The position numbers and the translations under genes were made by a program. From positions 19,592,001 through 19,656,000 of the forward strand of contig OX597835.1 of assembly GCA_951406725.2 (NCBI GenBank): DNA of 64,000 nt, read 5' to 3'. The notes beneath the pieces were generated by a model, which saw only the letters and a list, made by a program, of their open reading frames with translations, searched no databases and had not been told where the DNA came from. How positions within the stretch are numbered: position 1 is the first letter of the stretch; each line of letters opens with the position of its first letter. This DNA comes from Octopus vulgaris. Taxonomy: Eukaryota. Positions 1-64,000 of the stretch are shown piece by piece.

Positions 1-436
1 CGGAGGTAGAATATTAAAATCCTCGTTTCTTTTATTTGAAACAATATTATAAATTTCTAGAGAAATCTATTATATATGACTCTTTATACAATGACAAAAC
101 GAAAGTGTAGCATTGAAGTGTTTGCCCGAGGTGGTAGTGATATCAAGGAAATCTACCGAAAGCTCGGAACCAAAGTAATTTGAAAATGCTGAGGCATCTT
201 TGCATGCTTGCTGTAGACGACTTACGAAGGTGTTATAGCATCGTACAGACTACTGTTCGTCACGGATACATGTAGGTATGCATATTTGCTTGTAAGCTTG
301 TATGTATATATCTATACATATTTATATACATATATATTTATATATATATATGTAAATATATAAGCATACATGTCCATATATATGTTTATATATATATGTA
401 TATATATTTATATAACATGTATATATAATATATGTG

Positions 437-479
<43 letters not shown>

Positions 480-779
480 ATGCATAATATGTATATAATA
501 TACATATATAATTATATATAATATAATATGTATATAATATACATATATAGGAATATATAATATTTATATTTAAAAATATATATAATATTTATATATATAA
601 TATATATGTATATATATACATATACTTATACACATAATATCTATATCTATATCTTTATATATATATATATATATATAATGTTGTATAAAAGATCGTGGGT
701 AAGGCCAAAACAATGTAAAGTAAATGCAAGGTAAATCACAAGAAAACAAATATGTGAATTAATGTAGACTTGCCTGAAT

Positions 780-1745
780 TCAATAATTCGGGATTATAAC
801 CTCATTCTCAAGAAAATGACGAACGTTGTCGATGTCTTTTGCGTGTGAGCGTGTGTGGGGGACATGTACAGAAGGACTAGCTTCCTGTACCTCCTTTGTA
901 TTATTGATCTTGGGTTTCTTTTGTTGTATGAGGATAGCCTCAGAGATTCTAAGGTAGTCCCTGATGTGCACTGTGATCTCCCGCGTCTAGCATTTCCGTA
1001 TATGTTTCTTCATGGAAGTGTGTGCCTGCACGTGTTCCTTAAAGCATATATGCAGTTTTTTGGTCGTGCTTCCGATGTAAGCTGTGCCACATTGGCCACA
1101 TGGGATCTCATTTACAAAACATGGCCACTGGCAAAATTTAGGGCCATTGATGGGGCAGTTCGACAATGTACACTTCTCAGAGTAGTGAGGAGTGTTCCCC
1201 TTGGACAGAGCCTTTCTCAGGAAAGGACTGTTGTACATTATCTGTATGTCTAGTCGTTCCCCGAGGACTGCGTCTTGTATCGCTGCAGCAGTTCTGTCAT
1301 CAAAGTGTGGTCGCTTTAGGAAGCACATTCCATTCGGAGTATGCTGGTTCTTCCGGGGTTTATTGACCTTGATGTTCTTCAGGCGCCGTTGTTTAGCTTA
1401 AGATGGTGGGTAGCCATTCAGGTTTAACTCACCGAGGAACTGTTTGGTGTAGACGGCTTTGTCCGTGATGTGGCTACAACCGCTGTTTATACGTGCAATT
1501 TGGTTTCTCACTCATGCGGTTTTGGCTCCGGTGGGTAAGGCTGGTAGTGGACGAAAGTTTTCTGTTAGTTGCCTTTCTATAGAATTTGGTAAATATGGAA
1601 CCTTCCTCTATGATCTTGATGTGCAAGCCGAGTATAGAAGAGGTTCCGGATTCGTCTGTATATTCAATCTCGAATTTGATATTTGTGTCGGTGCTGTTGA
1701 ATATCTGGTATATGTTAATGACCTCATCCCTCAGGGACGTGAGTG
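780..1745 (-). mobile_element. Decayed Penelope-like retroelement: RT C-terminus/thumb plus GIY-YIG endonuclease, frameshifted
   Basis: Minus-strand ORF pieces read IYQIFNSTDTNIKFEIEYTDESGTSSILGLHIKI..FTKFYRKATN (PLE RT 'FNS..PNIKFEIE..LPFLD..YRKPT' region), then CPINGPKFCQ..VNEIPCGQCGTAYIGSTTKKLHICFKEH (GIY-YIG 'VY.I.C..C...YIG.T...L..R..EH') and LRISEAILIQQKKPKIN (GIY-YIG C-terminal 'EA..I....P..N'). Confidence 0.85.
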
Positions 1746-1747
1746 TG

Positions 1748-2331
1748 AATGAATGTGCGTGTGAAGGAGCGGTATTATTGAATAGTGGTGGATAATTTAG
1801 ACCGAGGTGGACTGAAATACGGAGAAGCGAAATTAATGCGGTTCGAGATGAAGACGAGATTCCAGATGGAGCCTGCACGAGGCAAGACCGAACAATACAG
1901 ATGTTGCAGGGTACGACCAGTAGGGGAATATTGCGCAATATGGGGGTTTCATTATCGAGAGATACGTCCCGAGGTGCTCGTCCATATATATATATAATAT
2001 ATGACAGTAGATACCTAAGTGTCTACTCCTTGCTGACCGTTTATGCCTCACTGATAGTTGACTCGTGACAGGTCGTCAATGCCCGACTGACGCTTGCACG
2101 CACACCTCAAGACATATCCCTTGGTAATAAGACCGCGATAGCGCGGAATATTCCCCAACTGAATATTCCTGCAACATCTGTCGGGTTCGGTCTAGATTCG
2201 CGTAGGCGCTATCTGGAATCCCGGTTTCATCTGGAATAGTATTAATTTTGCTTCTCCTTGATTCAGTCCTCCTCGGTGTAAATTCTCCATCACTATTCAT
2301 TAATACTCCTCCTTCACACACACATTCATTC
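1748..2331. repeat. Diverged inverted repeat pair (about 1748-1983 and 2095-2331) converging on a short (TA)n tract
   Basis: gaatgaatgtgcgtgtgaaggagcggtattattgaatagtg... on + aligns by eye with the reverse complement of 2095-2331 (gaatgaatgtgtgtgtgaaggaggagtattaatgaatagtg...). Their translations also match (NECACEGAVLLNSGG vs NECVCEGGVLMNSDG). Confidence 0.8.
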
Positions 2332-2519
2332 TTTCTATACCACACACATTAGCATAAATACATCTATTGCAGAGTCCCGTCCTTTAGACTTCACAATGCC
2401 TGACATAATTCTAATATCTTTTCCACTTAACATTTCTAACCAGTATGGCACTCATACCATCTTCTTACAAACACGTACTAAGAGAAAGCAACACACACTA
2501 CAAACACATAAACACACAC

Positions 2520-2960
<441 letters not shown>

Positions 2961-3039
2961 TCTAAACTTTTAAAACGATAGAGACACTATTAATACCAAA
3001 AGGTAAAATTTATAACCACTTAAAAGAGGATGTTGCTGT

Positions 3040-3077
<38 letters not shown>

Positions 3078-4343
3078 CATATATATTTACACACACATAC
3101 ATATGTGCAGAGACAAAGAATGAGTGAGAGAGAGGTTGAGCGAGATAAGAAAGATAGATACTGCAAGAGAGAGAAAGAAATAAGGAATGACAGACCCGTT
3201 CGTATGTGTGTTTTTCGTGTCGCCTTGTGAGGTTATTGCACAATTTTAACAATTAAAAGTATAGATGACGTGAATTGTCCACACGACGATACACTCACAC
3301 GTGGACAGTCATACACATACGCATATTTACACAGGCATACATACACACATATACACGCTTAATTCCCCATAGATGCGTTAGCATTTAATTGCTTTTATTA
3401 TGATTTCTTACTGAGAATAATTGCCCCAAATAAACTAGATTTCCTGCTGAAATCATTCAATAAATATATAAAGCCACCGAAACAATTAACTAATTCCATA
3501 AAAGATTTGGAACAAACGGCTAAATAAGTTTTAAAATATCAAAATTGGTCGTCAAATATAGAAGATAAAATAATGGTAAAATTATAATGCATATTTATAT
3601 ATTCTCTTAATACACATTGTTTCTGAGTTAACCTATGATCCCTCATAATCGCTTCGTTTATAGGTTTTAGGGACTTTCAGACACCTGCAATTTTTCTGTA
3701 GTTTATCAAACGCATGAAGAACGCGATGAAAAGGTATAAAATTTGTTATTAGGGAAGTAATAGATGATTAATGAAAAGTGATATGTGTGTCCTTCTTCAA
3801 GATTGCTGGGAGAGGGATAGTAAGTAGGGCTGTTCGCAGTCGAGGCTGGCTGAAGGGGATTCCCTGCTCTGTTCCCTTGGGAGATGCTTACAGGTATTGG
3901 AATGAGAATTAAGGAGCGAAGAGTGGCTGTGCGCAGGATAGGAGAGGCAGCTAAAAAGCCCCTTGTTGGATTTGGAGCAACAGAGAGCAGTTAAGCTGGG
4001 CACAAGGAAATAAGGAGCAGTGAATTGCCCACCTCTGCTGAGTCAGCAACAGGAGGGTGTTAAGGTTCAGGGTCGAATCACCCAATGAACTTTGGATACT
4101 TGTCTGATGACATCAGCTGCTCCTGGTCAAGGCTCCATTCACTTCGGTGAAAAGAAAAAAACACCACCATATAAGTGTTACTAACATAAAACACGCAAAC
4201 ACACATACATATACATCTTTTGTTTCTTTCATTCATTTTATGTATTTTGTGCGTAGGAAACTGTTTTTAAAGTGCAAGATGCAGTGTATTCCAGGTTGTT
4301 CCACTTGTACACCGTTGTATACCGCTGTTTAAGAAACGCTCTG

Positions 4344-4447
<104 letters not shown>

Positions 4448-5239
4448 TAAAAGAAACTCTGCATATGTATAGGAACATAGAATGCGATAATTTAAATTAG
4501 ATAATTTCAAATCAATGTTCATCATATATATTGAACAGAGGTTATGTTGTGTTCTGTGATTTGGCATATACGAATACATAGACAATTCAGTTATACACAC
4601 ATTCAGCGACGACACGAATAACATCGCGCATGCGTGTGCACATAGCACACAGGGATCATATATATTTATATATTCATCTGCATACAGTTATATATATATA
4701 TATATATATATTTATGTGTCGTTATTGCCGAGAGAACAGAACCATTTAAAAACAACGTTGATTTTTGTCTAACATCAAAATATATTCCACAAACAGTTTT
4801 TAGCTTTCAAACATTTTAACACATTCAGACTGTTTATTTACAATGTAGCAAAGAAAATATCGAACATATACTCGTTGCAATGAAAATGCAGATGCGCATA
4901 CATGCGTATATGCATTAATATTTACATTTATACCTACCTACATATATATATATATATTTATACCTATTTTTCTTATATTTCATATATATCTTATATTTAT
5001 AGATGGGAAATAATTGACGTGCGTTTACATTAAAATATGTATCGTTGTAAGTCCTATACAAACACACACACACAAAAGCACGCATATATATATATATATA
5101 TATAATTATATATATTGTATATATATGTGTATATATATTTTGTATATATACGTATATGTGTAAGCTTGTGTGTGCCTTTGTCTAAGTGTATCTCTGTTTG
5201 CACATTTCCACCCAACCTTCGATTATTCTGTATTCCTCC

Positions 5240-5279
<40 letters not shown>

Positions 5280-6208
5280 TACTACATCGATATATTTATA
5301 TATATATATACGATGTACTAGCAATGTGGCGATCTAAATACTAGTCAATCTGTGTATTTATATACCTATCTCCATGTATACTTGCATATGTATACGTATG
5401 TATGCATCTATGTATGTGTGTGTGCGTGTATGTGTGTCTGATACATGTATACCTAGATATATGTATGCATAAGAATGCATATACATGTGCTTTTCTTTGT
5501 GTATATACATATATAAGCATAAATTTATATACATACATATAAATATATATATGTATATGCTTTACATCTATATACATACATATATATATGCATATATATA
5601 CATATATATATATAATTATATTTATTTCATATATATATATATATATATATACATATATATATTGCCTGTATATATATATTACATATATTTATATATAACT
5701 ATATATATATATATACATATATACATATATACATACAAATGCAGAAATACTCATATAAATGTGAGCCCGGTTATGGGTATATGCGCGTGTTTATGTGTAC
5801 AATAAAATCTGTTAGGCGTTATACAAACATTTATGTGGCATGGCTACATATGTGAATTTTCATATGTATTTTTCAATTTATGTTTAATTTATCTCTGTTG
5901 GATTGTAATGTTTTTATGTCAAATTCAATTTTGGATATTAATTACATTTTCCAATTCATTCCCAGGAGAAAAATATTTCACGAGAAATTATTTTAAACAG
6001 GAATGTTCTCACAATGTAGGTGTTCAAGCAAACGTACAATCGCAACCACGCACAAGCTTACTCATACTAACTATATAAACAACCGCAAATATACTGTCAC
6101 ACACATAAATGCATGCATACATACATATATATGTATGTGTTTATAAACATATACATATACATATAGATATGTACACATATATGTATAGAGAGAGAGCGTG
6201 AGAGAGAG

Positions 6209-6249
<41 letters not shown>

Positions 6250-6399
6250 TATATATGCACATATGTCCATATACAATAAATATACATCTACATATATATA
6301 TATATCTATATATATATTTATATATATATATATACATATATATGCACACGTGTATATATGTATACATATACATGTACATTCACATATATATGCATATAT

Positions 6400-6443
<44 letters not shown>

Positions 6444-6455
6444 GTATGTATTTAA

Positions 6456-6488
<33 letters not shown>

Positions 6489-7407
6489 GTTTGTTTATGT
6501 ATATACTCGAAAGCATTTTTCTATAGATAAATACATACATGGGACATGTATGAACCTATATCGACATTCCGTCATACATATATAGTTGCAAACATACATA
6601 CATTTATAGATGGGTATATTATATTATATGTGTATGTGTGTGTGTGAACAAATATATCCATCGGACATGTACGTTTCTATCTGTATATTAATGCATGTCC
6701 CAAATATTTCACACTAGATATGTTTATATACAAACCCATGTATATGAACTGTTTTTTTTTCCGTCTGAATGTTTACGCCTATGTTTGTTGCAAATATGGA
6801 GTTACTGTTGCTAGTATTACACTTCTCTTTAAACGTATACGTGGTCACAACACATCATTACTCATAAACACGCAAAGCTAAATCTTACGTATTCTAGGAA
6901 AATATTTAAACATGTATTTCTATAGATATTGTCACGTTCATACACATGATCATATACAACAATACTTCTGAAAGAATAGTTATATTAACCCATGCCCTAT
7001 TTTACTATGTCAATGTATTTGCATACGCGTACCTCTGCACACATACACAGACACACACACACACAGACTCACACACACACAAACATACACACATATATAT
7101 ATATGTTGTTTGTATTTGAAAAGTATTGTGCTTCTTCCCGAATAAATTAATTTGTTCCACATACACACAAAGCCACATATATATATATTTATATATACGT
7201 GTTTTATGTCTCTCTCTCTCTCTCCCGCACTCTCTCGTTCCCTCTCCCTCATTATCTCTCTCTCTCTTTATATATATATATATATATGTGTTAATATAAT
7301 ACATACATATCTGTATGTATATATATATATATATACACGTATCGATCGAAAGTTACATAGATAAATAATTCTTTATATATAAACATACATACATATATAT
7401 ATATATT

Positions 7408-7462
<55 letters not shown>

Positions 7463-7508
7463 ATATATTTACACACACACACACACACATATACATATAC
7501 ATATATAT

Positions 7509-7576
7509 AAAGGCGGTGCTCCAGCATGGCCACAGTCAAATGACTGAAACAAGTAAAAGAGTAAAAGAGTAAAGAG
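7509..7576 (+). mobile_element. 3' fragment of SINE family B
   Basis: aaaggcggtgctccagcatggccacagtcaaatgactgaaacaagtaaaagagtaaaagag matches the tail of the copy at 23297-23661. Confidence 0.85.
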
Positions 7577-7899
7577 ATATCTATATTTATATGTATGTAT
7601 GTATGTATGTATATATAGATAAAGATAAATAATTAGATAGATAAATATATTGTAAAAGGAAAATGACAAAGTGTCGATGTGACACAAGCTTAACACAAGT
7701 ATACCAATGTTTCCCTAACGCCTTTTTGAACCACATTAGAAGCCTGTATAATAAAAATTATACACAGTTCATGTGTGACTGCAGTTCATGTGGCTCCTCA
7801 TTGCATTGGATAACGTTGTTGTATTACTTTTTAATGTGCATGCGTTAACAAGCTTAATTTATACATGGTGAATCCTGGTGAAATAAGACTAGCAAAATA

Positions 7900-9080
7900 G
7901 AAAAATGTCGAAGAAAAATCCCTTCCTATAGTCGGCATAGGTTCTTTAAATTTGGATGATGGATATATATATTCGACAACATGTAGAAAATTTATTGAAG
8001 TTGAAAATATGAAAGAGAAAACTTGCAGACAAAAGGTGCGATCATATCTCGCTTTGCAAAACAATCCAGGTTCTTCAAAAATGACAGAATGTATAAGAAT
8101 AAGCGAAAATAATTCTATAGACACTTTACAAAGTGCACCATCAAAACAGAAACCTCATCAGAGTAAGAAATACTTGTATTTGTAGCAAAATTTGGAAAAT
8201 GAATGGAATCATAATTTTGATGCTCACAGTTTCAAAGAAGACAACAAGGCAGTGTGGTTAAAGAAGTGTAAGATTTACATTGAAACACTCCAGACTCTTG
8301 TAAATGTAAATCAACTGGTCCAGGTAAGATTCCAAAGAATTCGCTTAATGTATCTTCAGTCTCATGCAAATATATATCTTGCTGTTACAGCGTGTTTATG
8401 AAGATCCGGAATAATCCCCGGAATGGCTGACCACTGAAGATATAAATTTTGCCCCCAAAACTGATAAAAGAAAAATTTCTAAGATCCACACTCCCAAGAC
8501 ATGCCTTGTAGAAATGCCATGATTTTTGTAGTTGTTCTAATGGTACACACGTATAATTTTCTTATTAAGAGCGTAAGTTTCTCTAATGACGAAATGGCTG
8601 TAAACGTGGGTCATATAAATGTTTTGACCAAATGATATTTAACAAAACGATTATCTTGATTGTAACACAAGTTAAAAGCATCTTTCAGTAGGCTGGATGG
8701 GGTTCTTTTGACAGTCTTCCTTACACCTAGGTGGAACGTGCGGAGATTTCCATTTGGTGTACGCGGCAGAATGTACGAATCACAACTTGATTTATGTTGG
8801 TTGTACAACAGAACAATTAAACAATATATTTAATGGGCACAGATATTACGTCAGGCATAATAACAGTAGATCGACAGAAATTACTGAAAACTTTTCTTCA
8901 AACGGCTGCAATTTTGAAAAAGATTTCAAAGTGCATATTCTCAGAAAATATTCTGAACTTGCTACAGTTTCTGTCCTCAAAATGCATGAGAAATATGTTT
9001 GCGAGCTATTAACATCATGCCCTGGAGGATGTATAAATTACACGAGAATTTCATCATATCTACTAAAAATTGTTTGATTA
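7900..9080 (+). mobile_element. Second decayed Penelope-like element; GIY-YIG endonuclease relic at 8754-9077
   Basis: ORF 8754-9077 reads VYAAECTNHNLIYVGCTTEQLNNIFNGHRY..CNFEKDFKVHIL, fitting the GIY-YIG pattern 'VY...C....YVG.T...L..RF..HR'. Upstream broken ORF-like sequence is probably the same element; the 5' boundary is uncertain. Confidence 0.65.
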
Positions 9081-9701
9081 GAATATTCTTCTTTTTCGTT
9101 TACTTTTCTCTTTTCTTTTCCTTTTTTTTTTTTTGCCCGTTGTAGACTTGAAAATCTACCCCATTTGTCGATGTTCCTCTTATAAGTTGAGGAGAGTGAA
9201 GGAAGAAATGAAGAAAGAATAAAGGTACTGAAATAATAAATTAATCAGGTGACATGTAACATGTGAAAATAGTAAGGAAACAATTGGTTAATTAGTCAGT
9301 TAGCTAGTTAACAAAACAAATACATGCGTGAGGGTAAGAGCTATTAATATATTTAATTCATTCGCCGCTTTGAAAGAAAAGAGAAAAGGGAAAAGATATT
9401 GATAGAAGTTAAAAAAGTAGGCGGCAGTTGACCAATGTACAAATTATTGGTTATATTTAGTCATATATTTATTTGGTATATAATTCCAAGCGCAGGAAGA
9501 TACCGAAATGGAACATCCTAATCATATTCCGAAGTCTATTTCAAGTATCAGGAAATAACGTTACATAATACTTACGTAAGAAAATTAAGATATTGTGAAT
9601 AGCAATGGCAAGAAACCGTTTCTGCGTTATTGTATGAGACAAGGATCGAGATGAAATGTGTAAAGAAGAAACGGAAAGCGGAGAAAGCAAAGAAAATTAA
9701 A

Positions 9702-10039
<338 letters not shown>

Positions 10040-10159
10040 ATATATATATATATATATATATATACATAAGAGCGAGTGGAAGAGAGACAGAAGCAGAGAG
10101 GCAGTGAGAGATAGGAAGAAACAAATAGATACATTATTATATACATCCATAAAGAGATG

Positions 10160-10550
10160 TATACAGGGTGGGTAAGGTATTTGAGGACAGATTTATGCTT
10201 ATAAAAAAATGTATTATGACAGACAACTTTATTTATTACAAATGCTAAGAGCATTAAAATAAACATTTTCTGTAATCTTATTCAATAAAGCCACCTTTAG
10301 CTTCAACAACCGCTTCTCTATGAGATCTAAATCCTCTTCATGCTTGAATCAAGTGGTGCTGGTTCATTTTGGACATTACTCTTGCTATGGCATCTTTCAA
10401 AGCATCTTTGGTGTTATTGTCGGGCGTCTCCATTGACGTCTCTCGCAAAAACGCTCCGCATGTAATAATCCAATGGATTGATATGTGGGGATTTAGGAGT
10501 CCAAATGTTAGCGGTTATGTGATCATGAAGATTTTCAGCCATCCACTTAC
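10160..10550 (-). mobile_element. Tc1/mariner-superfamily transposase C-terminal relic with terminal TA-CAGGGTG end
   Basis: Minus strand translates WMAENLHDHITANIWTPKSPHINPLDYY (cf. WPPNSPDLNPLDY) and, after a frameshift, ..REAVVEAKGGFIE*. tatacagggtg at about 10160 resembles a TIR end. Confidence 0.7.
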
Positions 10551-12266
10551 TTTATTTTTACCTTTAAATTTGAAATGGAGAAAGACATAACGCTGGGTGA
10601 AAAAAAAAAAAAAAAAAAAAAAAAATTTGGGGCGAAACCTGTGATGGGCCTGATTGACGCTGATGTCCTGGAGTCAACACCGTAAGTAAATTAAATGCAT
10701 TTCTGGCCGAATCCGCATCTGCAATCCTGAAATTTTGAATACCTATGTTTTCATTAGTGCGATTGTTTTCAGCGATCATTTTACATAAATTTTGGGGACG
10801 AAAAATTGAGATATGACACTAGAGGAATCAATTGCAACAAATTTTCCAAAACAGGAGTTCTCATTGCAGACCTTCCCATTCGGGGGCAGATGCTTACATG
10901 CTATATACGAGCCCAAGTGTCGTCCTATATGTCAGATTGTGTGCCAGTACACATGTATAAATATTTATCACCATACTTCCAATGAGGCAAGTATTACATC
11001 TGCAGAAAAATGAAATAATTATCTCCATAGAGGCTACAGTCGATCCGGATGCATTTAGTAACCTTAACACAGGCTTCAGCTGAAGGGGTACATACGTGTT
11101 AGCGTTAAAGCAAAATTTAACTTGAGCTAAACCAAATTTTAAGGTCGAAATATGAATGTTTATTATGAGAAATTACAGGTGTTATAGTTTATAACTTCAA
11201 CGGTTGATTAATGCATCGCATAATGAAACAGTTGCAAGTGTATTCAGAATATTACTACTCCTTCCAGTTATTGTTCCAGAGGGCAACCTGTGCGAGCAAA
11301 CTTCAGAAATAAGACACGCATTACCGTTGAGCTGACTCATCCCAGTGCATTAGCGAAAACTGGGTCTCCATGAAAAACTAATCATTCAGTGTCAATCAAA
11401 AAAAAAAAAAAATCAGTTCACCTTATAATTGTTTTGACTAAACTATACAGATTCTCAATGAGATACAAATAGTCTGCCTTACGTTTGTGTGTATAAGCAT
11501 ATGTCCGTTGTATGTTTAAGCACATGTGAGTCGTAAATATAAACTTGTTATTGCAGTTATTGACATGTAGGTTTGTCGCAGCAAAAAGGGTCAAATGATC
11601 ACGCAAAACAAACACGTAGGGAGTTCATGAATAGATTTGCACATAATCTCCATAAATATTGTCACGTCCATGCACACGCAGCAACCAATATACAACATTC
11701 TATGCGAACAGGCTTATTATCTCACATCAACACCCATACATACGCACGAAAATTTTATAGACATAAGTGATGATTACTTGTATGCAAAGGATCTTGCGTT
11801 AGTTTCCTGAAAATTTGATTATTTACAGATGTATTCTATATGCCAATAAATTCTGCAAATTTACATTAATATATATTTCCATACATAGACGCGCACACAC
11901 ATAAATATGTACGTATGTATATATGCACATACGCGCACACACATGTGTATGTCTGTATGCATACAAATGTTCATGAATATGTAAATAAAGTTAGACACAC
12001 AGACACATACACGCGTGTATAATTATCTGTGCCAGTGTGTTTGTATGACAAGTGTATGGATATGTAATGATGGATATACATCAATGTGTTGTCGTTTTTT
12101 GCTAATATTCATTTGTTAACCAACAGTGAATATATAACATCTAAACTGCTTTCCTTTCCTCCTATTTACATTGTCTTTTTAACATATAATTCTACCGCAT
12201 TATCTATCTATCTGACTAAGTATCTATCTATCCATCTATCTCTCTATCTTTCTCAATCTCCCTGTC

Positions 12267-12315
<49 letters not shown>

Positions 12316-12318
<3 letters not shown>

Positions 12319-12508
12319 TCTTCATGATAGATCGTTAGCGAAGCCACTACACACATTTTGTTCTCTCCTTGTTTTTTCTGTGTCCCTTTCTGTAGAAGAG
12401 CGTAGACTCGAAACGTAAAAGAATTTTTCTATTCCTGAGCGTTATACTTATAGATCTGTTTGCCTTGTACACCACCTGTCTTCGTCTTTTGTTTTTTTCG
12501 TAAACTCT

Positions 12509-12512
<4 letters not shown>
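12316..12512 (+). mobile_element. About 200 bp non-coding element inserted in (TA)n, carrying a hammerhead-like motif
   Basis: Flanked by (TA)n on both sides; same layout as 9827-10039 (pyrimidine-rich lead, hammerhead, ttcctgagcgt, pyrimidine-rich tail). Confidence 0.65.
12386..12421 (+). ncRNA. Minimal type I hammerhead ribozyme motif with A6U core variant
   Basis: CTTT-CTGTAGA-A-GAG-CGTAGA-CTC-GAAA-CG-T-A-AAAG: stem I CTTT/AAAG, stem II GAG/CTC, intact GAAA, palindromic stem III ACGT, cleavage site GUA. Confidence 0.7.
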
Positions 12513-12564
<52 letters not shown>

Positions 12565-13282
12565 ATATCGAAGGGAAATAGACATTAATAGAAACTTTAA
12601 CTTCTAGTGGTCTAGTGTGTAAAAATTTAGTCCAAAGACTATGTATTACTCATAAAATACAGTGTACATTTAAACACATAAGGAATCCGCTCGTGGGATT
12701 CAACACGAAAGAACAGCTAGGTTCTATAGCCATAAAATTAGGGATAAAATCCCGACAGGAATGAAATGAGAAGTTAAAAACGTTTTCCATCCAGTTTCCT
12801 TGATCAATCAGCTTCTTATTTTAGTTTAGCAAATAAATAATATTCGCTAGGTGAAATCTTCGTCAACAGGTACACCTTAGATCAAATATATAAAACACGA
12901 GGCAATCAACTATGTGCCTCCTGTTTATACATCCCAATTTTTTCAAAATCTACTGCGCAGACGCAGCTCCCCGTCGGTAATAAAAAATGCCAACTTTTAA
13001 TACTTCGAAAAATTATCTAAACATTTACAATGCTTAATCATATCGACAGGAAATGGACATTAATTGGAAAGGAAATTAATAGAAATGGAAATTAATAGAA
13101 ATTAATAGGAAATTTTCAACCCGATTATATAGTGGAATAATGTTCTCCATTTTCGATGTAAACGCAAATTGACGAGGCTTTCTGAGGCTTGCGGGATGAT
13201 GTTAATAACAATGGTATTTTGTAATGTAACCATTACGATCGGAAATTTTGGAGTTCAAATCGCGGTGGCCTTTTGTGTCGTG

Positions 13283-13695
13283 TACCTATTTCTTTACTAC
13301 CCACAAGGGGATAAACACAGAGGGGACAAAGAAGGACAGACAAACGGATTAAGTCGATTACATCGACCCCAGTGCGTAACTGGTACCTAATTTATCGACA
13401 CCGAAAGGATGAAAGGCAAAGTCGACCTCGGCGGAATTTGAACTCAGAACGTAACGACAGACGAAATACCTATTTCTTTATTACCCACAAGGGGCTAAAC
13501 ACAGAGGGGACAAACAAGGACAGACAAACGGATTAAGTCGATTACATCGACCCCAGTGCGTAACTGGTACCTAATTTATCGACTCCGAAAGGATGAAAGG
13601 CAAAGTCGACCTCGGCGGAATTTGAACACAGAACGTAACGACAGATGAAATACCGCTAAGCATTTCGACCGGCGTGCTGACGATTCTGCCAGCTC
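13283..13695 (-). mobile_element. tRNA-derived SINE family A with a tandemly duplicated 184 bp body
   Basis: Reverse complement of gagctggcagaa..gagttcaaattccgccgaggtcgactttgcctttcatcc.. (A/B-box-like head). Units start at 13283 and 13467. Confidence 0.9.
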
Positions 13696-13774
13696 TAAAG
13701 ATTCTGTCTTGCATCTTTGTTGAATACACTCAACTGTGGAAATCGTATTGCACTATTAATTGAAGTTATCAACC

Positions 13775-13925
13775 ATGTTGCATTAAGTGTCACACTGAAT
13801 CTCCATGAGATCTTCTTTAAGATGCTTTTCTGTGGCGTGGTCACCCACTTGTATGCTGATGTCACAAGCATGCATTTTCATTGACCGGATCAGCTGAAAC
13901 ACGTCGTCGTGACCGACGAAGGGCC
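13775..13925 (+). mobile_element. Old diverged fragment of SINE family C tail 1
   Basis: tgtcacactgaatctccatgaga..ttgaccggatcagctgaaacacgtcgtcgtgaccgacg resembles 36750-36895. Confidence 0.6.
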
Positions 13926-14498
13926 GGTATGTGCTCTGAACACTAGGTTGTAGGGAGGAAGAGAGTGATCAACAACCAGAAAATGACCCACCTCTCTATG
14001 AGATTACAGAGTCAGATACATATTTGGAAATAAAAATACACAGAAGGACACAAAATTACTCTCTTTAAGTGTATCAGAGTTCAGCAATGATAACGCAGTA
14101 TATTTGAATAATCGATATAGTTGTTCCTTGTAATTATATTTCTGATTAATTATTTCCCGCAGCAATATATGTGACCATACTTTTGTTTTATAGAACCTCA
14201 ATTTGACAGAACACAAAATGACGAAGGAGAAATCAAAAGAACAATATCCATATATTTCACTCGATATAAACCATTAGACGGGTGTATATAATTGTAGAAA
14301 CAACGGCACACAGTCGCGGATATATTGTATGAATAAATGTGTGTGTACATATATTTTTAATATAACATTTATATATAATTGTAAAAATATATACGCGCGT
14401 ATGCATATACATATATATGTTTTAAATATTTCAATATACCTAGTCTGATATATATATAAATATATATATAGATGTATATATACATATATATATCTAGA

Positions 14499-14570
<72 letters not shown>

Positions 14571-15429
14571 TATATGCCAATATATACATGCATGTATATC
14601 TATAGATGTATGTATATATATATATGTGTGTGTGTATGGATGTATTTATATATATTTATTTATTTATTTTCTACAATTATAAGTTCATACACTCACACAT
14701 GCATAATATAATTGCATACACATACACAAATATTCGTGTATATATGTATGCATAATATGTATATAAATATATATATGTATATATATATATATATATAAAG
14801 ATATATCCCGTGTACATATGTGTAGATAGATTTATATGTATATGTATATAAACATGTTTATACATGAATATTTATGTATATACATATGTACATATGTTTG
14901 GGTGCGTGCACATTTGTGTGTGTGTGTATGTCTGTGTACATATTTTGTGTGTCAGAATATGCTTTGTACGCGTGGAAATGGATAAGTTGGATTCTAGTGG
15001 TGTTTCTGGTTGATAGGAATTAATATTAAATTTGTAACAAGAAATCAATATGTAGTTCAAAAAAAGAATGACTTTTTACAAAAGAGAAATAAATTTTGCA
15101 GTATAAATAAAGATGACAATATACAATAAATTAAATGTGATGAGATTAAAATTAAATAAAACAAAAAAATAAATGGATGAAAATGCACAGTTATTTTCAT
15201 AGTTTTACATGACTGTAATTTACGAAGAGAAATTATATTTTGTAAGCTACAAATATATTTTGAAAAAAATTAAAACATATAGTATTATTAAATTTTGGGG
15301 GGATTTTCTTCGGTATATTTTGAAGGGGAAAAAATGATAAATATAATAACCGCATGCCCAAATGTATTTATATGTTTGTAGTAGAACCTAGATATTGTAA
15401 TCACTGGATGAGTATCTTTTGACTTGTAG

Positions 15430-15617
15430 TCATCAGTATCGTCGTCGTCGTCGTTATCAACATCATCTTCTACTATATCAACATCGTCATCAACGTTGTC
15501 ATCATTATCATCATCATCATCATCAACACCATCACCATCAACAATAACATCATCATGATCGTCTTCGTCATCGACATCATCACATCATCATCATTATCAT
15601 TAATAATACCAACATCG

Positions 15618-15653
<36 letters not shown>

Positions 15654-15825
15654 ATATCAACATCATCATCATCAATATCAATATCGTCATCATCGTTGTC
15701 ATCATCATCAACACCATCATCGTCAGTAATATCAATATCGTCGTCGTCGTGTTCATCATCATCATCATCATCATCGCCACATCCTCCACCATCGTCATCA
15801 TCATCATCATCACCATCATCACAAA
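15430..15825. repeat. Imperfect (CAT)n trinucleotide tract
   Basis: Directly visible; explains the poly-D/poly-S/poly-M ORFs. Confidence 0.95.
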
Positions 15826-16057
15826 CAACTACATTAAACAACACTGCAATAATAACTATTATTTGGTCCCAAGGTATTATTTCTTTATATATTCTTGAGA
15901 CCTAATAGAAAAAATATCCGTATTCTCTCTCTATTCCTTTGTCACATCACATATATTAATTGATCCAATTATTCAAATTTTATCATAGAATCACTAAGAT
16001 TTTATCTATCTATCTATCTATATATTTATGTATGTATTTATGTATCTATCTATCTAT

Positions 16058-16114
16058 TTTTCGGTGCCCTGTACATTAATGGAGGTAGTTTTAGCTTTAA
16101 CGTCCCAATGAATA

Positions 16115-16158
<44 letters not shown>

Positions 16159-16210
16159 TTCATATTCATGAGGGGTTTACTTGTAGTAATTACCCGCAAT
16201 AGAATGGATA

Positions 16211-16269
<59 letters not shown>

Positions 16270-16356
16270 TAAGGGTCATTACTACAAGTAAACCCCTATG
16301 CTCTAATGGGATGTTAAAGCTAAAACTACCTCCATAAATGTACAGGGCATCGAAAA
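16058..16356. repeat. Inverted repeat (16058-16195 / 16273-16356) around (AT)n, with a nested mini-palindrome in the left arm
   Basis: ttttcggtgccctgtacattaatggaggtagttttagctttaacgtccca and aggggtttacttgtagtaattaccc pair with gggtcattactacaagtaaacccct and tgggatgttaaagctaaaactacctccataaatgtacagggcatcgaaaa. Confidence 0.85.
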
Positions 16357-16653
16357 CGGGGGAATACATTGGGAACCTACATTTTGGAGACAGGTTTAGT
16401 CGCATACCATTAATGATTTCATGGTCAGCGTGTATAATATGCTCTCCAATCTTCAGTGCAAACATAATTAGTATACATTAAGGTGAACATGTCTACATAA
16501 CAACCGAACAGCAAACTCATCCAGCATGGCATACACTAATGCTCACAATTATATATACATGTAAAAAGTGAGCTTCCTAAATTACATCTCGGTAACAAGT
16601 TTGTAGTCGGAATAATTCAGCACTGAATATATTCCGGTATTATTTTAAACAAA

Positions 16654-16976
16654 ATATAAGGATAAAATCTATATAAGAATTTATGATGTGGCTAGATTGA
16701 AAAACCAGTTTAGGAAAAGAATTAATACAAGTACATAATTTTTCCTTTAGATATAAACACATTCATGATATTAAATGCTATTACTACAACTAAACGGCTC
16801 AGGCAGTAATGGAAGTCTAATGTCAAACCTACTTCAATAATTTATATATTTATTATAAAATATAATTAATGTATTTATATTTAAAGAAAAAATACTTTGT
16901 ATTAATTCTTTTACTAAACAGATTTTTCACGCTGGCTACTTGATAAATTCCTAGACAAATGTTATCGTATTATATA
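16654..16976. repeat. Diverged AT-rich foldback (arms about 16654-16772 and 16858-16976)
   Basis: tgaaaaaccagtttaggaaaagaattaatacaagta pairs with tactttgtattaattcttttactaaacagatttttca; similarity continues on both sides. Confidence 0.65.
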
Positions 16977-17013
16977 ATTTTTACTCGTACACTTTCCTCT
17001 TTAATTTTTTTTT

Positions 17014-17070
17014 CCTTGAATTTTTATTCCTTAAATTTTTATTCCTTAAATTTTTATTCCTTAAATTTTT
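17014..17070. repeat. 15 bp minisatellite (ccttaaatttttatt) about 4 copies
   Basis: Directly visible. Confidence 0.85.
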
Positions 17071-17939
17071 AATATCAGTTATTTTCATTTATTATTTGTA
17101 TCTCTATTCATTTGTATATGTTAAGTAAAGATTCTATTGAAGATATAGAGTATCATAGAGGTATATAAGAGGTAGAGGTAGTGAAAAATGTTGAGGAATC
17201 GAGACCTGAAGATAGGGAGTATGTCGAACCGATTAAGCATTGAAACAAGATACCTAGTGCCACATACTTTCATGAAACACGTGTAGTCTTATAAACGGAA
17301 AATACGGGATTCAGAATAGATATAGTTAGTATAAAATTTAATATTTTACATATTATGGAGGGGTCGGGTATAACATTTTTAAGTGTTGATTGAGTTGTAG
17401 GTGGTCTTGTCTTTGAAACAAATTTTATATATATATATATATATCGGTATATAATCTAGTACAACAGGAGCCACCAAATGGGGGTAAGGGTAGAGTCAGG
17501 AGTACGCGTCAAAATATACAGCGAAATAAAGATGAGAATATAACATAATTTTTTCAGTTTCTTTCAGCGATTCCATTCCTAAGAGATGAGTCTTCTTGAA
17601 ATTTTCGTAGAAGAACATTTCGCAACCTGTCATGTTATGGGACTGAACCTTCATCGATATGGCTGGGAACTATGCTGTTCTGCTTATGCCTGCTGCAACT
17701 TTTATTGTGTTGTTTATTTTCTTTTTGGCCTTTTTCACACAGTGTTTATTTAGTAAATGTCTTGGCACATCATTTCAAACAAAATAATCAATATTCGCAT
17801 CGACAACAAACTTGTTGATATTCCATTTCTATCATGCAAATCGACAGACATATTTCCATCATATTCGAAAATCTTACTTTATGCATTCATTCTTATATAT
17901 CACATCCATAGACACAAGCACACACACATACACACACAC

Positions 17940-18055
<116 letters not shown>

Positions 18056-18136
18056 TGCTGTATTTCGAAATGGTCATGTATATTTACTTATGCATGCATA
18101 TGTATATATATGCATATATATATGTATATAATTATA

Positions 18137-18199
<63 letters not shown>

Positions 18200-18302
18200 T
18201 GTTGTATTTCGGAATGGTCATGTATATTTACTTATGCATTGCATATGCGTATATATGCATACATATGTATGTATATATCTGTATATGTATAGTGTATATA
18301 TA

Positions 18303-18341
<39 letters not shown>

Positions 18342-18837
18342 TATATATACAGTGACGCACAACCGACCACTCATACATACACACACATATTGTGTGTAAT
18401 ATTACAATATGATTTCGAAGCACTGGAAGGCAAAGAAATCCTCAGGTGCTAAACGTATTATTATATGAGTAAGCAGATGCCAAGTAAACTGAAATTACAA
18501 TTATAATAACACATCACCGAAGACAGAGAAAAAACAGCGCTGCCATATATTTAATGAAATATGATCTTTAATTTTTGCAGCGAATCGTCGGCATAATTCC
18601 ATAGCCTGCTTCCAGCAGAAGTGATGACTAATGAAATGTTTTGGAATAATTATTTCAGGAAATTTGAAAGTCTCATACTTTTCCAAGAGATTTTTTTTCT
18701 AGTTATTAGAATTGTCGCGTGACATAAACGGTTATCTGAGAAACTTCTTTCACAAGATGGCGCTTCTAAAATATTCAGTCAGTCACAACCGTTTATAATT
18801 TTTGTTATTTAAGTTCTGTTCGCCTGTATTTAGGCCC

Positions 18838-18889
<52 letters not shown>

Positions 18890-19029
18890 TATAAAAAAAA
18901 TATATATATATATATATCATATAAAAAAATATATATATATCATATAAAATAAATATATATATATATCATATAAAAATATCTATATATACACACACATATG
19001 TATATATAAACATTCACACATATATTCAA

Positions 19030-20305
19030 ACCGTGAGGTGAGGTAAATATGTACCATTTTTTGCTATTTTTTGATATTTTAACAAAACAACGATCCAGAT
19101 AGCTTATGCAAAGATGACTCGTTTAAAGCTCATTATTAGCAAAACCTTTTGCACATATAGCGACATTTCTAAACAAGTTACAAGAAAAGATTTAAAAAAT
19201 GTATGGCTGCACGTTTATTCCACACTATGGGGCAATCGTTCACCACCTCTATTTTTGTACCTTAAATGCAATGAACTATAAAAGACTTTGTTCAAATGTT
19301 ACATGACCTAGGCAATACTTCTAAAACAGTTAGCTAACAATTGGCATGGTAATTGACGCAATGGTAGGTATAGAAATGAAAATAACTAATTAAAAAAAAT
19401 TGTTTGAGGTTTATAATAACATTTTTAACGCGTTACTATTTCGCCAAAGGCATCCTTCCTGAGACCCAATCTGTCTTTCATAGATAAAGATTTTACAAGG
19501 ATTGTAACAATTCCTTCTTAAGAGGTTAGGATTTTGTGGCTCTTTAAAGGAAAGATAACAACCAAGCCCCTCAAATTAACATCTATAGTACTGAATCACC
19601 CACAAGACTCTGTATACTCATGTAAAAGTTTAGCAGCATAATGGCATGGTGCCTTCTTTCCTAAAAATCTTACAATCACATAGAATCCATTTTCTAGTTT
19701 CCTAATATATCTCACTAGTACCGGTGATATGCTCTGAATTTTCCTGGGAATCTTCCAGGATGGCAGCTTCCGGCTCTGTCTCAAATTCCGAGCTTGGAAT
19801 AAAGGCCGAATCAAATTGTTCTTCATAGGAAATGTCAAAATCGATAAATTGCTTAATTTTGGGGTTTCACTTTCTCTCAGATTGAAGGTCAAATGTACCT
19901 GGAGTAACATCATCCATGGAGATGTGTTTACCTGGAGAAATGTGCATCATATTTCCTTGCTGGACCGTCGTAAGTTTTTAGCTGAAGCTTCACGAAGTTG
20001 CGTCAGGTATTGAAAAACTATCTGGTTTACGGATGTGATGATGATTCTAGTTTTGAAATCTTGCTAAGAACCTTCTGTCTGTTAAGTGGATAGCAGCATG
20101 TTGTTAGAAACCATTCACAGCAGTTTTTGTGTGTGTGTGTGTGTTTGTGTGTGTGTTTTCCATTTTGCCCAGGATGGTGAATAGCATCCTTGGGGAAATG
20201 TATCTTTGGCAGGGTTGTGTAAAACATTATTTCACCCCTCTTCCACTCAGTAAGAACATTCCTTCATGCTGATTTCATTGGTACACATACTGCAACGTCA
20301 AGTGC
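19030..20305 (-). mobile_element. Probable pogo/Tigger-like DNA transposon relic
   Basis: Minus-strand scraps TTCCYPLNRQKVLSKI (cf. DDE_1-type 'TGIYPLNR..V') and NGFYVIVRFLGKKAPCHYAAK. The ends are weakly inverted (..aatatgtacca at 19046-19056 / tggtacacatac at 20279-20290). Confidence 0.4.
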
Positions 20306-20623
20306 CTGCAGCAAATGTGTGTTATTGTAATAGTCTCACGTTAATGTAATACGATATTGCTAATATCTTCAACTTGAGAATGTAACTTTGTGTCCTTCTA
20401 CCTCAGGATATGTATCACAAAAGCGCCAGAAATCAATGCTCCAGGTCAATTTTATCATAGGTTTTTGCAGTTTCATAATAATGAGTTATATTTCCTACAC
20501 AGTACACTATTTTGACAAGTACCACATAGTACATTATCTTGTATTCCAACGATACTTCGATACTGATATTTTCAGGAATATCATACTGGCTATAACGAAA
20601 TTAAACAAAATATAAACGTGTGT

Positions 20624-20679
<56 letters not shown>

Positions 20680-21374
20680 ATGTATATATATGTATATATA
20701 TATTATATATGTATGTATATATATGTATATATATATTATATATATATGTATATATATGTATATATATATATAGTCATTGATAAATATGGTACCGGATACT
20801 GCATTCCATAAATGAGGAAATTGATGATGCAAATTTGCCTAATCACATCCGATATGTTGCAAAAAGAAACCAACATACATATGTAATTCATTTGTACTTT
20901 ACTGTTTTAACAATCATAATGAAGATCACGACACGACCTGGGGAAAACGCATATAATACTGGGCACAACAATGATGATGAAATTTATCATGCAAATGATG
21001 TAGATTATTTCAATTATGTATATGATGATAGATGTAATTGTGTTCCTCCTATTGCGGATGGTGTTATTAACGTTAGTACAATAGATTTAATGACCTTCCA
21101 TATAGAAAAGTCTCATTTAACATGCTTGTCAATTTGTGTTAGACTATCATGTCTGAGTACAACACCTTCACTCTTAAATTTATGTAATTTTACACTTATC
21201 GCTGTAGGTGTAAGGTGGCAATTTATCTTACCTGCCCATCTCTCGTTTTCCTGCTCTCTCTCTCTCTCTCTCTGCCACTCTATCTCACTCTGACACAGCT
21301 ATATAATTGTTAAAGTCGCACCATCACAGTTTTATACATACATATATGTATATATATCTGTGTACATAAGTGTG

Positions 21375-21419
<45 letters not shown>

Positions 21420-21699
21420 ATAGAGAGATATAATGTATATATGGTGTATATTGGTATGCGGGATTATGCATCTATGTGTGAACGTATATGCACATACACA
21501 CAAGATGCATTTCAGAAGTAACCACACATTTTAGGAGAGACAGTTGTAACTGTTCAAGATTATTGAAATTTTAGTATATTATTTCTGCATATTTAATGAG
21601 TTGGCTGGTCAACTTTTATTATTCCACCACTGTAACAACACTTTGAACTCATTCTTTTAAACACTGTTTATTGTAGCTGACTAGATTGAAGAATGAATA

Positions 21700-22290
21700 C
21701 AATTTGGAACTCGCTATGAAAGAAAATTTAGTGATTCACTTGGCAAAAACGCTGCACGATCTCAGGAATCTATTTAAGGATTAACTGGAATGGACCGAAA
21801 ATCTGTTTTTGCTGGTAAAACAGGTCAGGCAAAGTAAGTATACGAAGGAACATAAGCTGACCTCCTTTTACGACAACAATGGCATTTTCTGCAGTTACTA
21901 GTTTTCCTTTAGTCAGATGGTTAGCAAAGAGTCGTTTGTGGACGGCTTGAGAGAGTTTCAGAAAGAGTTTTCATGGCAAAAGGCAAGACCATGTGAACTA
22001 GGACAATGTACCCTTGACAATTCCATCCTGGTAACCAAATACTTAACAGATATGTGCACTAAAACTGTCCCCCACCCTAGCTACAATCCGTATTTTACAT
22101 CGTGTGGCTTTTCGGCGCTCCCTAAGTTGAAGGAGAAGGTAGAGGTGGCTTTGCGAAGTGTGATGGTTATCTCCAATTTAGAGAACTTTCATGATGAGAT
22201 ATACACGCAGTGGCTGGATCAAAGCAACAGGTCTGTTGAAGCTAGAGGGTCTAACTTGGAAGAAGAGTAGTGTTGGATGTCTTGGATGTG
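21700..22290 (+). mobile_element. Mariner transposase pseudogene fragment
   Basis: ORF 21917-22270 reads LDNSILVTKYLTDMCTKTVPHPSYNPYFTSCGFSALPKLKEK..SVEARGSNLE (cf. mariner 'HDNA....VPHPPYSPDLAPCDFWLFPKLKE....CIE..GDYFE'). Confidence 0.75.
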
Positions 22291-22312
22291 CATTGTATAA
22301 ACCAATGTGAAT

Positions 22313-22451
22313 AATGTTCAGTATATATGAACTCAATTAACGTTTTATCTATATGTCTGTCTATCTGTCTATTTTTCTTTCTATGTATGTATCTATCTTT
22401 CTATGTATCTATATATTATGTACGTATATATGTACCTCTCTATCTTTCCCG

Positions 22452-22507
<56 letters not shown>

Positions 22508-22560
22508 GTATAGACATATATATATGTGTGTGTGTGTGTATACATATGTAGGAGTACAGC

Positions 22561-22601
<41 letters not shown>

Positions 22602-24587
22602 GTGTGAGTGAGTGTGCGTATACGTACATGTGTGTGTGCGGTATGTGTGCATATGCGTATATCAAATGATTCACTGAATGAATATGCACACAAATTTATG
22701 AGTATATGTAAATAATTTTGTATAAATATATACACAAACCTATAAATATATATCCTATAAATTCATAATATCTGAAAATTATGCAAATAAGAACTTCTTA
22801 ACAAACACGTTAAATACGCATTAAATATGCATAAACCAGGCGTAGTTATGTCTGTATGCATATATGATATATAAATTCAAATTCAGACTTAATATTTACT
22901 ACAAGAGACATCAGTTTGGATATATATATATTTGTTTACTCCAAAATCTTGTGCGATCTCATGTGATTTAATTTTTTTTAGTCAAGGTTGAGACGAACAC
23001 GAACGTCCCATGTTGCGAAATATTTCTTCAACACGAAACCAATGGTATTCATTTTATCCCACGAATAAAGAACTTTTATCCACTAATACAGTGTTGAGCA
23101 ATCAATCCTTCTGTTCGATATTAACGTATGTATGTATGTATGTATGCAAGTGTGCCGTGCGTGTATTTAGGTATGTATGTATGAATCTATAATAAAGAAA
23201 GCTGCTTCTTAATTATGTATGAAACAATTACGAAAAATTACTACAAGAAAGCAATTATTAAAAGCTTTACCCTCTGGAAATACTTTTATAAATTCAGGCG
23301 CAGGAGTGGCTGTGTGGTAAGTAGCTTGCTAACCAACCACACGGTTGCGGGTTCAGTCCCACTGCGTGGCATCTTGGGCAAGTGTCTTCTGCTATAGCCC
23401 CGGGCCGACCAATGCCTTGTGAGTGGATTTGGTAGACGGAAACTGAAAGAAGCCTGTCGTATATATGTATATATATATATATATGTATGCGTGTGTTTGT
23501 GTGTCTGTGTTTGTCCCCCTGGCATTGCTGGTGTGTTTAGGTCCCCGTCACTTAGCGGTTCGGCAAAAAGAGACCGATAGAATAAGTACTAAAAGGTGGT
23601 GCTCCAGCATGGCCGCAGTCAAATGACTGAAACAAGTAAAAGAGTAAAAGAGTAAAAGAGTATGTTTTAAGAACTTGTCTAAAATTTCGATTTCTCGCAA
23701 ATTTAAATATTCATTGCATTCACTGCGGAGTAGATTTTAATGTTTAATAAGAAACACTATGAATTCGTTGCAGGCAACATTTTACATTTTTATTTGCAAC
23801 AGTGTCTCATTCTCGCTCAGCTATATTTTCCTTAATAATAATTTAATAATAGCTGTATAACTTTGATACGAGACACATTTTCAAGAATATTATCAGTTTC
23901 TGGAGTTTGTTAAATGAATATTTTTGATAAAATGAAAACTTTTAGTACACCGGTATAATTTTTAAATCATTTTGTGTTGAATGAATGCATGATATTACAC
24001 AAAATAGCTGTATAACTTTGATACGATGCACAATTTCCAGAATAATATCAGCTTCCGGAGTTTTATTTTTGCTTTAAATGAAGAAGTGATTATGTTGGCA
24101 TGGCTACTTGGAACGCCAACAGAAGTAGACATTCATGGCATTTGAAATCAAATCAAAGTATAAGAGTAGGTGGATACAAAGGAAGTTATTTTTTCTCCTG
24201 ATATTTCAAAACTTGCTTCTGTGAAATCCACATTTACCCTTCTAAACAATAAAAAACCAATGGAACGATGTGGAGCAGCATTTTCATAAAACAAACCGGA
24301 TGGCTACGGAGAGGCACCCCTCATCAGACATTTGGGACTGAAAGAGAAAACACGTTTCTACCCTCTAGTATCAGTTCTGTTATTCTTATTGATATTTCTA
24401 ACGGCATTAAGCAAAAATAATGCCCTTGCCAATAGAAACTATAAAAGTCAGCAACTTCAGAAGATTTCGCTTGTTCTAAGAAATTGCCGCAGAAATGTTC
24501 AGTATATATGAACTCAATTAACGTTTTATCTATATGTCTATCTATCTATCTGTCTATCTATATGTGTGTATACATATGTAGGAGTAC

Positions 24588-24633
<46 letters not shown>

Positions 24634-24724
24634 GTGTGAGTGAGTGTGCGTATACGTACATGTGTTTGTGCGGTATATGTGCATATGCGTATATCAAATG
24701 ATTCACTGAATGAATATGCACACA
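22313..24724 (+). repeat. Dispersed direct duplication: 22313-22692 and 24494-24724
   Basis: Both begin aatgttcagtatatatgaactcaattaacgttttatctatatgtct, share catatgtaggagtacagctatgtgt and end atcaaatgattcactgaatgaatatgcacaca. The second copy lacks much of the internal microsatellite. Confidence 0.9.
23297..23661 (+). mobile_element. tRNA-derived SINE family B (internal microsatellite, (GTAAAAGA)n tail), with internal deletions
   Basis: ggcgcaggagtggctgtgtggtaag (A-box-like), gggttcagtccc (B-box-like), CORE-like catcttgggcaagtgtctt; matches the copies at 25255 and 30264. Confidence 0.9.
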
Positions 24725-25254
24725 TATATCCATGTAATTATTCTGCTTTACCTCACTATTCGTTTACTTAATACCACCTGAAGCTAACCCTGCAGAGGAT
24801 TAGTTGAACATAAATTAAAACGTACTTAATTCCCAACAGACGTGGGAAAGAAACATTTTGTTTTCCTCTAAAAATATGTAGGAGAAATATATAACTAAAG
24901 TGAAAAACACAATATAGAGACATTTTCTTGGTTCGGTAGTTTATGCGACTTCAGATGAAATATAAAACAAATGTAACAAATAAAATCCGACAGAGTATCA
25001 AGAAAATCTGAAAATAAGAGCCAAATATTTCCATCGAAACAAATATTTCTGTGGTAAAATATAAACAAGGCATATATATAGCAGTGCAACGCTACACATT
25101 TAGATCATAACTGCTCTAGAAGTTCCATAACCAAACGAATCAGACACAATAAACATCATTATTTGATTATCATTTCTAATTGGATGTCTGTTTGGTCTGA
25201 GCTGAATTTGCTTTCTCTCTTGTGGAATTTGTAAAAATCAGGATCAAGATCTCT

Positions 25255-25676
25255 CTCTTTACTCTTTACTCTTTTACTCTTTTACGCGTTTCAGTCATTT
25301 GACTGCGGCCATGCTGGAGCACCGCCTTTAATCGAGCAACTCGACCCCGGGACTTATTCTTTTGTATGACCAGTACTTATTCTGTCGGTCTCGTTTGCCG
25401 AACCGCTAAGTAACGGGGACATAAACACACCAGCATCGGTTGTCAAGCAATGCTAGAGGGAGAAACACAGACACACAAACACACACACGCACATATATAT
25501 ATATACATATATACGACGGGCTTCTTTCAGTTTCCGTCTACCAAATCCACTCGCAAGGCTCTGGTCGGCCCGGGGCTATAGCAGAAGACACTTGCCCAAG
25601 ATGCCACGCAGTGGGACTGAACCCGGAACCATGTGGTTGGTTAGCAAGCTACTTACCACACAGCCACTCCTGCGCC
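25255..25676 (-). mobile_element. SINE family B, full-length
   Basis: Reverse complement of the 23297 element, including the segments deleted there. Confidence 0.9.
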
Positions 25677-26159
25677 TATATTCTTACCTATTTACCTATA
25701 TAGTTTGTATTATGTTTTGGCATATGGATTGTTGTGATGTTTGAAGGAACAATTGTACGGATGTATTACGTTCTGGATCATGTCCAGTTCGTGTGTAATC
25801 CTTCAGAGACACAATAAAAATCCCTCCAGACGAAGCAATCCCAAATATTCCATATATAGAACTAAATTGCCACATATTTGATATGTCATGATTGAGATGG
25901 TTACATTAATGAATGAAAGGAAAATTTGGCTAAGTGTCCTGCTTGGGACGACATTAAGTTCAATAGTTTCTTACAGATTACTTAAAGGCTAGAGAGGAGA
26001 CTGGAAAGGGGAGTAATAGAATGAGATACAAATTGAAAAGCGATACAGAGAGAGATTGAGACAGTTTGACAAAAGAGTGTACATATCTGCAGTGTGTATG
26101 TTTGTGAGTGTGTGTGTGTGAGACGGAGAGAGAGAATGTTTGAGAGACAGAGAGAGAGA

Positions 26160-26447
26160 GCACCAAAATGGGAAACTAACACCTGTGTCATCTCTTGTGA
26201 AAGGTAAGAGAGTCCAGTTTGCTGGACATTGTTGTAGAGCTGAAAAAGAGGTAATTTCTACTCTTCTCCTCTGGAAGCCATCTACTCGCAATACCAGAGG
26301 GCGCACACTCTCCTACCCTGATGTAATCTCTAGGGATACAGGCATCCAGCAACAGGACCTCCGTAATGCCATGATGGACCGTGAAGTCTGGCATAGCATG
26401 GTAAATTCCATTGTCTCGACCACGGTCGAACAATGATGATGATGATG
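26160..26447 (+). mobile_element. RTE-clade LINE 3' end, 5'-truncated, with (GAT)n tail
   Basis: Open frame KLTPVSSLVKGKRVQFAGHCCRAEKEVISTLLLWKPSTRNTRGRTLSYPDVISRDTG..AMMDREVW (RTE C-terminal 'R..FAGH..R....LLW....RGR......A.DR..W'), then caatgatgatgatgatga. Confidence 0.85.
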
Positions 26448-26878
26448 AGTGTTTGAAAATCAACAACGTGGCATTTTAGATTCTGTAATGTAACCAAATG
26501 GTTAACAGTTTGAACATTCTAAACAAACACATATACTCTATAAAGCTACGGACTCCCGTTGGTTCTCTTCTACGTTACAGCTCACTTCGTTATGTTTCTA
26601 TTTTGTTCTGTGCTGCATTTTGTGTTGTGCAACAAGAATATGCAGCAATCCACCAAATTCAACAATTTCATTATCGTTATGGAAATGGGTGAAAATGTTT
26701 CCTCCATAGATTTTGATTTTTTTCTTGTTTGTTTGTTTGTTTGTCTGATTGTTTGTTTTCATTTTGACTGATTCTGAAATGTTTTCGAATTCGAAATTCA
26801 TTCATTAAATCTGTTTCAACGATTTGTTAGCGGAAACACAGAAAAAAATATTCAGTATACATATAGGCATACATACAT

Positions 26879-26943
<65 letters not shown>

Positions 26944-27108
26944 TGTGTGTGTGTGTGTGTGTGTCTGTGTGTGTGTGTAAGTGTGTGTATATATGAACAT
27001 ATATATATTTATATACATATATGTACGTTTTGTGCGTGTGTATCAATAGATGCAGAGATTCACAGATATATAGATCGATGCATGGGGAGATGTATATATA
27101 GGTATATG

Positions 27109-27143
<35 letters not shown>

Positions 27144-29025
27144 TTAAGTATACTTACATTCATAGATTTACATCTATATATTTACGCAAGCATATATACA
27201 TGTGTGTTTATATATATATAAGTATGAATGGATGTGTGTATATAACAGTTTATGTAAACATATTAGTAAATACATTTTAATAAATACAGATATACACACA
27301 AACAACATTACATCTTATATATACAACATGCGGTCATATACATGAGTGTATATATATATGTATAAATATGTGTGTATGTGTGTGTGTGTGAGTGTATGTT
27401 TACAATTAAATACTTACAGAAATGAATATATGAATATACAACGAAATAGGTAAATAGGTAAGTATATAAACGAATAAATGAATAAATAAATATGCAAATA
27501 AATAAATAGACGAATGGAGGATAAAGAAGCGCGAGGTTTGTTATGTCAATACGATAACAATTGCAACATTACAAACAATATAGTTATTTACTCATGGTCG
27601 TTCTTTACTTCTGCAAACAGATAAAGAACTGTCATTGCGTTGTAAATATTGGGATAAGGTATGTATGGGCTGTAATGTGTCAGGTGAGGGAAAACAAACA
27701 GTGATATATGAACACAAATCATAATAATGACATAAATAATAATAATAATAATAATAACAACAACAACAACGGCAATAACACCACACAATCGTCACAAAAA
27801 AAAAGAGAAAATAATATAAGCAATAATTGTTATTATTACTAGAAATTTTGCATTAAGTGAAGCAAAAAGAAAAATGATCTATATGTATATGAGTAATACT
27901 CAGACGAGATTATGTCTGTATGAATGTAAGTATGTATGTATGTATGTATGTATGTATGTATTTATGTATATGAGGAGATGCATTTATTTGTGTGTGTGTG
28001 CGTGTGTGTGTACACATGATTGTGTATATTTTTCACATTTTTCTGCATAAATATATTCGCCTATATTTGTATGCATATATATTTATATGACTACGTATAT
28101 ATAATTATACATATATGAAATATATACATATATATGTATATATATATACTCACACACATTTGTCTGTATGTCTAACTATCCATCTATGTATTTATCTTTC
28201 TTTCTTTCTATCTCCCTCTCTCCATCTATCTAGCTAGATAGATAGATATCACTATATATACACATGCATATATATACATATATTTCTATATATGTATATA
28301 CTTCTATGTATGTGTAAATATATGTAACATATATATATGTTACATATATTCGTATATATGTATATATATATATATATATGTATATATATAAACACACTGA
28401 TCCCTCTCTCTCCCTCTCTCTTGATATATATGTATATACACACATACACATATATCCGTTTACAATATTACATGGATGTTCGTAAAATGTTTTAAAAAGC
28501 TGTATAAAATATAGAATTTTCAGAACGACAGAGCAGCAAAAAACAATACACCTTGAAAAGCAACAACTACCACCAAAATAACAATAACAGACATCAAATA
28601 CACTTAAAGATGTAGAGGAAAGGACAAATATATCGATTATTTCTCTCATACGTTTCCATAAAAGATGAAACTGGTGAAGGGCGTGGGTTGATTTCTAGTT
28701 AGATGTTGCTGAATCTTCTCGAAGTATATTCCACGAGAATGGAACAGCATAGCAGATTATTGGAACGTTGAGGTACCGAAAAGAAATTTTTTGAATTTCC
28801 ACCAATGAAGGAATACTGCTCTTACAACAATGGCCATTTCATGGTCTGTGATATGAAAGACGTTTCTATGATAACCATTTCGTATTCAGTGTGATTGTAT
28901 TTCTCTCTAACCAACATCTGATTCTGTTCTCAAGCTTCTTAAAAATGAGAAGCAACTTTTCACTCGATACGTATTTGCTTATGTACATATGTATGTGTTT
29001 CTGTCTGAATGTGTGAAGATATATG

Positions 29026-29069
<44 letters not shown>

Positions 29070-29249
29070 GGTGTATGTATGCATGTATGTCTATGTATAT
29101 CAGCATTCATGTTTGCGTAATTGTTGTATATAATTTCGGATATTCTATTAAATTTATATCCTTGTAATTTTGTATATACATCCTTCCGCTTATGTATTGT
29201 TATAATTAGTTATTTATATATCCTTAATATATATATAGTATGTGTGTAA

Positions 29250-29305
<56 letters not shown>

Positions 29306-29721
29306 CATACGCACTTGCAAGCATATATATGTATGTTTGTGAGTGTGTATACATGTATTCTTAGATCAGTAGATATATATATAGACAGATCGAAGCAAGC
29401 ATACATACACGCATATGTACGTATAAACTTACATACGTATTTCTATAAATATATGTGCAAGCGCTGGAATCGTGTGTGTATAAGATTATTGTCTCTCTGT
29501 GTGTATGTAGATATATATTCAACAATAATTTCTCTGTATATTTCAAAATCAGGTAAGATAACTATTGGCTACTCAAAATTTGCCGAAGTTTTTCAAGTGA
29601 TGGCTCACGGCATCTTTCATTGTCCAACATAGACAAACACGCATTGTTAAGGAGATTCTTCTGTGTGTTTCCATTTATTATTATTTTGAAATTTTATCAT
29701 CATCATCGTATTCATTGTTGA

Positions 29722-29772
<51 letters not shown>

Positions 29773-30263
29773 CATCATTTTCTATTTCCACTCATTGTCT
29801 CGTACCACATATAGTAAATGATTTCTGTATTGTATGCATACAATCTGACACGGGTTTCATAAATCTCGCAAATACCTACCCCTTTGTGCTGCCCCCTGTT
29901 ATCAATGGTAATGTTTCCGTAGTCCTGCACCTTTTATTTTCTTTCGCCAATGTCTGTTTGCTCAATGTAAGTTTGTTTGTAGCTCTAAACTCGCTGACAC
30001 AGTTGTTGCTTTGTAAGGTCAGTGTGTTTCATTTCCTTTTAAGAAGTATGAACAATAACCATTCTGTATTTCTCTGCAATTTTCCCGTTGCTCATTATGA
30101 TCATAGTATTGCACTCCCTCTTTAAAAACAGCTGTTGCATTTTGTTCCAGTAAAACTCTCTCTCTCTCTCTCTCTCCTTCTCTCTTTGTTGGATATATTT
30201 CTACCAAATCTGTTCTCACAAAATTGTCCTGGCGAGTTCTAATCTTATTCGTTTCTATTCCTT

Positions 30264-30493
30264 CTTTTACTCTCTTTTACTTGTTTCAGTCATTTGACTG
30301 CGGCCATGCTGGAGCACCGCATTTAATCGAGCAACTCGACCCCGGGACTTATTTCTTTTGTAAGCCCAGTACTTATTCTATCGGTCTCTTTTGCCGAACC
30401 GCAAAGTAACGGGGACATAAACATACCAGCATCGGTTGTCAAGCAACGCTATGGGGACAAACACAGACACACAAGCACACACAAGCACATACA

Positions 30494-30534
<41 letters not shown>

Positions 30535-30693
30535 GGGCTTCTTTCAGTTTCAGTCTACCAAATCCACTCACAAGGCTTTGGTCGGCCCGAGGCTATAGCA
30601 GAAGACACTTGCCCAAGATGCCACGCAGTGGGACTGAACCCGGAACCATGTGGTTGGTAAACAAGCTACGTACCACACAGCCACTCCTGTGCC
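30264..30693 (-). mobile_element. SINE family B, full-length
   Basis: Near-identical to 25255-25676. Confidence 0.9.
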
Positions 30694-31399
30694 TCGTATC
30701 TATAACTAAATTCGCAGCTGTAGATGTGACTGAATGCTAGACAACTGTTAGGGTGACATCACGCATTTGGTCTATGTTTCAATTAGTAAAGACTGTATTT
30801 GTGTTGCGAAAGACTGATTCTGTCCCTGATTCTAGTGAACGTGCGTTTATAGTGAAGTATTTCCCACTCGCAATTTAATATAATTCACTTATATGGCTAT
30901 TTATAAAAGTGTTGTGATCAACATACTCAGATAGTTCTTAATACTGTCGAATCCGTTACGTTTTAATTCCTTTATTTTCTTCCCGTGAGACAGAAGCTAT
31001 AAAACTGTCCTTATTTATAATTATTTTTCTCCTTTCAATGAAAACCAAATCTATCAGTCGTACATCAGCGGGATTGCTTTACTTCTATACCCAGCATTTC
31101 TTAAATAACTCATACAATAAGCACTTATACTGTATCACATACCTGCCTTTCAAAGTGATTAGGACGAATTTACAGTTGTGGCCAAAAGTTTGGGGCATAG
31201 GTCTAAAATTTAGAATTTGATATTAAACTAGCACTATGACCCGGCACATACACGCGAGTACTGTTCAAATCTCCGACCAGTCACATACAGCTAGCAGGCA
31301 TTCAATTAGCGTATCAAGTTTCAGGCATTTTGATTGGGTTTTGGATGGAACATTCACAAAAAAGTCACTTCTATTGATTTTTTAATGGCTTTGCGGGGT

Positions 31400-31703
31400 G
31401 ACTGGTGAAATGTAAACACATGCACGACCACCCTGGGACGGTTTTGAATGACCATAGAAAGTGCGAACCTGGATTCTCATTCCTAAGTTACTTTTCAGTG
31501 TTGTTGTTGTTGTTGTTGTTATTATTATTATTAGTAGTAGTAGTAGTAGTAGTTGTAGTAGTAGTAGTAGTCAGGTCACTGCCTGGAATAGAACTCGGAA
31601 TCTTGGTGTTAATAGCTCGCGCTCTTAACCACTACGCCATATGCCCACAGGCATATAGCGTAGTGGTTAAAATAATAATAACAACAACAACAATAATGAT
31701 AGA

Positions 31704-31779
<76 letters not shown>

Positions 31780-31950
31780 TCGAAAAATAAGTTAGGAATG
31801 AAAACCCAGGTTCGAAATTTCCCCAAGACTCATTGGGAAGGATGGTGTATATATATGCCGAAACGGTCTGTTAACAGCAAACAAGATGACGACAAATATC
31901 CGTCAAATGTAAATACTGTACGTGATTCCTCATCTTTTAAATATAGAACT
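31400..31950. mobile_element. Head-to-head pair of a tRNA-headed, (TAA)n-linked element whose tail carries a decayed hammerhead
   Basis: Minus-strand tRNA-like head at 31571-31646 (gggcatatggcgtagtggttaagagcgcg..gagttctattccaggcagtgacc). Its first 21 nt are mirrored at 31650-31670. Trinucleotide tracts lie on both sides, then inverted tails (31465-31497 vs 31781-31814). 31781-31920 is homologous to the hammerhead-bearing 37980-38112. Confidence 0.75.
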
Positions 31951-33137
31951 GAGTCGAAATATAGTTACAAAATTGCCCTAGTAATGTATGAATCGAGTTT
32001 TTAGATATCATCCGCAGCTGTTTAGTTGTAAATTATACCATTAATGATATAAATTATTCAATGAAATTCTATAAATAGGTATATATTTTTGTCGCCATGC
32101 TGTGTGGTATTTGGGTGCATGTTATAGAAATTGAGCGCGGACGAACAAGCGGGTGCTCTGTTACAATGTTAGTGAAAACGCTGTCAGACTTCTCTTAAAG
32201 GGTGGGATATAATAAAAAATAAAATGCTTACTGGCATTTGATGTTATATATCCATGTGCATTTCTGCTCAGCAAACCTGTTAGCACAACATCTAACAGTT
32301 TTCTGCTTGGCTTTACACGGCGAATCTGCAATATCCAAATTTCGTGAGGAACATCGTTACATCTTGTTACTATGAACACTTGCAACGTTTAAATTTTTTT
32401 AAATTCACATGTATACCATATCGACGCCACATTCAGTCATACACATACATTTACGCACGCACATGTATTTCCGCTTATACTCACATCACACGAAGGGCTC
32501 ACGCAAATTCAAATCGCCATTCTCCACCAAGCATACACATTACCCCTCCCCCACACACACACATGCACACGAATCATTTTCACACAAGAGCCATTTTCAC
32601 ACAAGAGCCATTTTCACACACTAACATGTACACAAAAAAAAACACACACATGTAAAAAACAAAAAATCACATGCAAAAACAAAACATATGTACAGTCTTG
32701 CGCACTCTCGCTCCATCATACACTCTAACCAGCCGCCATGTTCCTACACAAGCACGTGCTTCTATCGCTCACTCTCTCACTCCCTTTCTCTCTCTACTTT
32801 CATTATATCTTTATCACAAGCCTTACTATCCTTTTTGTATCTTTTTCCTCTCCCTACATCCCTTTATTTTACACTTTGCTTTTCTGTCTCCTTATCTCCA
32901 CTATCCTTTTCTCATTACTTACATTCTGCACACATACATGCATATCATACACACACCTACACGCTCAAAAAACAAACATATTTACTAGACACACAGACAT
33001 ACACATTCATAAACGTATTGATATTTTCATAAGCACAAGATCTCAATTGACCGACACACACACACACATGCAGACACGCGAACACACAGATACACAAGCA
33101 CTAATACATACACACACACAGAGACATATATATATAT

Positions 33138-33350
33138 AAATTTAGAGGAATGACCACTAAAGTGGACACCGTATATGCTAAACATAGACGTCAAATCGTC
33201 ACTACCACGAAGAAGTTGTTCTCTTATTTTACATTTTGCTGTTTTTGCTGAGATTTTTTTTCTTGAGAACAAATTCTTCCTGGTAATGACGATTTGACGT
33301 CTATGTTTAGCGTATAGGGTGTTCACTTCAGTGACCATTCCTCTAAATTT
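33138..33350. repeat. Foldback element with 86 bp arms (33138-33223 / 33265-33350), next to (TA)n
   Basis: Arms align without gaps with 9 mismatches by manual count; 41 bp spacer. Confidence 0.9.
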
Positions 33351-33481
33351 TGTAAGTAACATGATTATTTAATCTTCGTATTTTTTAAAAAAATATGCTA
33401 AGCCACTGGTTTTAATTGATTAATATCAATTTCTACCTTTATTATCTAATTTTATATATATATGAGTGTGTGTGTGTGTGT

Positions 33482-33791
33482 GTGGAGTTGCAATGGCCCA
33501 GTGGTTAGGGCAGCGGACTTGCGGTCGTAGGATTGCGGTTTCGATTTCCAGACCGCGTTTTGAGTGTTTATTGAGCCAAAAACACCTAAAGCTTCACTAG
33601 GCTCCGGCAGTGGTGGTGGCGATCCATGCTGTACTCTTTCGCCGCAACTTTCTCTCACTCTTTCTTCAGTTGGCCTGCTCGCTTAGCCAGCGGAGTGGCG
33701 TCATTTAAAGGCTAAACCAATGCGAAGTGCATTGTGACCAGCGATGTGTAGCAACATCTGATAGCCTGGTCGGTCACGGTGATCACGGTGA
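33482..33791 (+). mobile_element. tRNA-derived SINE family C with tail 2
   Basis: Head gtggag..caatggcccagtggttagggcagcggact..ggtttcgatttcc; tail ending ggtcggtcacggtgatcacggtga, also seen at 42385-42653. Confidence 0.9.
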
Positions 33792-33812
33792 TATATATAT
33801 TTATACATATAC

Positions 33813-34059
33813 AAGGCGGCGAGCTGGCTAAGGCGGCGAGCTGGCAGAAACGTTAGCACGCCGGGCGAAATGCTTTGTGGTATTTCGTCTGTCGTTACGT
33901 TCTGAGTTCAAATTCCGCCGAGGTCGACTTTGCCTTTCATCCTTCCGGGGTCGATAAATAAAGTACCAGTTTCGCACTGGGGTCGATGTAATCGGCTTAA
34001 TCCGTTTGTCTATCCTTGTTTGTCCCCTCTATGTTTAGCCCCTTGTGGGTAATAGAGAA
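33813..34059 (+). mobile_element. SINE family A, full-length, with 20 bp target-site duplication and a duplicated 5' end
   Basis: atatatatatttatacatat at 33791-33810 and 34060-34079; aaggcggcgagctggc occurs twice at the 5' end. Confidence 0.9.
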
Positions 34060-35224
34060 ATATATATATTTATACATATGAATCTGAGAGATATCGCGAC
34101 ATAGTGACGTAGAGGTCTCTGCCTCAGATATACAGCCAAAAGGTCCTTATTTCGCAAATTACAAGACTGATTATAATTACACAGGCAAAGTAATGGCGGT
34201 AATATAATGAAAGAAAAAGCAAAAGTCTTTTTATATCGTGGTTCTAGCTGTGTCACTGTACAATGAAATTTTAGAAAAAGCGTATTTACTCGTTCGACTT
34301 GAATACATGGTAGGATGTATATAAACCTAAATCATCACAAGCAATGACAGTGAAAAGAGAAAATATTCAAATAAGTAGCGTAAAGTTATATTTTGGGTAT
34401 ACACTGTAATGAATTTCTTTATTAGAGAGGAAATTAAAATTTTAATAATAACCCACACGTCAAGCATGTAAACAATTTAAATGAAGACACTTCTGTGATT
34501 CCTTGTTATAATCTGTATAATGTCCCCTGTACTTTTTGTTTTGCTATGGTGCCTTCTTCTACCTTTTTCTAATGGAAATATCGACGTTAATGTAGTCTTT
34601 TTATTTGTAATTCGTCTGCCAAAGAACCGTCATAAAGACCTGATCTCTGCACACTTCTGGAAATGATCTTAATGTAAAATGTTTAAATGGCAACTGAACA
34701 TGCCAAGTTGTCTACGGATAATTGGTGCTCGCATGCTGTAAATTGTAATGAAGCTGTCTGTCCCAGGCAATTGAATTTCTTCCAGGATATTGGATCTTAA
34801 TAGTGAAATGAAAAAAAAAAGTTGAAACGATTATTCATATTATTTAATAGGCAGGGAAATGCTAGTAGCTAAGGCGATTGTCGCCCAAAATGGATTCGTT
34901 TGTAAATGGCAGTGTCAAAAGCAGATACCACTCAGAATCGTCAAGTAATATACACAGCTAAAACTACTGAGGTAGAGGAGGAGGTGATAGATTTAGTAGA
35001 CTATCCGTTACACTGGCTTTAAACCAGTGGTGTCTTTGAGCTATATGTTTAGTGTCATTCAGGTGGCCTAACACATACTATTCATGTCTTGCTAAAATAT
35101 AACTGATGCCGTGCAGCTAGACAGATACCAACATTTACAAGTCCTCTACACAGTCAAATGCCCAGTTTGATATCAGCCACCCACACCTTACCCTCTTCGT
35201 CTTGCCAAAACACTTCAGCTTTCT

Positions 35225-35491
35225 CTATTTTCTTATTTTTTATTGCCCACAAGGGGCTAAACACAGAGAGGACAAACAAGGACAGACAAACGGATTAAGT
35301 CGATTATATCAACTCCAGTACGTAACTGGTACTTAATTTATCGACCCCGAAAGGATAAAAGGCAAAGTACACATCGGCGGAATTTGAACTCAGAAGGTCA
35401 CGGCAGACGAAATACCTATTTCTTTACTACCCACAAGGGGCTAAACACAGAGAGAACAAACAAGGACAGACAAACGGATTAAATCGATTAT
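35225..35491 (-). mobile_element. SINE family A, headless tandem (one unit plus partial unit)
   Basis: Same body and the same cagacgaaatacctatttc junction as 13283-13695. Confidence 0.85.
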
Positions 35492-35891
35492 GAAATACAT
35501 AATGCATAATGAAACTCCGGCTACTGAAACTCCACGAATGTTACGTAATTGTTGAGCTCCTTATAGCAATCCATTCCTTATAACAGTACCTTAGAAAGAA
35601 TATATTGTAAAGGGGCAGGGCTACTACCGATAATAATATTTCCGACACCATAGCGGTCACATGTTCACAATTTAAACGGAGATATTACAACCACACCCAC
35701 TAGTTTAAGTATTTCAGTAAGCATATTTCTACATAACTGGCCGAGTTGGAAAGCAATAAAATGAAATGGGGGCTATATGAAATATCATAGTCTGTCGTGT
35801 GATCTGTACTCCCATCTACCGGAGGTCTGAGTGAAAATTATGATCAAATGAAGGGGTAGAGATATCATACGATAGCGGTGATATTATTTAA

Positions 35892-36112
35892 CACTTTAGT
35901 GTTCAGATTATTCTGTTAAATGTAATATTTTTTTCCCTCAAATTGTTTTGAATTAATCATACATTATCTTATAGCTTTGATGTTTCAGTGACGTGATTGT
36001 TTATTTTAAAAAAGTCAATGTAGGTTAGATGGGAAAGGCTGGATCTGGCCAGTTTGGATATAAAACATGTGGAATATCTGGGCCAGATATGGCCGGTTTA
36101 AACACTAAAGGG
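35892..36112. mobile_element. piggyBac-type MITE
   Basis: TTAA on both sides (35888-35891, 36113-36116); terminal inverted repeats cactttagtgtt / aacactaaaggg. Confidence 0.75.
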
Positions 36113-36341
36113 TTAAACACATAACGAATTTCTGATACGGTAATCACTTAAATAATCCCGACCTTCTCTAAATTTCCATATATTTTTTTCCTTCTGCTCT
36201 TCTTCGTGTTTTTCAAGGTCAATTATGCACTGCGTATTAAACACAAAGGCGGACTATACTCGAGGATTTACGGTATGTTTATAAGTGTACGTATAAGGGG
36301 GTTTATATGAAAGAGGCTCTGTACACATATATTATTTAATC

Positions 36342-36480
36342 GTGGAGGCGCAATGAACTGAGCTGGCAAAAATGAGTAACGTTGCGATGGAGTGGCGACC
36401 CGTCCAGCTGGCGAACACATGCGTCATAGAAACCGGGAAACCGGGCCCATGAGCCTAGCTAGGCTTTAAAAGGGCGCATT
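36342..36480 (+). mobile_element. Internally deleted SINE family C with tail 3
   Basis: Head start gtggaggcgcaatg joined almost directly to tgagtaacgttgcgatggagtggcgacccgtccag..gaaaccgggaaaccgggcccatgag, as at 43005-43114. Confidence 0.8.
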
Positions 36481-36517
36481 TATTTTATTAGTCAGTGTTG
36501 CAGTAGTTACAGCTATC

Positions 36518-36900
36518 GTGGAGGCGCAATGGCCCAGTGGTTAGGGCAGCGGACTCGCGGTCGTAGGATCGCGGTTTCGATTCCCAGACCGGGCGTTGTG
36601 AGTGTTTATTGAGCGAAAACACATAAAGCTCCACGAGGCTCCTGCAGGGGTTGGTTGTGATCCCTGCTGTACTCTTCCACCACAACTTTCTCTCACTCTT
36701 ACTTCCTGTTTCTGTTGTACCTGTACTTCAAAGGGCCGGCCTTGTCACTCTCTGTGTCACGCTGAATATCCCCGAGAACTACGTTAAGGGTACACGTGTC
36801 TGTGGAGTGCTCAACCACTTACACGTTAATTTCACGAGCAGGCTGTTCCGTTGATCGGATCAACCGGAACCCTCGTCGTCGTCACCGACGGAGTGCTTCC
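36518..36900 (+). mobile_element. SINE family C with tail 1, full-length
   Basis: tRNA-like head with A-box tggcccagtgg and B-box-like ggtttcgattccc; near-identical to 51087-51456. Confidence 0.9.
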
Positions 36901-37979
36901 ATTCCCATTATTTAATCATATTCATACGCTCATTCTATAATTCATACTTGCAATCCTCCAATTTATGTCTGTTTAAAATTCTTTTCTTTCTATAAAAAAA
37001 GCTGGTGTTTTTGTACATCGCTAATATTTTAATTTTTGCTGATTCTAAATTCGTAGTACTATATTCATATTTTATCTTTAATTTCATTTTATTTTTAATG
37101 CGTTTATCTTTCTTTCTTTTCTTCGTTTCAAGATTGATAATTTTTATTTTTACATTTTTAATTTCATAATTTATAATTCATACCTTATCTTTATACCTCG
37201 ACACCAAGCCCTTGCATCGTTATCTCAAAACTTTTCTTCTTATCAGCTCACCTCTTTCATATTTTTCATTTCTCAGTTTTACCCTGTATCTACTTTCACT
37301 TATTTTTCTGTCGGAGCCATGTTTTCGGCCCAGGTCTTCCGGAGTATTCTACTCACATATAACGGAAGCAACACTCTATACATTTTTCATTCACCTCACT
37401 CATCATTAATTACGCTATCCCTTATGTGGATTGTTCTTTCGCTATAATGGGATTTTACAGCTTCAAATTTTTACTGTGTCCTACCGTGTCCGTACCGCTC
37501 TTAGATCTAACTCTATAATTACCTAAGCAATTACTTCACTATTCTCAATTCTTCTTTATAATTAAGTATTACCATTTACTTCCACGCTTAATTGGCTCTT
37601 CATTTATACTACTCTCTCTTGGCACTGTACCATTGATCTTAGACCTATTCCAATATTAAATTTACTTTCAATTCAAATTACTCCCAGCTATGTCATTTTG
37701 TTAAATCACGGATGCCTGTTTAGCTTCCGTTTATCAACTTCACTCACAAGGCATTGACCAGTCTGGTGTTATACTAGAAGGATTTTGCACACGGTTCTAT
37801 CAATGGCACAGAACTTGAAACCACGTCATTGCAAAATGAAATTCCTAAACCACAGTGATACCTGTGCATATTATGATAACGACTGTTATAATGATCCATT
37901 GATTGATATTTAACACGATAGTTGACTTATGGTAATGGTTTAGTGGAATATGATTAACCATTTCATACTATACACGTGA

Positions 37980-38124
37980 CATTATTTACATTTGACGGAT
38001 ATTTGTCCTCATCTTTTTGTGAACATAACGTTTCGGCTGATATACCCTCCGTCCTTCATCAGATGTCTTGGGAAATTTCGAACCTGGGTTCGCATTCCGA
38101 AGGTATTTTTCGATATTATTATTA

Positions 38125-38182
<58 letters not shown>
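37980..38182 (-). mobile_element. 5'-truncated copy of the (TAA)n-hammerhead element
   Basis: Reverse complement aligns to 31781-31920 (cgaaaaataccttcggaatgcgaacccaggttcgaaatttcccaagac..gatgaggacaaatatccgtcaaatgtaaata), preceded by (TAA)n. Confidence 0.8.
38022..38067 (-). ncRNA. Minimal type I hammerhead ribozyme motif with intact core
   Basis: Minus strand GACAT-CTGATGA-A-GG(ACGGAGGGTATATCAG)CC-GAAA-CG-T-T-ATGTT: stem I GACAT/ATGTT, perfect CUGAUGA and GAAA, palindromic stem III ACGT; stem II partly eroded. Confidence 0.8.
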
Positions 38183-38489
38183 GTTTTGCAAATGTGAATT
38201 ACAGGGATATGTCCTATGTGGAGTCTCATTTGTAGAAAATAGAAATAAACAGTCTTTGACTGCTATTTCTAATTTTTCGGTTTGTGGCTAGGCAACCTGT
38301 TGCCTCCCTCTTTTATTTATATACAAAAATATATATATATATTGAACTTTTATAAAAGTTCCTACCGTTAATTGTTATATTTACATGCCGAAATCTACCC
38401 GTAAATAATTGTTGTTTTTTTTATAAACCATTAAAGATATGATTTACTCTTATTATATATATATATATGTATATGCGCGTATTTTGTAT

Positions 38490-38712
38490 GAGTCTGTGTC
38501 TTTGAGTCTCTGCCCCCATCAGGTTTTGACAACCGGTGTTGGTGTGTTTACGACACCATAACTTAGCCTTTGAGCAAAACAGACCGGTGTAGTAATTATT
38601 AGGATTAACAAAATAAACGTCCAGTTGTCGATTTGTTAGACCAAAACCCTTGAAGGCGGCGCTCGGGCATGGCCACTATCACTGAAACAAATAAACGAAT
38701 AAAAGAATAAAA
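38490..38712 (+). mobile_element. Diverged 3' half of SINE family B
   Basis: ttgacaaccggtgttggtgtgtttacg..aaggcggcgctcgggcatggcc..ctgaaacaaataaacgaataaaagaataaaaga. Confidence 0.7.
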
Positions 38713-38914
38713 GATTAATACTTATATATCTATCTATATGTGTGTGTGAGAGTATGTTTATATATATATATCATACGGAGATGTACTCGCAAAGCAAGTG
38801 ATTTGATCTGAGATCGTGTGCTGAAACGAAAACAATTGCAGCGTGGAAGGTGTTTGTAAGCCATTTAAGAAAACACACAAAAACCGTTCGATTCACTTCA
38901 ACATTTAAGTTTAA

Positions 38915-38965
38915 TTTGTCAAAATATTTTCGTCGCTTTAAGACCGCGACCTGTTCACTGACAAA
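38915..38965 (-). ncRNA. Minimal type I hammerhead ribozyme motif with G3-C8 swapped core
   Basis: Minus strand TTTGTCA-GTGAACA-G-GTCGC-GGTCTTAAA-GCGAC-GAAA-ATAT-T-T-TGACAAA: 7 bp stem I, 5 bp stem II, palindromic stem III AATATT, core GUGAACA in place of CUGANGA. Confidence 0.75.
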
Positions 38966-38987
38966 AATCCCTGCTGCATCACGGATT

Positions 38988-39038
38988 TTTGTCAGTGAAA
39001 AGGTCGCGGTCTTAAAGCGACGAAAATATTTTGACAAA
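38988..39038 (+). ncRNA. Mirror copy of the G3-C8 hammerhead with C8 mutated to A
   Basis: TTTGTCA-GTGAAAA-G-GTCGC-GGTCTTAAA-GCGAC-GAAA-ATAT-T-T-TGACAAA. Confidence 0.65.
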
Positions 39039-39131
39039 TTAAACTTAAATGTTGAAGTGAATCGACCGGCTTTTGTGTGTTTCTTAAATGGCTTACAAAC
39101 ACCTTCCACGCTGCAATTGTAATATATATAC

Positions 39132-39165
<34 letters not shown>

Positions 39166-39380
39166 GTATTCACGAAAATATGTATATGCATAATGACAGA
39201 GCCTAACTTTCGCAGGTATACGAAAATCTTCACATCGTCAAAAGAATGTCATACAAGTTGCAAAGCATTCGGAATGTCATATAATCCAGTCATTAAAGAT
39301 TATTTCCTTTCAATATTTTATTACCAAAAGAATTTTAACAAAGAATATATAGGTGCGTCAGCATGTGTGTGTATATATAA

Positions 39381-39448
<68 letters not shown>

Positions 39449-39705
39449 ATATATATATATATATATATTTATAATCGCACATACAGATACACAAACACAC
39501 ACAGCACAGACGTACACATACACACGAAAACACATATATATGTTCATAATTATGTTCTTTCTTCTTTGTGTGTCGAAGGCATGTGATAATCACATTTCAA
39601 GTTATGTGATAAAATGATTTTATTGAAAAAGTTTTTACACATACGTACACATATAGATACACAGACACACAGACAAATATATTGATGTATGTACACCTCA
39701 AAGTA

Positions 39706-39753
<48 letters not shown>

Positions 39754-39923
39754 CATGATTTTTCGTATCGATGTATTTTGTGCGCTATATACATATATAA
39801 CACTATCACACACACACACGACGTAGATATATATACATATATATATGTGTGTGTTTATACAGATATATATATACATATATGTATATATATATATACATAT
39901 ATATATATACATATATATATATG

Positions 39924-39979
<56 letters not shown>

Positions 39980-40394
39980 TGTGTGTGTGTGTATGTATAT
40001 GTAAACCAATTTCCTAGTTCGTTAGTAGTAAGTAAGTGAACAGTTAGTTATACTTGAATCGAAAATAATGACGAATGACATATACTTATATATATGAGAA
40101 GGGTAACATTTTCTTTGATATTACACAACAAGCTGATTTCCTGATTTCATTTCGTGTCAAAGAAACTTGTTTTTGCACATAAGGTTACTGGGCTAATCAT
40201 TTCGTAAAATTTATTATTTTGTATAAAATTGTGCCTTTCCGATTTTCCGTCTACTATTTTATTCCCGCTTTTACTTCCTACATTCTCTATCAACACCCTC
40301 TCCTCACACTACCTTGTGGCATACGTATATAAGTAACTATGTATGTATGTATGTATGTGAATGTATATATACATACATACATACATACATATAT

Positions 40395-40448
<54 letters not shown>

Positions 40449-42344
40449 ATATATATGAATATATATACGTATATATATATATAAAGATGGATAGATAGAT
40501 ATATAGATAGATAAATAAATCTGTATATATGTGTGTGTATATATGTACAGAGTTACATACATATCTTTACACAGACACTTACATACACATACACAGATAT
40601 ACATATATATAGAAAGAAGGTGATGATAAGAGAGATATGGATATGTATTTCTATATATGTAAATATATATCATTTTGGGTGTGTGTATCATGTGTGTTGG
40701 TGTAGATGTGTGTGTATGTACCTATATATCTATATCCATTGACTTACATCCATGAGGACGAGTTTGCGTACGTGCGTGTGTGTTTGTGTATATGCGAATA
40801 TATGTGTGTTTGTGTATGTGTGTGTGTATTCATGCATAGAAAAAGAGAATATTTGAGATATACTGATAATATAAATTGAAATCTAAAGCAAGAACGAGAA
40901 GAGAATTCTTGGAGATGTATGATATTAGCAATCGAAGATAGCTGCCACATCTACATATCAGCATAAACGATAACAACCGCCATCACTATTTTGCTACTAT
41001 GATTATCATTAACATTAACCTTATCAACATGTATGATCATACTTTTCTAAGCTGTCATGTTGATGAAGCTAAGAAAAAGGAAGTAAACAGTGTTTCTCTC
41101 CTGAATATTCTTACAATCGTTTCAATAGGAAAACTCTTTAAATGTTAAGTATGTCAATGTAGTGACACGGAAATTCTTTAAATTGATTTCGAAAGAATTT
41201 ATCCGCAATTGGAGTAGATTAACATCGACAGTAAAATAGGTTTTTTGCATGGCATCTTTCCCCAATATGCTGCATTGAACCAACCCAAAACATTCATTTT
41301 CACGTATTCTAATATGTTGTATGATATATATATGTATTATAACATATTCTGTATTTTATAAAATATGATATGCGTTCGTACGTATGTGTGTTTCATAGGT
41401 ATCTGTTTATGTGCGTGGGTGTCTATGTATAGGTATGGCGAACATTGCCAATGATACTGCATAATGCATAACTGCTCCCAAGAATTCCCTTTATATTTAA
41501 ATTTATCCACCTTTTTATCAAGAATTATATGTTTATTTCTCTATAACTTCTGGAGGAATTACCTCAGTTCTATATAATCTTAAGGAAAAAAAAATGGACT
41601 GACATGAAATTTTTGAACCTGTGGAAAGCACGCTAGATGCCAAAATATCGTTCAACCAATTTCATATGACAACTATGGCACTCTTCTGTATATTTTTCTA
41701 TAACTTCTGAAGGAGTTATCTCAGATCTATATAATCTTAACAATGAAGAACTGCCTCCAAAATTTTGTAGGCATTATACAATTTTGAATAGATAACAATG
41801 TATATTAGGTATCAGAACAAAACGGGAGATGTAGTTAACATCCGATCGTAACCTAATAAATTATATAATTTTACATGTGGTTCATAAGCGCATGTGATGT
41901 TTTGTAGTGAGAGCTATAGGGTCGCTTGCATAATAACCGTGAAACAGCAGACCTACATAGGAAAACTGTAATTTTGTCCATTACTAAAAACAAACTGTTT
42001 TATTTAGCAGAACTAAATGAGAATAGCTTGTAGATTTAGTAGGTCATTCTATATGAAGCAATTACGAAAATAATTTTATTATATTTATTTCATCTGTAAG
42101 ATAAAGAAATGAAAATAGGAAATGGTTACAAGTGTAGCCAGTGAGTCTGAGGAGAAAAAGGAATTCTACACCTACACGACGGTTGATCAAAGAAAATTTA
42201 ATGTTAGACATGATAACAAGTTTAGAATCTAGTAACAGATAAAAAAGAAGGCTGGGCAGTTGGTATGTTTCACGTAAACACACAAACACGTACACCTATA
42301 CACATATACGTCATTAATTTGTTTTTATTTAATCACACCTACAC

Positions 42345-42384
<40 letters not shown>

Positions 42385-42653
42385 GTGGAGGCGCAATGGC
42401 CTAGCGGACTCCCGGTCGCAGGATCGCGGTTTCGATTCCCAGAGCGGGCGTTGTGAGTGTTTAATGAGCGAAAACAACTAAAAGCTCCACGAGGCTCCGG
42501 CGGTGGGGGGGGGGGGGTGATCCCTGCTGTAGTCTTTCACCACTCTTTCTTAGCTAGCGGGGTGGCGTCATTCGAAGGCTAAAAGAATGCGAACGCATTG
42601 TGACCAGCGATGTGTAACAACATCTGATGGTTTGGTCGGTCACGTGATCACGT
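42385..42653 (+). mobile_element. SINE family C with tail 2
   Basis: Head gtggaggcgcaatggcc; tail homologous to 33680-33791. Confidence 0.85.
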
Positions 42654-42884
42654 CGTTCATACATACATACATACATACATACCCATATTGGCATCCCGGA
42701 AATAATGCGGTGTTTTCAATTGCATCAAATGAGAGTCGGAATGGAACGGGATAATCTACCGGCATCAACCTGCTAGAAAAGCAGTTATCAATATTATTTG
42801 TCCTTATTCCCAGTGCAAGTTTTGAAGAGTGCAGTTCAATTTTAACAGTTATTTGAAAATTGTGTAACGAACATAAAACGTAAT

Positions 42885-43114
42885 CGTTGTGTGTGTTTAC
42901 TGAGCAAAAACACCTAAAAGATCAAACGAGGTTCCCGCAGGGGTTGGTGGTGATCCCTGTTGTACTCTTTTGACCCAACTTACTCTCTCTCTGTTCCTGT
43001 TTCTTGAGTAACGCTGCGATGGACTGGCGTCCCGTCTAGTTGGCGGAGGGAGCACATACGCCACAGAAACCCGGAAACCGGACCCATGAAACTGGCTAGG
43101 CTTGAAAATGGCGC
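42885..43114 (+). mobile_element. 5'-truncated SINE family C with tail 3
   Basis: Central gagcaaaaacacctaaaag..ggtggtgatccctgttgtactc followed by gagtaacgctgcgatggactggcgtcccgtc..ggaaaccggacccatg. Confidence 0.8.
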
Positions 43115-43344
43115 TAACTATAAAATAAATAAATAGATGTACAGTATATTGTTTTGTACAGTGTTTTTTGGTTATTAATTACGATAAAATCATCAGATTG
43201 AAGACAGCACGGTTGAAAATAGGTTTTTGTGTATATGTTTCAAATATTGCATTATTATTGCCTTTCATTATGTCGGGGACGATTAAGTACCAGCTATGCA
43301 ATGGGTTCGATAAAATCGAATTAATCCCTGCCCCAAAAATTGAT

Positions 43345-44250
43345 TATCATTATTCTTATCATCTGTTTATCACAGGTTTTGTTGGATATCCTGGAGCTTC
43401 AACAGCGGGTCTACCCCCTGCGTTGCGGGCTTACTACCTGAAGCCTACGCTATCATACTATTCGTTACTTTCAGCTATCTAATACTTTCCTGACAATTCT
43501 GGCTGTACCAAGGAGGTAACACTTTTGTAACAATGCTATAGGGCATTCTATGCCAATATCCTTTATATTCCTTTCGATGACTACTGATACTGTTCCCATG
43601 GCCCCAACATTAATTTGCTCTGTCTTCACGTTCTTCATTTTCCATAGCCTGGCTACTTCCTACTAAAGAGTGTTGCATCTATCTATCTATCTTTTCGTCT
43701 TCTTTCTTAACTATTCGTGTGTCAAAGGGGCATGCAGCATCAATTATATAGCATCTGTGGTGCACCTCACCCACCACCGCTAGGTCAGGTGTGTTATGCT
43801 CTAGCACAGGATCCGTTTGGTTAGGGAAACCCCAGAGGATTTTGCCGGTCTCACACTTTACCACATTCTGCAGTCTGAGCTCATACCACGACTTGTCTCA
43901 TTCTAACCCTAACTTTTCGAACAATTTCCAATGTAGCACGTTCGCAACCTGGTCGTGTCACCACAGCTTGTTGTGGTTTTGGGCAGGTCTAGGCCATTCG
44001 TTCGTGATATGGCCAAATATTTCAGCCACTCTAGTGCAGATGCGACACAGCGGAGACACTTGCCCATTCCTAAATTTGATCCTCCACTTCGTGGCTAAGT
44101 CTTGATACTGCGCTGCCAATATAGTGCTTTCGGTCTCTGTTTTTATGGTTCCTTTCATCAGCCAATCTCACCTATTTTTCCCAGCAATGTATGCCGCGAC
44201 TACAGGAAATTCATTGTGTAGTCCCTTCTTGCGTAATTCTCCTTCAAGTC
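43345..44250 (-). mobile_element. 3' end of an R4/Dong-like non-LTR retrotransposon (zinc knuckle plus restriction-like endonuclease), decayed
   Basis: KTETESTILAAQYQDLATK..SPLCRICTRVAEIFGHIT..HDQVANVLHW (CCHC region) and KILWGFPNQTDPVLEHNTPDLAVV..CYIIDAACPFD (PD..D endonuclease). Bordered by (TTA)n-like sequence. Confidence 0.85.
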
Positions 44251-44454
44251 CTTTTGGTGATAATTTTTGTTGTGATTATTATTATTATTATTATTCGATG
44301 TTTGACTTTTGCTTTATATTTATACAAGTTGGCTCCAAGTCTCACCCAGAGACCTCAAGAGACAACAGGTTGGAAGTTCCCGTTGTTGTTATGCCTAGTG
44401 TGCCATATGTTTTTTTTTTGGGGGGGGGGGTGTACTAGTGGATATCTAAAAAAA

Positions 44455-44493
44455 GTATTATTATTATTATTTTTACTATTATTATTATTATTA

Positions 44494-44585
<92 letters not shown>

Positions 44586-44612
44586 GTTCTCGTTGTTGTT
44601 GTTGTTGTTGTA
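44455..44612. repeat. (TTA)n/(TTG)n microsatellite
   Basis: Directly visible. Confidence 0.95.
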
Positions 44613-44639
44613 GTTTTTGCTTTGCGGCGTTTCTTCTAC

Positions 44640-45085
44640 TGCTACATTCTGTGTTCAAGTTCCACTAAGGTCGACTTTCCCTTTCATAGTCTAAGAGTCG
44701 ACAAATTAAGAACCAGTGAAGCACAGGGGGATTTGACTACACCCCTCCCACAAAAATTTCAAGGTCTTATGCCATTAGTAAAATAAATATTATTATAACA
44801 ACTGCTTTTCAGGCCTTTCGCCTATAGAAGACAGGATTATTATCATTGTTATTATTATTATCATCATTATCTCGGCGAGCTGGCAAATTCGTTAGCACAC
44901 CGAGTAAAATGACTAGTGGCAATATCGTAAGTCTTCACGCTCTGAATTCAAATACCGTCAATCTTTACTCTACCTTTCATCCCTTCGGGCGTCTATAAAT
45001 CAAAAATCAGTGGTCTACTGGTGTCGATGTGACCGAATAGTTATCTCTCCCAAATTTCAGACCTTGCGCCTTCAGTAGAAAGCAT
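44640..45085 (+). mobile_element. Two old SINE family A-related copies (44640-44790, 44873-45085) with an alternative tail
   Basis: gtcgactttccctttcat.. core; tail aaatttcagaccttgcgccttcagtagaaagcattatt differs from the young family A tail. Confidence 0.7.
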
Positions 45086-45942
45086 TATTATTATTATATC
45101 GATTTTTTTCCATTCTGTTTTAGGACTATATAAATCATTTTTTTATTTGTTATGTATTGTGAGAGTTTTATAGGTATCATCATTCCTCCTTCTACAAGCC
45201 ACTGAATTCAAAGCTATTTATCACGGATAACCCAGAATTTACTTTGATCTGCAATAAATGTGTCGAATTTCTTCTTATCCAAAGAAACTCAAGGTATGTT
45301 TATAGCATTCACTCCCTACTTTTTTTCTTCATCTCAGCTTCACAATAAAAATAATAAAATTCCTTTTTTGAACATCTATAAAATGAACGGTCTACCCAAA
45401 TTACACAGCGTTGTCACTTAGCACTGCCTACCGAATGAGGTTATTAATTAACAACGTATAAAATGTCTATTTCTCTTAGAACATCTGGTGATTACCCAAT
45501 CATCGATGTTATAATTACAGCACAAAATATTTGTATACAAAAGAGAATCACGCGTAAAAATGACGTTTTAAAAAGGAGACTGAATCTACGCTTTTACATA
45601 TGTATGCATGTGTGTATGTATGCCTGTATGTATGTGTATGTTTATACGTATGTATGTACGTATGTATGTGCATATATACGTATGCAAGTATCATAATAAT
45701 GATGATAATGATGACGTTGAGTTCTTTCGTTTGCCACCAGTCGTGGTATAAGGGAATAATACAACGACAAGCATAAAATGTCGGGGGTTCGCATATACTG
45801 AAATGATAAAGTAAAAAAGGATACACGATATACATTAGAAGGGTAAAAACTAGAAAAAGGGGGTGGGGGCAAAGGATGGTGATGTGGGAACCCCGTCATT
45901 CAGGAGGACCTTTAGGGATAAACAAGGAACTTCAGAATAAAC

Positions 45943-45944
<2 letters not shown>

Positions 45945-45979
<35 letters not shown>

Positions 45980-46003
45980 TAGATAGATAGATAGATAGAT
46001 ATG

Positions 46004-46093
<90 letters not shown>

Positions 46094-46117
46094 CATAGAT
46101 AGATAGATAGATAGATA
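45945..46117. repeat. (TA)n then (GATA)n microsatellite
   Basis: Directly visible. Confidence 0.95.
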
Positions 46118-46845
46118 AATGGATACATTGATAAAACTTACTTGGAAAAGGATGCGTGGCGCTCGATCATATAATAATAAAATATATAAATATATGCATA
46201 TATACATACATATATGTACATACCTACATATATATGTATATACACATGCATGTATGGGTACAGGGCATTAAAAAAACGTTGAACACAATGAGAAACGAAA
46301 ACATAAAAACAAAAACATAGAAACGAAATTTTTTTCGAACAACGAAAGAAATAGAGAAACGAGACATATAACATAAAGAATATTCCCTTTCTTGAGTTGC
46401 CCCTGTTTCATCTACTCCGCTTGTTCGAAGGTAAGGGCAAGACGTGGCTTCATTGAAACAATCCTTCTCGCAAAGCAAATTGCATAGGAGTTGGGATTTT
46501 TGGCGGAGGGTGAAAGTGGTAACAAGAAGAGGACAGTGAGAACAAAACAGTAAAAAAAAAAGTTGAGGGCAGTTAAGCCAAGCCGATAGAAAACTTATTC
46601 TGAACGCTAGGAGGACGAGCTTATGAAGGAGACAGTATAAGTACGTTGTTGTCTATACGAAGGTAGTAGTCCCTCCCAAGTGTAGCTGCCCGAACCGATC
46701 GTGACTTCTGGTATTTGACTGAGGGAAGAAGGCCACGGATGGCCTGTCTCTTTTTGACTATCCTTCTAGTAGTTTATTCTCTTATCCGCCTTTGTATCGT
46801 TTATATGTCCGAATGTTCTATTGTCCTCTATTGCGTCCTTGTTCC

Positions 46846-46908
<63 letters not shown>

Positions 46909-47135
46909 TCTGTGTGTGTGTGTGTGTGTTTGTTTGTTTACTTGTGTGGGCATATGTAGAAGAGGACACATAGTCCAGTAATTATTCTATCGGTCTATTT
47001 TGCCGGACCACGAAGCTACAATGACGTAAACACACGAACAACGGCGATAGCTGAGGACAGACACAAAGACACACACACATAAGTATATATACATACCTAT
47101 ACTTATGCATATATATACCTGTATGTGTGTTTGTA

Positions 47136-47207
<72 letters not shown>

Positions 47208-47660
47208 TACATATAAATATACACATATACACACGTGCACACACATATAATCTGAAATATGGGGCACTAAGCAGCCCACGTATTGCTAGAAATAGGCGTC
47301 AAAACACCTGAATAGCTACAGAATTAGTCTCCCGTATTATTTATGCATATGTACATATATCTTCAGTTGATCATATATACGAACAAAGAAGCAGACTCGA
47401 AGGCATTAGAACAGTAAAGTATTTCTTAAGAAGTTAAATTTTATGCCATTGGAATTTATCTCTCCGACCATTGGTATTGCACCTATAAAGCGCTTGGCAG
47501 TTTGAGGAAATCCTAAGTCTGTAATGGGCGAGTCGCTTAACTTCTCCACAATTGCAGGAAGATTTACTTTACTGGGGTAAAGATAGATATGTGTGTATAC
47601 TAAGCAATTGCAACTCAAACTTTTCAACTTTTCAATCAGTGAGTAGCTAAAACATTGTGC

Positions 47661-47894
47661 AGCGAGCTGGCAGAAACGTTAGCACGCCGGGCGAAATGCT
47701 TAGCGGTATTTCGTCTCCGTTACGTTGTGAGTTCAAATTCCGCCGTGGTCGACTTTGCCTTTCATCCTTTCGGGGTCGATAAATTAAGTACCAGTTACGA
47801 ACTGGGGTCGATGTAATCGACTTAATACCTATGTCTGTCCTTGTTTGTTCCCTCTGTGTTTAGCCCCTTGTGGGTAATAAAGAAATAGGTATTT
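47661..47894 (+). mobile_element. SINE family A, full-length
   Basis: gcgagctggcagaaacgttagcacgccgggcgaaatgcttagcggtatttcgtc..gggtaataaagaaataggtattt. Confidence 0.9.
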
Positions 47895-48569
47895 AAAATA
47901 TATTTTACGTACGGTAGCTGTGGGCTTCGAGAGTAACGTCTGCTAAAGCAGAAATATGCTCGGAGTTCATGTTCATCAACCAAATGAACACACACACTTC
48001 CCACCGTATTTGATATGCAATTCATTTTAATTAATCAAAGTTCCTGTGTTCTTTCCAATGCATATGTTTTACACGAAGTACTTATTTATAAAATAAATGT
48101 TCATGTTAATAATTGTGTAATTTTAATTAATTTTGCCTTGATATATTAAACATGCTACCATACGTTTTTATTCCTACATATTTTACGAGACGTTCTGATC
48201 TTTTTAGCGGTACATAGTGTTAGTTGAATGTATTGCGATTTTGCTAATGTTAATTACATTATATATTTTTTTTTTACAAAACTCTGGTCTAATAGACAAG
48301 ACTTGCACAGTCCCTTGCCTATCTACCAAAATTAATAAGATATCTTGAGATAATATTCATTGCATTTAATTTTATTGAAATTTCGGGAAAAAAAACGTTA
48401 TTCAAGAAATAATCAAATATAACTTACGCCTTACCATATATAATATTGCTTTCAATAAGTTTGTTATTTCTCGAAGAGAAGCAACTCTGAAATTTTCTAA
48501 TAACACTACACCAAGTCTGGGCTTCCAAATCGGTAACGTCATATCAAATGACAAAAATATATGAGTTTA

Positions 48570-48576
48570 TGTACAC

Positions 48577-48614
<38 letters not shown>

Positions 48615-49043
48615 GTGTGTGTGTATGTGTGTGTGTGCGTGTGTGTGTGTATGTGTGTGCGTGTGTGTGTGTTCCCTAGTGTTTGCATGTGTGTACATAC
48701 ACATACACATATAATTACTTACAAGCATTACATGCACGTATATCCACGCAGACACGCATATACGTATACACACACCCATATATATGTACATATATATATG
48801 TATATGTATATATATGTGTGTATATATATATATATATATGTGTGTATATATATATATATACACACATATATATACATATACATATATATATGTACATATA
48901 TATGGGTGTGTGTATACGTATATGCGTGTCTGCGTGGATATACGTGCATGTAATGCTTGTAAGTAATTATATGTGTATGTGTATGTACACACATGCAAAC
49001 ACTAGGGAACACACACACACGCACACACATACACACACACACG

Positions 49044-49121
<78 letters not shown>

Positions 49122-49135
49122 TATATATGTGTACA
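48570..49135. repeat. Essentially perfect palindrome of microsatellite-rich DNA; core arms about 48622-48822 / 48859-49058
   Basis: gttccctagtgtttgcatg..taattacttacaagcattacatgcacgtatatccacgcagacacgc mirrored exactly as gcgtgtctgcgtggatatacgtgcatgtaatgcttgtaagtaatta..catgcaaacactagggaac; identical ORF starts on both strands. Confidence 0.95.
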
Positions 49136-49893
49136 CGAACATACATAATTTAATTATAGTCTACATATATATAATTGCACCAAACTTCATCTAACATTTT
49201 GGAACTCACACTTATTCTCTGTGGAAGTATTTCCAGACATATATTTTGCCAAATTCTCTTCAAAATAATATCATCATATGTAATTTCTTGAAATATACCC
49301 TATCACTTATGGAAACGTTCCAATATTTGAAATTATTCTTTGGCACTCTGTTGTGCATGGGGGTTCGCGATAGGTGATCATTCAAGTCTTTGTTTATATA
49401 TGGTATTTTCTGCCACGGGATAAAGACTAAAATAAAACAAATCTTAAATAACTGGATAAAGACTGGTTAATTTGGGGATAAACGCAACTTTATATCACTG
49501 ATTTGAAATTTGATGGAAGAGATTTCCAATGTCATAACATATACAATTTTCTGCACTTCATTTGATTGAAACAGAATATATGTAATATACTATTCGCGTT
49601 CTCTTGTCTTCGCTTATATTTATATTCATGTATTCTGTATATTTCTTATGAGATTGAACTCATGATCTCATTGGTGGGAAATATGGTTTACTCCTCATTT
49701 CTTTTCTTCCAATACTCCATGGAAAATCATCATGAAAACACGGAAGCTTTATCTGTCCATGCCTATGTACTTATACCCTCGTGTATATGAACAAGCGCTC
49801 ACACACTCATACACACACACACACACACATATAGGCATATGTATATAAATATAATTATGTAGACAAGTAAAGGGGTAAAAGGGAATATATATA

Positions 49894-50146
49894 TCTTCTA
49901 TTATATAAAATCTATTCTGTCTGTCTGTTTGTGCGTCTTCTAGGATCTCGAGCATCCTCCATCCAATTGCGCTCGAATTTGATATGTAGATACCGACAGT
50001 ATCAGTGCGTGTATAAATCTTGACAAAATTACAAAAATCGATACCAAGTGAGGTCAATGGGACGGTCGGACAAGTTGTTTTGAGAAAATTTGGTTTAAAT
50101 ATATTCGACAACACAACACCGTCGATTGGACGGGGTCGTTTTGCTC

Positions 50147-50149
<3 letters not shown>
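49894..50149 (+). mobile_element. Non-autonomous Helitron-like element
   Basis: 5' A|TC start (tcttctattatataaaa then ctgtctgtctgt); subterminal hairpin ccgtc-gattg-gacgg at 50119-50133, then ..ttttgctcatg|t (degenerate CTRR end). Confidence 0.6.
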
Positions 50150-50208
<59 letters not shown>

Positions 50209-51086
50209 TCTTTTACTCTCTTCTTTACGGAAGCATTTGTCTGTGAACCAAGCTCCTTACCACACAGTCACAGTACCTATATATATTTGTAGGTTCGGGT
50301 GTATGCATACAGCTAAAGACCTATGTATGGATAGAATCGATGGATAGTTGTATAGATTTACACTGTGATTCCTATAACTTATGATTCCCATGATTTCAAC
50401 ATTTTTCACCACGGAAGGCTGTAGGCATAGTAACAAGAAAAATAGTAATGACCTTCACGACAAAGACGACTGTGATGATGATGGTAAAATTAATAACGGA
50501 GGCAAATTGTCGTACTTCTGCAGGGAGATGAATGCAGAATATAAAGAACACGTTCTGTAATATAACGGAGAAAGTATTTATTATTGAACAATATCCCAAC
50601 AGTATATGTTTAGTATTCAGAATTAACTAGAATATCATAACCTGAAAAATACAACTAGACTATTCTGCAATCCTTCCTACGCTAGAAAATTATATAATTC
50701 TGTTTCTTTTGTAAAAACATGAAATTAAAATAAAATAGAAAATGTTGGAGAGACTTGTTAGTGGAAAAAAGTTTCTTATAAATCTGGTGGAACTCCCGTC
50801 TCATTTTCTTTTCCCCTCGGGGCAAGACATTAGTAACTTACGAATAAATATATTTGTCTTCATGTGTTTTGTCGACTGGAAATTCACTGGTATCAAGATA
50901 ATTTCTGAGTATATTGACTCTGACGAAAAGAGACATACTGCTGAAAGAGTTTAATAAACAAAAATCAACATCATCGCTGTTTCACTTTTTGTCTAGTTAT
51001 ATTTAATACTTCATGAATTTCTGATTGACAACGTATTCGGAAACATCAGGCTGGTCATCATAGGTATAACTAATATACGTAGATAA

Positions 51087-51456
51087 GTGGAGGCGCAATG
51101 GCCCAGTGGTTAGGGCAGCGGACTCGCGGTTTCGATTCCCAGACCTGGCGTTGTGAGTGTTTATTGAGCGAAAACACCTAAAGCTCCACGAGGCTCCGGC
51201 AGGGGGTGGTGGTGATCCCTGCTGTACTCTTTCACCACAACTTTCTCTCACTCTTACTTCCTGTTTCTGTTGTACCTGTATTTCAAGGGGCCGGCCTTGT
51301 CACACTCTGTGTCACGCTGAATATCCCCGAGAACTACGTTAAGAGTACACGTGTCTGTGGAGTGCTCAGCCACTTACACGTTAATTTCACGAGCAGGCTG
51401 TTCCGTTGATTAGGATCAACCGGAACCCTCGTCGTCGTAACCGACGGAGTGCTTCC
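51087..51456 (+). mobile_element. SINE family C with tail 1 and 12 bp target-site duplication
   Basis: atacgtagataa at 51075-51086 and 51457-51468; near-identical to 36518-36900 apart from a short deletion in the head. Confidence 0.92.
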
Positions 51457-51519
51457 ATACGTAGATAAACAGTGAAAGCAGCACATCAGGCTGCGTGTAT
51501 GCACGTGAATTTATTCTTT

Positions 51520-51790
51520 ATTTTATTTTTTTATTTGTGTCAGTTATTTGATTGCAGTCATGCTGGAGCAATGCCTTCAATGGTTTTAGCCGAAGACATC
51601 GACCTCAAGACTTATTCTTTGTAAACCTTGTACTTATTCTATCGGTCTCTTTTGCCGTAGCACTGCGTTACGGAGACAAATGCTAAGATATGCAAGAACT
51701 AATTGTCAAGTGATAGCGGGTTACAAACGCAGATACACACATAAATATGATAAACATACATATAAGATGCACACACAAACACACACACAC
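51520..51790 (-). mobile_element. Diverged 3' half of SINE family B
   Basis: tcagttatttgattgcagtcatgctggagca..tacttattctatcggtctcttttgccg. Confidence 0.7.
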
Positions 51791-53114
51791 ATATATATAT
51801 ATACCGTTGTTATTATGCAAAAGTGTGGTAAGTCCACAACGTTGCTGTTTGAAAAATCGAAAAAAAACGTTGCGCTACTTTTTGGCAATTTGTGATAGTT
51901 TGGCATCAGAAGCAGCTGGAGATACGATAATTTGACCAAAAGAACCGGCTAGTACAAGGAAAGTTAAATATTGAAAAACGCATTTGGCCAAATTTAGACA
52001 TACGACAGTTTGACATAATAACAACGATATACATAGATATGATTGGTTTCCGTCATTTTCCGTCTACCAAATACACTCACAATTCCATGCAATTCCAAAC
52101 ATATCTTCAGCAATTCCAAGCATATCTTCAGTAATTTCAAGCGAAGTCTTTTCTATAAAGCTACCCTCACACGCACCTTGTTTGGGTTGATACAATAAAT
52201 GTCAATTTATATATTAATTAATAAGTGGCCTCCTCGTACTTGTTATAATGCGTAAATGTAATAAATTCATGACTGATTAGAATGACGTTGCTCTGTGCCA
52301 AATCCTTAATACCTTTCACTTTTGTAACAATAAATTCGTCACTTTCACACCAAGCATACACCGAGTTACCCCCATTCCAGCTTATAAGGGCCTCTTTACT
52401 CTTCGTCACTCATTAGCGAGATATCTATCCTTTCCTAAAGCAACTCAATAATCATTTATTTTATTCTGGAACTCCTTTGCTGATAAGAATTGATAGTGCA
52501 GGCGTTATTAAGAAAAAATATGAGAATAATTATATAAAATTATATAAAAAATATATATGTAAAATATCACTATAAATAATATAAATGTAAAATATCGCTA
52601 TAAATATCTCCTAGCTCTCACAGGTTTTATGTAAGCCAAATAAACATGCACCTGTTGATTATATCCACTATAGATATGCTTAAATTAACTGTTTTGGGGG
52701 TCCCTTGACAAAAGTTGATAAAATAATTTTAAATATAAATTCCATTTCAAAAATGGAAGTAAATTATATATATTTTACGAAGAGCATTTACATTCCTGCA
52801 ATAGAAAATATCGGAGGACTTGCTAAGTGCGATAGTTAAAAGTCAAATTCGTAATATGAAATAGATTAGATAAACCACCACTTCTGGTTCCATAGAACAT
52901 CTCACTTATACATACCTAATGTTTGTTTGAAATTGAGAGATTCGGGGATGTTCAGCCAATGCAGAATAAGGTGTTCTGGTGCGATATATGACATTCCTAA
53001 TATTGGTTTTAAATTTTTACACATGGTCATTTATTTTGGATATGCGGTTAAGTCCAATATATAGATTCCAGCTCTCCCTTCGTACTCATTTTGACGTCCG
53101 ACGAAATGAGAAGC

Positions 53115-53350
53115 AAATTCGACATTTACAGAATTTAAGCTTAGAACGTAAGGACACGCGAAATGAGGCTAGGCCTTTCAACCGTCGTGCTAACGATTCT
53201 ACCAGCTCTCCGGATATGAGATGCCTAATATCGATTTCAAAGCTTGGCACCAAGGCTCCAATTTGGGGTGAGTTTATCAACTCCATCCCAGCCCTCACCC
53301 CAGTGCTTATGTCATCCAACCCCTGTCAAACTCTAGATCAATTTGAACTC
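53115..53350 (-). mobile_element. Old SINE family A-related fragments
   Basis: cagaatttaagcttagaacgtaagg..cgtgctaacgattctaccagctc and tcgatttcaaagcttggcaccaaggc. Confidence 0.55.
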
Positions 53351-55469
53351 TGAAGGAGATAATTACACTTTTTGGTGGAACACGCTTTACTTGGGTACAC
53401 ATTTTGGGAACGATAAATTCATAGCATATGTATTATGAAGTTATAAACATTTGCACTAATGTGGTGAAAAAATATGTAGAGTTTGTTCTGCGTTCGGATA
53501 GATAGACTGACAGGCAGGTAGGTAGGTACATAGATAGATTACATTCCTGTTAATGGAAGTTCAACACAGAAAATGCTCCATCTGGGGAGAGATGAATATA
53601 GTTTAAACTAAACTCTGTATACTTATGAGCTACTAATAGTTTCACACGTTTAAAATATTGTCTATTCCGCTTTTAATAACAAGATGATTGGCGACACTGG
53701 GTGTATTATTAAAACTTCCCTAAATATATTCTCCAAAGTCTGAATCTATTAGCAACTCACAACCATATATTGTTTATATTAAACAATATATATGTTTGTT
53801 TCTGTGTGTATGTGTGTGTGTGTGTGTGTGTGTGTAAGTGTGTTTGTGTGTGCGCGTGTAAGTATCTATATCTGTATCTGTGTATTAACATCAAAAGGAG
53901 GAAGCGATTATTCCCGGACGACGAGGGAAATAAATGGTTTATTTGATAAAAAAATACGATAACACTGAAACACCATATCATTTGTGATTTGTATTTTAAC
54001 CCAGCTAAGCTATTAAGAATGACGTATGACGCTTTTTTTCTCATTTCCTCAAACATGTATTTCCAAAGATAACGTACGACCATTTTTCAGAAACGTGTTA
54101 CGACGCCATGTTTTCGCCCGTTGTCATTTAAAGCATATGGACTCAAACATTCCGTAATGCGGAACACACAATGATGAGCACTACATAATTTCTGTTGCCC
54201 AGGCTTCTTGAAAGACATTATTATTTACACTCAGGCAACCACCGTTTGTAACAATTGTGTGTATTCGATTATGTGCCGTTTCAAGTGTTCGACATAGATG
54301 TATTAAGCATGGTAGGCTGAAGACATCCTTCTTATTTCAAGCACATCAATAGAAATATTATCACAGAGATGTAATGCTTTCAATTGCGTGAAATAACTCT
54401 TATTTTCGTTCGTTTCACAGATAATCCGGTGCAGGAACTAAAATGTGGTTAAATTTTCTTTTCGATGTAAAATAAAAACGTAAACTAATAAAACAAATCG
54501 TATGTTATAAAATAGACATAACGCGAGATAACGTAAAAAAATGGAGATATAATAAAGAATACAAAAATTGTTTAGAATTAGAAAATGTTACATTTTAAGA
54601 TTATTCACAGCTGATATTGAGAAAAAAAATTGTGCTGTTGCTAATTAAATAATAAGAAAATAACGGCAAACAAATAACGAAAAACAGTACCAAGAAAATT
54701 CTTGAGATCAGGAAAAGGAAACTTCAACAAGATAACGAACAAACGCACATTTGTATGGGGACACACAATACAGAAGCGCTTACACGAACATGAAGAGTGA
54801 GATGCACACACCAGAAATTCCTAAAGATAGAAATGTTCAAAGAATCACGCAAAAAGGCAAAAAGTAGAAATGGAAAACCAAAAGAAAATCATGGAATAAT
54901 TAATTCCGAATGTATAAAAACAAATTCGAAAAAATCGAATTAAAATGAGGCTACATGTGTTATGTTGAAGCTATAAGATGGGAGGTGGATGAGTGTAAGG
55001 GCGTGGGAAAATATAATAACCAGTACAGGGAGTAGAAATTAGGAAAACCCTGAAAATATATAAAACTATATTGCTTCAACATTCCCTTTTTTTGTTCCAT
55101 ATCATTTCTTAGATTTAAACATTCATCATTTGTTTGTTAATTTACCATTATTTTAATAAGAATTCTACTCGAAATTTCAGAAAAAGTCACTCTTTATGAT
55201 AATCCTGATTCCCAGTTAATTTTGCTTAATCCACGTAATTCATTCTAACTTATATCACGCACAGGCATTGAAACATGGTCCCTTAGAGTGCCATATGCAT
55301 TTGCTCAGTAATAAGAAAATACAAGGCTTATAACAATAGTCGTAATTTTATAAAATACCACGACAAATAATATCTATTATAATGAACATAATAATTATAT
55401 CATTAATAATCATTATTTTCTGCTAAAAGCATAAGGACTGATATTGGTTACTGTTTTCATTATGGAATG

Positions 55470-56055
55470 GGGATTAGTCGATTACCTTGATCCCAGTGTT
55501 TCACTGGTACTTTTATCGACAACGAAAGGATGAAAGGCAAATTCAACCTCGGCAGACCTTGAACTCAGAACCTTAAGACGGACGAAATATCGCTAAGCAT
55601 TTTGCCTCGGGTGATAACGATTCTGCCAACTCGCCCCTTTAATTCAGTTTGCAATATTACTATCACGTTCTGAGTTCAAATTCCGCCGCGGTCGACTTTG
55701 CCATTCATCCTTTCGGGGTCACTAAATTAAGTACCAGTGAAACACTGAGGGCGATGTAATCGACTATCCCCCTCCCCACAAAATGTCAGGCCTTGTGTCT
55801 TCAGTAGAAAGGATTATAATAATTTTATGTTGTTTGAGAGCGAATCGGACAAGTAGTTAAGATGTTGCACTGACGATCGCAAGATCGTGGTTTCAGTTCC
55901 TAGCCCGGGTGGTGCATTGTGTTCAAGAAAACGCTCCATCTACGTTGCTCTGCGATCCCTTCGACATTGGTGGAATTTGAACTCAGAACGTGACAACGGA
56001 CGAAACGCCACTAAGCATTTTGCCCAGCGTGCTAACTATTCTGCCAGCTTGCCCT
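55470..56055. mobile_element. Cluster of SINE family A-related copies: 55470-55640 (-), 55665-55815 (+), 55970-56055 (-), plus an old tRNA-SINE head near 55838-55930
   Basis: Shared gtcgactttgcc(a/t)ttcatcctttcggggtc and gaactcagaac..ctaagcattttgcc..ttctgccagct segments. Confidence 0.75.
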
Positions 56056-57254
56056 CTTTAACTATATTATCAATAATAATCATAAAACTATTGTAAAGCT
56101 ACAATAATATTAAAAGCATAACACGAAAACGAGAAAATTAAAGATTATGAAAAGAAAATATTTTTACCCTTTTAAAGAGGATGCTAGACAACAGGAAAGG
56201 AATTTCCTTGGACATGAACGCTTGAGATTGGATCGGTTACTGGAAAATGAATCATCCTTATAAATAATATAGATTGTGAGCACGTGAATTTAACCGATGG
56301 GATTTTCTGTCCTACAAGAACAGCTGAAGAGAATAATAGTTTCTGTCCTGTAGGAGGAACTGTCTCCAGAACGTTAATATAGAACTTACTATATTGTATG
56401 AACCGACACATTACTTCATAGACGTGGTTAGCTATGTAGATGAGAGGCAATTATTAGAAGTCCTGAAAGTTATCTTGTGAGGGTTGCGTCCGCGTTAGAG
56501 GAGTTGAAAGTCAGTACTGTTAGCTGAAGCATAATGTTAATTTATTTAAATGAGGAGTTGATTTTGAATCGATAATTATTCGTTATTAATAGTGCTAATA
56601 TACACATGTACACACACAGGGGCACACAGAAACACACTCACATATATATATAAATATGTGTGTATATGTCAGTGTGTTTGTGTGCGGGCGCATATATGTG
56701 CATCTCTCTCTGTCTCTCTGAAAGTAAGGATATTGTCTATATATGTATGCTTATACCTGCTTGTCTTCTGACGCATCCATATTTCTTTCTACTTTCTTTT
56801 TACAACGAACTATATCACACAACAATTCTAGTTCCCGATGAAGGCTTCAGGTAAAACAAAGTATACTGGAGTCAGTATTGTGGATTAATCTTGTTGAAAT
56901 TCAGACAGTGATATTTTAGTTGTTTATTGTCAGTGACCCATTCGTATGAACTTGTCACGCTCGGGGATAAATATGTGATATTTGTATACGTGTATAGCTT
57001 GCTTGAATGATTTTAAGTGCTAATCTGGATATGAAAACATATGTATATCATAGAGGAAAGAATGATTTGTTAAACAAAATAAATATTTCCAAGGCAACTT
57101 TCACTTTTATCATTCAATAATGTTTACGACAAACTGATGTAATTTTATGTGGTTAACACCTTGAAGTTCAGAGTATATTCTAGTTATATTGCTTTAGCAT
57201 TGAGACGGATTACGTATCAGTAATTCTGATAAATATGTGATTTCCAAGTTGTCA

Positions 57255-57625
57255 ATCAGATCGACACCAATGTTCAACTGGTACCAACTCCGAAAAGATA
57301 AAAGGCAAAGTCGACTTCGGCGGAATTTGAACTCAGAACCTGAAGGCGAGTGAAATGTCAATAAAGGCTTTGTCCGGCATGCTAACACCATATTTCTGAT
57401 TAATATCGTTTCGAATTTTGGCACTAAGGCAACAGTTTCAGAGAAAGGAATATTTCGATGATATCGACCCAAGTAAATCAATGGATATTTATTTATTTTA
57501 TCGAGTCTGAAAGGATGAAAGTCAAAATCGACCTCGGCAGAATTTGAACTCAGAACGTAAAAATGGTCGACTTACTGCTAAACATTTTGCCCGGCGTGCT
57601 AATGATTTCACCAGCTCGCCGCCTT
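57255..57625 (-). mobile_element. Two adjacent SINE family A-related copies
   Basis: aaggcaaagtcgacttcggcggaatttgaactcagaac occurs twice; the second ends ccagctcgccgcc. Confidence 0.75.
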
Positions 57626-59054
57626 AATTTCTGATAAATAGGAATCAGGCAATTCTATTGTCATATAATAAACGAACAGGGGACTTCTGGATTATAGGCT
57701 CACATGTCCGGTTACCGGAATACTGTGGCGTGTATCTTTCCCATTTGATGAGGGACAGGCATCACAAGATCACACGTGAACCAGAGCACATGAAATTTGT
57801 TTTTTTCTTTTTGTTCAAGAACACAACATTGCCCTATCTCGGAATCGGAAGTACGATCTTACGCTATTCGCTGAACCATGTGCCTCCACCTACAATAATA
57901 TACCTTCGATATATTGCTGTTCACCATACACAGTGTGTGTATGCGAATATGCATGACATTATTGGCTTCACTCAAACTTGTTCGAAATCTTACAGAGAAA
58001 ACGGACTGGAAAACACTGACAGTGCTGTTGATGGGGATGCGATTATATGATGAGCATGTTTAATGGAAGTGCCTGAGTGGAGGTGATACGAAATAATATA
58101 GAAGCAAATATCTGATTAATTACAGTTGAAGTAGAAAATGCCGCGAAGAGCATGCACCCGGTACAATTGCTTGAATGTGTTGGAGTCTATCATAGTAGGT
58201 ATCCTAGTAGACGTTTCGTGTTGAAACATGAATGAACAGTATAAGCAGTTCTCCTTGTCATTGCAACACAATGTCCGATTCGTAAGCTTCTATCGATTAC
58301 AGAAAAGGGATTTTCTAGCGAAAAAATGATGTGCTACGCGGAGGGCATTTATGTAGGAGCAGGCTAAAACAGATAATGAAAAATAGCCGAGCTCAGCCTA
58401 TGCTGGATACCTTGAAACCATGTGAGCCGTCACCAGAAACAGAGGGCAACCAAGAAATTTCATGTAAGAGGATTGCAACTGCTTTCGTTTATAATGGAAA
58501 TCATTTAAGATAAATCGTTCGTAGAAGCATACAGCTATGTGTATGAAAATAATCTAGACAACATCAGGGATTAGTGACGATAGAGTGATGAATATTCACC
58601 AACGGATTTTATTTCAGATTATGCATCTGCCAAAACAGAGATAGCCGCAAGCAAAAAAAAATAAAGAAAAAAAAAATCCTTTATACATGCAGGACATTAA
58701 GGTATTCGGAAAAGGCCCACCTGTTATATAAGTAGAGAATATGTATCGTTAAATTTCATTTTGCGAACAATAGATGCAGTGCAAACAATAGAAAAAATTT
58801 TCTCGAATAACCAGGAGAATTTTCGGGAGTGGAAGATTTCTTCTCTTATTTACGTGGATTAAACAGTAGTCGAGGGGGATTTTCTAACTGCATAGTAGAA
58901 AAAGAAGGGATGAAAGATATTCTTTATGACACCTCTGTACGTACAGCTATGCTTATAGATTATGGATTTATAATCGGTTAATGGAGAAGACACGCGAAGT
59001 AAAGAAATAGAAATTAACATGCTCCAAAAGGCATTTATCGTTCCTCCAAAGATA

Positions 59055-59200
59055 TTTGTTTCAAATTTTGGAACAAGGCTAGCCATCACCGGGGAGGGGC
59101 TATGTCATTTACCAGTATTGCAGTGCTCAACTGGTCCTTAATTTGTGGACCCTGAAAGAATGAAAATCAAAGTCGACCTCGGTGGAATTTGAACTCACAA
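59055..59200 (-). mobile_element. SINE family A-related fragment
   Basis: tttcaaattttggaacaaggc tail and aagtcgacctcggtggaatttgaactc. Confidence 0.65.
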
Positions 59201-59299
59201 AGTAATATCCACATCTGGTGATCCTTTATAGAAAAACCTGGCAAAGAATGGGGCTTAGTTAGGACCTGATTAATTGTACTAAATCAAAAGACTTGAATA

Positions 59300-59760
59300 A
59301 GCTAAACCACCAGTACTTGTTCTTATGGCAACCTATAATGTGCTGCAATGACTTCATGGCAGTTATGGTGCATGGATACCTATCATACGTTCAAGGTTAC
59401 CCAATTTCGTCTCTTCTCTGTATACTGACAGCTGAGCCTGTACTACGGAGACTAAAGCCAATGGACGTACCTAGGACGCGTAATAACTATGCTGGCTAAG
59501 TACACGACGTCGCTGTCATAGACTAGAACAAAAAGCTATCGACACGATCTGCTCCATGCTAATGAACTGTGTGTTATTGAGAGCTGTAAAATTCGACCAA
59601 GAAATAAGAGGTCTGCAGAAGCAGTTTCGTGCTGACCAATAGCGTTTCTTTAACAAAATTGCAATGTCGGAAGTCGCGTTACGTTAACAAAGTTGACAAA
59701 TCTTGTAGAAATAGCCAAAGCTGCTTTTCTCCTAGAATGTCGTCACGCCATCACCGTTCT
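59300..59760 (+). mobile_element. L1/Tx1-like reverse transcriptase relic
   Basis: SYVQGYPISSLLCILTAEPVLRRLK..NYAG resembles 'V.QGCPLSPLLY.LA.EPL.R.L...YADD'. Confidence 0.55.
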
Positions 59761-60244
59761 CAGCTAGACGGACAATGCAGTCGGTGGATGATCTGACAAA
59801 GTGTCCGGTTGTGAATTAGTGACAGACAGGAAAGTCAGCACCTTTCTAACGTTGCAAGTGAAATGGAAATTGAAGGCCGATATGACGTTTGTGCACTCTA
59901 GTAAACTTGTTAAATGTTGGGTGAATGTAACTCAGATGACTCACCTGGGTCGGTTTATTCTCAGCTGGTACCTGGAGGATCGAAGAAACGGTTGGAGGAA
60001 AGGACCTTCCTGCTAGTGAACTTTGTAGGGTGTGTGACCCAAGGTCTTTCACGTTTCTTTGTTACTGCCCGGTGGTACAAGCATTGGATAAATTTGTCTT
60101 ACGAATAATTTCCTTGTTATTTCATACTTTTTGTTAAACATTGTTTAGTCAAACACCCAGACTACTGTAAATTTATATAATCGTAAATCTGTTTGCAAAC
60201 CTTCTGTCCAATACAGAAAGTATTATCAAAATCACCATCACCAT

Positions 60245-60262
60245 CACTATTATTATTATTGC

Positions 60263-60310
<48 letters not shown>

Positions 60311-60341
60311 CATTATTATTGAGTGAGAGAGCAGTTCATGC

Positions 60342-60374
<33 letters not shown>

Positions 60375-60404
60375 CATCATCATTATTATTATTATTATTA
60401 TTAA

Positions 60405-60435
<31 letters not shown>

Positions 60436-60447
60436 GTTATCATCATC

Positions 60448-60498
<51 letters not shown>

Positions 60499-60508
60499 GT
60501 TATTATCG

Positions 60509-60581
<73 letters not shown>

Positions 60582-60590
60582 TATTATGTT
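60245..60590. repeat. Long imperfect (TTA)n microsatellite
   Basis: Directly visible; explains the poly-I/poly-L ORFs. Confidence 0.95.
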
Positions 60591-60952
60591 CTTGCTGTTA
60601 GTATCAGTCTGGGGCTGGTGAGCGAACAATACACCAAAGTATTATGTTTTGATACAATACGAAATGTTAAAAAATTACCAATAACAACATCCCCACACAG
60701 CACATCACTCTTTCATAATCATACTTAGAAGACAAAAAAAAAAAATTTCAAAATGGAATTATGTGACAAAATGACACTAAAATATTCTGCAGCTGCCTTT
60801 TTTTTTTCTTGTTAATTGAATTTTTTTTTTCACTTACCCAACTTCTAACAGTCTACTGTACATTTGTATATACATTCTTTTAAATTAATAATATAGTAGA
60901 CACTAGACTGTCTCCTCTGGTGAAATGAACCATTTATCTGGCCGAGTGTATG

Positions 60953-61019
<67 letters not shown>

Positions 61020-61326
61020 GCATGTATGTATATGCATGTATATCTATCTATCTATATCTATATATGTATATAGATATAGATATACATGCATATACATACA
61101 TGCATATGTATATATATATATATATATATATACATACATACATACATAAATGCACACACACACACACGTATATGGAGAGAGACAAAGGAAGAAAGAAGGA
61201 AAGGATGAGGTAGAGAGTCATATATATGTGTGTGTATATTTTATATATGTTGCCCAAGCGGCTTTATTTAACTATCTCAGTATCTCTCCCTTTTCTCTCT
61301 CTCTCTTTCTACCACTCACTCTCTCA

Positions 61327-61387
<61 letters not shown>

Positions 61388-62277
61388 CACAATTTGGTTT
61401 CATTATGATTCTGTTTATTTTATATCTGTTTTCTTTCTTAAGCGGGTGACAAGAGTGTTATATTTTTCTCTCTAGATAACGCCGAAAATTGTATTTATTT
61501 GTGTTTTCCATTCGAAATTTACAATTTGTCATACTCGTAAAATATATATTTATATATAAGTTTGGTTCCTTCATATCATGATTGCAATGCCATTTATCTT
61601 GGTGCTACATTGTATTGTAAAACAGTCTTAAGTTTTTGTCCGCTTGTCAAAACTATATTACCAAGCCGTCAAATAAAAACAAAATGTATTAAATACTCCA
61701 TTTTCTATATCTAACCTATACCAAAACTACAAAATCAATTAGAAATATAAAAACCAATATATAATTACATGTATCACACGGACTCAGACTTACTTGATAT
61801 ATAGAAAAAAAATTGTTTTCTACTAATGTGTGTTTATGCCTATGAAGTAAAGTATGTATATAGTTATGCCTATAGATGCGGATATAAGTTGTTGTGTTTT
61901 TCTGTCTTTATAATATATACATGTGTATATTTGTGAGTGCGTATATATACATGTTCATACACATATATGTATATATATTTGTCGCTGTGTGCTTGTGTTT
62001 CTGCCTATGTGTTTTGTGTTCGTGTGCGTGTTTATTTATATGATACTGTTTTCTGTTAATTTTTATATAGTAACTACTATGGTTCTTGCAAAGTTTGCTT
62101 CCAATTTAATCGGACGACAGACGTGACAAATAATACGGGAATTATTACTGGAATATAATAATATATAATGTATAATAATACTGGAATAGTACGGGAATTA
62201 TTCCAGGCTTTTATGAAAATTTGAATGTTGCTGATTGGAGGAAATGACACAATGGATTCATCTAAGATCAGGCTAAT

Positions 62278-62490
62278 ATCGGTTTCAAATTTTGGCACAA
62301 GGTCAACAATTTTGGAGAGGGTGTAAAACGATAACATCGATCCCCATGATCAACTGGTATTTAAGTTTATCGACACCAAAATAATGAATATCGATCTCGG
62401 TGGAATTTAACAACAGAATGTAACGACTGATGAAATACCGCTAATAACTTTGCCCGGGGTGTTAAAGATTCCACCTGCTCACCGCCGTAA
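62278..62490 (-). mobile_element. Old SINE family A-related copy
   Basis: atcggtttcaaattttggcacaagg tail, tcgatctcggtggaattt and gaaataccgctaa..ctcaccgcc head. Confidence 0.7.
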
Positions 62491-63718
62491 TCAGATATTT
62501 TGTTGTGAGGATCATAGCAGCTGCATAGTTATAAATTAAATTGTGGGATTGTTTAAGGGATTAGAATTGTAAATCGAAGTAGAAAATACAAGCCATCTAT
62601 GTATGTGATTATATATCTCGTAAGCTACTTTCTAAAGGTAGGAAAATGAAATTTCATTGTTGCTGTTTAACTAATAATTATTGATATTTTGATTATTCCC
62701 GTTGTGAATGAAAATTGAAAGCTCAGTCTCAGGAATATCAACGAGAGAATATTTTAGATTAGACGTCAAATTTGTCACTTACATTGTTTGAAAAGAAGAG
62801 GTAGAGAAAGCCAATGTTCTAGAATAAAAGTTGCATATTCCGTTCGATACACCTGTATTATGATCTTCTTCTGTTTAGAATATGTCATCTTCAGTGGCGA
62901 CATAATATCCTCTGAACAAACAGCTAGACAATTCAAAGTTCAAGATGTTTACTTAACCAGACATAATTTGCAACAGTGTAACGAATTTTATCCATATTCT
63001 GCATCAAAACATGTGCTCCACTTTAGATTTCAGTCTGTATTAGTGTCTGACAAATACTTCAGTAAACAGAATAGTCTAGTGTGTTTGCTCGATTTCTAAA
63101 AGTTTGAAGGAAACCTTATGTTTTAACTAAAATTTCTTAAATCCGGATAACATTAATACCTACCAAGTATTATATTGCTGCTTGGAATTTGGATGGATGG
63201 CTGTGAATTCAAGCATGGCGTGAAAGGGGAATGGGAAAGGGCCATTGTTTCTGCATGTACGGGTCTTCTTAGTTTAGTTAATAAAATATTATTTTTTCTC
63301 ATTACTAATGTAGAAGTGATTCAGTTTAAACTGGTTACCGTTGAATAATCTGTGTGTGGGTGTTTGATGAATAAAGGCTCACAAAGGTTAAGCATTTTCA
63401 ACAGTTATTGATAGAACATTTAAAACAAAATAATGCCTGAGATATAAATGCTGTTAATTCATTTATAAATAAACTTGAATGAAATTAGGTTTGTACTTGT
63501 ATACGAGAAAGTAGCCACTATATGTGTATATGTGTCTGTATATATGTATGTATGTGTCTGTCTGCGTCCCCGTTTGTTTGTCTCTCTGTCTCTGTTTATA
63601 TATGTATATATATAGAAATTCGGGGTGAGTACTTGATAATTATAAGCACCTGTGTATTTTGTTTGGTGGTGTAGGTGGTGGAGTAAATTGATAAAAAAAA
63701 CATGATGCCAAGGATTCA

Positions 63719-63796
63719 GCGGTACATATGTTTCGGGCCTTTATTAGACAGATTTATAACAATGCATAATGTATGTCTGTGGCCTTCTTCAGCCGC
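63719..63796 (-). ncRNA. Type I hammerhead ribozyme motif with intact core and extended stem II
   Basis: Minus strand GCGG-CTGAAGA-A-GGCC..AGACA..TGTCT..GGCC-C-GAAA-CATATG-T-A-CCGC: stem I GCGG/CCGC, core CUGAAGA and GAAA, palindromic stem III ACATATGT, cleavage site GUA. Confidence 0.8.
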
Positions 63797-63843
63797 GCAC
63801 AACAGCTTCCACAAGGACATGTGTTACATCAAAAATTCTTGGT

Positions 63844-64000
63844 TGGGGATGCAAATCCTCTCTTTCGCGTACGACATAATGCGGCAACAGCATAGAATTG
63901 AAGCGTCCATCTCTTTCTTCTCTCAATGTAGAGATGGACGCTTCAATTCTATGCTGTTGCCGCATTATGTCGTACGCGAAAGAGAGGATTTGCATCCCCA
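63844..64000. repeat. Perfect palindrome, 71 bp arms within the window (63844-63914 / 63930-64000), 15 bp spacer, cut by the window end
   Basis: tggggatgcaaatcctctctttcgcgtacgacataatgcggcaacagcatagaattgaagcgtccatctct mirrored exactly. Confidence 0.95.

Follow-up and report, generated by a model that had tools for sequence, protein, structure and literature searches.

In the stretch of Octopus vulgaris DNA analyzed here (64,000 nucleotides in full, referred to as the window and used for all numbering below), a palindrome carries a hammerhead-type motif in each arm. We consider it probable that this palindrome is a head-to-head pair of pseudo-LTRs (pLTRs) of a Penelope-like element (PLE), that the family shares a G3-C8 core which is likely compensatory and for which weak cleavage is predicted, and that the hairpin was made at insertion. 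The identity of the element, the state of the family at core positions 3 and 8 and the asymmetry of the arms are established by the observations described below.

Organization of the locus

Gapped alignment of the arms (38832-38973 and 38980-39120) confirmed the near-perfect palindrome of 289 bp reported in the initial annotation, with five differences between the arms instead of the four counted there. They are located at 38953/39000 (core position 8), 38887/39066, 38883/39070 and 38971/38982 (beside the centre), the fifth being a 1-nt indel in a T run. The complete palindrome region is predicted to fold into one hairpin of -238 kcal/mol. The segment 38771-38831, which had been included in the same annotated range, is the tail of the element and is present in the left arm only.

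With its tail, the left pLTR copy is approximately 207 nt long (38774..38980, minus strand). It extends from the usual 5' end of the family to the distal 3' end (reference positions 2 and 208) and matches the pLTR of ORF-bearing copies. Its type I minimal hammerhead motif has a G3-C8 core (38915..38965, minus strand; G3 38958, C8 38953, extra G 38951, G12 38931, U17 38922) and a predicted cut at 38922/38921. The first 30 codons of the element ORF (MAYKHLPRC...) occupy 38775..38864 on the same strand, and the same start runs on into the RT-EN frame in another copy, L170. The tail (about 58 nt; 38774..38831, minus strand) lies between the two 3' end sites of the family, where 3' ends cluster at reference positions ~147-154 and 205-209.

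Arm alignment and family comparison indicated that the right pLTR copy (38980..39120, plus strand) is inverted with respect to the left one, tail-less and about 8 nt short at its 5' end. It contains the second hammerhead motif (38988..39038, plus strand; G3 38995, A8 39000, U17 39031), with a G3-A8 mismatch. The outward-pointing minimal hammerhead annotated in each arm was recovered, with stems I and II folding as drawn, and position-level reading returned the core sequences initially given, GUGAACA on the left (minus strand) and GUGAAAA on the right (plus strand). Both copies are embedded in a (TA)n-rich target (38750..39161, unstranded) with TA runs at its two ends and no readable target-site duplication. 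TA runs also flank most family copies examined.

Identity of the element

In the 2.8-Gb genome, a 22-mer taken from the 3' portion of the arm is matched exactly at 7166 places. One pLTR copy was found downstream of a GIY-YIG reading frame, and this frame served as seed for a search that gave 150 scored matches. Twenty loci were examined; in 19 of them (one being the seed locus), a motif-bearing pLTR was located 0.76-1.23 kb downstream of the GIY-YIG endonuclease on the same strand. At L164, an open frame of 1025 aa contains YVDD, DKS, a CX3CxxC linker and a Pfam GIY-YIG domain (PF01541, E 1.8e-5); Pfam RVT_1 gave no match on this ORF. The linker, CQSNCAVC, immediately precedes the GIY-YIG domain and fits the CX2-5CxxC signature of the Neptune/Nematis type. 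The top named relative of the element ORF is an octopus RT-domain protein (59% identity). In L170, the pLTR leads directly into the ORF start MAYKHLPRC, and is thus upstream of the ORF there.

Because of the L164 frame, the placement of the pLTR near the endonuclease and in L170, and the first 30 codons present in the window, the palindrome arms are, on sequence grounds, pLTRs of a young and abundant EN+ PLE, of the Neptune/Nematis type as judged from the linker. Features expected of EN+ PLEs were found: a single ORF with RT and C-terminal GIY-YIG, pLTRs flanking the ORF in partial tandem, and an inverted 5'-truncated copy with a tail on one end (75 of 82 distinct junctions). The location of the motif is that described for PLE hammerheads (PMC4209133). 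The Neptune/Nematis-type EN+ PLEs presented by Craig et al. (2021, PMC8557442) likewise have RT followed by GIY-YIG, a CX2-5CxxC linker, an inverted truncated copy, a one-ended tail and microsatellite targets. The tail given there measures 30-40 nt, whereas it measures about 58 nt here, and the likeness of clade is one of linker.

Non-LTR retrozymes form head-to-tail tandem units with a type I hammerhead, whereas this locus is a head-to-head pair. A retrozyme-like array was observed elsewhere, with five pLTR-plus-tail units head to tail and TA runs between them (L067:1425-2570). A candidate full-length tandem at C2:171.24 Mb was rejected, as no PLE ORF lies between its two copies. The window also contains a GIY-YIG-like remnant at 8712-9074 (plus strand; PF01541, E 0.0019, below cut-off), probably from another PLE, and at 990-1397 (minus strand) a frame that weakly resembles the linker and endonuclease of PLEs (pairwise E 2e-4).

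Architecture and predicted fold of the motif

The motif is made up of helix I (UUUGUCA/UGACAAA), an extra G between A9 and G10.1, helix II (GUCGC/GCGAC), GAAA, the palindromic AAUAUU as helix III, and U17. Folding of the motifs of both arms gave -14.5 kcal/mol for stems I and II, with z values of -3.0 and -3.4. The hallmarks of PLE minimal hammerheads are present, namely a type I fold, the extra base between 9 and 10.1, G10.1-C11.1, the palindromic helix III and U16.1-H17. The core letters U4 G5 A6, A9, G12 A13 A14 and A15.1-U16.1 are found in both arms and are near-invariant in 127 copies that were not picked by motif. The family lacks the canonical C3 and G8. A Watson-Crick pair between positions 3 and 8 is available in the left arm and in the family state (G-C), but not in the right arm (G-A). 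An Rfam scan of the window returned no match at the gathering threshold.

Folding computations did not predict helix III in the monomer (P = 0.0002), and the intermolecular helix of a dimer was worth just -0.2 kcal/mol. The computed pairing of G3 with U17 (P = 0.68) is a possible trap in this model. A C3-G17 trap is discussed for hammerheads (PMC3884650), and the presence of U17 instead of C17, invariant in 112 of 112 copies, may by analogy matter for a G3 core. In an older subfamily (L141, L130, L115, L270), the 3' strand of helix I often reads UGGCA, which turns a U-A pair into a U-G wobble.

Core positions 3 and 8 within the family

The genome was searched with a pattern of 34 letters in which positions 3, 7 and 8 were free and which leaves out the youngest loop-II variant. 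It gave 2329 matches, and the reversed-pattern control gave none. G3-C8 accounts for 2109 of these matches (90.6%), in agreement with the hammerhead-type family with a compensatory-type core proposed in the initial annotation. A letter other than G at position 3 was present in 74 matches (45 A, 19 T and 10 C by hand count), and none of the 10 with C3 was C3-G8. Another 146 matches combine G3 with a letter other than C at position 8; the first 100 of them comprise 49 G, 41 T and 10 A. The same core, GUGAACAG, also appears in loose-end consensus lines of the runs labelled organisms A, C and D, and is not shown for B.

G is therefore the commonest non-C letter at position 8 in these first 100 of 146, as it is in the youngest loop variant (26 of 54), whereas the equivalent transversion is infrequent at position 3 (10 of 74). 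G8 recurs on all loop-II backgrounds, the youngest included, and in both arms of some palindromes. Its presence on every background speaks against G3-G8 being one old subfamily; either an ancestral allele that has persisted or a hot spot in copying could explain it.

The A8 of the right arm is found in less than 1% of matches, which is close to what the corresponding transversion at position 3 shows. This arm also carries a rare C at 39066, which is absent from the left arm and present in five other copies examined, all of them C8. On this basis, the two arms likely came from different templates, and the A8 is probably a change that this copy acquired, either while inserting or later. The proposal that the right copy was inactivated after insertion is thus retained as far as the origin of A8 is concerned, while the word inactivated extrapolates from published single mutants. 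An apparent systematic marking of one arm by A8 was an artefact that came from using the right arm as query; it disappeared with unbiased patterns.

Related families and the reciprocal swap

Related families were located in the same genome by a canonical-core pattern. One has CUGAUG(C/A)G-GUCAC upstream of a related ORF (L195). Two other motifs read CUGAAGAG-GUCAC and CUGAAGAG-GUCGC, the latter downstream of an endonuclease remnant (L243). Across the core and the helix II 5' strand, CUGAAGAG-GUCGC differs from the window family exactly at positions 3 and 8. Two related C3-G8 families are thus tied to PLE ORFs (L195, L243). The endonuclease fragments of the nearest one are 38-54% identical to those of the window family, and the other core letters all match. 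In an alignment of 10 hand-picked motifs from four families, which counts sequences and not events, pairing holds in 92.7% of cells, both sides have changed in 6 of 11 pairs, and positions 3 and 8 are CG in 6 motifs and GC in 4.

Since the related families of this genome have the same architecture with C3-G8, G3-C8 reads as a natural reciprocal swap of C3-G8, and the sequences suggest that this swap is likely compensatory. It is a single evolutionary event, and 3 of the 9 outcomes possible once both letters have changed are Watson-Crick. A bolder and rather doubtful scenario would be a full reversal of the 3-8 pair with cleavage retained, the genome keeping the C3-G8 sisters, a transposing G3-G8 intermediate in every subfamily and a restored G3-C8 majority.

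Does the motif cleave?

On balance, we consider weak, assisted self-cleavage of the G3-C8 motif slightly more likely than not. For PLE minimal hammerheads, poor cleavage is reported even when they are dimeric (PMC4209133). In PAc, a Poseidon element of the green anole, the C3G/G8C double mutant is reported to restore cleavage in part, and cleavage to occur only with protein (PMC11167929).

Alternatively, the motif may have lost cleavage, G3-C8 being an accident in the history of a single successful master lineage. The hammerhead-derived structure would then be kept by inertia or for another role, such as binding to or folding with the protein of the element, or control of the start site or of translation. 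We regard this as unlikely, even though several observations are compatible with it. Inserted copies mostly retain sequence 5' of the cut site, and their templates were therefore uncut. Moreover, mismatched cores occur in both arms of some palindromes (among them L261, L262 and L280 with G8 and L026 with A8), so that mismatched templates have transposed. The insertion of PAc is described as independent of cleavage, catalytic mutants leaving insertion in vitro unreduced (PMC11167929), and Naiads are described as thriving without canonical hammerheads (PMC8557442). Constraint within the family points in the same direction: among the 127 copies, shared variants affect 1 of 38 core or stem sites versus 12 of 76 other non-coding sites, a difference that is not significant (p = 0.057). 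Private substitutions in these copies are no rarer in the core (1.8%) than in the 3' flank (1.1%), which is expected of dead copies.

What argues against loss of cleavage is that every other core letter is the same as in the nearest C3-G8 family despite the low endonuclease identity, and that both substitutions hit precisely the two pairing letters. A weak hint also comes from a mild excess of arms starting at the predicted cut. By genome-wide hand count, 5 of 40 junctions start there unambiguously and up to 11 of 40 possibly, with approximately 3-4 at neighbouring positions. Four copies examined begin exactly at the predicted 3' product, two of them with long microhomology.

If the G3-C8 motif cleaves, it would be natural evidence for a tertiary 3-8 pair in reversed orientation, otherwise represented in the literature searched by an engineered partial rescue only. 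It would also show that CUGANGA or UUGANAA descriptors overlook whole families and thousands of copies. The natural series C3-G8, G3-G8, G3-A8 and G3-C8, present in related elements of one genome, bears on whether Penelope hammerheads need to cut.

Formation of the palindromes

Head-to-head pairs are common in the family, with 91 pairs among the 321 distinct copies examined, and 84 of the 91 have exactly one tailed arm. When repeated junctions were collapsed, one tailed and one tail-less arm were found at 75 of 82 distinct junctions, and after dropping loci picked by tail the asymmetry still held at 59 of 65. Two sites within the ORF start, separated by about 58 nt, account for the 3' ends. 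This pattern fits the two RT start sites seen in vitro for PAc (PMC11167929), and the inverted copy with a tail on one end described for PLEs (PMC8557442). The palindrome thus has ordinary Penelope insertion architecture, and the tail asymmetry of 75 of 82 junctions cleanly mirrors, at the genomic level, the two start sites observed in vitro.

Most 5' ends are located no more than about 25 nt upstream of the core, a statistic that rests on the loci examined, many of them motif-picked. Among copies without upstream element sequence, 23 of 37 have a G before the AGAUG start, compared with a background of 12.6%, as would result from a copied cap.

We propose that two reverse-transcription events would start at the two 3' start sites of the element, on two uncleaved and probably capped RNAs. 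Joining of the two products through their 5' ends, within a TA-rich target, would yield the palindrome. The G3-C8 motif itself is predicted to self-cleave weakly, as a dimer or helped by the protein of the element.

The palindrome had initially been interpreted as a built-in silencing unit, with an antisense arm that both keeps the ribozyme sequestered and gives rise to silencing dsRNA. Palindromes are frequent, and a transcript reading through one would fold into a hairpin of great stability, but we consider such a function very improbable, since there is little to indicate that complementarity between the arms is maintained. At non-polymorphic sites they diverge almost like unrelated copies (5.1% versus 5.9% for shuffled partners). 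At subfamily sites they differ by 18.5%, versus 40% by chance, and loop II is not the same in the two arms of several pairs. Wide variation is seen in both junctions and arm lengths, and the ribozyme motif is missing altogether from many arms. Moreover, the same inverted pairs are formed by ORF-bearing copies (L164, L166, L170, L174) and by a C3-G8 family, and inverted insertion is a known architecture, described for PLEs generally (PMC8557442, PMC4209133). The hairpin is thus likely a by-product of insertion and not a silencing device.

At L016:1465-1490 and L170:6695-6721, the sequence 5' of the pLTR resembles a branch point followed by a pyrimidine tract and YAG, and is preceded by a long 3' UTR rich in microsatellites. 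It could be an intron end or an initiator. The possibility that the 5' boundary is a splice acceptor, raised by the branch-point-like sequence and CAG upstream, was rejected: copies keep the AG and have no common upstream exon. A start site with a cap-derived G fits this boundary better. Finally, seven loci (L035, L050, L051, L052, L093, L132, L276) share one palindromic insertion with an identical junction, apparently carried in a larger repeated unit.

Comparison with known hammerheads

The minimal hammerheads described in metazoan PLE pLTRs (Cervera & de la Peña 2014, PMC4209133) share with the octopus motif the type I topology, the pLTR location, the extra nucleotide between 9 and 10.1, G10.1-C11.1 and the palindromic helix III. 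They also occur mostly as solo copies, with some opposite-strand pairs. They differ by their C3-G8 core, with a U3-A8 variant, G3 being found in 0 of the 56 aligned representatives of that paper. Given homology to the C3-G8 families, a chance likeness to hammerheads is excluded for practical purposes: despite the absence of an Rfam match, the motif occupies a position in a PLE pLTR at which a hammerhead is to be expected, shares its additional base and its palindromic helix III with PLE hammerheads, and can be aligned in every column with the canonical related motifs.

Natural U3-A8 hammerheads (Perreault et al. 2011, PMC3088659) likewise show that the tertiary 3-8 pair covaries in nature. In the octopus motif, purine and pyrimidine have exchanged places by comparison, and U3-A8 is the sole natural variant named in the core-variation section of that paper. 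PAc (Frangieh et al. 2024, PMC11167929) resembles the octopus element by its hammerhead near the ORF start, its uncleaved RNA template, a tail between two RT start sites within the ORF, and AT-rich targets. It is naturally C3-G8, its G3-C8 version being the engineered partial rescue, whereas the window element has the CX3CxxC linker of the Neptune/Nematis type and an ATG located 3' of the ribozyme.

The PLE minimal hammerhead and the inverted insertion architecture are themselves already known. No natural G3-C8 family was found in the hammerhead literature searched, although the Lünse 2017 survey and its supplement may contain one. The G3-C8 core variant of the PLE hammerhead appears to be new, and is well supported at the level of sequence. 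A second abundant PLE family (L195:1126-1165; frames up to 1312 aa) is C3-G8 and has mostly C instead of A at position 9 (CUGAUGCG), with A9 in some copies.
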